DNA of 60,556 nt, filler included, from Bipalium vagum (Eukaryota), in the NCBI GenBank assembly GCA_037834085.1. It is 3 parts of 3 records of this genome, joined end to end, with 100 filler letters (N's around TTAATTAATTAA, not from the genome) between each part and the next. Parts side by side here need not be neighbours in the genome. Positions count along the whole stretch, not along the records: positions 17,412 to 43,570 come from JBBMKC010161279.1; 2 more parts are not named here. One strand, written 5' to 3'. Position 1 is the first letter of the stretch; every line of letters starts with the position of its first letter. Shown here one piece after another: positions 1-60,556 of the stretch. The notes under the pieces were generated by a model. That model searched no databases, was not told the DNA's origin, and saw only the letters and a list, made by a program, of their open reading frames with translations. Made by a program: the position numbers and the translations under genes.

Positions 1-1140
1 TCATCAATTAATAAACTTTATATATTTCAATTAAAAGCATTAGAAGATAAAATTTTAACTAATGATGAAGTTGAACATGCAAAAATAATAATTAATGAGT
101 GGAAGGAAAATATTAAAAAATAAAATCAAGAAATATTATTAAAAATCTAAACCAATCCCTCGGATTCCGCGCGAAGAAAAAGGAACTGAAACAAGAGTTA
201 AAAAAAGAGTATAAAGAGAAGATGCGATCTTACTCTTGATATCAAAGATTTAGAAAAAATTAAATAAGTGAAATACTTTGAATTAAAAATGGCTGATAAT
301 GGTGTTAAAAAAAGAATTGAATATTTTAAAAAATTAATAGAAGGAAACAATAAATTTGAAACTAATCAATTACATCAATGGAAAGCAGAAATAGGATTAG
401 CTATAGATTTAGATACATTTCATAAACCGGTTACTGATGTTTAAGGCGTAAAAAATGAAAAAGCTAATAAAGAGTTTCATGATGAAAAAGTTAATAAAGA
501 AAATATAATAAATGAAAAATCTTCAATAGATTTTAGTATACAACCTATTTTAACTTTGAATTTAAATAGTTCTTATTTAACAAAACCATTACTCCATCAA
601 TTATAGATAGTACATTAATAATAAATGAAATCCAATTTTTAATTATTAAAGAAAATGAAAAAAATTTTAAAATATAGTAATCAGAATAATCCAAAACCAG
701 ATGATGTACAATTATTTGTGTGAGATAATTTGAAAGCCTTGAATATAAGACTCCGTGGAGACAGCGTCTCATAAATGTTACTTTATCTGATAAAGCAAAA
801 TGAAATTCAAGCTTCAGACAAAATAGAAAAAAATAAGAAAATTTTGATTGTTTTTGGTGATGTAATAAATGAAAAAAAATTTTACAAGAGGAAGACATAA
901 TAAATGTTCTGTAATTTCATTATCTCAATCATTTTTTGATTTACTATTAAGAAGTAAAAAAATTTTCAAATTTTCTTTAAAATTTCAAAATCAGATAGAG
1001 ATCAAATATATTTTAAAATATTAGCAAGTTTTATGGATAAAGATGAATTTGATTATTTATACAATTTTCATATGAGAGAAAAATATATTTTTTTTTATTA
1101 TTTAAAGAAGAAAGGCTAAAGCATTCAGCATATTAATTTT
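1..1140 (+). pseudogene. Decayed Polinton-associated ORFs of unknown function upstream of the capsid gene
   Basis: Stop-interrupted K/E/N-rich frames (e.g. MADNGVKKRIEYFKKLIEG...DTFHKPVTDV), co-oriented with and abutting the capsid pseudogene; assigned mainly by context. Confidence 0.4.
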
Positions 1141-1163
1141 TGTTTAAATTTTTTCTATTAAAA

Positions 1164-1935
1164 ATGTCTAAATTAAATCTAGATAATAATTACTATCGTC
1201 AAGACATAACAACTAATTAATGTGACTATTTAGAAATTTCTTTAAATCCAGCAACTGCAACAAATTTAAATAAAAATGGAAATTTAACTTTTAGTTTATT
1301 ACAATCGGCGAATGCTTTAGATTAATCAGAATCAATTTAAGTTTTTGAAATTGAAATTCAATATATAACAGCTGATGAAAATATAACCTTGCAAAATAAC
1401 TTCTTTCCATATTTATTTTCTTATACTACTTTAAAATTAGGTTTAACTGAAATAGAAGCAATTGAAAATGTTGGTCCATCAAATTCTATAACAAATTTTG
1501 TAATGATTGATAAAAATAATGATAGAGAAATATTTGGTTGCATAACAGATAAAATTAAAGATGATCCAGGTAAAGATAATAAAGGATTTAAAACTAGAAA
1601 AAATTTATACTCAAATAAGAAGTTTATGAGAGAATTTCCAATATAATTAATGTTTGGATTTTTACAATATTATAAAAGAGTAATTTATGACATACAAGGA
1701 GAATTAACATTTACAAGAAAAATTGATATTGATAAAGAAATACTTTATGGAACAAATGGAGATGCTAAATTAAAATTAATTGACTTAAAACTATTTATTC
1801 CAGAATAGAAATTAAATCCATCTAATGAACTAACTCTTTTTGTAAGAGTAGATGATGGAAAATCTAAAAATGCAAACTTTTTATTTAGACGTTGTGAAGA
1901 AAGAAATCTAACAGAAGGAACAACTCAAACATTAT
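1164..1935 (+). pseudogene. Polinton/Maverick (adintovirus-like) double-jelly-roll major capsid protein pseudogene, 3' truncated
   Basis: Manual translation from ATG 1164 gives ...TNLNKNGNLTF...SESI*VFEIEI...ITLQNNFFPYLFS...LKLGLTEIEAIE...FGFLQYYKRVIY...ELTFTR...KLKLIDLKLFIP, matching the Polinton MCP pattern; several in-frame stops; includes track ORF 1389-1646. Confidence 0.75.
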
Positions 1936-1939
1936 TATT

Positions 1940-2666
1940 GTATAATATATTAAACAAACACATATCTTTTCAAACTCTGAGGATAGGAAACGTCTTCATA
2001 TTTTTCGTATTTTCAAAGCCAACATTTTTAAACATCTGCCACCCCTTGGAGTCGTTTTCAATGGCCGACAACTACCTTTTATTTTGCTTACAGTTCCAGT
2101 TGTACATTCTTTTAAAATAATCTTCCGAACAGCGATATGGGAAACAGATAACCGATATTTTTCCGACATCATTGTATATATCTGTCTATAGAAAAACCCT
2201 GAGTCACGAAATGCGTATACCTTTGAACAGTTTTCATTTGATAATTGATAGTCACTTGTGGAATTCATTTCTGTGTATCTCTTAACCACGTTATGGTGAG
2301 TTTTAAAAATATCTTTCTTCAGTATTTGCAATTTTCAAACCAAATTAATTTCACAAAACTTAATTAAACCACATTATTAAACTGATGTCAATTATATTTC
2401 ATCTAAAAACTTAACTAACCGTTAATAAATGCATAAAGTATTAATTATTCCTGTGGACAACTAAATAAAAACACTCACTTTTACTTAAAAGTTGTATCCC
2501 AACACTATTATACATGAAATTAAATTTTAAATTTTTACTAGCTTTACTGGTTCAACAATATGCAAAACACAGTTTCTGATTATCTTTAAAATTGTTAATT
2601 TTATACCAGTTTAAAAAACAAATTATTGAACATTTAAAGGTGTTAAATGTTTTATGGACTGTAGTG
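1940..2666 (-). mobile_element. Tc1-like transposon 5' fragment (TIR plus N-terminal HTH)
   Basis: Minus-strand terminus TA|CACTACAGTCCATAAA at 2666; ORF 1996-2331 has an HTH region and a GxxRPxKTT motif (KGSCRPLKTTPR). Sits between the Polinton capsid and integrase remnants. Confidence 0.75.
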
Positions 2667-2675
2667 TATATTAAA

Positions 2676-3760
2676 TTAGAAGTGACAAATACACAATGTT
2701 ATATTATAAAAATTAAAATGATGATTTTTGCAACTCATTCTCATAAAATCTACTTCATATTTTTCACCATTTAAATCAATAATGCCAAAAACAATTTGAT
2801 TTTTATAATAAAATTTTCCTCTGCATATGTAATAATATTTTGCAACTTTATACAAACCATAATTTTTTCTGCTAACCACTTTGGATTTTTAGATGCATTA
2901 TCAAAGTTTCCTAGAGAAGAACTCGCTTCATCAGAGGAAATACCAATTGATCTGTTAATTTTACTGTTATAAAAATTGATTCATTTAGATAAGAGATGTA
3001 ACCATTTTTTGTTTCCTTGTTCCGTAAATTTTTTAAACATCATATTCTTTAAAGTTTTATTGGATCTTTCAATGAAAACAGGTTTTGCTTCTTTTTCCGT
3101 TGAATAATTTTTATTATCATCACAAATATTTTATTGTAAAATTCAGTACCTTTATCAACCCATAGCTTTTAGGTTTTCTTTGGTAGTCAACAAATATTTA
3201 ATGAAAAGCATCTGTTATGCATTTTCAATTGTTATTTTTGAAAAGAGCAGCAAAAGCATATTTTGTGCATAAATCTAGTACTCTTAGAATAATCTTATAG
3301 TTTCTTTCTCTAGGTAATAATGTTCAATTAGCAATCCAAATATCATCTTTATTTAAGATCTTATCTTTAATATAATGTTTTGGTTTTCTAAATTCTTTAT
3401 CAAGTTCATTTGCTAATTGTTTTCTATTTTTTGGTTTTAATTCTTGGGATTTTTCAAATAGTTTTTCATTAGCAAACTTTTTGCAACTCTTTCTAATCCG
3501 AAACCTAAGGCTATCTTGCTCTTCATGATTAATTTTACTAATGCTCTTTCAAGTTTTCTCTTGTGGTTCGATTTTGAATATTATTTATTTTAGGTATCAT
3601 CGGAACGTCAGTAACACGAAGATCCTGTAAATCTTTAAATATATATTTTTTATATCATGTTTCATATCTGTTTGATCAATTTTGTTTATTGCAATGGAAT
3701 CTTGTTTAGGAATTGAAGGAATATTTATTTCTTCTGTTTCATTATAATTATTTATTATGT
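2676..3760 (-). pseudogene. Polinton integrase pseudogene with N-terminal phospholipase A2-like (PLA2X) domain
   Basis: Minus-strand motifs in order: NKIDQTDMKHDI / ERALVKLIMKSKIALGFG (PLA2-like), LANELDKEFRKP...DDIW, YKIILRVLDLCTKYAFA, VDKGTEF, IERSNKTLK, DLNGEKYE; typical of Polinton rve integrases; many frameshifts. Confidence 0.75.
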
Positions 3761-4479
3761 TAAGTCTCTTGATTTAAGAGTGTGGCTGTTAAGACCTTAA
3801 CTTTAGAAAGATTTTATGCGTGAAAATAATAGATTAAATATCAAATAACAAATAAATAAGACACAAGTTTTATAAAATATATTGGAATTAAATACCAAAT
3901 GTCAAAAATATATGATTTACAAAACTAAGAGTGATTGCTGTAACAAACATGCTCTTAAGAAAATTTCCCCAAAGATTTTTAATTAATTAAAGTTCACATT
4001 CCTTCCGTACTGATATAAATATCAATATCTCAAAGGCTATCGATGAATTGTATTCACTACCCTTACTGATATGTGAACTACGAAAAATAACTGCTTCTGA
4101 AATGAAAAAAAAATATATGATTTTAGGGTTGAATTCTAACATTTATTTTGAAAATTATTTAGAACTTGTGCAACTCTAGCAAATTGCCAAATTTTTAAAA
4201 ATATTTCAATTATATTTTAAAAATGTGTATACTAGTTAGAAATAACAATGTATACTACTATACACTATCCACTATAATACTAATATAAATAAAGTAAATC
4301 TTACTGTAAGGCATATAACAACAAATGATGTTCTGGTAATTGTAGACTCCTTATATATGACTGTTGGTGCGTGATATCTGACTGATCTAAACGTGATTCT
4401 ATGTTTGTTTAGGTGTTTAAGATTGTTTTATTTTTTTGACAAATTTTATTATAAGTTATTTATATATTTATATTATAAA

Positions 4480-5727
4480 TTTTAACAGTACTTTTTTAAT
4501 TAGTAATGCTTTCTTTCTTTCTTCCCAACAGCGAATAACCTCTCGTTCCAGCTCTGAAATTGAATCATATTGTTTCCCATTAGGATATACTGGACGTGCT
4601 AGTATCCCCCAAAGATTTTCTATGGGATTCAGGTCTGGTGGCGGCCAAGACATAACATCAATATTTCTGTTTTGTAGCCATTGCAAAGTGGAACGTGCAA
4701 CATGGCATTGACAATTACCCTGTTGGAAAATTGGTTTGTCTCCGCCAAAACCATTCATAAAGGGAAATAAATGTTCCTCTAAAAGCATTTGATAATCAAA
4801 TTGATTTAGCCTGCTGGTAATAATCGCGTGAGTCGACTTTCCGTGGCAATTGAAACAACCTTAAATCAAGAATGAACCGGTGTCTATTCGAAAAAGATAT
4901 CTCTTCCTTCCGCAAATCGTGCCAATAATATGCGTAATCGTCAGGTCCATCCAAATTAAAATTCTTTTCGTCACCCCAGTTGACCTTTTCTCATTCGGTG
5001 ATCCACGGTATTTTCTCTTTAACCCAGAAGACACGATTGATTTTATGTTGTGGTTTCAAAGGGGGTTTCACCAACATAATGGATCGTCCCAGATTTATTT
5101 AAAATCTTTCTAATACTCTCTACGGACTAATTTAGGTTGAATATCGTTTTTATTTTCGCACAGGATATGCTTTAGTTGCTGGCATTCCTAATAATGGAAC
5201 GCTTCGTTGCTGCGGAAATCTTCGCTTTAGGACTCCGTGTCTTCTTTTCTTTATTTTTTATTCTTTAAAAAGTATCGTATACTACTTTCATTCTTCTCTA
5301 ACTTAGTACCGATCCATCTGTTCGATTTTCCGGCGTCATGGTAGGCATAGATCAAAGCATAGATTCCCTTCTCGGTGTCGGTTAATCTTGCAATTTTACT
5401 CATCTTACTAAATAAATATTTTTATAAAATCTTAGTATTCGACAGACAGAAGTACTTACATTTAACATTTAATCTTCAAACGTTTAATTTATATAATTAG
5501 ATTTAAATAATTTCACTTTTAAATTAATGCGGCAATAACTGGAATTAATTATCTGATATGTTATAAAAACTTAGTTTTATGTGAAGTAAATAGTTGATTA
5601 GTTAGCCAAAAGTTATTTTAAAATCTTACAAATATTTCATGCATAATGCAATAATTAAAAAATTCAATTTAAATTAGTTAAGATTTATTATATTTTCAAG
5701 GTGCGGCAATAATTAGTTGGAGCCGTG
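4480..5727 (-). mobile_element. Tc1/Tc3-like DD34E transposon, degenerate and 3' truncated
   Basis: NLDGPDDYAYYWHDLRKE, IFQQGNCQCH, WPPPDLNPIENLWGILAR (ORF 4468-4788); terminus TA|CACGGCTCCAACTAATTATTGCCGCA at 5727; the TGCGGCAATAA motif recurs internally near 5528. Confidence 0.9.
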
Positions 5728-5729
5728 TA

Positions 5730-6345
5730 TAATACGAATTTCATTGGTTAAAATAGATCTTAAAGGTTGTTGTCAATTGCTGCAGACAGTCAGAGAATAA
5801 AATTTATGACTTAGTCGACGAAAAAAGAATGGCTAAGCACTGTTTTAGAAGCTTTGCGTAGATATATGTGGCCCTTTAAAAGTGTCAAGAAGGATGAAAA
5901 ATATATCATGACAATAATAGATCAATTCAATAAATATGTTTCGCTATCAACATTATCACCAAGGTTAGACAACGGTGAGGAAGATATTAGAGAACAAATG
6001 AATATTACGGTTCGGTACACCAAGCAAAACCAATATGGATTACAGAAAATTTTCTAATCAATGTCATTGAAAGAGAAAAGAAAGAGCTTGCAGAAATGTT
6101 GAAGATTAGATTATGATTCTTGATCCCATACCACCACAACACAAATGACCAGATTGACAGACAATTATGGACAATTTGTGATTTTATTAAAATAACACTC
6201 CAAGAAGTACCAAAATCTGATTGGGCAGAGATTCTAGTAGAAAAACAAACAACAGAAACAACGAATAAGATCGATATAAAAAGTGATTAGAATCTAACAT
6301 AGAAATGAGTTAGAAGAAAAGTTTGGAAAACGAATCGAGAATTTG
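5730..6345 (+). mobile_element. Gypsy LTR-retrotransposon integrase fragment
   Basis: KYIMTIIDQFNKYVSL, LRFGTP, PYHHNTNDQIDRQLWTI, SDWAEIL; resembles the integrase at 27180-27880. Confidence 0.75.
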
Positions 6346-6349
6346 AAAT

Positions 6350-6665
6350 ATTAAATGTTGATAGAACATCATTTTCTGTGCTTTTGACAATTATGAGGAA
6401 GATTTATATAAAAAAAGATGGTTGTCATATGAACTAGAAGAGAGAGAAATGTATAGTCAGAATGCAATGTGTGAAATGTTGCTTGAAAAGCAAAAGTATT
6501 TGCATCGCATTTCGACTGGAGACGAAAAGCAGACATCCTTGCATAATAATAAACAAAAAATCGTTATCCGATCCGGCCAATCGTCGTTTTGTCAAAAAAG
6601 ATTGCAATAACTATCAGTTAGTTGGGAAAAGAATAATTGCAAATGATGGAAAATATTTCACAAAA
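6350..6665 (+). mobile_element. Internally deleted mariner fragment
   Basis: SYEL...CEMLLEKQKYLHRISTGDEK (WVPHEL and first catalytic D region) joined to the C-terminal IIANDGKYF. Confidence 0.7.
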
Positions 6666-6795
6666 AATCCAAATACTCAATATATCATAAAAATGTCCGC
6701 TTTACATGCACAATTGTCTGAAATGTTGATTGTCATAAAATTATTTCTCCTTCCAAAATTATTGGTTTGGTTAAATAAGGCATTTGTATTACGTA

Positions 6796-8574
6796 CGTAG
6801 TCCGCCCATTAAGTACTTAGACTAAATAATAAATATACAACTGATTTTATTTAAAATTTCAAAAACAAACATGTAGAAAGTTTATATTTGTTTTTCAATA
6901 TAACCTCAACCAACCGCCACACATTCTTGCCAACGAGACAACAAATCCAAAATGCCTTTTTCATAAAAGGTTTTGGAGTACGATTTCAAGAAGTCCGTGT
7001 CAATGCGCTGCAAATCAAAGGCACAATCAAATAGTTTTTCTCGAAAATTCTTCGACAGCTGTCAGAAGAAGTGAAATTAATAGGAGCGAGATAGGGACTG
7101 TAAGGTGGGTGAGGAATGAGTGATTTTTCACATGAATTATTTTTTGCTTTTGTCAGATGGGATGAGTGTATTGGGAAATTATCATGTAAGAGCCATAGTT
7201 CAGTCTTCTCTTTTTTGCTGTTTTCCTCTTTCTTACTTTATAAGTTTTGCATAATATTCTAAATTGATTTTGACATGAGATGCATCAAAATCGCATTTGA
7301 GAATACCGCTCATATAAAAAACATTAGAAATTTTTTATAAGCTGTGCCAGTTATCATTTTTAGTTTTGGTTTCTCCCTGACATCTGCCATTCTGCAGATT
7401 CACGCTTACTTTCCAGTATATACAAGCTCAAAGATGTCTCATCTATCGTCGAAATTGTTGCATACCATCTGTGAAAATCATGAACACAATTTCCTAATGC
7501 CCATTTCATGCAGCAACATATGGAACGTACCTTTTGAGATGTTTAAACGTTGTGCAAAGTCTTTTGTTGCAATAAGACGGCCTGTAATGACGATTTACTG
7601 TAGGATTTCTTTCTTCAACCTCTGCCAGACTTCTCTATATTAAAAACACTAGTTCGGCTATTTTGAATTCGCGAATTCAATTATAAATTGTTAATTTACA
7701 AGGGCACTCACTCTTTTAAACATCCGGCAGTTGATTAATAATTTCTTGGCTACGTGTTTGCTTCAATAACGGGAATTTGATCACAATACGAAATTCAACA
7801 TTGTCTTACATTTTTTGAAAAGATGCAATTATCCTAAAAACAAAAATACATTTTTATTACCTATATATATCCTTAGAATTAATCAGTTTCATTATCTTTT
7901 TTGTAAGTATTGAGATTCGTTTCCTATCTTTTAACTTTCTGTAAATACAATTTTTCTCTAAAAATAGAATTTAGATAACATGCTGGCTAATTTAAAATTA
8001 TGTATTTTAATTATTAATTCAAATTAAATTTTTAAAATAAATTAAATATTATTTTAGAAGCAACTATTGATTTTTTTACTACTTATGTCACCCTAAAATT
8101 ATTTAATTAGAATGTAAAGTTATTTTTAGTAAAAATTAATTATAGAAAGTAAGTCATGATTGACAGCTTAACTGGCCAATCAAAGACGCTAAAATGAACT
8201 GCAAAATAGTATATAAGCTAGCAAAAATTCATTATTTTTCGCCAAGAAAATTATGAGTGTTTTCGACAATTTTATTGACAAAGGTTTTTCCTAACACAGC
8301 TTTTAATTAGAGTTTGCTTGAGAGACTGCCTGTTGCAGTTTGATTTTGTGTGACTGCCGAGTGTTTCAGTTTGATCGTTGTAAATAAAAAGGGTTTCATC
8401 CTCATTTTATTTAATAAATTTTTAGTTTTTTTGGTGCTTTGTTAGAGGTTGAGATAGCAAGCTCTTTAGGTAAGTCCACGTTATCTCTGTGTAGGTTAGG
8501 TGAGCTGAGCAAGAATTGCGCCAACATAAGTTATTATTTTCTGTCGAGTCTAAGTACTTAATTGGCAAACCACG
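6796..8574 (-). mobile_element. Mariner element with both TIRs and TA target duplications, degenerate transposase, nested insertion
   Basis: TIRs cgtagtccgcccattaagtacttagact (6796) and reverse complement cgtggtttgccaattaagtacttagact (8574), each flanked by TA; minus-strand remnants GIRKLCS, a YSPDL-like region, LLSRWQECVAVG. Confidence 0.85.
8086..8526 (+). mobile_element. Candidate solo LTR (BEL/Pao-like end) nested in the mariner
   Basis: TGT...gcgccaACA termini, CCAAT (~8175), TATATAA (~8210) and AATAAA (~8384) in LTR-like order; no clean target-site duplication. Confidence 0.45.
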
Positions 8575-8599
8575 TACATGTATGTATCAAAAGGTTAGG

Positions 8600-9470
8600 A
8601 CGAGAATACAATAAAGCCGGAAGAAATCATCTAAGTAGAATCACTAGAATAGTAACAATCCTTTCTGATGGAATTATCTAAATAAATGTTCTTTTCTACG
8701 ACTTGAAATAATCATTTATCTTCAAATTTCTATATCGGTGATAAAACAGCATAGAAAAAGTTTTCAGATTACCAGACCAAAGGTTAATGGATTGTACTTC
8801 CTTTCATTTAGCAAAAGTCAAACAAATATTCAGGCATCAATAAAAGCCCGAAACTGTTACAAGAATTAAACAAATTAACCTGACAGGAGCCATTACAGTG
8901 TTCTATGTCCATCAACAAATGCCAGTGCCAAGGACTGGAATATGATTCGTCAAAAAATCCACAAATCGACTCGAATCTCTCACTGTTCCATTAATAGAAA
9001 TGCTGCATCGCATGTGGTGGTGTTTGCCCACTGCAACATTCAGCTGAACGCCAATAGGAACAACCGACATTTCATCCTCCATTCTGGTAACTTCTCGAGC
9101 AGTTTGGGATTGCATTCATTCACCAGCTCATGACTTGCTCTCAATTTCCAGCAAAACCAGATCGACGATAGTTCAAGGATATTTATATATATTTATCTCT
9201 CAACGTCTTCAGTTTCAGACATGGTTCATTTGACAGTATCGGGTAAGTCGTCTTCTGTTTTCTCAAAAACTTGATCACAACAATTTCATTATCAATTCAG
9301 TACATTATTTTCCGTGTAAATTTTTCTCAAAATATGTTTTTTTTTAAATTTGTTTTCTTTTCACATTCTATGTTACCGATGGCTCCATTAATTTTCTCCG
9401 AAAAATCAACCAAATTTCTGAGACGTAAACTTCATAAAAAAATTGCATCAGCCCATTTATTCATATGATG
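8600..9470 (-). pseudogene. Unidentified decayed coding-like segment
   Basis: Locally higher GC and long, partly open minus frames with frameshifts (includes ORF 8912-9115); no recognisable family. Confidence 0.3.
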
Positions 9471-10379
9471 AAATGTATCGATCACGTGACTCGTTCGTCA
9501 GCAAATGATCTTAATTTGAACAATTTCACGTGACATTTTTGTAAACTTTGATTTCATTTGTTTGATATTGATTTTGTTTTTTGATATTTGCTGTGATCCT
9601 GTTGATAAATTTCTTTTCATTAAATGAACCAATTTTTTTTGATGAAAAAAAAATTTTTTTATAAAAAATATGTTTTTGTAATTTTTTTTATTAAATTTCT
9701 AAAATAATTTTTTTTGAAAATATTGTTTGTTTTTGTCAATATTTATTTTTAATTTAAAATACTTTATGTACTTTATTCAATGAAAATTTTCTTTAGATTC
9801 TTCATAAAATTGATAGGTTAGCTTTAGTAACTGTCTGTAAAAAGACGTAGATAAAAATCTAGGTTACAGAAAACGTAAGAAATATTCAGTGAATAAATAA
9901 AATATGTTTTAGAATTAAAATCGTAAAAAAATTTTATGCTTTCAAACTTTAGAGGAATTATCGATTATCTTCTGCTTTTTCTAAAAAAATGAATTAGAAA
10001 ATAAACAATAAATCTTCTTAAATGAAATAATAAATATTGATTAAATTTGTGACAAATGAGCTGGTTTCAGTTTTAGAATAATAATTTTTCTTTTGTTAAA
10101 TCGTTTGAAAAAGTTAAATGGAATGAAGTCTGCAAAACGTGGAGTTTATGCACGATGCTTTAAATTTTTACAAGAATGTATGGCTAATTGTAATTACGAA
10201 TAATAATAATTAATGATAATAATAGTAATATTAATAATATTATTATTAATATTAATAATTAATATTAATTATAATAATATTAATTTTACTAATAATAATA
10301 TTTAATTATTATAAATATTTGAAACAAAGATAATAAGTTCATGATCAGGAGATATAATTATATACCTGTACATGAGTGA

Positions 10380-11146
10380 TTTAGCAAAGTTGCTTGCAAT
10401 AATAATCATAATAGTCCGCTAGGAATAGTTAGACAATCATCTGTGCCATATACTCAAATACGATTGCATTCTTTTGGAAGTACGGCTCGAAGATAAATTT
10501 AGTTTTCATCGATCATAATAATCTTTTCCTTTACCCTTCTTGCTCAATATATATTCAACATTTTTTGAGAACAAAAGACTCTGATTCTTTTGTTATTATC
10601 AGTCGAAATGTGAGGAACCCATCTGATGTAAAGTGACTTCTTTCAATATGCGGCCAACACTACTTTCTTCAATGTCAGTGACTCTTGAAATTGCAGAAGA
10701 ACTCAGGTGGCAATAAACTTCAACCATTTCACACACAATTATGACATTCTCTTCTGCAGTACTCGTTCTTGGTCTTCCCGAACCTTCTTTTCTCTCTAAA
10801 AGTGATCGTTGTTCTCCGATAAACTATTTGACATCTGCTGTACTCTCCTAAGTCTGACGACGTTCTCTGTTTCCGACGACTTTCCTTATAAGAAATTTGT
10901 GAATTTCGATAGCCGAGAAGTTATTTTTGTTAAAGTTGTAAAGAAGAAATTTTTGTTGCATTGCTTTGCCTTCATATTTCAGACTAAATCAATCAACCAA
11001 TTATAATCGATTTATTTAAATTTAAATATTGAACTTACTAGTCCTGTTAATGATTACTTTAAGAAATTTTCCAGAAATAAGAAATTTCAAATTTAATCTC
11101 GAGATATTTTTAACTGATAAAAACGAAGTTTTTCTGTCGACCCCTA
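10380..11146 (-). mobile_element. Tc1/mariner-superfamily 5' fragment
   Basis: KEGSGRPRTSTAEENV motif and downstream HTH/first-D region; terminus-like TAGGGGTCGACAGAAAA near 11146. Confidence 0.7.
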
Positions 11147-12389
11147 TAGTAAATTAAAAAAACAGCTTATTGACTATGGTTAATTAAGTCGTTCGGAGAA
11201 GTAATAGCAATTCGGAAAATACGGTGATAAATTTTTCAATGATTACTTAATTGTTAGTAACTTTCCTGATTTAGTGATCGAGTTGTCAGTTTTAGGGATA
11301 TAAAGCAAGAATCAACGTTAAGCGTATTATATAATTTTTGGTGTGAGTATTCAATTTCTGGTTGCTTATGTACACTTTTCTCAAGGTTTGTGTTCGGGTC
11401 CCCAACTAGTTTAACATTTAATGGTAGACTGAACTGTTAAAGGAAATTTGCTTAAACTGACAGTTGAACTTTTTGTTTTAATCTCTTCGCTTATTTTCTA
11501 CTTTGAGTTTTGCTATTTTGTATTTGTTTAACAATCATTCAAAGGAGAGATTTATAGGTTTGTTCGTTATCATATTTTAATCTCTGTTATGTTATTCGTT
11601 ATTGGCGCTTTGTGGACATATCTTGTTGATATAATAAAAACATTGAATGGACGATATCGACATTGTTACTCTGAAATTGTTGAAGCATGATATTGAAATT
11701 GAATTGAATTTGAGGGTTCACAATAAGGATGATATTGAAGTTAAGTTATTATTGATACGTGGCTGTTCACCCAATTCTATATAATTACAGATTGCTCTGG
11801 TCCGAGTAAATTCTTCTTTTCACAAGCCTCCATTTTATCGCTCGATAATCAGTTTTGTGAGAATCATTTAAATGTTTCTTCTTCATTTTAGTTTTATTTG
11901 GTTTATTATCCTTTCGTTTTGTTAAGTTGAGAGGATTCGATTCCTATGAGAGATGGATATTTATTGAGAGATGGATATATTAATCCAAAGTTCTTGAACA
12001 ATTATATTATTGTAAAAAAATGATTTCTTAACGTTAATTTCTCTCGAAATTGAATCTGCTTGTTTTTTTGATTTTCTGTTTCAATTTTTATTTTATTATA
12101 TAAAATTTAATTTTCCTGAAATAAATGTCACGAAATTTAATTATGTTCAAAATCTAGGATATCATTAACATTCCGGTAAACATTGTTCTAATTATTATTT
12201 CCATATAGTTAATATTATTATCATTATGCATATTTTTATTGATATTATTAAATGTGCCCAGGTTCAATTTTTCAAAAGAGAAAGATGTGAGAAATTATAA
12301 TTTATATATTTTTTGAAGGTATCATTTGTATTTGGAAAGTTCAACAATCTCCTAAAATTTTGACATTTATTTAAACAAATTAAACTTCT

Positions 12390-13470
12390 AATTTCTGGCT
12401 AAAAATTATATATTTTCCTTGCAATTATATATTTTGTTTTCAAAAGTCTGTAACTGATATATGACGATTAATATTTTACCATGAAGAAGGGGTATCTTAA
12501 TCCAAAAATATTTACAAATAAACATTGATACTATTTGAACTGCATTTGGGTATCCAACAATATCTGAAGGTTGTAGAAATGATTTAAAGGTTGGAGCTGG
12601 GGCATCCGTTAAATAAGCGCAAAAGATATTGAGCAATGAAAAAAAATCTCTTACTGCTTACCTTTTGTCTGTGCCTATGTACCTTGCACTTTGCATGCAG
12701 CAGTTTAGGCCTGATGATAGCATAAGAAATCAGGGAAAACTGGATTGCTTCAAAACTAACCAATATTTTTCTCGAAATTTATTCGTTATTTGTACAGAGT
12801 ATGTAGAAAGTAAGTATCAAATTTTAGAGTGCAATATTGTTAAAGATTCTTAAGATAACACTGTCATTTGTTAACTTAATATTTTAAATTTAATATTAAT
12901 ATTTTTAAACAGAACATGCATTATCAATAATACAATATCGTAATCGATGATAAAAAAGTGAGCATTTTTACACATTTGTGGTGATATTTCAGCTGCCTCT
13001 TCTCCGATTGCATCTGTCAGATTTCTTAGCTTCCTTGGCTTTCTTGTATAAATCTTTGTCTTTAAATATTCCCAAAGAAAAATATCCATCTGGGAAAAAT
13101 CTGACGACTCCAAATCCACATTCATGTTATTATATTTCTGTTCCAAAACTTTCTAACTTCAAGCGAGTAATAAGCAGTGTCTAATGAAAAATTCAATTTA
13201 TTTTGTACAGATGTCATAGGATGCTCTTCAAAAACTTGAGATGTTTTGTTAATTTTTTGGATCTAAATGTGATTATATTAACTAACTAAACAATTTCACG
13301 AATCATTTTACGCGTGTTTTAAACTCTGATATTTACTTATTACACACCCTATGTGATGAGACAAGGCCCGAGTTTCAAAAATTAAATGGTGGAACCATTT
13401 TTGTACAACAAATAATAATGATATATTTATTTTTTGATGCAATACGAACCTGCAAAAAATTTAACGTTTT
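12390..13470 (+). pseudogene. Decayed TM + TIR-like domain remnant interrupted by a transposon
   Basis: Hydrophobic LYIFLAIIYFVF, then YLALCMQQFRPDDSIRNQ...FSRNLF (resembles TIR box2 lC..rdF.PG..I through S.nF) and, after the insertion, CDETRPEFQKL...IIMIYLFFDAI. Pattern-level match only. Confidence 0.4.
12795..13351 (-). mobile_element. Internally deleted rosa/DD41D-like Tc1-mariner element with TIRs
   Basis: SSDFSQMDIFLWEYLKTKIYTRKP (SPDL.PlDFFLWGYLK consensus); imperfect TIRs cagagtatgtagaaagtaagtatc and tagggtgtgtaataagtaaatatc. Confidence 0.8.
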
Positions 13471-14410
13471 AATTATATAAAATAATAAACCTATTTATTT
13501 GTTTTATTAAATAAAGAAAAAATTGAGATTTCAGATGGAAAAATTTTTATTTAGTGATAAAGTACACACCCTGGTTTTTGGTTATAAGCTATTGGCTCAT
13601 TGGACTTTAAATGTTCAATACATAAGATGAAAAGCCCGTAGAAAAAAGTTGTAGCTTAGTAAGAAATCTATAAAACAAAAGTTGGAACTATTATTTATAA
13701 TCATCATCTTGATTAGCAAACCTTTCTTCTTTTAAAAAATTGTCAATGGATAAGATTATTGTCTCCTTTTTTCTGCCGCTTCATTATAGACGTCATGAAG
13801 TTCTTACTGTTTACCTTCATAACGTTGATTTTGTTCTTTGTGTTGTCTTTGAAAATATTCTCTTGAAAACTTTTTCTTCTTTATTTCCTTTCAATTACAC
13901 GGTTTCTTTCTGACTTAAGCGTTTAATGAGACTTAAGTGAAGCCCAGAATGCTCAATAGCCTTTGAAATTGATGAACAGCGTCAAGTTCGAATTGCAACG
14001 TATAAGTCTTTGGCTTATTATCTGACATAATAATTGTCTCAAGATTTTTTGATAATAAATATTTCAAAATTTTTGTATATTTAAACAAATGATAAATTTT
14101 ATATGCTATAACTTTCTTTTTATTGCTAAAGAATAAAATAGGTAACTCGTTAATAACATTTAAAACTTACTAAGCTCGTTGCTTAATAAGGAGCAGTAGT
14201 TTATAACCAAAAACAGGATAATTTCGAAAATAATAATAATATATCTTGATCTGAATACTCTTTGGATATGAATCGGAAAGTTTTGATAGGTTTCCATGCT
14301 GATAATCAAGAAAACAAATGATCAAGTTTAAAATATGATTATATAATCGAAACATAAGACTACAACACAATTATGAAAATAAGTCAAATGTATATAATAT
14401 ATGCGTTCAG

Positions 14411-14677
14411 ATTCGTTGGACTCTGAAGTCACAGATATACCCAATGATCCAGAAATTATTTGCGTTTTTTGTGGTTTCGGTTTTGCCTCTGTGGAAACTG
14501 TTGAGCTACACATTCATGATAATCATCAACCAAATACTGTCGATCAGATCGAAATCAGAAAGATCAGTGCCATTGATGATGGTTGCAGAGATCAGCCAAA
14601 TACGGATGAAATTTTCTTCAGATCTCATGGAAAAAAAGAAATTAATCTAATTGAACTTCAAAAGGACTTAGAATTAG
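14411..14677 (+). CDS. Internal exon encoding a single C2H2 zinc finger
   Basis: Open 267-nt phase 1-1 exon between ttcAG (14410) and GT (14678); CVFCGFGFASVETVELHIHDNH = C-x2-C-x12-H-x4-H. Confidence 0.6.
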
Positions 14678-15639
14678 GTTTTCTTTTGATTTAATGTTGC
14701 TTTCGAAGACAAATAAATAAATCAGTCTAAGCTTTATCATGATTGTTTTAATAATCAAATTGATAAAAATATTTTAAAAATAATTGTCAAATTTTTAAAA
14801 ATCTTTTATCCACGATAAATAAATTTCTTTCCAAAAATTATTTCCATTCTCCCACAAGCTCGGCCGATTCATAATCGAATGGAAACCCATTATGAGTACT
14901 GGTACAAAGAAATTTAAATACAAAATTAAAACAAAATATTAAAAGAAAAAAATCGTCGTCAATAATTTTGTTCTGCGTTGCTATGGAAAGGTCGGGAATA
15001 AATTAAATGTGTAAAATACGAAAGTTTACATTACCAATATGTGAATTTATTTTAGCTTTGTATACAGTCTGTCCCATGAACAAATTCCTTTTAGAATTAG
15101 AATATAAATAAAGTGGAAAATTAAAAATTTATGAATAATAAATTAGGTAAACGAATTTCGCAAAAATCCTTTTATCGATTATAAGAAGTTACTTTTTGTT
15201 TTGAAATATTCCTTTAAAATCTCAGTCTAATATAAATTCGTGAGCTGAGTCAGTTCCTAAAAGACATTATTTGAAATCCAGAAAAATAATGGTTAATCTA
15301 TATGATCGGTTTTTATAAGTATGGGAAAGGTTTGTGAAAGATCAGAAAACGAGAATATATTTTCACATAAATATACCTTTATAAATCTGATCTCTCTTTA
15401 AAATATTTCGACTGAGCAATGTTTTGTGGGATAGTAAAAAATACTTTCGATTTTTCTTTATTCAAACTTGACGACAAATTATTTGAAAACACATTTGTTT
15501 GAACGTATTAATTTAAATATCATTTGAGAGCGCAGAAAGTTATTTACATTTCCATTGGTTTTTGCTTTACAATTATTACTATTTTTTAATTCATATTATT
15601 TGTAGAAGTGATGTTATAAAAAGGCTAATTAAAAGTTAT

Positions 15640-16480
15640 TGCATGAGTAGACCACTCAAAAAATCAATGAAGCATTCCGTATTGATATAGCAAAATTGCA
15701 CATCTTTCAAAAACGGCGCAAAAAAATAGAAGAGGAGCTGAGAGCCTCGAAAGTGATACAGATTGTGGACGTCCCTTAGCATTAACAAGAATTGAAGATA
15801 TTGGTCGAGGCAGATTCACGTATAACGGCTCGGAAGCCTGTCTAAAAGCTGTGTCAGTCATCCAACAATTCTAGGCCACCTCCATAAATTTGGCAAAATA
15901 TCGAAGCTTCGTAAATGTGTGCCTCATTAATGGTTTTCAGAAAATACGTCCCTATGAAATATGTTCTGCAATTTTGTTGCATAACAACGACGACCCATTT
16001 CTTCATCGTATTGGGACCTCAGATGAAAAATAAATTGCCTACTTCAACCATGATATTAGTTTGATGGTCCACAGTCGGCACGATTCACACAGTTTCTTAA
16101 ATCAAGGAGAAACTATCATATCAGAAAGATATTATCAAGAAGTCGACGAAATACACCGGAAATTGCAATCTTTGTATCCAATTATTCTTTATTACTATGG
16201 TCGGTCACAAATTGCTAAACAATCACCGTATAAGTTAATGATTTCGGATATGAAGTCTGACTCATCCAGTATACTAACCAAATCTCTCGCTTATTGACTA
16301 TCATTTCTAATCATCTTTTATATTTCCTGCAAGAGTCAATCTTTCACAACAAAATTGCTGTTCAGAGTGCTTTTCGTGAATTTTTCGATTCCAGAAGACT
16401 TGGAATAAATAAAATTATTATTTCGCGTTGGAAGAAATGTGTTGCTTGCCATGGTTTATATTTTGAATAATAAATTTGTC
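15640..16480 (+). mobile_element. Degenerate mariner transposase
   Basis: CGRP, CVPH, PFLHRIGTSDEK, FLNQGETIISERYYQEVDEIHRKL, HPVY*PNLSLIDYHF, RWKKCVACHGLYFE. Confidence 0.85.
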
Positions 16481-17311
16481 GGTTAAAAAATACAATTATT
16501 TTTTTACCAACATGATTTTGTACTTTTTTAAAATATTTTATTGATCTATGAAAATTTGATTCCAGTAATATTTTGATTATCCTATCACAAGTAATAAAAA
16601 AATATTTCGTATTGATTCGTTTAATCGTTAACCAAAGAGATCCTAAATAAATACAGAAATTTTGAAATAAAACTCCGAACACTAAACAAAGGGATTGATT
16701 GTAACTTACATAAATTATTTATTAGTTCACATTTCAATTCAATAAAAACTTTGTAAAAATAATCATATTTTTTCGAAAAAATTAAAAGAAATTGAAAGTT
16801 TTCATATTTATTCAATAATTTAAAATGTGAATATCAAATATATTTTGATTGGTGAAGAACTGATAAATATGTCGAAGTATGTTTCATGAGGATGAATTTT
16901 ATGTTGAGTCGTTGTAAAGTGAATTTCTTAAATGTCAAATAATTTTTGTAACAAAACATTTTGCAAACGATTTCTTTCACCGATGGAGATAATATTTAAC
17001 ATTACCTTGTTAATATTGATTTATTATTTTCATTATTTAAAAATTATTTTTATTTTAGGTAATAATCAGAAATCTTCCAAAGTACGTTTTCAATATTTAG
17101 TTAAATAATATTTTGTAAAATTATAACATTTTTAACCAAACATTTTAAAACTTGACCAATGTAATAAAATGTTGAAGTTTTCATTTACACTTAAGAATTG
17201 TTTTTAAGATTCGTTTAGAGATGATATTCAAATAACAAATGAAAAAAGTTTAATATTTTATTCTTCAATATAATTTTTGTCAATAATTTTTTTCAATATA
17301 ACTGAACCCTT

Positions 17312-17411
17312 NNNNNNNNNNNNNNNNNNNNNNNNNNNNNNNNNNNNNNNNNNNNTTAATTAATTAANNNNNNNNNNNNNNNNNNNNNNNNNNNNNNNNN
17401 NNNNNNNNNNN
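17312..17411. other. Scaffold gap with artificial TTAATTAATTAA linker
   Basis: 100-bp N block with a central six-frame-stop 12-mer; identical construct at 43571-43670. Confidence 0.95.
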
Positions 17412-18399
17412 CAAATAAAAACTTATGCAATATATGCTCATTAAATATTCCAGATAATATTATGGTTCAGAGTTCAATAAATCATTTACACAGGAATGAA
17501 GGAAATTTACCATTGTGGCAATCCTAACAGTTTATATATGATGATAAATGTGATCGAGTTTTGAAAGACTTGGAAAATTCAAAAACATCTAAAAATGATT
17601 TTAAAACGAAAATCTCTTGTATCCTGAACAAATTTATCCATGTCGACAGTGTCTGAGCAGATTTAGTGCTTCACTGTTCAACAATTCTCGTGGTCTTTTT
17701 CATTATGTGTATTGATATACCTTATCAATTTTTTCAACAGGCATTCGGTGTGGATTCTTATTTAGAGATGCCAACAAACGGAAATGTTCAATTGCCTCAG
17801 TTTACCAATTCTGCTTCATTCCATCTGATTCGATTTATCAGATTTTTCATGAAGTTTTCATCGGGTTTCATTTCGTTCAATATACAAAAAGACCTTAACA
17901 TTTTTGTCAAATTTCATCAGACTGCTCTTCTGTGATAAAATATATCTAAATTTTTTTATTAATTTTTTAATTATGATGAAACAATGAAATATCTTTTTAT
18001 ATACGTTTTACACTTAAAATCAGTGTATTTTATATTTATCATAATGGTGGAGTGATAATAAACTTAAAGTTAGAATTTTTATGTTATAAGAAATAAAAGA
18101 ATTTATATAAAAGTCGATTTTCATTAGTAATCTCATTTTAATTTGTTCCTGTATTATATTTTTAATAAAATCATAATTTTATGTCACTAATTTATGGCAA
18201 ATTTAGTAGATTAAAAACATTTTCTAAAATATTTAAATAGTTACATAGTTACATAATAATCTATTTAGAATAGATGAACAAAAATGACCCTAAGGGATGA
18301 GAACGGAATTTTAACCAAATTATTTTTTTATTTATAGATTCAGTTTAATTGTATTAGATTGTACCAAAATTTTCCTTGATTTTGATAATTAAATTTTCT

Positions 18400-20230
18400 T
18401 TTAACAAATAAATATTTTAAGAACAATTCTTAAAAATTTGAATAAATGATATGTTACTATCACTCCATTTTTTAAAGTTTTTAAAAATAGACATAATGTA
18501 TTTATTTAAATTGATAATTTGAACAATGGTATTTTGACCTATTGCAATAATGTATGTGAAATTATACACATTTGGTGATGAGCAGGTCATTTTTCCCACA
18601 TTGCATAAATTAAACTTATATTAAGATTATTTTATACAATAATTAAATATGTGCAACCAATACGATGAAATTATAAACCGAACGACTGGGGATTTAATAT
18701 GGTTTTCAAAATATGTTTTCATATAAAATATTATTTCATAAAATATTATTTCATATACATTTATAGGTCAGTTCTTATCAAATTTCGAGCCAAGCTAATA
18801 AAGAATATAAAAATATTTTGATAAAAATCATATCTTATTAGCTGGTCCAAATAAAATTGTCCAGTTAACGAAAAGATATTTCTGTTAGTCGTCTTTAATT
18901 AAAATTCTTGTTGACATTCTTTGCATTTGATTGTTGTCAATAAAAAGCCACGATCTCGAGCACATAATATCGAATCTCCAGTCGCTCATCTTTTAATTTC
19001 ATCGTACTGGTTGCACATGTTGAATTATTGATTATCTTTAAGAATTTATGGGTTAAAATACCATAATAGCTTTGAAGAAACTATGAATTTTTTATTAAAG
19101 TATAATTGTTGGTTGTCAATTATATCTTTTGTTATTTTATCTTTCTTGTTATTATTGAAATTGGTTTTTTTTGTAGGTAAAATAAAATGTGTAATTTTGT
19201 AGGTCAGAAAAAATACATGGGTATTTCTGTAGGTCATAAAAACATTGCTACTTTTAGGTAAAAAAATTGTCATTGTCAAAATTCCATTATTGGAAAAGGA
19301 TAATTACTATTGTTGCCACCACCAGGACTATTTGTGCTGTTGAATTAGAATTTGTTATTTTATGAAGCATTACTTGATCACCCACACGCTTCTACAATGA
19401 TTGAACCATCGAAAGACACCATTAATCAACTTCTGAGAAAAATTGGATATAACCATAAGCAACATTGATTAGATCCGTACGAGTTACTTAAAAACTCTTT
19501 GAAATCTGTAAAAAACGTCCGAAAAATCTAACAGATGACCGCTTTTGTCGTCGCTTTGTTATCACTGATGAAAACAGGAGTAATTTTATTAATCAATGGA
19601 GAAGTAAATATTGGATGCTACATGATCAACCTCTTGCAACAAGGTAAAAAAGAATCGATTTGGGAAAAAGATAATGATCACCGTTTGGTGGAAATATGAT
19701 GATGTAACTCATTTCGCGTTTCTGGAAAACCTTTTCATAATAACGGTTTTTATTTTTAAAAATAATAAATTGTTTTGCTATATTTTTGATATAATTGCAT
19801 TGCAATAGTTTAGAACTTTGAATTAATGAAAACTTGTGATGCAACCTAATAATTTGTATAACAAAGGTAAAAAAAATAAGCAAACTGGAGATCTAAGATA
19901 AAAAATTAAGTCGGCGAAGATTTCTACTCAGGTTAAAATTTAATTGTGAGTGTTGTATATTGGATTTTTGTTTTAATAAACATTCCATCAAAGATGAAAT
20001 GTATTGATTTAATAAATAAAAAGAATAATGCTGGACCTTTAGTTCTTTCTTGTAATATTTTCTTTAGTTTTTCATACTTAATTGACAGATGTAAAACTAT
20101 TCATCAACAAAACTATTTAAAATATAACAGTCACCAAAGATTCTTTCAAGAAAAATTAGTGACTGATACGTACTTCTCTATCACCTTATTATTGTTGTTT
20201 TTGAGGTCTCAGTGTTTTCTGAGACATTTT
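18400..20230 (+). pseudogene. Decayed LRR/LRRCT/TM receptor-like remnant
   Basis: FPTLHKLNLY (~18590), ILLAGPNKIVQLTKRYF (~18835), FNCEC...IPSKMKCIDL...DRC (LRRCT-like, 19940-20095), then hydrophobic YFSITLLLLFL; interrupted by a mariner. Confidence 0.4.
19310..19735 (+). mobile_element. Mariner fragment
   Basis: LDPYEL, RFVITDE, RFGKKIMITVWWKYDDVTHFAFL. Confidence 0.8.
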
Positions 20231-20879
20231 TTGAAAAAAGGAAACAAATTTGCTTCATGTTTCAAAAAATTTATATTTAGTTACAAAAAATGACCTTTAT
20301 GTTATCATATAATGTTTACAAAGCTTACAGTATTAAGTTTAATATTTAAGGTAACTTTCTGAAGTGCATATGTGACCATAAGGTTATCACAGCACTGTTG
20401 AAGAAATAAAATTAAGACCACCTGACAAAATGGAACCTGTGGCTTTTAAGGTGACTTTCTGTCTTTAAGAATTATAAGTGATCACTTTTCAATTGATTGA
20501 TTTCTTAGTCAACAAACTCATATGCACTAAGCATCGATCACCTGATTATTAATATTGAAATAAAACAGCAAAAAATAAAATAATAATAATAATAATTCGT
20601 AGTCAAAATTAAAAGTGTATATATATCTTTATATAACTCAGACTGAGCACCTTTATAAATTATTACATTAGTACAATACTTAATACAGTAACTTATTATA
20701 TAATTTTATATATAATTACATAACCAAGATTATTCATACTTTGAGATTAAACTTTATGAAAAGTAGTACTACAAACTATTAGATTACATATATAAATGAA
20801 CTTTTAAAAAATAGCATATAATTATATATAATATTTTAAAAATATAAATAAATAAATATAATCTAAAGATATATTAAAT

Positions 20880-21515
20880 GGTAAAAGTATAAAGGAACAT
20901 TTCACGAAAAAATATTGTAATTTCTGTCTTTTAAATAATACTTCATTGGATATTTTGAAATGAAATCTTTTTTCAAAATATTTGCAATCAAGAACAAATT
21001 TTAAAATATGTGAAGAAAATTAACCAATTAAACAATCCCTTCGTATTTCGACAACACTTCTAAACCGACTAGTTTCGCAATTTCGTACTTTTTGACGCTC
21101 ATCTTGCTCACTTGTGATTTTACTGCTTCTGCAATGTGATCTTTTATTTCTCTGGAGCAAAACTTTTTGCAGTCGTTGACAAAATTTAGCAACTGTATTT
21201 CAAGACATCTTTAAATAAACCACAATTTCCTGGTAGCTCCACTGAGCATCAAATTTCAATGAATATACTCTTCCAAGCCTAAAATCTGATTAATCCGCAA
21301 ATCTTTTCATGTTTTTGCCAGCATCCATTTTAAATAAATATTTTGTTAAAACAAATTAATAACATATCGATATTTTTATAATCATTTTCATTAGTTCCCT
21401 TTCCTTTTAGTTTAATTGAAACGAATTAATAAAAAAATAAGTTCAACAAATGCATCAGTTATATCATAAAAGACAACGGATTTTAAAGGTGTGTAAATTT
21501 CATTGTCCAGGACTG
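20880..21515 (-). mobile_element. Tc1-like 5' fragment
   Basis: Terminus CAGTCCTGGACAATGAAATTTACACACC at 21515 followed by a decayed N-terminal transposase frame. Confidence 0.55.
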
Positions 21516-21784
21516 TTTGTGAAAAAAGTTAAAAACCAGTTCATCATTCCACGTAATAGTAATAAGATAAAACAAAATAAAATTATTTATTACTAACAAA
21601 TTTGGAAAGTCGTGGTCGTTACTGTTATCTGTTTAATACTACCTGATGTGTATACATAATAAAAACTAATCACAATGATTAAAAGAAATTTCAAGTTGGT
21701 AAAACGGGTTAACTGCAATGTAAGATTGTTCATGTAAAATTAAAATTGAAAGGTCTTCATAACCGAGAATGATTGATTAATTTT

Positions 21785-23057
21785 TCAAAGGTTCTGATGG
21801 AAAGTACAGTCCATTCGTGGTGGCAGTTCATTAAAGTTGACTTCAGACAGACAGCTCTATAAAACAGAAAACTGTCTTATATTATGAAACAATAATATTG
21901 TCCCTACTTCATATTTTGTTTCAGTGTGCTTGTTGGAATTACATCTCTAAAAGGAAAAAGGTAAAATAAAATGATTTTTGATCTGAGCCTTACTTTGATC
22001 TTATGATTCGTATGTGAGAGATGAGGAAACTGAATGTCGTGTTAACAGTAATCAAACAAAATAATAATAATATATCTACATGAAAATGAAAAGAATTTCG
22101 TTTGACCGGATGTTCCGATTTATTACTCTGCTCAACCTAAAATGGCTGAATCACATAAAAATAAAAGAAATAAAAACATTGTTTTGATCCTTATCGCGTT
22201 CTGTGTAATTCTGAGGTTCCTTAAAAAGTGATGAAAAAAATGAGTTTTTTAATTCACGAAAATACTTCATCATCATATTCATCCTGACAATCTGATACAA
22301 AGGCTGAATCAATCTGCAAAGTCACCAAAATAACATTAATTATAAATATCAACCAGTATACCATATGCTCATATTTCATAGAATGATGATGTGATGCTGT
22401 ACCATGTCCGTGACCGTGCTGGAATATTTAATTTATATATATATATATAAAGTTTAATTGTTCTGGTTCTTGTAAACAAGAAAACAAAATTATCACAAGC
22501 ACTTGTTTCAGAAATTCGTCAATGTATTGATTCATAACTGTGACCTGTCTTTTTATTCATGTAATAATGATTCTCTGTGGAGAAAAAATTTTCAATCAGA
22601 ATCGATGTTTATATTCATTTTAGTGAGGGAACCACGAAAAAATTCGAGATTTATTTTTATTCTCACTGTTTTTATATGTTTCATTATATTAGGTTGGAAC
22701 ATAAATTCCCGAGATTTTTTAATATTCATTTATAAAACAAGAAACACAAATTATAAACACCATTAATAATAACAGATTAGTGATCAGTCATTGGTAACGA
22801 CCTCGTCCACAGTTTGTCAAGGCCACGACTCCAGAAATCTTTGGAAATCAAGGAATTTATTCAGCCACTTTTTAAGATCATCCTCATTATCGAATATATG
22901 GCCCATCATTTAGATGGACATCGAGCGGAAAAGATGAAAATTCGTTGGAATATGATCTCGTATGGATAATATTATAATAAAAAAGGATTTTCATTACATA
23001 ATATCTGATATAATTTTTCTTGATTTATAAAAAAAGCTTAATACCTCTATTAATAAA

Positions 23058-23113
<56 letters not shown>

Positions 23114-23797
23114 TTTTCGTCATTTTCGTACAAAGAATCATTAAAAAAATGTAAAATTTAGCAGTTTTTAACAAAAATGACAAAAAATTTCCAATTAAAA
23201 ATTTCGTATTTATTAAAAAAAAATATCTCGATTTAGTCTTTTATAAAAAATTTGAATAATAAAATAAGTTTTATATATATAATTGATTAATAATAAAATT
23301 GATCAATGATAATATATTTAAAGATTTTATATTGATTTTTTAAATTAATTAAAATAAAAATATCGTTATATGAAATATTGATCTATTCAAGTATCGATTT
23401 TTACAATAAAAAATACCAAAGAAAATTTATTGAATTTTTTTTCATTAAATCAAATAAAAAACTGATAAATGTTATAAGCACGAAAATACTTTAGTGAAAA
23501 ATTTACAATTTTATTATTATTAATTATTTTTATTATTTATTTAAAAATGACATCGTAAACAAACAACATAAACAAAGTATAAATTGTCAAAACCTTGATC
23601 ATTTTTTCAGCTGATTTTTGCTGTTTTTTCATCTCTTTCTCAAAACGTTCATTTTCCGAGCTATAGCCAAGAAAAGCCAGTCTTGATAAATAAATAAATA
23701 AAATAATCAACATATACAATATAATAACTAACTTTTGCAAGTTATTAAAGCGAGGAAATTGTTTATGAGGCATAAAGAAATAATGTTCTCTACTGAA
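21785..23797 (-). CDS. 3' part of a micro-exon-rich host gene of unknown function with His-rich C-terminus
   Basis: Ten GT-AG bounded exons in frame: 23733-23797, 23594-23681, 22503-22544, 22362-22418, 22266-22313, 22178-22219, 22080-22136, 21994-22029, 21908-21946, 21785-21856 (stop). Spliced: FSREHYFFMPHKQFPRFNNLQKLAFLGYSSENERFEKEMKKQQKSAEKMIK-VTVMNQYIDEFLKQ-HGHGHGTASHHHSMKYEHM-IDSAFVSDCQDEYDDE-EPQNYTERDKDQNN-VEQSNKSEHPVKRNSFHFH-FPHLSHTNHKIK-RCNSNKHTETKYE-SCLSEVNFNELPPRMDCTFHQNL*. Confidence 0.8.
22689..22975 (-). mobile_element. Mariner 3' end in an intron
   Basis: TIR TA|TTAGGTTGGAACATAAATT; NFHLFRSM...FDNEDDLKKWLNKF. Confidence 0.8.
23058..23110. repeat. (AAT)n microsatellite
   Basis: About 17 perfect AAT units. 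Confidence 0.95.
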
Positions 23798-24518
23798 CTA
23801 ATCAAAATTAATAAAGCGTTGAGTATATAGTTCCGTAATGAATTTAAACAAAAAGGTATGACATTGTTATTAAGCATTTGTTAACAGTGCTTCACAAACA
23901 AATGTTATCAATTTCTGTAATAAGTCTAAATAATATTTGCAAAAAGTTACGAAATTTAACAGTTAACGTAAGAAAAATATAAAATTTTATTAAAAAAGTA
24001 TCGATAATATTGGATAAGACCAAAGGAAAATTAATATTGATGAAAAGCTGAAATTTATTTCATCTGGATAATAAAGTAAGTAAATTTCGTATATGAGAGT
24101 GTGATCGATTGGAAAATAAAATATTTTATCGGTGTTAGGTTTTTTTGTTTGTTTAGGCTCAATATTTCCTGTTTTAATATTTGTCTGTGATTATATATTA
24201 TTATAATTATGAATATGTGTCTCATTTAGATTTACATTAAACAATTAATATAATTAAACTGTGCAGATCACATACAAAAATCAATTTCATAAGAATAATG
24301 TGTAACTGTTAGTCTGAAATCAAATAGAATATTAATTTTATTTTCATTTGTAATTTCTACTATGATTCGTAGCTCTCGATTATAAAAGTGTATCTAATGA
24401 ATGTCCAGAACATCCATGGTTGTTATCAAGGATGAAATTATCATAACATATATCCTCCTGAAAAGGAACCAATCATTTTACTTCTCAACTCAAATACTAC
24501 CAAATCTCTAAAAGAGAA

Positions 24519-37170: not shown

Positions 37171-40100
37171 TTGAAATGATTGTCGTTTGTTGGAATAATT
37201 CAATAAATTTTCCAAAAGATTTTTTACATAAGAATAATAGGATGAAATAATAAGACTACCAAGATAACTTATAAAGATGGACAAGAGTGAATAAATCATC
37301 AGATTAAAGTGAAAATCAAATAAAAGGTGAAATCACAATGTACCAGAAGTAGACAATATTATCAGACAATATATCAATTTATACATGTCTAAATAAGGAA
37401 AGAAATGTATCAGATATCAACCAGAGGGTCATCTAATGAAGGAAGCTCGAATTAAACTACCCTGTCATCAATATCAAAAATATCATCTTCACAAAATTCT
37501 GTCAATATTCAGTTCGGAAAATATTATCTCACTGATGTGAAAAAATCGCCCTAAAATTAGTTCAAATATCTCCACTGACCGAATCCAATGAAGACATGAA
37601 GTCAGTTAAACAAAAAAAAACAAAGGGTTTCAATGATTTTAAATTATTATATATTCTTTGAACATGGTCTCATCAATATTCCGTTACATTGCTTAAAAAC
37701 CAATAAATGGAATTATTTTTAGAATTGATTATCATTTATTAGACTTTGTTTACAGAAGATTATTGATAATCTCAGTTCCTATCAGTTACACCAATATACT
37801 TCACAACATATGATTACATCTAAGTTGAGATAGGAAATTGGAAAAATATATTTATAGTTTCCATTTGACAATGGGATATGGTTGAATAATTTGAGGAAAC
37901 AATGACAAACTGAACAATAGCAATGGTATGTGAATACCCAGCTTCTACAACATCTCATTTATTCAGAGGAGAGGTTTTATGAATTGAATTTCCATTCAAA
38001 GCTGTTGCTGGGAGTAACACTATTGTTATTTTCTTCCATCGCAGTCAGGTTGTTTGTTTTAAATTTTATAGATTTTTCACTTTGATTAACGTTTTGAAAT
38101 TATCTGGTAAAAACAATTGCATGTAAAAATGGTTTGTTGACAAAAGAAATCTAAATGAAAAATCTATCTCATCCAAAAACTTTGAGCTAATTTCAACAGT
38201 GAAATCGAATATATTCTTCATTTAGATCGTTGACAATCAGGGATTACTGGAACGAATGGCACTGTCGAATTCATTTGGACCCAACCTCTCTTTCAAATAT
38301 TTGTCCAATAATCAAATCTTTTGTTTAAATCTGAAATTACCTTTGATAATGGAAAAAGGAGAAAAAAAAAGTCCCATGTTTGAGTAGTATCAACGAGGAC
38401 AAGACTTTTGTGAACTAATGGGCATGACGTTTTAAAGTACTTTTATGAAATATTTTTGATTGCCTCTGGATTTTAATTATTTATTTTAATAATAATTTGA
38501 AAAAATGTTCCATCAGTTTATTTTATTTATATTTTTCGTCGAATATTTTAAATTCAAAGTTGTATAATTTAAAATATGTTAGTTTTAAAAAACTCGATTT
38601 TATCAGTGCAACATTCCTCTTTTTAATCAATGAACAAAAGTAAAGAATTAAATGAATACATTTTTGAGATTGGTCCCAAAGTTGGCTCCAGTTTAGGATA
38701 CATTTATAAAGCGCCAAAACTTAATGTCGATTGTTTATATTCATCAAAAGTTACAATGTTCACGTTTTTGATATATTTCAAGTAGACGCTTGTTATCAAT
38801 TGACAACATTATTAAAAATAAATTATAATACACATTTCGAACTTTTTATCGGTTCTTCTTCAATCATCAATATTTGATATTATATTTATTTTAATCAATA
38901 AACTTTTAAATCAATATATTATATAGTTTAATTAAAGACTGGAGAAGAACTGATAAAAAGCTCAAAACATATTTCATAATAATAAAATTTTAAAAAAAAA
39001 CTTTTCTGTCAATTGATAAATGAACGTTTACCCGGAAAAGATAATAAACTCAAATAAAAATATCTTTTTACGTAAATGTGTGAAGATTTGCAAACAAAAT
39101 CGTTTTAAATCCCATTTGTAAGCTTTCGAAATTTGTATAATATAATATTATATTATCACAGAAATTTCAGATTTGAGTTAAGTTAGAAGAATTTAAGGCA
39201 CTAAAATCAAGAACCACATTAGGCTTTCTACAAGGCGTGTTCTTGTGGAATTCCGGAGAGAATTTCTGTGATGAAGTTAATAATTTACAAAGTGTCAAAT
39301 TGGGCGTGGAATTGATCCAAGAGAATCCAGAATAAATTTGACTTGTCTTCGGATAGATTGTTCTGGGAAAATAAAAAATTCTTTTTAATGTTATTCTACA
39401 CAGAGCATTGTAAATTACAAAGGAGGAATGCTAAACGAGACTGATTCGGATGAGAAGTTTTGGCTTATTAAAACAGTAAAATTTATTGAAATATCATAAT
39501 CAATAAAATTGATTTTTACAAAATAAAATCATTATTTTTATGATAAACATAATCAGTGGACTCTGAATAATCAATAATACAAAAAAATAAAATAAAATAT
39601 ATTTATTACAACATTTTAATTGTGAATTAACATAAGTAAAATAGTGTTTAGAGATCACAGCAAATAAAATATAGAACAGAGGAAAAACACAAATTAAATA
39701 AGTTTAATCTAAAGAGATATATCAGAGTAAATGTTCATCAGAGTCAGTAGCATGTCTTGTTAACCACAGAATGCTCCTCCAAATGGAAAGCCTGGACAAG
39801 TATCTGTGGTTTGATAGAGAGGGCTGCTCATTGTATTGGTAGTCGTTGTTGTATTGCTATTGACTGTTATTTTATAATTCAATCTATTTTCCTCAGGTTC
39901 TTTAACTTCCATTCCATGACGAAACATCTTCAATATTTTATTCAATCAATATTCAACAAAAAATCGATCAATTAACCTGGGGTTTCCATTCCATAGTCCC
40001 GTGTTGAAAATCAGAATTTTCATAATTTCCCGACTACATAAGAAAAATAATTGATTAAACTAAACATATACACTTGTTTTAGTAATTTATTATTAATTAT

Positions 40101-40260
40101 CTTCTGGTTCTCTTTTTAACATTTACCAGACTATTATTGCAACTGGTTTTTTGGAATATCATATTATTATCAAAACTATTGTAAGACGCTTAAAAGAATG
40201 AGTTTGGATGGGACCATTAAGAGACAGTATTGTAATCGAAATAAAATCAGTGCATTTATG
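37170..40260 (-). pseudogene. Decayed multi-cysteine-cluster LRR receptor-like remnant
   Basis: Thr-rich run then TCPGFPFGGAFC (39763-39860), LFSQNNLSEDKSNLF (~39330-39375), FLLSTN(fs)FTCNCF (38110-38150), CYCSVCHC, ELRLS, second NP...LHWIRS (37575-37630), hydrophobic LMIYSLLSIFISYLGSLII (ORF 37090-37299). Confidence 0.45.
38500..39130. mobile_element. Foldback/MITE-like element
   Basis: Inverted arms ttatcaattgaca (~38793) and tgtcaattgataa (~39007); shares gaagaactgataaa with a related block near 16855. Confidence 0.4.
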
Positions 40261-40544
40261 GCCATGAGAAATAGTCTAGAGATCAATTTTTTCAGGGGAA
40301 AAAGTACATTTTAAAACAACTAACTTCAATAGTGTATTATGGATATAATTTAAGAATGACTATTATAAAAGAGGATTGTGAAGAAGTAATAAAACAAAGG
40401 GGAAATAAAAATAGCAATCGATCCTTCGTGATTTTATTTTACATTTTGTGAGATAAGAAAATGTTACCTATTTATCGTAATGGTTTTATAAAAAGTGCTT
40501 TAAAGTATAAATCAGATAAGTGAGAAGTTAAGTTATTAATTATA

Positions 40545-41126
40545 TATACCGGTTGGACGACAATGAAGGAAATAAACTTGTTATCTGTCTATTTTGTATG
40601 AAAATATATTTTATCTAAATCTATATATCTAGATACGACATAAAAGTAGATTTTGTTTAAATGAAAAACTGGCAAAAAGTATTTTAAATTTAGGTGTGAA
40701 TCTAGATTTAAAAATTGATTTAATTCGATTTTATTATGGCAATGGGAATTCTCATAAAATTTAAGAGAAATCAAAAGCTAAAGAAAAATAATTAAAAACT
40801 CATGTACATTATTATTCAGCATTATCCAAACTTTTGAAGAAGTGTGAGGAAACTGGAAGTGTTGTCAATATACCTCATGGGCGGTGTTCTTTAGTGATTG
40901 AACTTCAAACCGCCATTAAATGTTCAATTGTTGATATGGATGATAAGATATTGTCTTCTAACGAAGAATTGAGTTAACGTTATCTGTTAATGGAAACCAT
41001 TTCGAGAACGTAATACAAGGAAAACTATTGCGTTCCATTTACTGTTTATGTTATTTTTCAATAATATTTTGTTGACTATTTTATTTCTCATTTACTTTTT
41101 TCCTCTGTTTTGATACAGCCGTTATA
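40545..41126 (+). mobile_element. Deleted rosa-like Tc1-mariner remnant
   Basis: KKCEETGSVVNIP N-terminal motif joined to C-terminal NGNHFE. Confidence 0.55.
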
Positions 41127-41745
41127 TGAAATATATCAATTATTGTTTAAATTTAATTAAAAATTAAATTATTTTCAGAAAATTTTGATGTGAAAATTTT
41201 ATTTTATCGATTTTGAGAAAAGAATTTCTTCCATTAGTAAGCTTTAAAACGAATTTTCATTGAGTAAATGTTCAACTTTTTGTTTGAGAATAGAAATAAA
41301 TAATCGAAATTTTAACCAATTGTCTTTTTTTTAATGCTACCCTTGATTTAACAAGGTAGACAACATGATCTTCAAAATAATTCTCGATCATTATAAAAAG
41401 TTCTAGAATTTTTAAAAATTAGTATTAAATACAACAAGATAAAGTAATTAAATTAATTAATTAATATATAAACATAATACTATAATATATATTTCATGTC
41501 ATATCTCTCACCATTTTACTAGACATTGTTTATTTACGATGAATAATTCTCGAAATAATATTACTAATTATTATTTAAATTTTATTTAATTATTTATATA
41601 GTAAAAGAAGGTGTAATTTTAACATAAGCATAATATAAAAATAGAGTTTAACATTAAATTTTTAACATAAAATAGAGCAAATGGGAAATCAATGTAAGTA
41701 ATGATAATCAATATAATAATAAAAAATCATAAGTAATATTCAAAC

Positions 41746-42036
41746 TGGCCATTGACACCACCAAGGAGGTCATTAAGGAAATCATAAGATAAATATAATC
41801 GACGATACACTGTTCGCTATAGATAAAAATATATAATTATTTTATACCGAGTGATCTTTAATGCAACAAAATAAAATCAAACCTCAGTCTGTCTCTTAGA
41901 TAAGCTGTTTCTGTTTTTTAAGGTATCATCTTCGTTATCAAATTTTATGTTCGGAGATGCCGAGCCAAGCCTGAATTATTTTATGTTATACGAATAGAAA
42001 AATTATTCATTATTACTTCTTTTTGTTGTCAGACAT
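41746..42036 (-). CDS. 5' coding exons of a host gene of unknown function
   Basis: Exons 42017-42036 (ATG), 41883-41970, 41746-41816 with 46 and 66 nt GT-AG introns, plus a 54-nt 5'UTR intron (42060-42113); MSDNKKKLGSASPNIKFDNEDDTLKNRNSLSKRQTERTVYRRLYLSYDFLNDLLGGVNG. The last donor site is uncertain. Confidence 0.65.
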
Positions 42037-42314
42037 TTATGTTTCTTATTAACCAAAATCTATAAAAATAAAAAATTGATAAGAAGATAACAAAATCAAT
42101 AACAAAACTCAACCTTTCAAGAATTAATTAAGTTAAAATAAAATTTAAGTGATGCATTCTAACAACCAATAAATATTTTATTTAATCAATTTTATAATTG
42201 ATTATTTGATAATGGATTAATTTAAAAATCGAAAATCGTTTTTGATGACGAAAAATTAAGATATTTTTTTAAAAAATTATTAGTATGATTTTAAAAACAT
42301 TTAATTACTTAGAC

Positions 42315-42484
42315 AATTTTAAAGCAGTTCATTGAGTAAAATTGGAAATAGGTTTAATTAATAAATAAAGAAACTATTAATCTCTGATTCCATTTTTTAA
42401 ATTTTAAAGCAGTTCATTGAGTAAAATTGGAAATAGGTTTAATTAATAAATAAAGAAACTATTAATCTCTGATTCCATTTTTTA
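42315..42484. repeat. Perfect 85-bp tandem duplication
   Basis: 42315-42399 is identical to 42400-42484. Confidence 0.95.
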
Positions 42485-42540
42485 AAAAATTATTCATAAA
42501 ATTAATTAAAAACCATTGATTTATTGATAATATTAATAAG

Positions 42541-43252
42541 TAATTTGGTGGACTAAATCAAGATGTAAGTTACAGAAATTCAAAAAATGAGAAAATTTTC
42601 ATTGTTTTGGATTTTTGAGCTTGAGTTTTGTTCTTCTTTATCAATTTACACATATTAATATAATCCATTTGAAATGGTACAAAAAAATTATTAATTACCT
42701 AAATATATTAAAAAGTTTTAGCATTGGGACAGTATGATTTGACAAATCAGAGTTGGAAGTGGCAAGGTTGAAAAGTGATTTAAGACATAATTAAAAGAAA
42801 AATAATGAACATTGGTATTTATATATTTTTGAAATATATATGTATATATTTTTTTAAAATAAGAAGTTTATCTTTATTTATTTCGGCCCCAATATGTTGC
42901 ACAGTACAATGAGTTTAGAGTGTAAACTGTATAGGTACACCAGAAAAGCCCATCATCGTTCTATCTAATTTTTTAAGTATTCAATTTTTGAAACTAAAAA
43001 TTTGCCACTTTCCAAATGTTTTTTAATTATTCATCATTATTGTATTTGGTCCTCGATGAATGAAGCTGCAAATAACTTAAGAATAATGAATTCTTCTGTC
43101 TCCTTCTATCACAAGTCAACTTCAACGATTTTTTGGAATCCATAGAAAAAAAGGTATCAGCACCCACAGCACCCCTGAAAAATTCGAAATCAAAGTCCAC
43201 AAAGGAGTCGGAACAGCGGCAATCCGATCAATACGTAGATGATGGAAAATAA
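42541..43252 (+). CDS. Small plus-strand gene (3' exons), unknown function
   Basis: Phase-1 symmetric exons 42541-42564, 42722-42766, 42935-42976 and terminal 43116-43252: IWWTKSRSLGQYDLTNQSWKWQGTPEKPIIVLSNFLINFNDFLESIEKKVSAPTAPLKNSKSKSTKESEQRQSDQYVDDGK*; start codon not located. Confidence 0.45.
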
Positions 43253-43570
43253 TTCTCTAAAGCTCACAATTGATATTTAACTAATTATGATTTTTGTCAA
43301 ATTTGCACGAAAAGCCTTGTTGTGCTTACTTTTCTTTTATTTTTTTGACTGTTTGTTATGTAATTTTTTATTTTATTTTATTTGTTATAAAAATAACAAT
43401 ATTTTATTTTATAAATCTGTTTTTCATTAAGTTTAATAAATAATTTAATAATATTGGATTGTAAAGTTCAAAATCCAACTAATAAAATTTATTAAAAAAA
43501 AGAATTTTTACATAGATAAAATAAGAAACTTAACAAAAGTAATTTCCATTGTTATCTATGATCTTTTGCC

Positions 43571-43670
43571 NNNNNNNNNNNNNNNNNNNNNNNNNNNNNN
43601 NNNNNNNNNNNNNNTTAATTAATTAANNNNNNNNNNNNNNNNNNNNNNNNNNNNNNNNNNNNNNNNNNNN
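43571..43670. other. Scaffold gap with artificial TTAATTAATTAA linker
   Basis: Same construct as 17312-17411. Confidence 0.95.
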
Positions 43671-44799
43671 ATTATTTGTTGTCTTTAAAATAAACGCATT
43701 TTGTTATTTTTAAAAAAATCCGCAGAATTAACTGGTACACCTAATATAAGAAAAATAACTACCACCACAGTATTTACATATACCATAAGCAAAAAATGTT
43801 ATTTCAAATATTGAATTTGATAGAAAAATTATTTATATTTTTTTTCATTAAATTTTGCGAAATTTATAAAACCGAAGAAAAAATTAATTATATTCTTCAT
43901 TTTTTGTAAATCTTTTACCATTTATTTTTCCATCAAGAGAAATCATTTCTTGCAGATTCTCGTTAAAAAATATATATATTAAAAACTCGATCATTAATTA
44001 TGTTTTTTCTCAATATGTAAATATTTTGTCTTATTGTGTTTTATTAAACGCATTCTTTTTCCATTTGGCATTTCCACATCGCAAAACTCAATCAAATTTA
44101 TCATATTATGGTAATTGGTAATTTCTTCATCTTACTACATAAACAAATGACTCTGTCGATCTATGAATTCTCAAACAAATTTCATTAATTCTCAATCAAA
44201 ATTGATATCAACAATAAATCCCTTTGCCTCCTTTCCTTTACAATCTCAAAATCTTAAATTGTCAAAACTTTAATACAGTTATCTCTTTAAATTATAAATA
44301 AATATTTTTTCTTCCATTTTCATATTTTCTCAGATAAAATTCTTTTCTTTCGTTTGTATATCATAATATATCATAAACATTTAAAAGTCAGAATAATACG
44401 AATATTAAGAAATATATTTTTATATTATTTAAAATATTTGTGATATTATTCTAAATTATCTACATTTAATAAACGAATACGGTATTCAAGTTTTTAACAT
44501 TAAGACATTACCATACACAAAATTATTTGAAGCTTATAAAAAAAATATTAAGTGTGTGATGAAAAAAAAGCTTTTCAAATAGCTGTACTAATCAAATATC
44601 GCATTTGTTTGAATAAACTAACTACTACTATTTATGTTAAGCATTTTTCAAAAATAATCAGTCAATTTTTTGTTAAAACTGTCTTTGGAAAGGATTTGTT
44701 TAAATCTATTATTCTATTATTATTCTATAAAATATAAAAACTTGATTAATTAATGAATCTCGTTAATTCGTTAATTAATTAATCAATCTATTTTATAAG

Positions 44800-45330
44800 G
44801 TACGTAACAGAATCACAATTACGAAAATTACAGGAGTAAACTGTATAAAATAAGATGGATAAAAAAATGATGAATTAAGAGGTCAAATTCAATGGTTTTA
44901 AAGTTATGTATAATACGAGTTAAATTATATTGTTCATTTTGTGCTAAAATTTAAGTACCATACATATTAGTAAATTTTCAATTGCAAAAAATCAAAATAA
45001 GTGGGATAACAAAACGGAGATTTCGAACAATACCTCATTATATTGACGTATAATTAATAATATATGACGTATAAAAGAATGAGCGGTTGGGAAAATATTT
45101 TACCAGAAATTCAAAATCTTTATAATGTAGTCTAGCTAAGATCATATTTGGAAGGAAACATTACAGAGCGGTCCATGAAAAGATATCAATAGAAAAAGGA
45201 AAGGAAGATATAAGGAGATGCAGAGTCCGGTGTCAACAAGAAGAATATTTAAACTTGGTAACGAAGCACTCGTAATAACAACAAAACTAAGAATAAAGAA
45301 AAGAATAAAGAACCGTGTAGATAAAAAAAA
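44800..45330 (+). mobile_element. Gypsy integrase C-terminal fragment
   Basis: RRFRTI, GWENILPEIQNLYN, KIIFGRK; related to the 24519-27975 family. Confidence 0.6.
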
Positions 45331-45599
45331 ATCAGGAACTGAAAAAACATTTCAAACTTTTAAAAATTCTTGAAAATAAGGAAAATGAATATTTAAACCT
45401 AAACATATTTTTAAATTTTTATAAAGTATTTAGTGGGCTCGTCAAAGATACAATCCAAAAGAACAAATAGCAGATATAATAAGATCGCCCAGGGCCTGTC
45501 AAACTAATAATAAAATAATAATCTTAATAAAAATATTATTGAAATATTTAAAATTTTCATATTTCTCATAATCTCTTTTATATAAGATATGTTTATATC

Positions 45600-46282
45600 T
45601 GTTAGCGGCAAATTTCAAAGGTGAAATTAATTTCCCGCTAGCATAAAAAGTATGAACATTCCCACAATAGTCGGACAGAAAAAGAATGTAAGAGATTTTT
45701 TTTTTAGTTTAGGAAATTTGTTAAAGTTCATCGAAAATTTTGAAAATTCAGTGTAGTTTATTATTTTTTTTTCAAATGAGTCCCATTGAGTTTGGGAATC
45801 CATAGGCGACCGTAAGAAGTCTAGGGAGCGACCCAGGAACTGATTGGACACTATCGGTAAGACATTCTTGATTTGTTATTTTGGTTAAAAATTGGTATTA
45901 CTTTTATTATAGTTTTCTTAATATAGTTTTTCTTTTAATAGTTTTCTTAAACATAATAATTCGATTGAGATGCATTCCTAGATTTATTATTATTTATTGA
46001 TAAATTAATTGTTGCGATTTCAAACTTTGTGAGTTGTGCCATTGTTATAAATAAAGTTTCATTTTGATTACTTTGATTCATTTGCGCATATATAAGATAA
46101 ATTTTATAGTGATTGTTTTCATTCATTTTTAGAAGAATAAGGTTTATAGTGGTTATTTTGATTCAAGTAAGGATTTGAATTAATAGTGACAGTGAAATAT
46201 AAGAGCTGGCGGACACAAGGATGAATATTGAGACGTCAGAGTTGGACCTAAAGTTACTTCTAACTAAGTTAAGATTGTAACA
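45600..46282 (+). mobile_element. Candidate solo LTR
   Basis: TGTTA...TAACA inverted termini, internal AATAAA and T-rich U5-like part; no TSD seen. Confidence 0.5.
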
Positions 46283-46562
46283 TTTAAATATTCAATATAT
46301 TTTTTAATTAAATTTTAATTATTTTTTCTAAATTTAAAAATTATTTTTTTAACAAAAGAAAAAACCATTTATCTTAAAAATAATTATTGAGTACATGCGA
46401 ATATCAAAATTATACAAAAACTAAAATTATGAAGACCCTAATTTTTAATACTGATATTGAGGTATGATCAATAGTAAAATTCAAAATGAAATTAAAAATA
46501 TACAACAAAATGAGCGAGATTTTTGATTTTTGGTCTCGATTGTTTCAATTTATTAAAGGTAG

Positions 46563-47081
46563 ATATCCTACGACTTCCAGCCGAGAGATGTTGAAAAACT
46601 AAAGATCAACTCAAATCAAGAGTTGAAAATTTCAACACAAACTGAGCAGCCACAAAACAAAAAGTTTTCTTATAACGTAATTCATGAGCTTTCTCAATGA
46701 TCAGAAAAACCATTGTCAACGATGGATATATCTATTATATGAAGTGATAATAGGTAAATGAAAACCTTAAATTGATAGTACAAATACCACCTAGTAGTAG
46801 TAGCAATCAATAAATAAAATGAGACTAACTACAAAATCTGACAATTTACAGATGAAATTTAATAATAACCGATGAAAAAAAATTTTGTTTTTATTATTTA
46901 TTTTTGAAAAATATAACAATAAAAAACTAAGATTAATTTGATAGGTTTAAAATCAATAAAGATGAACGAATTTATTCAACTATCGATAGAATTTTATTCA
47001 AACTATCAAGCGTGGATTAAGATGGAATATTCCATATCTTTTCTGGAGGAAAGTCCATTACAGAAAATCTATCATTATCAG
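46563..47081 (+). CDS. Possible exons of another host gene or pseudogene
   Basis: AG/GT-bounded open exons 46563-46676 (ISYDFQPRDVEKLKIN...) and 46945-47081 (LKSIKMNEFIQLSIEFY...); joining them via a middle exon requires an unusually short 28-nt intron. Confidence 0.3.
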
Positions 47082-47959
47082 GTCTAAGGAATTAGATGAT
47101 TATCAAAAGGAATTAATTGAACATATATTGAACATGGGTTATCAAAATGAGTAAAATTATTTTTAATATTTTTAATAAGTATAAAATATTCTAAAAAAAA
47201 TAAAAAATAAAAAAATTTAAATGAAAAATGAAAACTTCAAGTTAGAAATTTTTCAAATATTTTTCTAATTTTCCTAAGAAAAATAATTCTTTTATTTTAA
47301 TTTTACTTCTGTAATTACTTTTCCAATTCTGTTGTACACTGATTTATATTTGTTGAATAACGAACGGAGAGCAGAGGCTTATAAAATTAAAAAAATCGCA
47401 ATCTTTTTTGTCTCGTTAAAACAAACAGATAACTAAATGAAAACTTCTGAGGCTCATTTTCATTTTACTTTGGAGCTCGCATAATCCATTTGAAAACGTC
47501 GATTTTACTTTTCATTTATTCAGTGTTCACTTAAATCATTTATCAATGAAAGCTATAATCAGTTCTATCTTTCTTCTGTCTAACTGTCTTTCAGAACATA
47601 GAAAACCGAACGTCTGGCTTTCTTGATCAATAAAAATTGATATATATTGCCTAGACAACTTTATAAACATTTGCTACAAAGTAAATAACAATTGCTTTTC
47701 ATTAGGAAAATAAACAAGTTAGAAGGGTAAGTACCATTGGAAACTGACATTACTTTCTGCTAATACCAAAATTCGTATCATATGAAAGAAAAGATCAAAC
47801 CATTTTTGTTTTAATTATTCACAATAAATTTTTTTTGAAATAAAATATTTTCCGTTACGAGTAATTTTAACGATATAAATTAGTTTAAAATGATTCTATT
47901 ATTAACCAATCAATATTTAATTAAAAAAGATGACTTAATAAAAATCTTATTATTCTTCA

Positions 47960-48236
47960 TATTCTTCTTATTCTGGCTTGCAAACAATGTTGATATGTTT
48001 TAGTCAAAGGATTTATGGCTTTCTAACAATCCAGATCTAAACCCCATGGACTATCATTTGTGGGGCGTAATTGAAAGAAAGACTAATAAGTTCCGGCATA
48101 ATAATACCGATTCTCTTTGGGCTGTTATTGATGCCGAATTCAAAATAATTAACCATGAGCATCTTAAGAAAGCATGCTCGAGCTTTAGAAAAAGAATTGA
48201 GCAGGTGATAACGGCAAGTGGTGACTTTATTGAATA
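47960..48236 (+). mobile_element. maT/DD37D-like transposase C-terminal fragment
   Basis: WLSNNPDLNPMDYHLWGVIERKTN...FRKRIEQVITASGDFIE. Confidence 0.85.
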
Positions 48237-48252
48237 CAAGGTTGAGCAAATA

Positions 48253-49478
48253 GTAAGTAGGTCGTAAAGTCCCTGGCCCGAACATGGTAAAACGCTAATA
48301 TTAAAAAATTTATGAAAAGTTCATTCTTTTAAACTATGAAATTTTAATTTTAATGCAGTCTGAATTTGTTTAAATTATCCACTAACATAAAAATTACACA
48401 CTTAGTTTTGAGTTTTAGATGGAAAAAGGTGAATTCCGCATATTGATAAAGCATTATTTTTTATGAAAGAAAACACCAAAAGAATCACAAGAAAAAATGA
48501 ATAAATATGATTGTGATTCTATTCCTTCGTATTCAACGGTAAAAAATTGGTTCGCTGACTTTAAACACGGTTGTATAAGCACAGATAATGCTGAATGAAG
48601 CGGTCGTCAAAATTGAAGTGTTGTGCCAGAGAACATTGAAAAAATCCATGAAGCAATTATGAACGATCGAAAAATCAAAGTCCGCCAGATATCTAACCTC
48701 GCAAAGATATCAGTCAATAGTATTAAATAATAATTCACGATGAATTGGAAATGAAAAAGCTTGTCACAAAGTGAGTGCCGCGTATTTACTTTGCGACAAT
48801 CGATCAAAAACAACGAGTTAATGATTCAAAGCTGTATTTTAGCGTATTTAACGGAAATCCAAATGAATTTCTCTGTCTTTATATAACTGTTGATGAAACG
48901 TGGATACATAACTACACACCGAAATATTCACGACAGTCAATAATGGGTAGGGCCCGTCGAAAGTGCTACACACCGGAAAAATCACAGCAGTCAGGTAGAA
49001 AGTATAGGGCAACTGTTTTTTGAGACGCCCATGAAATACTATTCATTGATTTTCTTGAAAAATGGAAAACAATAATGAGACAATATTATGAAGCATTTTT
49101 GGATCAATTAAGTAGAATAATCGTAAAAAAAAGAATAAGTTTAACAAGAAAGGTGTTATTTCATCATGAAAATATACTACCTCATCGAAGTGTTATTTCA
49201 ACAGCTAAAAAACATGAATTGCGCTACATCCATCGCATTCTCCGGAATTAGAACCTAGCGACTTTTATTCTCAAACTTCATAAGATGAATCTCTGGTAAA
49301 GTATTTTACACAAATGGTAAAACTACAGCATATTTTGACCGGTTGGAGAATTCTTATTTTTAGAGGATATCAAAAAGCTTCCTCCTCCTAAAAGGGGACT
49401 ACATTAAATGATAAAACTTTTTCATGTTTTAAAAAATTGTTTTTCTTTGTTAGTCCAGGGACTTTTCAAACTACTTAG
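48253..49478 (+). mobile_element. Near full-length irritans-subfamily (Himar1-like) mariner, inactive
   Basis: TA-flanked TIRs gtaagtaggtcgtaaagtccctgg and ctaagtagtttgaaaagtccctgg; transposase from ATG 48419 MEKGEFRILIKHYFL, ITVDETWIHNYTP, HSPELEPSDF, KGDYIK; multiple stops and frameshifts. Confidence 0.92.
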
Positions 49479-50064
49479 TATATTATAAATAAAAAAATTA
49501 TGTTAGTATTTTATTTTATTTTTTTGCTATGATGAAATATAACTTTGTCAATAAAATGTATTTTGTCCGGATTCTAGCACCCCACTCTGTATATTTAATA
49601 TACTTAAACATACCAAACGATGCACAAAATTCACGTATTGTTAATATATTATTTGTCTTGGTAATTCCTTTTTAAAATATTTGTAGATCGTAAGTCATGA
49701 TATTAAGGATTTCAATTACTTATGATAAAACCAAATAATTAATGCCATCAGAATAGAAATCATTTGTTTTTTGGCTGAATACCAAAATCTAGTTAATTTT
49801 GATAGCTTTGAAAATTTTAAATTTTCCATTACGAAAGACATTTATTAATTGTACCAAATAACACGTACGTTGTAACGTCTGAGATAAACGTGGTTGGATT
49901 GATAAGTAAGATACCTGACTAACTGGTGTCGTCATAACAATAAAATAAACTTTATTATTGAGAAGTACAATCATTCAATTTAATAATATAATTTTTTTAA
50001 GATTTTGTTAAATCATTTGAAATAAGCAACTTTTTAATTCTTTAAAAAATAAATAAAATTGAGT

Positions 50065-50315
50065 TTTGTATATTGATTAAATATTATTTTGTAAAAGGGA
50101 AAACGAACACAAGAACATCAGGAAAGCTCAAGAAACATTTCGATGAATTTGCTTCATCAAATTTTAGAGGGAAACACTGGTTCGTTGAATTCAAACGTGG
50201 CCGATTAAGCACAGTCGAATAACAGCAATAAGGTCGTCCGAAAGAGGTGACAACGCTAGAAATAATCTACATAACCACGACATTGTTTTGGAAGATTGTC
50301 GAGTGAAAGTGGGAT
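50065..50315 (+). mobile_element. Himar1-like mariner 5' fragment
   Basis: LIKYYFVKGKT...WFVEFKRGRLST...GRPKEVTT. Confidence 0.8.
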
Positions 50316-50504
50316 GAAAAAATATTCTAGTTTATTTTAATCCAAATCCTTCTTTGATATTGAATATTAGTAATTATATAAATTATAAAATTGTGCTAAT
50401 ATATTTGTGCTTATCAAGTCAACTTTTAATTGTTGTAAATTTCAAGTGAGACTATTAAGTTGTCAAAAATGATAAACAAATTATGCAATATAATATAAAT
50501 ATAA

Positions 50505-50560
50505 TATAATCAATTTAATATAAATTTATAATCAATTTAATATAAATTTATAATCAATTT
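50505..50560. repeat. 22-bp tandem repeat, about 2.5 copies
   Basis: tataatcaatttaatataaatt repeated. Confidence 0.85.
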
Positions 50561-52630
50561 TGGGAGTATTTGAACATATTTTTGAATTTTAAAATTTTTA
50601 TAGTGTCCTTTTTAAAATCCAATATGGATATTCATTATTTTAATGTATTAGTTAATTTTAATATATTAATTTAATTTTAAAATATCTTTTTTAAAAAATA
50701 ATAAGAGACACTTTATTTAAATTAATTAATTTAAGAAATTTGTTTAAGTATTTTTATTTTTATTGGAATAATAAAATTTTTGAAACTATGAGTGACTTTG
50801 TTGAAATAGCTGCTAACAAATTTAATATAAATTAATAATTTAATAATAATTATTATTAGTAATTTATTAATAAACACCCGAATTAAATAGCATTACAATT
50901 TTCGTTGTTTTTTAGATGAAAGTTATTTTTATTGATATTATTTATGAAATTGTTCTTTTTAATTATCTAATTGATTTTTAAATAATTAATTTTAATAATA
51001 TTACCAAGTACAAAAACCTAATCCAAAAATGATCTCTGATTACTTTTTAGATAAAACTCTTTATTAATAATTAATTTTTAAATGAAACATTAATAACAGA
51101 ATCACAAATAATAAATGTTAAAATTCTTAATCTTCAACAATAAATTTAATTAATTTTATAAAATTTTAACCACTGATTTTATTTATATGTATATTTAATC
51201 AAATTCGGATTTTACAATTTTTTTAAAAAAAATTTAAAATAAACACTATTTTAATTTTTATTGAAATGTTTTATTTTTAATTTATTTTTGTAATTGATTT
51301 TGAAATAATATTATATAATTAAATGGAATATTTCAATGAAAATATTTTGATTTTCTTTTATAAATATCAGTTTCGAAAGACATTATTTTGCATAAATAAA
51401 TTATGAATGTTTTCATAATATATCAGACAACGTTTCTTTTAATATTTAAAGAAAAATATATTTTTTTTTAATTTCAAATTTTTTCTACATAACATAATAT
51501 TAAAGGTTGTAAAATAATGAAATTGATTTTTTTAATTATTAATATTATTTTATTATAAATTGAAAGTTTGGTATTATTTTATTCATGAAGTATTATGTGT
51601 ATTCAGTGTTGCATTTTACGATTCAGACAAAATATGAAAATACTTTTAGGTAAAGTATTCTGGAAATATCAAGAAAATTATTTTATATTTTAATAAAATG
51701 ATTTATATTATTAAAATATGAATATATTTTCGAAAAATAAAAAAAGTTTAACAATAAGCTCTAGATAAAGAGAAATATTTATTCTAAGTTTATAATTTTC
51801 TTGTCTGAACTCAAGCTATTATACGGAGGTAGAATTTTTCCATCTCAAAATATAACAATTATTTTTTGAATTAATTATCATGGAAATCTTTACACTTTGT
51901 TTAAATTATCATTTTTCTTTTTCTACAATATTTGAAAATAATTTAAATATTAAATTTTCTTATTAATAATGAGTATAATTCAAGATAATTTTTAAAATAA
52001 AATAAAATAAATAAAACAAAAATTGAGAAAAAACTATTTCACATTGATCAAGCTTAACGTTAGTAATATCTGTAAATTTATTTATAAAGAGTAGCTTGAA
52101 TATTTTAATTAATGTAAATATAATCATCACATAAACATTTACCCCATCAAACACATAATTAAAAGAATTTCCTAAGCTTTATTTATTTTTCCCCAGTTGT
52201 CAATGTACAAAGCCAAATGTTAATTTATTAATATTGCTGCGGTCTTGTTTTTTTCATAATATAATAATAAATATTTTATCATTTGCATTAAACAACGAAA
52301 TTATAAATTATTAAATATTATTAAAAATATTAGTTTCAATGTAAAGAATAAACTGTATAAATATTTATTATTATATATTTATATTATTTAAATTTTTTAT
52401 ATTTAAAATTATTTATCTTTTAAACTACTTAGATCTTCAAATGCTATTCTTTTTACATCTTAATATATATTATATAAAAATAATTGTACATAAGATATAT
52501 TATGAAATAAAATAATCTTGGATTTTTAAATATAAATAAAATTATATTAATTCAATTTTAAAATTATTTTATAAAATTTATCTTCAACATTTAATTCAGC
52601 TTAACTTTATATTTTTTATTAATGTAAATA

Positions 52631-53110
52631 TTAGGTTGTTTCAAAGGTTTCCCTGAATTCAGAATTCACACAAATTATTATAATCCTATAGAATTTGAAT
52701 TAAAGATTATTCCACAAATTCTCTACTCCTTCAAGATTAACAAACCGCTGAAATCTCAAAAAGTGTTCCACCAATCTAAACTATCCAAATTCTAAGAGTG
52801 CCAATTCTGGACTATAAAGAAGATGAAGCAAGAGTTCAATCCCATTTATTGTAAAGCTCAGTATTCACAGTACAACCATGTGGTACAAACTCAAAATGAA
52901 TTGCATCCTCATAATTCCACCAAACACTTGTCATAAGTTTTTTCAGAATCGACTCTTTTGAACACAAAATGCAGGAGGTTGGTCATGTAACATCCAACAT
53001 TTACTGTTTCCTTGATTAATTAAATAGATCCATTTTTCATCTATAGTGACAATGCGATAATAATCTAACAATTATTGTCTTCTATGGAAGATTTTATATC
53101 TCTTCAGAAA
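52631..53110 (-). mobile_element. Mariner fragment
   Basis: TIR-like TA|TTAGGTTG; KKLMTSVWWNYEDAIHFEFVPHGCTVNTELY, HLLYSPELAL. Confidence 0.8.
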
Positions 53111-53870
53111 AGTAATCACATAAGGTAAGTACCTCTAGATTAAGAATTGTAAGACATTCGTAATAAAAAAAATTCCAAAAATATACATATAAAGATTATA
53201 ATTCTTAATATTAATAATAAGAAAATTTTTAAACTATAGTTTCTATCAATTTACCGTTTCTTTGAGGTTATAAAAAGCAGTCTTAGAATTATTTCTGTTT
53301 GATAAGTCGGAGATGAGCGGTTAGAGAAGCATTAGAAGAACAATTGGATAATTGCATGAACATTTTTTATTAAAGAACGTTGATGATTATCTCATTTAGG
53401 AAGATCGAATCTGATCTTAATGCACTCTGTTATAAAATTTTTATTTCTTTTTCTCTAAAATTATCTAGAGCCGAAATTAAAAATCGTTTATTTTTTGTGA
53501 AAAAACTTATTGCAAAAAGTTTATTTGTCTCAGTTCTGACCAAAAACTTACAGTTAATAAAGCTAAAGTTTCTTCCTGTTTATTTTGCCCATAAATCTAA
53601 GCATTAAATACAGAAAATCTTTACCAAGTATAATAATATAAATAAATAAATAAATAATGGATATATAATTTATAAAATACTGCTGTGAAATCTTTTTTGC
53701 TAAATATTAAACATTTTGGAATTTTTTATGTAGGAATCTATCGTAATGAAATCAGTTCAAAAATACTTTTAAGGTAATTAATTAATTAATTAATTGTAAT
53801 AATCCAATATTTTATTCTTAATGAAAGACAAAATTAATTCAAAATTAAGATTTTCAATTTTGTTCTGAAA

Positions 53871-54012
53871 TGTGGTGGTGTCATTTTTCATTATGGTACA
53901 GTTTATTAACCAGACTCGTTACTGCACTCAAATATTTCCGTGAGCTTAGCCTAACCAATCCCTATACAGATTAATACACACAGACACAATAAACTTTATT
54001 GATCCCACAACA
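53871..54012 (+). mobile_element. Possible short solo LTR
   Basis: TGTGG...CCACAACA ends with CCAAT, TATA and AATAAA in order within 142 bp. Confidence 0.3.
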
Positions 54013-55148
54013 CGTCTAAAATACTGTGCCATTCATTAAATATCATAAGAACATATAAAGTAAAAAATATCCTTTAAAAAATCCTGAAATATTATATTAT
54101 ATATTTTTTAAAATTAATAATTTTTCGGAATTTTCTTTCTTTTTACTATTATGTTTATAAATGTGGAAGATACTAAAACATTGGAACATTATTATTAATG
54201 TTATTATTATAGTAATATTCTTAAAACACCTACAAGAAATTAAACCAAAGTCTAATTAATTAAATTATTTAATTAGTCGGACAAGCAAGTCTTTTATTCT
54301 TTTGATAAGCAATGATAATTATTCCCCGTCTGTCTTCAAGCGACTCTGTATATAATAATATCAATTACCAACCTCAAATGATCTAAATAATAAAATGTAA
54401 ATCATGGAGACTAAGTTCACTCTGATCTCAAAAAATGTCATATTATTTGACTCAATTATTTGAGAAATTTATTTGTTTGACAAAAGTTCAAAGAGAAAAA
54501 TATCACATAAAATAAAGTTCCTTAATTAAATTAAAAGGATACCATGCTTTAACTATCGCTGTTTTCGAAGAGAAATAAACTCTTAAATACTAAGAAAGAA
54601 ATCTTATTATTTCTTGAAAATTTCTATTGATATTTTCAATATTTATCAATTATGCTCTTTTTTATAGCACTATAGAAAATTCAAACAAAGAATTATTTTT
54701 ATTTGAAATTTATAAATAAAAAATTGATATAGAAAAACGAATGAAAGTTCACGCACTCAGAAATAGGTCAAAGAATAAAATAAATAAATAAAATTAATGA
54801 ATTGTTTGAAATGATCATACATTTTTAGTTGCCTTAAATTCCGATGTTTTAACCATTTTAGCCAATATTTATTTAACCACAAAAAGATAATTTGATTTCC
54901 ATCTAAACATCTTTCGTCTTCTTATATTCACGTTACATATGTATTGAGGTATAAGAAAAATAAACAAGTCTTCACAATTTCCTTCTTTAATTATGTTAAC
55001 GGAAATGTTGTTTATTTTTACACTCCAAATTAACTTTCTCTTTATTTCTTCATATATTTATCACTTATACGTACCAATTTATTTAATTAAGAAAATATTT
55101 GGATGAGAATTTTCATAAATTTTTAAAAATAAAAATAATTAATATATA

Positions 55149-56114
55149 CAAGGTGTGTCCCATAAATTCCCGGAATGGAGCTATAAAAAATATGCACACA
55201 AAATACATTTATTTTTTCATATTTTTTAAAATAGTCTCCTGTCGTACTATGCACTTGTGCCATCACTTCTCCCATGACAAGAAACATTTTTTATATTAAC
55301 TTTTAGGAATTGCTAATAATACGGAGCCAGGTCTGGAGAATACGGTGCCTATGGAAGAATTTGAGTTTTATTTGTTGTCATAAATGTCAAGATAGAATCT
55401 GCACAATAAGAGTGGACATTATCACATTTTCCTCATTTTCCGATCTTTTTTGACGAATAATCTCTCTTAATCGGCGTAGAATGCCCAAATACACTTCCTG
55501 ATTTACTGAAGTGCCTTCCGATAGGTATTCATAATGAACCAATCCCTCATTATCAAAATAAGTAACAAAAATACCTTGTTTTTTGACTTGGGTATCCTTG
55601 CGTTTTTGGATTTTGGTTCATTTAATTCCTTCTATTCGAGTGACTAGCTTTTTGTTTCTGGGTCATAGCCATAGACCCATGATAAATTGATAATTTGTGT
55701 TACTCCTTCTGGAGTTCCCATTGAAATCGGTCGTCCTGGTCGTTCATTATCATTTACTGATATACGGCCATTTTTGAATCGTGAAAACCACTCAAAAGCA
55801 CTTGATTCATGCTAGAATCGCCTATAGCGTGTGCCAACTTTTTATGTATCTCGGTTACTTTTCTGGCGAGTTTAAAGTAAAAGTTGAGACATATCCTCTA
55901 CTCTAAAATTTCATCCATCCTTTAAATCGAAATTGATAAATTAACAGTATTTTTAAAATTATTTTTTAAAACTAACCGCGTGAGTGTATGATCTTGAAAT
56001 TAAAATAGACGTGTAGGCATATATTTATTTTTTAGATAAAACAAAAATTTTATTATTTTGGTTGTTCAATTTATTTTTATGGCTCCATTCCTGAAACTTA
56101 TTGGACACACGTTT
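55149..56114 (-). mobile_element. Internally deleted mariner with both TIRs
   Basis: TIRs gtgtgtcccataaattcccggaatggagc and gtgtgtccaataagtttcaggaatggagc with TA flanks; MDEILE*RICLNFYFKL, PGRP, WVYGYDPETK. Confidence 0.9.
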
Positions 56115-58315
56115 TATATCACAAAAATCTTTTTATTGTTACTTCAACTTCATTCATTTTTTAATTTAATTTTCACTTTCGATAATATGTTTGGTCTTTA
56201 TCATTTCAAAAATTTTATAATTTTTTAAATAATAAAATTAAGTTCACTGAATTAAATAATTTTTAATCTTCAAAAACAAAGAAAATTTTGGATTTATAAA
56301 TTATTTGTTAATTTATATAATTTGTTGGTCAATTCTTTTGAAGGCTATTTTTCACAAATTGATTATTATTTATATTTATAAATTTTAATGATAAAATATA
56401 AAAAAAATCATTAAAATTCTAAAGTATTATTTAGCTTTAAAATTTAAACAAAAATATATTTTTACTTTAATTATGTTAAAAATGTTTTCATTCCTTTGAT
56501 TAAATGTTTTAAAGTTTTTGTTTTAAATAATAACATTAAAAAATATACAGTTAAAAATGTATAAAATATTTTTTTTACTATTTTAGGCATTATTTAGATT
56601 TAATAAGAAAAATTTCTTTAAGAAAGTAAAATATTGTTTTTATTAAATTCTAAATTATTTTGCAAAATATCATTCCTTCGAATTTATGATAATTTTGCAT
56701 ATTTTTATGAGCTTATTTCTTTGCAGAAAAATTATAAAATCACAGAAGTAAAAGTATAGAATTGTGAACATTTTTTGTTTAGGGAATTTAATGAATGTAA
56801 AATATTAGCATGATTAAAGTAGAAAAAGAAATTTTTCTAAAAATTATTTATATGCAAATAAAAAATGTTATGTTATAATTATACACATTTTCCTTTTTTT
56901 AATAAGAAAAATTCTTTAGTTTTTTAAATCCCAATATTTTTAACAAGTATAATCAAAAATATATTTATAATTATAAAATAAAATAAGAGTTTTCTTTCAA
57001 AGAATATGTAAACTTTTTAAAAAAATTCGTATTATATAATATTTATTTTATTCCCTAACCCATAGATACATCGTTAAAAAGATTTTTGCAAAGAATATTT
57101 AAAAATAAACATTTAGTAAACGTATCAAATATATTTGATAAAATTACATGAAATAGATAAATTCTTATGGAAAACACATAGAGATGTCAATATCAAGTCA
57201 TGTCACCAAGTCTTACTATATAATTTAGAATTCTTCTTAGTATATTATTAGTTAGAAGATTTATTTCTCATTAAGGTATGTTGTTCATTATTTTTGAAGC
57301 TGATTTTTTAATTCGTTCAATGATTTAGGAGTTCCAAGAGTAGACCACATCTGACTTAAATACTGGCCAATTTATTTTTTCCATTTCTGATTTCTGAAAA
57401 CGTTTACTTCAACAAATTTGTAACAACATACTTCAAATGAAAATAAATCTAATTATATTATATGCCAATATATATTAATATATATTTATATATTAATAAT
57501 ATGTCAAGAAGAATCCAAGATTGAGTCGTAAGACATGGTGATATGACTCACTATTGACATCTCTGCTTTTTTCCAAAAAAATTTATTAGTCATGCAATTT
57601 GGTCTATTATATATAACATAATAATATATTTAATAATTTTATTTGATCAGTTTTATTTTTTTGGCGGTGAGTTTTTATTGAAAATGAGAATATCTAAATT
57701 TTAATTGATTCAAAACATTTACAATTACTCATTATTTCATAAAATTAAAACAATTTCATTTTTATTATTAACAATTACTCTGTGGATTTTAATTAAAATT
57801 AATTTCATATAGATGTTTTAAAAAATTTTCAGTCGAAGATAATATTTTGGGTTGGAAATATAAAATGAATCCACTTTAGAATTGACAAGACAATTTGAAT
57901 TAATTTTTAATTATATCTGACTGTCATTTATAATTTATTAATAATGTGCTGTATAAAGAAAATTATTTTCTGGAAATTTTAGAATTTTATTAATTAAACT
58001 TTAAAAGGTACGTGAAATTATTGTTCATATAACAAATAGAAATTCATTTCAAACTTCCTTAAAAACGTAGAACAAGTTATTTATCTAAAATATTGTTCTA
58101 TCATTTTTTATATAATAAAACAATAAATGAATGGATAACTCTTAATGGTGTTTTCATTTAAAATATTAGTGACACCATTTAATAGTATAAATTTGAATAA
58201 ATATATTTATAATATGAGTTAAATTTAATATTTTTATTTTAGAAGTCTAAATTAGTACGAAGTTAATACCTATGTGAAGCACGGAAATAGTTCGTTATAG
58301 GTAATAAGATTAATA

Positions 58316-58317
<2 letters not shown>

Positions 58318-58368
<51 letters not shown>
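58318..58368. repeat. (TAA)n microsatellite
   Basis: About 17 perfect units. Confidence 0.95.
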
Positions 58369-59039
58369 GAAGAGATCGGCGATTATGGTATAAGGTTGAC
58401 ATCAAAATAATTTCGTATTGTAATAATAATAATAATTATTATTATTTATCATGTATTATTGTTTTATTTGAAATGCAAAAGATTATCATTGGCTACATAG
58501 AAAGAAACAAAATAATATATTTTAAAGTAAACTAGCAAATAAATTGATTATTATTTCCACCATAATTCAGATAATTTAGAATAATGAAATTTTTAAAATT
58601 TAATTTATTAAAATTTCACAATATTAATTTCTAAATTTTAATGAATAATTAATTAAATTACTTTGTAGGATTTTTCATAAAATTGGCTTTATGGAATTTA
58701 ATTATACTCGAAATAATATTTATTTAAAATTAGATCTCAGATATTCTTCTCTAAATCGAATATAAATATATTTATATAAAAATTTAATTGTGACATTATT
58801 TAAACAAAATAAATTTTTGTGACATAACAAAATTGAGACAGAACTTCCTAATATATTTTTTCATTTTTCCTTTAAAAAATTTAGGGAATCTGTTTGATTA
58901 AAAAAATGAAAAAATAATCCAAAAAATGAACAAAAAAATCGCTTAAAAATTTTCAAACTGAAATTAAGAAAAAAACTTTTTTTGATCTTTTCCTCTTTAA
59001 GAAGCGATAAAAAGAATTTAATGTGAATTTTTATGTTTG

Positions 59040-60330
59040 GTTTTACACTTGACAAGAAAAATTAATATTAAGTCAACATTTTAGAAACTTCCGAAATATT
59101 AAAATCAACCAAGCACTTATATTTTCTGTTGCTATCATTTTCTAAAGTTTTTTTATTTTATGAAAGATGTATGGAGAAGGGAAATGAAACAGCTTTCACA
59201 AAGATACCGTGCAAAAGTTGTCTCTGATAACTTTAAGGTCCTAATATTATAAAGGAACAACTTCCTCGTATATTCTTGATCTGTCCCAAAGCTGTCCAAG
59301 AGATTTAAAAAAATCAACTCATAAAAGTATATTTGATTGATATCAAGTACGTAGACTTTAAAATCTTTAGATACAGTTATCATATCATTATAAGACATTT
59401 GCAAACGAACATAAGTAACCTAGTATTTGTATAATCTTGAATAAAATAGATCCTTGCCAATATGGTCTATTCATGTTATATTTAAAATTGTTAGTACCTG
59501 CCTAATACTTTTGGGCTGTAATGTACAAAAAAATGTATATAATAAGAATCTATATACAAAAGAAATAGGCTAAATTTGATTTTACATGTTAAAGACTCAG
59601 TAATATATGGCAAGTCCAACCAATTTCTGACAAGTAAAGTTTCAGAAAGTAATGAAACAAATATTTACTATTTACTAAATCTGGATGCTCTTTTGTAAGC
59701 AATTTAATTTTAATAAATGCTGGCAGTATGCATTGGAATAAATTGCTTTTTCAGGTAGTACGATCTCGAAGTACAAATTTCCGTTGTAATCGTTATACGG
59801 ATAACAATCATTATTGTTGTAAATCGGGTTCTAAGTTTGCTTGAGTTGGTGTAACTGGCTTAGACCATGACCTTTTATCTTGAACGCTATTATGGGCAAT
59901 TTATTTTTCAGCACAAATGAAAATTTTCAGGTTTTCCAGAAATTGATTGTTTTAAATGTTTAAGGAATATGTTACAAATGATAGTTTATTATACTAAATG
60001 AACCTCCTTCAGTTTTTGGAATATCCTAGGTATTTCAAGTAATGATCAATAGTAATTAAATGTCTGTGCTGTCTCACAAAGGATAATATGTTGGTCAGTT
60101 TCCACTATGATCTTTATTTATTCTACATTATTTTTCATTTACCTACTAAAACGCGATGTATCTTGAAAAGATTAATCTCAAGAACGAAAAATCTAAGTTA
60201 ACTTGGTCAAATACAATGTGTTACTACCTTTGTCATAAACTTCTTAAACCTTTTTGAAGTAATACTATAAAATATACTTAAAGTATTCATATTGATTTTC
60301 TATTTTCATACATGCACCATAAAAATTGAT
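59040..60330 (-). pseudogene. Decayed LRR receptor-like remnant
   Basis: FLENLKIF(fs)KNKLPIIAF (~59885-59945), LKLYLSEIGWTCH (LRRCT-like, ~59605-59645), LQMSYNDMITV, LDINQI, LKLSETTFARYLCESC (ORF 59153-59404). Confidence 0.4.
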
Positions 60331-60556
60331 GGAACTGAAAAATTAAAACTTGTACAATATTAATAATATTGGGTAGTCTAAAAATTTTCAGCCGATTTGG
60401 TAAAATGAAAAAGTTAGAAAAATAAAGTCGAATTGAAAAAGTTATTAAATTACATAATTACCATTTTGATTGACAATGGCTTGCCATTTTTTTGGTAAAG
60501 CCAAAATTCCGTCACTGTAAAACTTTTTTGATTTATTGGCAAAAAAGTGAGATAAG

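What the first reader, a model, noticed from the sequence alone, without database searches (positions are those of the whole stretch)
21785..22544. Eight consecutive phase-0 micro-exons: a MEG-like cassette hidden from ORF callers
Seen: minus-strand exons of 42, 57, 48, 42, 57, 36, 39 and 72 nt, each a multiple of 3 and stop-free until the last, separated by GT-AG introns of 84, 48, 46, 41, 50, 47 and 51 nt. Such regularity is hard to obtain by chance. Known: Schistosoma micro-exon genes use strings of symmetric tiny exons to generate variants by exon skipping. Inference: any internal exon can be skipped in frame, giving a potentially combinatorial, modular C-terminal tail in an unannotated gene. 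No homology to MEGs is claimed.
Basis: partly seen in the sequence, partly recalled or inferred. Interest (0 to 1): 0.82.

Follow-up and report, generated by a model that had tools for sequence, protein, structure and literature searches.

The report
Small gene split into eight in-frame mini-exons
A real-looking, single-copy gene for a 127-residue, very water-loving, histidine-rich protein is cut by seven tiny introns that all fall between codons. This layout is unusual for its genome, but nothing shows that it is a schistosome-type micro-exon gene or that its exons are shuffled.

Summary

The bare pattern is not rare. It appears in about 7% of shuffled copies of the 26-kb piece. Other evidence makes it a probable gene:
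- Six of the seven introns have this genome's own intron size (40-53 nt, mode 47).
- Every exon is GC-richer than every intron.

The coding region seems to be complete, not a C-terminal tail. An in-frame TGA lies eight codons upstream of an ATG at 22535. The product has 127 residues, GRAVY -1.41, 15 His and 21 Asp+Glu, with no signal peptide or membrane segment in the model.

It is single copy. I found no paralogue, relative or Pfam match.

It is not a MEG. It lacks a signal peptide, its introns are tiny and its exons are larger. With such short introns, intron retention is more likely than exon skipping. Only intron 2 could be retained in frame.

No RNA data could be examined, so splicing is inferred, not shown.

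The parts
22503..22544 (-). Coding probably starts at ATG 22535-22533, giving 33 coding nt. The true 5' end is unknown: either a transcription start further upstream or the good acceptor whose first exon base is 22574.
22557..22559 (-). In-frame TGA eight codons upstream of the ATG. It closes the frame on the 5' side.
22419..22502 (-). Intron 1, 84 nt, GT-AG, phase 0, GC 0.21. It contains a (TA)8 run. An alternative phase-0 donor lies 6 nt downstream, making the last exon base 22497.
22362..22418 (-). Exon 2, 57 nt, 19 codons, 7 of them His (HGHGHG and HHH).
22314..22361 (-). Intron 2, 48 nt, GT-AG, phase 0. It is the only intron that is a multiple of 3 and stop-free in frame. If retained it would insert 16 hydrophobic residues.
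22266..22313 (-). Exon 3, 48 nt, 16 codons, net charge -7.
22220..22265 (-). Intron 3, 46 nt, GT-AG, phase 0.
22178..22219 (-). Exon 4, 42 nt, 14 codons.
22137..22177 (-). Intron 4, 41 nt, GT-AG, phase 0.
22080..22136 (-). Exon 5, 57 nt, 19 codons.
22030..22079 (-). Intron 5, 50 nt, GT-AG, phase 0. Reading through it is stop-free but shifts the frame.
21994..22029 (-). Exon 6, 36 nt, 12 codons.
21947..21993 (-). Intron 6, 47 nt, GT-AG, phase 0. It has the best donor (GTAAGG).
21908..21946 (-). Exon 7, 39 nt, 13 codons.
21857..21907 (-). Intron 7, 51 nt, GT-AG, phase 0.
21785..21856 (-). Exon 8, coding part 72 nt: 23 codons plus TGA at 21787-21785.
21586..21591 (-). AATAAA 194 nt past the stop; an ATTAAA lies at 148 nt. 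These are candidate poly(A) signals, but such motifs are common by chance in AT-rich DNA.

Best explanation
This is a single-copy, lineage-restricted protein-coding gene of an AT-rich eukaryote. Its whole coding region, 127 codons from ATG 22535 to TGA 21785 on the minus strand, is split by seven short introns that all lie between codons (phase 0).

Six of the introns have the size this genome's splicing machinery normally handles (about 47 nt). They are probably removed constitutively, by recognition of the intron rather than the exon.

The product is very hydrophilic, acidic and histidine-rich, with four Cys and no signal peptide or membrane segment. It is most likely an intrinsically disordered intracellular protein, possibly metal-binding through its His clusters.

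Shown here: the anatomy, its statistical departure from chance, and the coding periodicity. Inferred: that the introns are actually spliced, the start codon, and the nature of the protein.
For:
- About 40 introns inferred from tubulin and CCT genes of the same assembly are 40-53 nt (mode 47) with GC near 0.2. The candidate introns are 48, 46, 41, 50, 47 and 51 nt, plus one of 84 nt, with GC 0.21-0.28.
- With introns limited to 40-55 nt, only 6 of 3000 shuffles give a chain this long.
- Of 727 null chains of at least 5 exons, 2 reach the observed GC contrast, 16 the codon score, 36 the splice score and 6 the share of modal-length introns. None reaches three of the four measures. The observed chain reaches all four.
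- Twenty spurious chains in 150 kb of real sequence from this genome never resemble it.
- Codon-position bias gives chi2 45.3 (nominal p 4e-8), and 0 of 20,000 control sets reach it. A is the commonest base at codon position 2 in every one of the eight exons. Random per-exon phases reach the observed value in 0.03% of trials, so the exons are in register.
- Frame 0 has the best codon score: +0.06 per codon, against -0.12 and -0.02 for the other frames.
- The product has few Ile, Leu and Phe, unlike random ORFs from 27%-GC DNA.
- An in-frame stop lies upstream of the ATG.
Against: - There is no transcript evidence at all. Only one public run holds the stretch and it is not on record as RNA.
- There is no paralogue in the 440-Mb assembly and no relative in 1.84 billion representative proteins for the one contiguous two-exon stretch. 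No conservation supports the gene.
- Splice-site scores are only intermediate: mean -2.2 bits, against +1.7 for trusted introns and -6.2 for background. Three of the seven fall below every trusted intron.
- The codon score (+0.06) is below that of housekeeping genes (+0.24).
- A scoring parse prefers to read through introns 2 and 5, so not every junction is certain.
- Conserved genes in this assembly have long exons and few introns, which makes this architecture unlikely in advance.
Confidence: 0.72

Rival explanations
1. It is a functional analogue of schistosome micro-exon genes. The symmetric mini-exons are skipped in different combinations, or intron 2 is retained, so one locus yields a family of variant peptides.
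For: - All seven introns are phase 0, so any internal exon can drop out without breaking the frame.
- Several splice sites are weak, as is often the case for alternative exons.
- Intron 2 is 48 nt and stop-free in frame. Retaining it would add a 16-residue hydrophobic stretch.
- In 18 CCT introns of this genome about 61% are phase 0, so seven of seven has a probability near 3%.
Against: - There are no RNA data.
- The model has no signal peptide, whereas MEG products are secreted.
- Introns are 41-84 nt rather than 0.1-5 kb. By general knowledge, such short introns are recognised as units, which favours retention over exon skipping.
- One in-frame stop-free intron among seven is expected by chance in roughly 40% of cases (my estimate).
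- It is a single gene, not a family.
Confidence: 0.1
2. It is a chance arrangement. AT-rich, transposon-littered intergenic DNA happens to offer GT and AG pairs around stop-free patches, and no gene exists.
For: - The bare pattern arises in about 7% of shuffled 26-kb pieces.
- The scan has looked at very many windows.
- Stop-free patches tend to be GC-richer in real, patchy DNA, which Markov shuffles do not model.
- There is neither transcript nor conservation evidence.
- The locus sits between broken transposon copies.
Against: - The coherent three-base periodicity in all eight exons is not produced by selecting stop-free frames (0 of 20,000 control sets; per-exon register).
- Intron lengths match the genome's mode.
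- No null chain, shuffled or real, combines the observed features.
Confidence: 0.1
3. It is a real spliced locus with a different structure from the one drawn. Intron 2 and/or intron 5 may be exonic, giving a product with hydrophobic segments and a shifted C-terminus. Alternatively, undetected coding exons may lie further upstream across a long intron.
For: - The scoring parse prefers a 153-nt exon (22266-22418) and a 143-nt exon (21994-22136).
- A second frame is open across exons 3-8.
- The assembly does have some introns longer than 0.5 kb.
Against: - Introns 2 and 5 are 48 and 50 nt, have GC 0.27 and 0.24, and are bounded by GT-AG like the genome's true introns.
- The upstream ORF at 23537-23773 has no coding signal, and an in-frame TGA precedes the ATG.
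Confidence: 0.08

Closest known systems
Schistosoma micro-exon genes (MEGs)
   Same: Both have a run of short exons whose lengths are multiples of three, so exon loss keeps the frame. Both give a small product without recognisable domains and are invisible to ORF callers.
   Different: As described in bioRxiv 10.1101/2023.06.21.545858, MEGs have:
- 10-20 exons of 6-81 nt, mostly 15 nt;
- introns of 0.1-5 kb;
- an N-terminal signal peptide followed by a hydrophobic motif;
- multi-gene families restricted to Schistosomatidae.

Here there are 8 exons of 36-72 nt, introns of 41-84 nt, no signal peptide and a single copy, in a 27%-GC genome with 47-nt introns. No sequence comparison of the joined product was made.
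Modular genes with symmetric phase-0 exons in general, such as the 54-nt exon units of fibrillar collagens (from general knowledge, not tested here)
   Same: In both, all exons are multiples of three and the introns lie between codons.
   Different: Those genes arose by duplication of an exon unit and encode a repeat. Here the exon-intron units and the introns show no similarity to each other, and the exon peptides are not repeats.
Histidine-rich, highly hydrophilic disordered proteins (a general class; hydrophilins are one defined subset)
   Same: GRAVY is -1.41, His makes up 12% of residues, the protein is acidic, and only 20% of residues are hydrophobic.
   Different: By my recollection, the hydrophilin definition needs more than 6% Gly. 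Here Gly is 2.4%. No homology or structure was tested.

Membership tests
Schistosoma micro-exon gene (MEG) family | Most of the coding region is made of very short exons (6-81 nt, majority about 15 nt) | tested here: not met
   Exons are 36-72 nt with a mean of 49. None is under 36 nt (definition).
Schistosoma micro-exon gene (MEG) family | Exon lengths are multiples of three (symmetric exons) | tested here: met
   All eight lengths are multiples of 3 and all seven introns are phase 0. The register is supported by periodicity.
Schistosoma micro-exon gene (MEG) family | Long introns (0.1-5 kb) separate the micro-exons | tested here: not met
   Introns are 41-84 nt.
Schistosoma micro-exon gene (MEG) family | N-terminal signal peptide, giving a secreted product | tested here: not met
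   The first coding exon is hydrophilic (GRAVY -0.88) and no exon is hydrophobic. The upstream hydrophobic ORF has no coding signal. This was judged by composition only; no signal-peptide predictor was available.
Schistosoma micro-exon gene (MEG) family | Sequence relationship to known MEG proteins, and membership of a multi-copy family | tested here: inconclusive
   The DNA and two exon peptides are single copy in the assembly. The contiguous stretch of exon 2, intron 2 and exon 3 found only repetitive chance hits. The joined product was not searched, by rule.
Schistosoma micro-exon gene (MEG) family | Variant proteins produced by exon skipping | not testable with these tools
Micro-exons in the strict sense (30 nt or less, or 51 nt or less, depending on author; thresholds from memory) | Exon length at or below the threshold | tested here: not met
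   No exon is 30 nt or shorter. Five of eight are 51 nt or shorter. 'Mini-exons' is the fairer word.

The most novel reading that the evidence does not exclude
An organism unrelated to schistosomes has independently evolved a gene whose whole coding region is a string of symmetric mini-exons. It uses them, by exon skipping or by in-frame retention of the hydrophobic 48-nt intron 2, to make several versions of a histidine-rich disordered protein from one locus, including a soluble form and a membrane-anchored form.
Probability: 0.08. Interest if true: 0.6.

Novelty: new variant of a known kind. Interest (0 to 1): 0.33.

Why it matters
If confirmed by cDNA, this would be a clean example of a gene that standard ORF-based and many homology-based annotators miss entirely. 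It is an orphan whose largest coding exon is 72 nt. The genome around it otherwise keeps long exons and few introns: this gene has about 18 introns per kb of coding sequence, against about 1-3 per kb in the conserved genes sampled.

It would also show that the symmetric-exon layout of schistosome MEGs can occur with minimal introns and without secretion. That separates the architecture from the immune-evasion role usually attached to it.

As it stands, it is one locus in an unidentified, poorly assembled genome, with no expression data. Its weight is modest.

Tried and rejected
- **RNA evidence.** The look-up of sequencing runs listed one run of unknown kind and no RNA run.
- **Paralogues.** DNA of the locus and the peptides of exons 8 and 2, each by reference, found only themselves in the own assembly.
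- **Relatives.**
  - Two degenerate DNA patterns drawn from exons 8 and 3 found nothing in metagenome contigs.
  - The 51-residue contiguous stretch 22266-22418 found no Pfam family.
  - In the 1.84-billion-protein library it found only two repetitive proteins, matched through a repeated His-rich and hydrophobic motif. I reject these as chance hits.
  - I did not run the search for homologous proteins. Its length window would have hidden a 127-residue protein from a 51-residue query.
Homology and structure of the full product are therefore untested.
- **Origin by duplication or introner-like elements.** There is no tandem repeat, no repeat family and no similarity among the seven introns.
- **Non-coding RNA.** No Rfam match in 20900-24000.
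- **Upstream signal-peptide exon.** The ORF at 23537-23773 has a hydrophobic start but no periodicity, a negative codon score and a poor donor.
- **Simple combined gene-finder score.** This did not rank the locus first in the piece; transposon ORFs win. Position weight matrices built from about 32 introns are noisy and only weakly informative.
- **Organism.** An Atlas look-up of a CDC48 ORF gave no useful taxon.

Full report
**What is there**

- Eight stretches of 42, 57, 48, 42, 57, 36, 39 and 72 nt, all multiples of three and open in one frame. The last ends at TGA 21787-21785.
- Seven spacers of 84, 48, 46, 41, 50, 47 and 51 nt, each starting with GT and ending with AG.
- Exon GC is 0.31-0.43 and intron GC is 0.21-0.28, with no overlap between the two sets.

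**Is the pattern more than chance?**

Taken alone, it is not. I searched for chains of AG-bounded, GT-followed, stop-free exons of 36-75 nt (multiples of three) separated by 40-90 nt. Twenty of 300 composition-preserving shuffles of the 26-kb piece gave a chain of at least seven.

**The genome's own introns**

The piece is contig C161279 of a 440-Mb, 272,664-contig assembly.
- From exon-by-exon matches of tubulin and CCT chaperonin genes in that assembly, I inferred about 40 introns with an expectation-maximisation fit over frame-consistent GT-AG pairs.
- They are overwhelmingly 40-53 nt long (mode 47), with GC near 0.2, GTA or GTT at the 5' end and a T-rich stretch before AG.
- Six of the seven candidate introns fall in that narrow class.
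- With the chain search restricted to 40-55 nt introns, only 6 of 3000 shuffles reach the observed six internal exons.
- The rest of the piece reaches no more than two or three.

**Comparison with null chains**

I collected 727 chains of at least five exons from 1500 shuffles.

| Measure | Null chains reaching the observed value |
|---|---|
| Exon minus intron GC contrast (0.115 observed; null 0.002 +/- 0.039) | 2 |
| Codon-usage score | 16 |
| Intron-motif score | 36 |
| Share of modal-length introns | 6 |
| Any two of the four | 3 |
| Any three of the four | 0 |

The four measures are only weakly correlated. Twenty spurious chains found in about 150 kb of real sequence from the same genome, mostly inside long ORFs, all have a GC contrast of 0.05 or less and poor splice scores.

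**Coding periodicity, the strongest evidence**

- With each exon counted from its first base, base composition differs sharply by codon position. A makes up 54% of position 2, G+C 52% of position 1, and T 43% of position 3.
- The 3x4 table gives chi2 45.3 (nominal p 4e-8). Sets of eight stop-free control exons average 9.8, and none of 20,000 sets reached the observed value.
- The bias is present in every exon separately and survives removal of the two exons with short triplet repeats (chi2 24.9).
- Giving each exon a random phase reaches the observed value in 0.03% of trials. The exons are therefore coding in register, which is what all-phase-0 junctions predict.
- Frame 0 also has the best codon score.
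- Selecting stop-free frames cannot create an excess of A at position 2, so this is not an artefact of how the exons were picked.

**Weaker points**

- Splice-motif scores are intermediate: mean -2.2 bits, against +1.7 for trusted introns (leave-one-out) and -6.2 for background. Three introns score below every trusted one. The matrices rest on about 32 introns and are noisy.
- The codon score is +0.06 per codon. That lies above null exons (-0.11 +/- 0.085, P 0.02) but below housekeeping genes (+0.24). This is not surprising for a protein of very different composition.
- A simple combined scoring parse prefers to read through introns 2 and 5.
  - Intron 2 is 48 nt and stop-free in frame, and would encode 16 hydrophobic residues.
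  - Reading through intron 5 shifts the frame into a second frame that happens to be open across exons 3-8.
  - That second open frame is not remarkable given the composition: about 3 stops would be expected, so P is about 0.05 by my estimate.
- I regard both as introns because of their length, composition and boundaries, but individual junctions are not certain.

**Extent of the gene**

A good acceptor lies 30 nt further upstream, with its first exon base at 22574, on the far side of that in-frame stop.
- The coding region is therefore most likely complete within these eight exons, at 127 codons, and is not the tail of a larger gene.
- The only upstream ORF with a hydrophobic start (23537-23773) has no periodicity, a negative codon score and a poor donor.
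- AATAAA and ATTAAA lie 194 and 148 nt past the stop, but both motifs are common in AT-rich DNA.

**The product**

I counted residues exon by exon and never joined them.
- 127 residues, GRAVY -1.41.
- 15 His, including HGHGHG and HHH in exon 2.
- 21 Asp+Glu against 13 Lys+Arg, and four Cys.
- Only 20% hydrophobic residues, and no hydrophobic exon. The model therefore has no signal peptide or membrane span.
- Random ORFs from 27%-GC DNA are rich in Ile, Leu, Phe, Asn and Lys. This one is not, which again points to selection.
- My inference is an intrinsically disordered intracellular protein, possibly metal-binding. This is inference only.

**Relatives**

- The DNA and the peptides of exons 8 and 2 are single copy in the assembly.
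- Degenerate patterns from exons 8 and 3 found nothing in metagenome contigs.
- The only contiguous stop-free stretch that spans two exons (22266-22418, 51 residues) has no Pfam family.
- Against 1.84 billion representative proteins it found only two repetitive proteins, matched through a reiterated motif. I take these as chance hits.
The full product was never searched or folded, so 'orphan' is provisional.

**Origin**

The exon-intron units are not duplicates of each other, and the introns share nothing beyond AT-richness. An origin by unit duplication or from introner-like elements is not supported.

**Comparison with MEGs**

| Feature | MEGs (bioRxiv 10.1101/2023.06.21.545858) | This gene |
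|---|---|---|
| Exons | 10-20 exons of 6-81 nt, mostly 15 nt | 8 exons of 36-72 nt |
| Introns | 0.1-5 kb | 41-84 nt |
| Signal peptide | present | none in the model |
| Copy number | multi-gene families | single copy |
| Range | restricted to Schistosomatidae | unidentified 27%-GC genome |

This gene shares only the exon symmetry, so it is not a MEG.

Whether it works like one, through in-frame exon skipping, cannot be tested here. By general knowledge, genes with introns this short are spliced by recognising the intron, and their usual variant is intron retention. Only intron 2 could be retained without truncating the protein.

Seven of seven phase-0 introns is unusual but not extreme. About 61% of my 18 CCT introns are phase 0, which gives roughly 3% (a small sample that is not independent).

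What does stand out is intron density. Seven introns sit in 381 coding nt, in a genome whose conserved genes often have ORFs of 400-788 codons without any intron.

**Limits**

- No transcript data were available. Only one public run, of unknown kind, holds the stretch.
- The organism is not identified.
- A wider real-sequence background could not be fetched.

**Verdict**

| Reading | Probability |
|---|---|
| Real small coding gene with seven phase-0 introns, as drawn | 0.72 |
| The same with combinatorial splicing | 0.10 |
| Chance arrangement, no gene | 0.10 |
| Real spliced locus with a different structure | 0.08 |

The MEG analogy holds for exon symmetry only. The combinatorial reading is unsupported.

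Noticed in passing
window 22790-22980 (-): Directly upstream of the gene lies a broken copy of the C-terminal part of a mariner-type transposase, with in-frame stops. I recognised it by eye from its motifs.
   Followed up: partly
window 27975-28139 (-), 28990-29145 (-), 33428-33646 (-), 34498-34656 (-), 35449-35820 (+): The piece holds several more Tc1/mariner transposase fragments. Only 35449-35817 was tested against Pfam (DDE_3, E 7.5e-6, below the curated cut-off). The candidate gene is a unique island in transposon debris.
   Followed up: partly
window 25254-25412 (+) and 26425-27830 (+): Two CCHC zinc-knuckle motifs, one interrupted by a stop, are followed by purine-rich ORFs with the highest coding scores in the piece and strong GC and AT skew. 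This is probably a decayed retroelement gag region.
   Followed up: partly
G000 loci L036 vs L037; L039 vs L040; L008 vs L009; L010 vs L012; L020 vs L021: Conserved genes come in pairs. Some pairs are near-identical in protein. Others belong to two different GC classes: one CDC48 copy has GC3 0.56 and the other 0.23. The assembly may mix organisms, or the genome may be duplicated.
   Followed up: no
G000, many contigs: There are more than 150 tubulin-domain matches, many of them divergent alpha-tubulin copies. They share a phase-1 intron of about 47 nt at the same site, after EPTV(I/V).
   Followed up: no
window 22314-22361 (-): Intron 2 is in frame and stop-free, and would encode 16 hydrophobic residues if retained. 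About 40% of seven-intron genes would have one such intron by chance (my estimate).
   Followed up: partly
window 42949-43538 (+): A chain of five symmetric stop-free 'exons' sits at the edge of the piece. Its GC contrast is 0.006 and its codon and splice scores are poor, so it is at chance level.
   Followed up: yes
window 23050-23110 and about 31200-31350: There is a long (ATT)n microsatellite upstream of the gene. A run of 151 N lies inside the piece and was left untouched.
   Followed up: no
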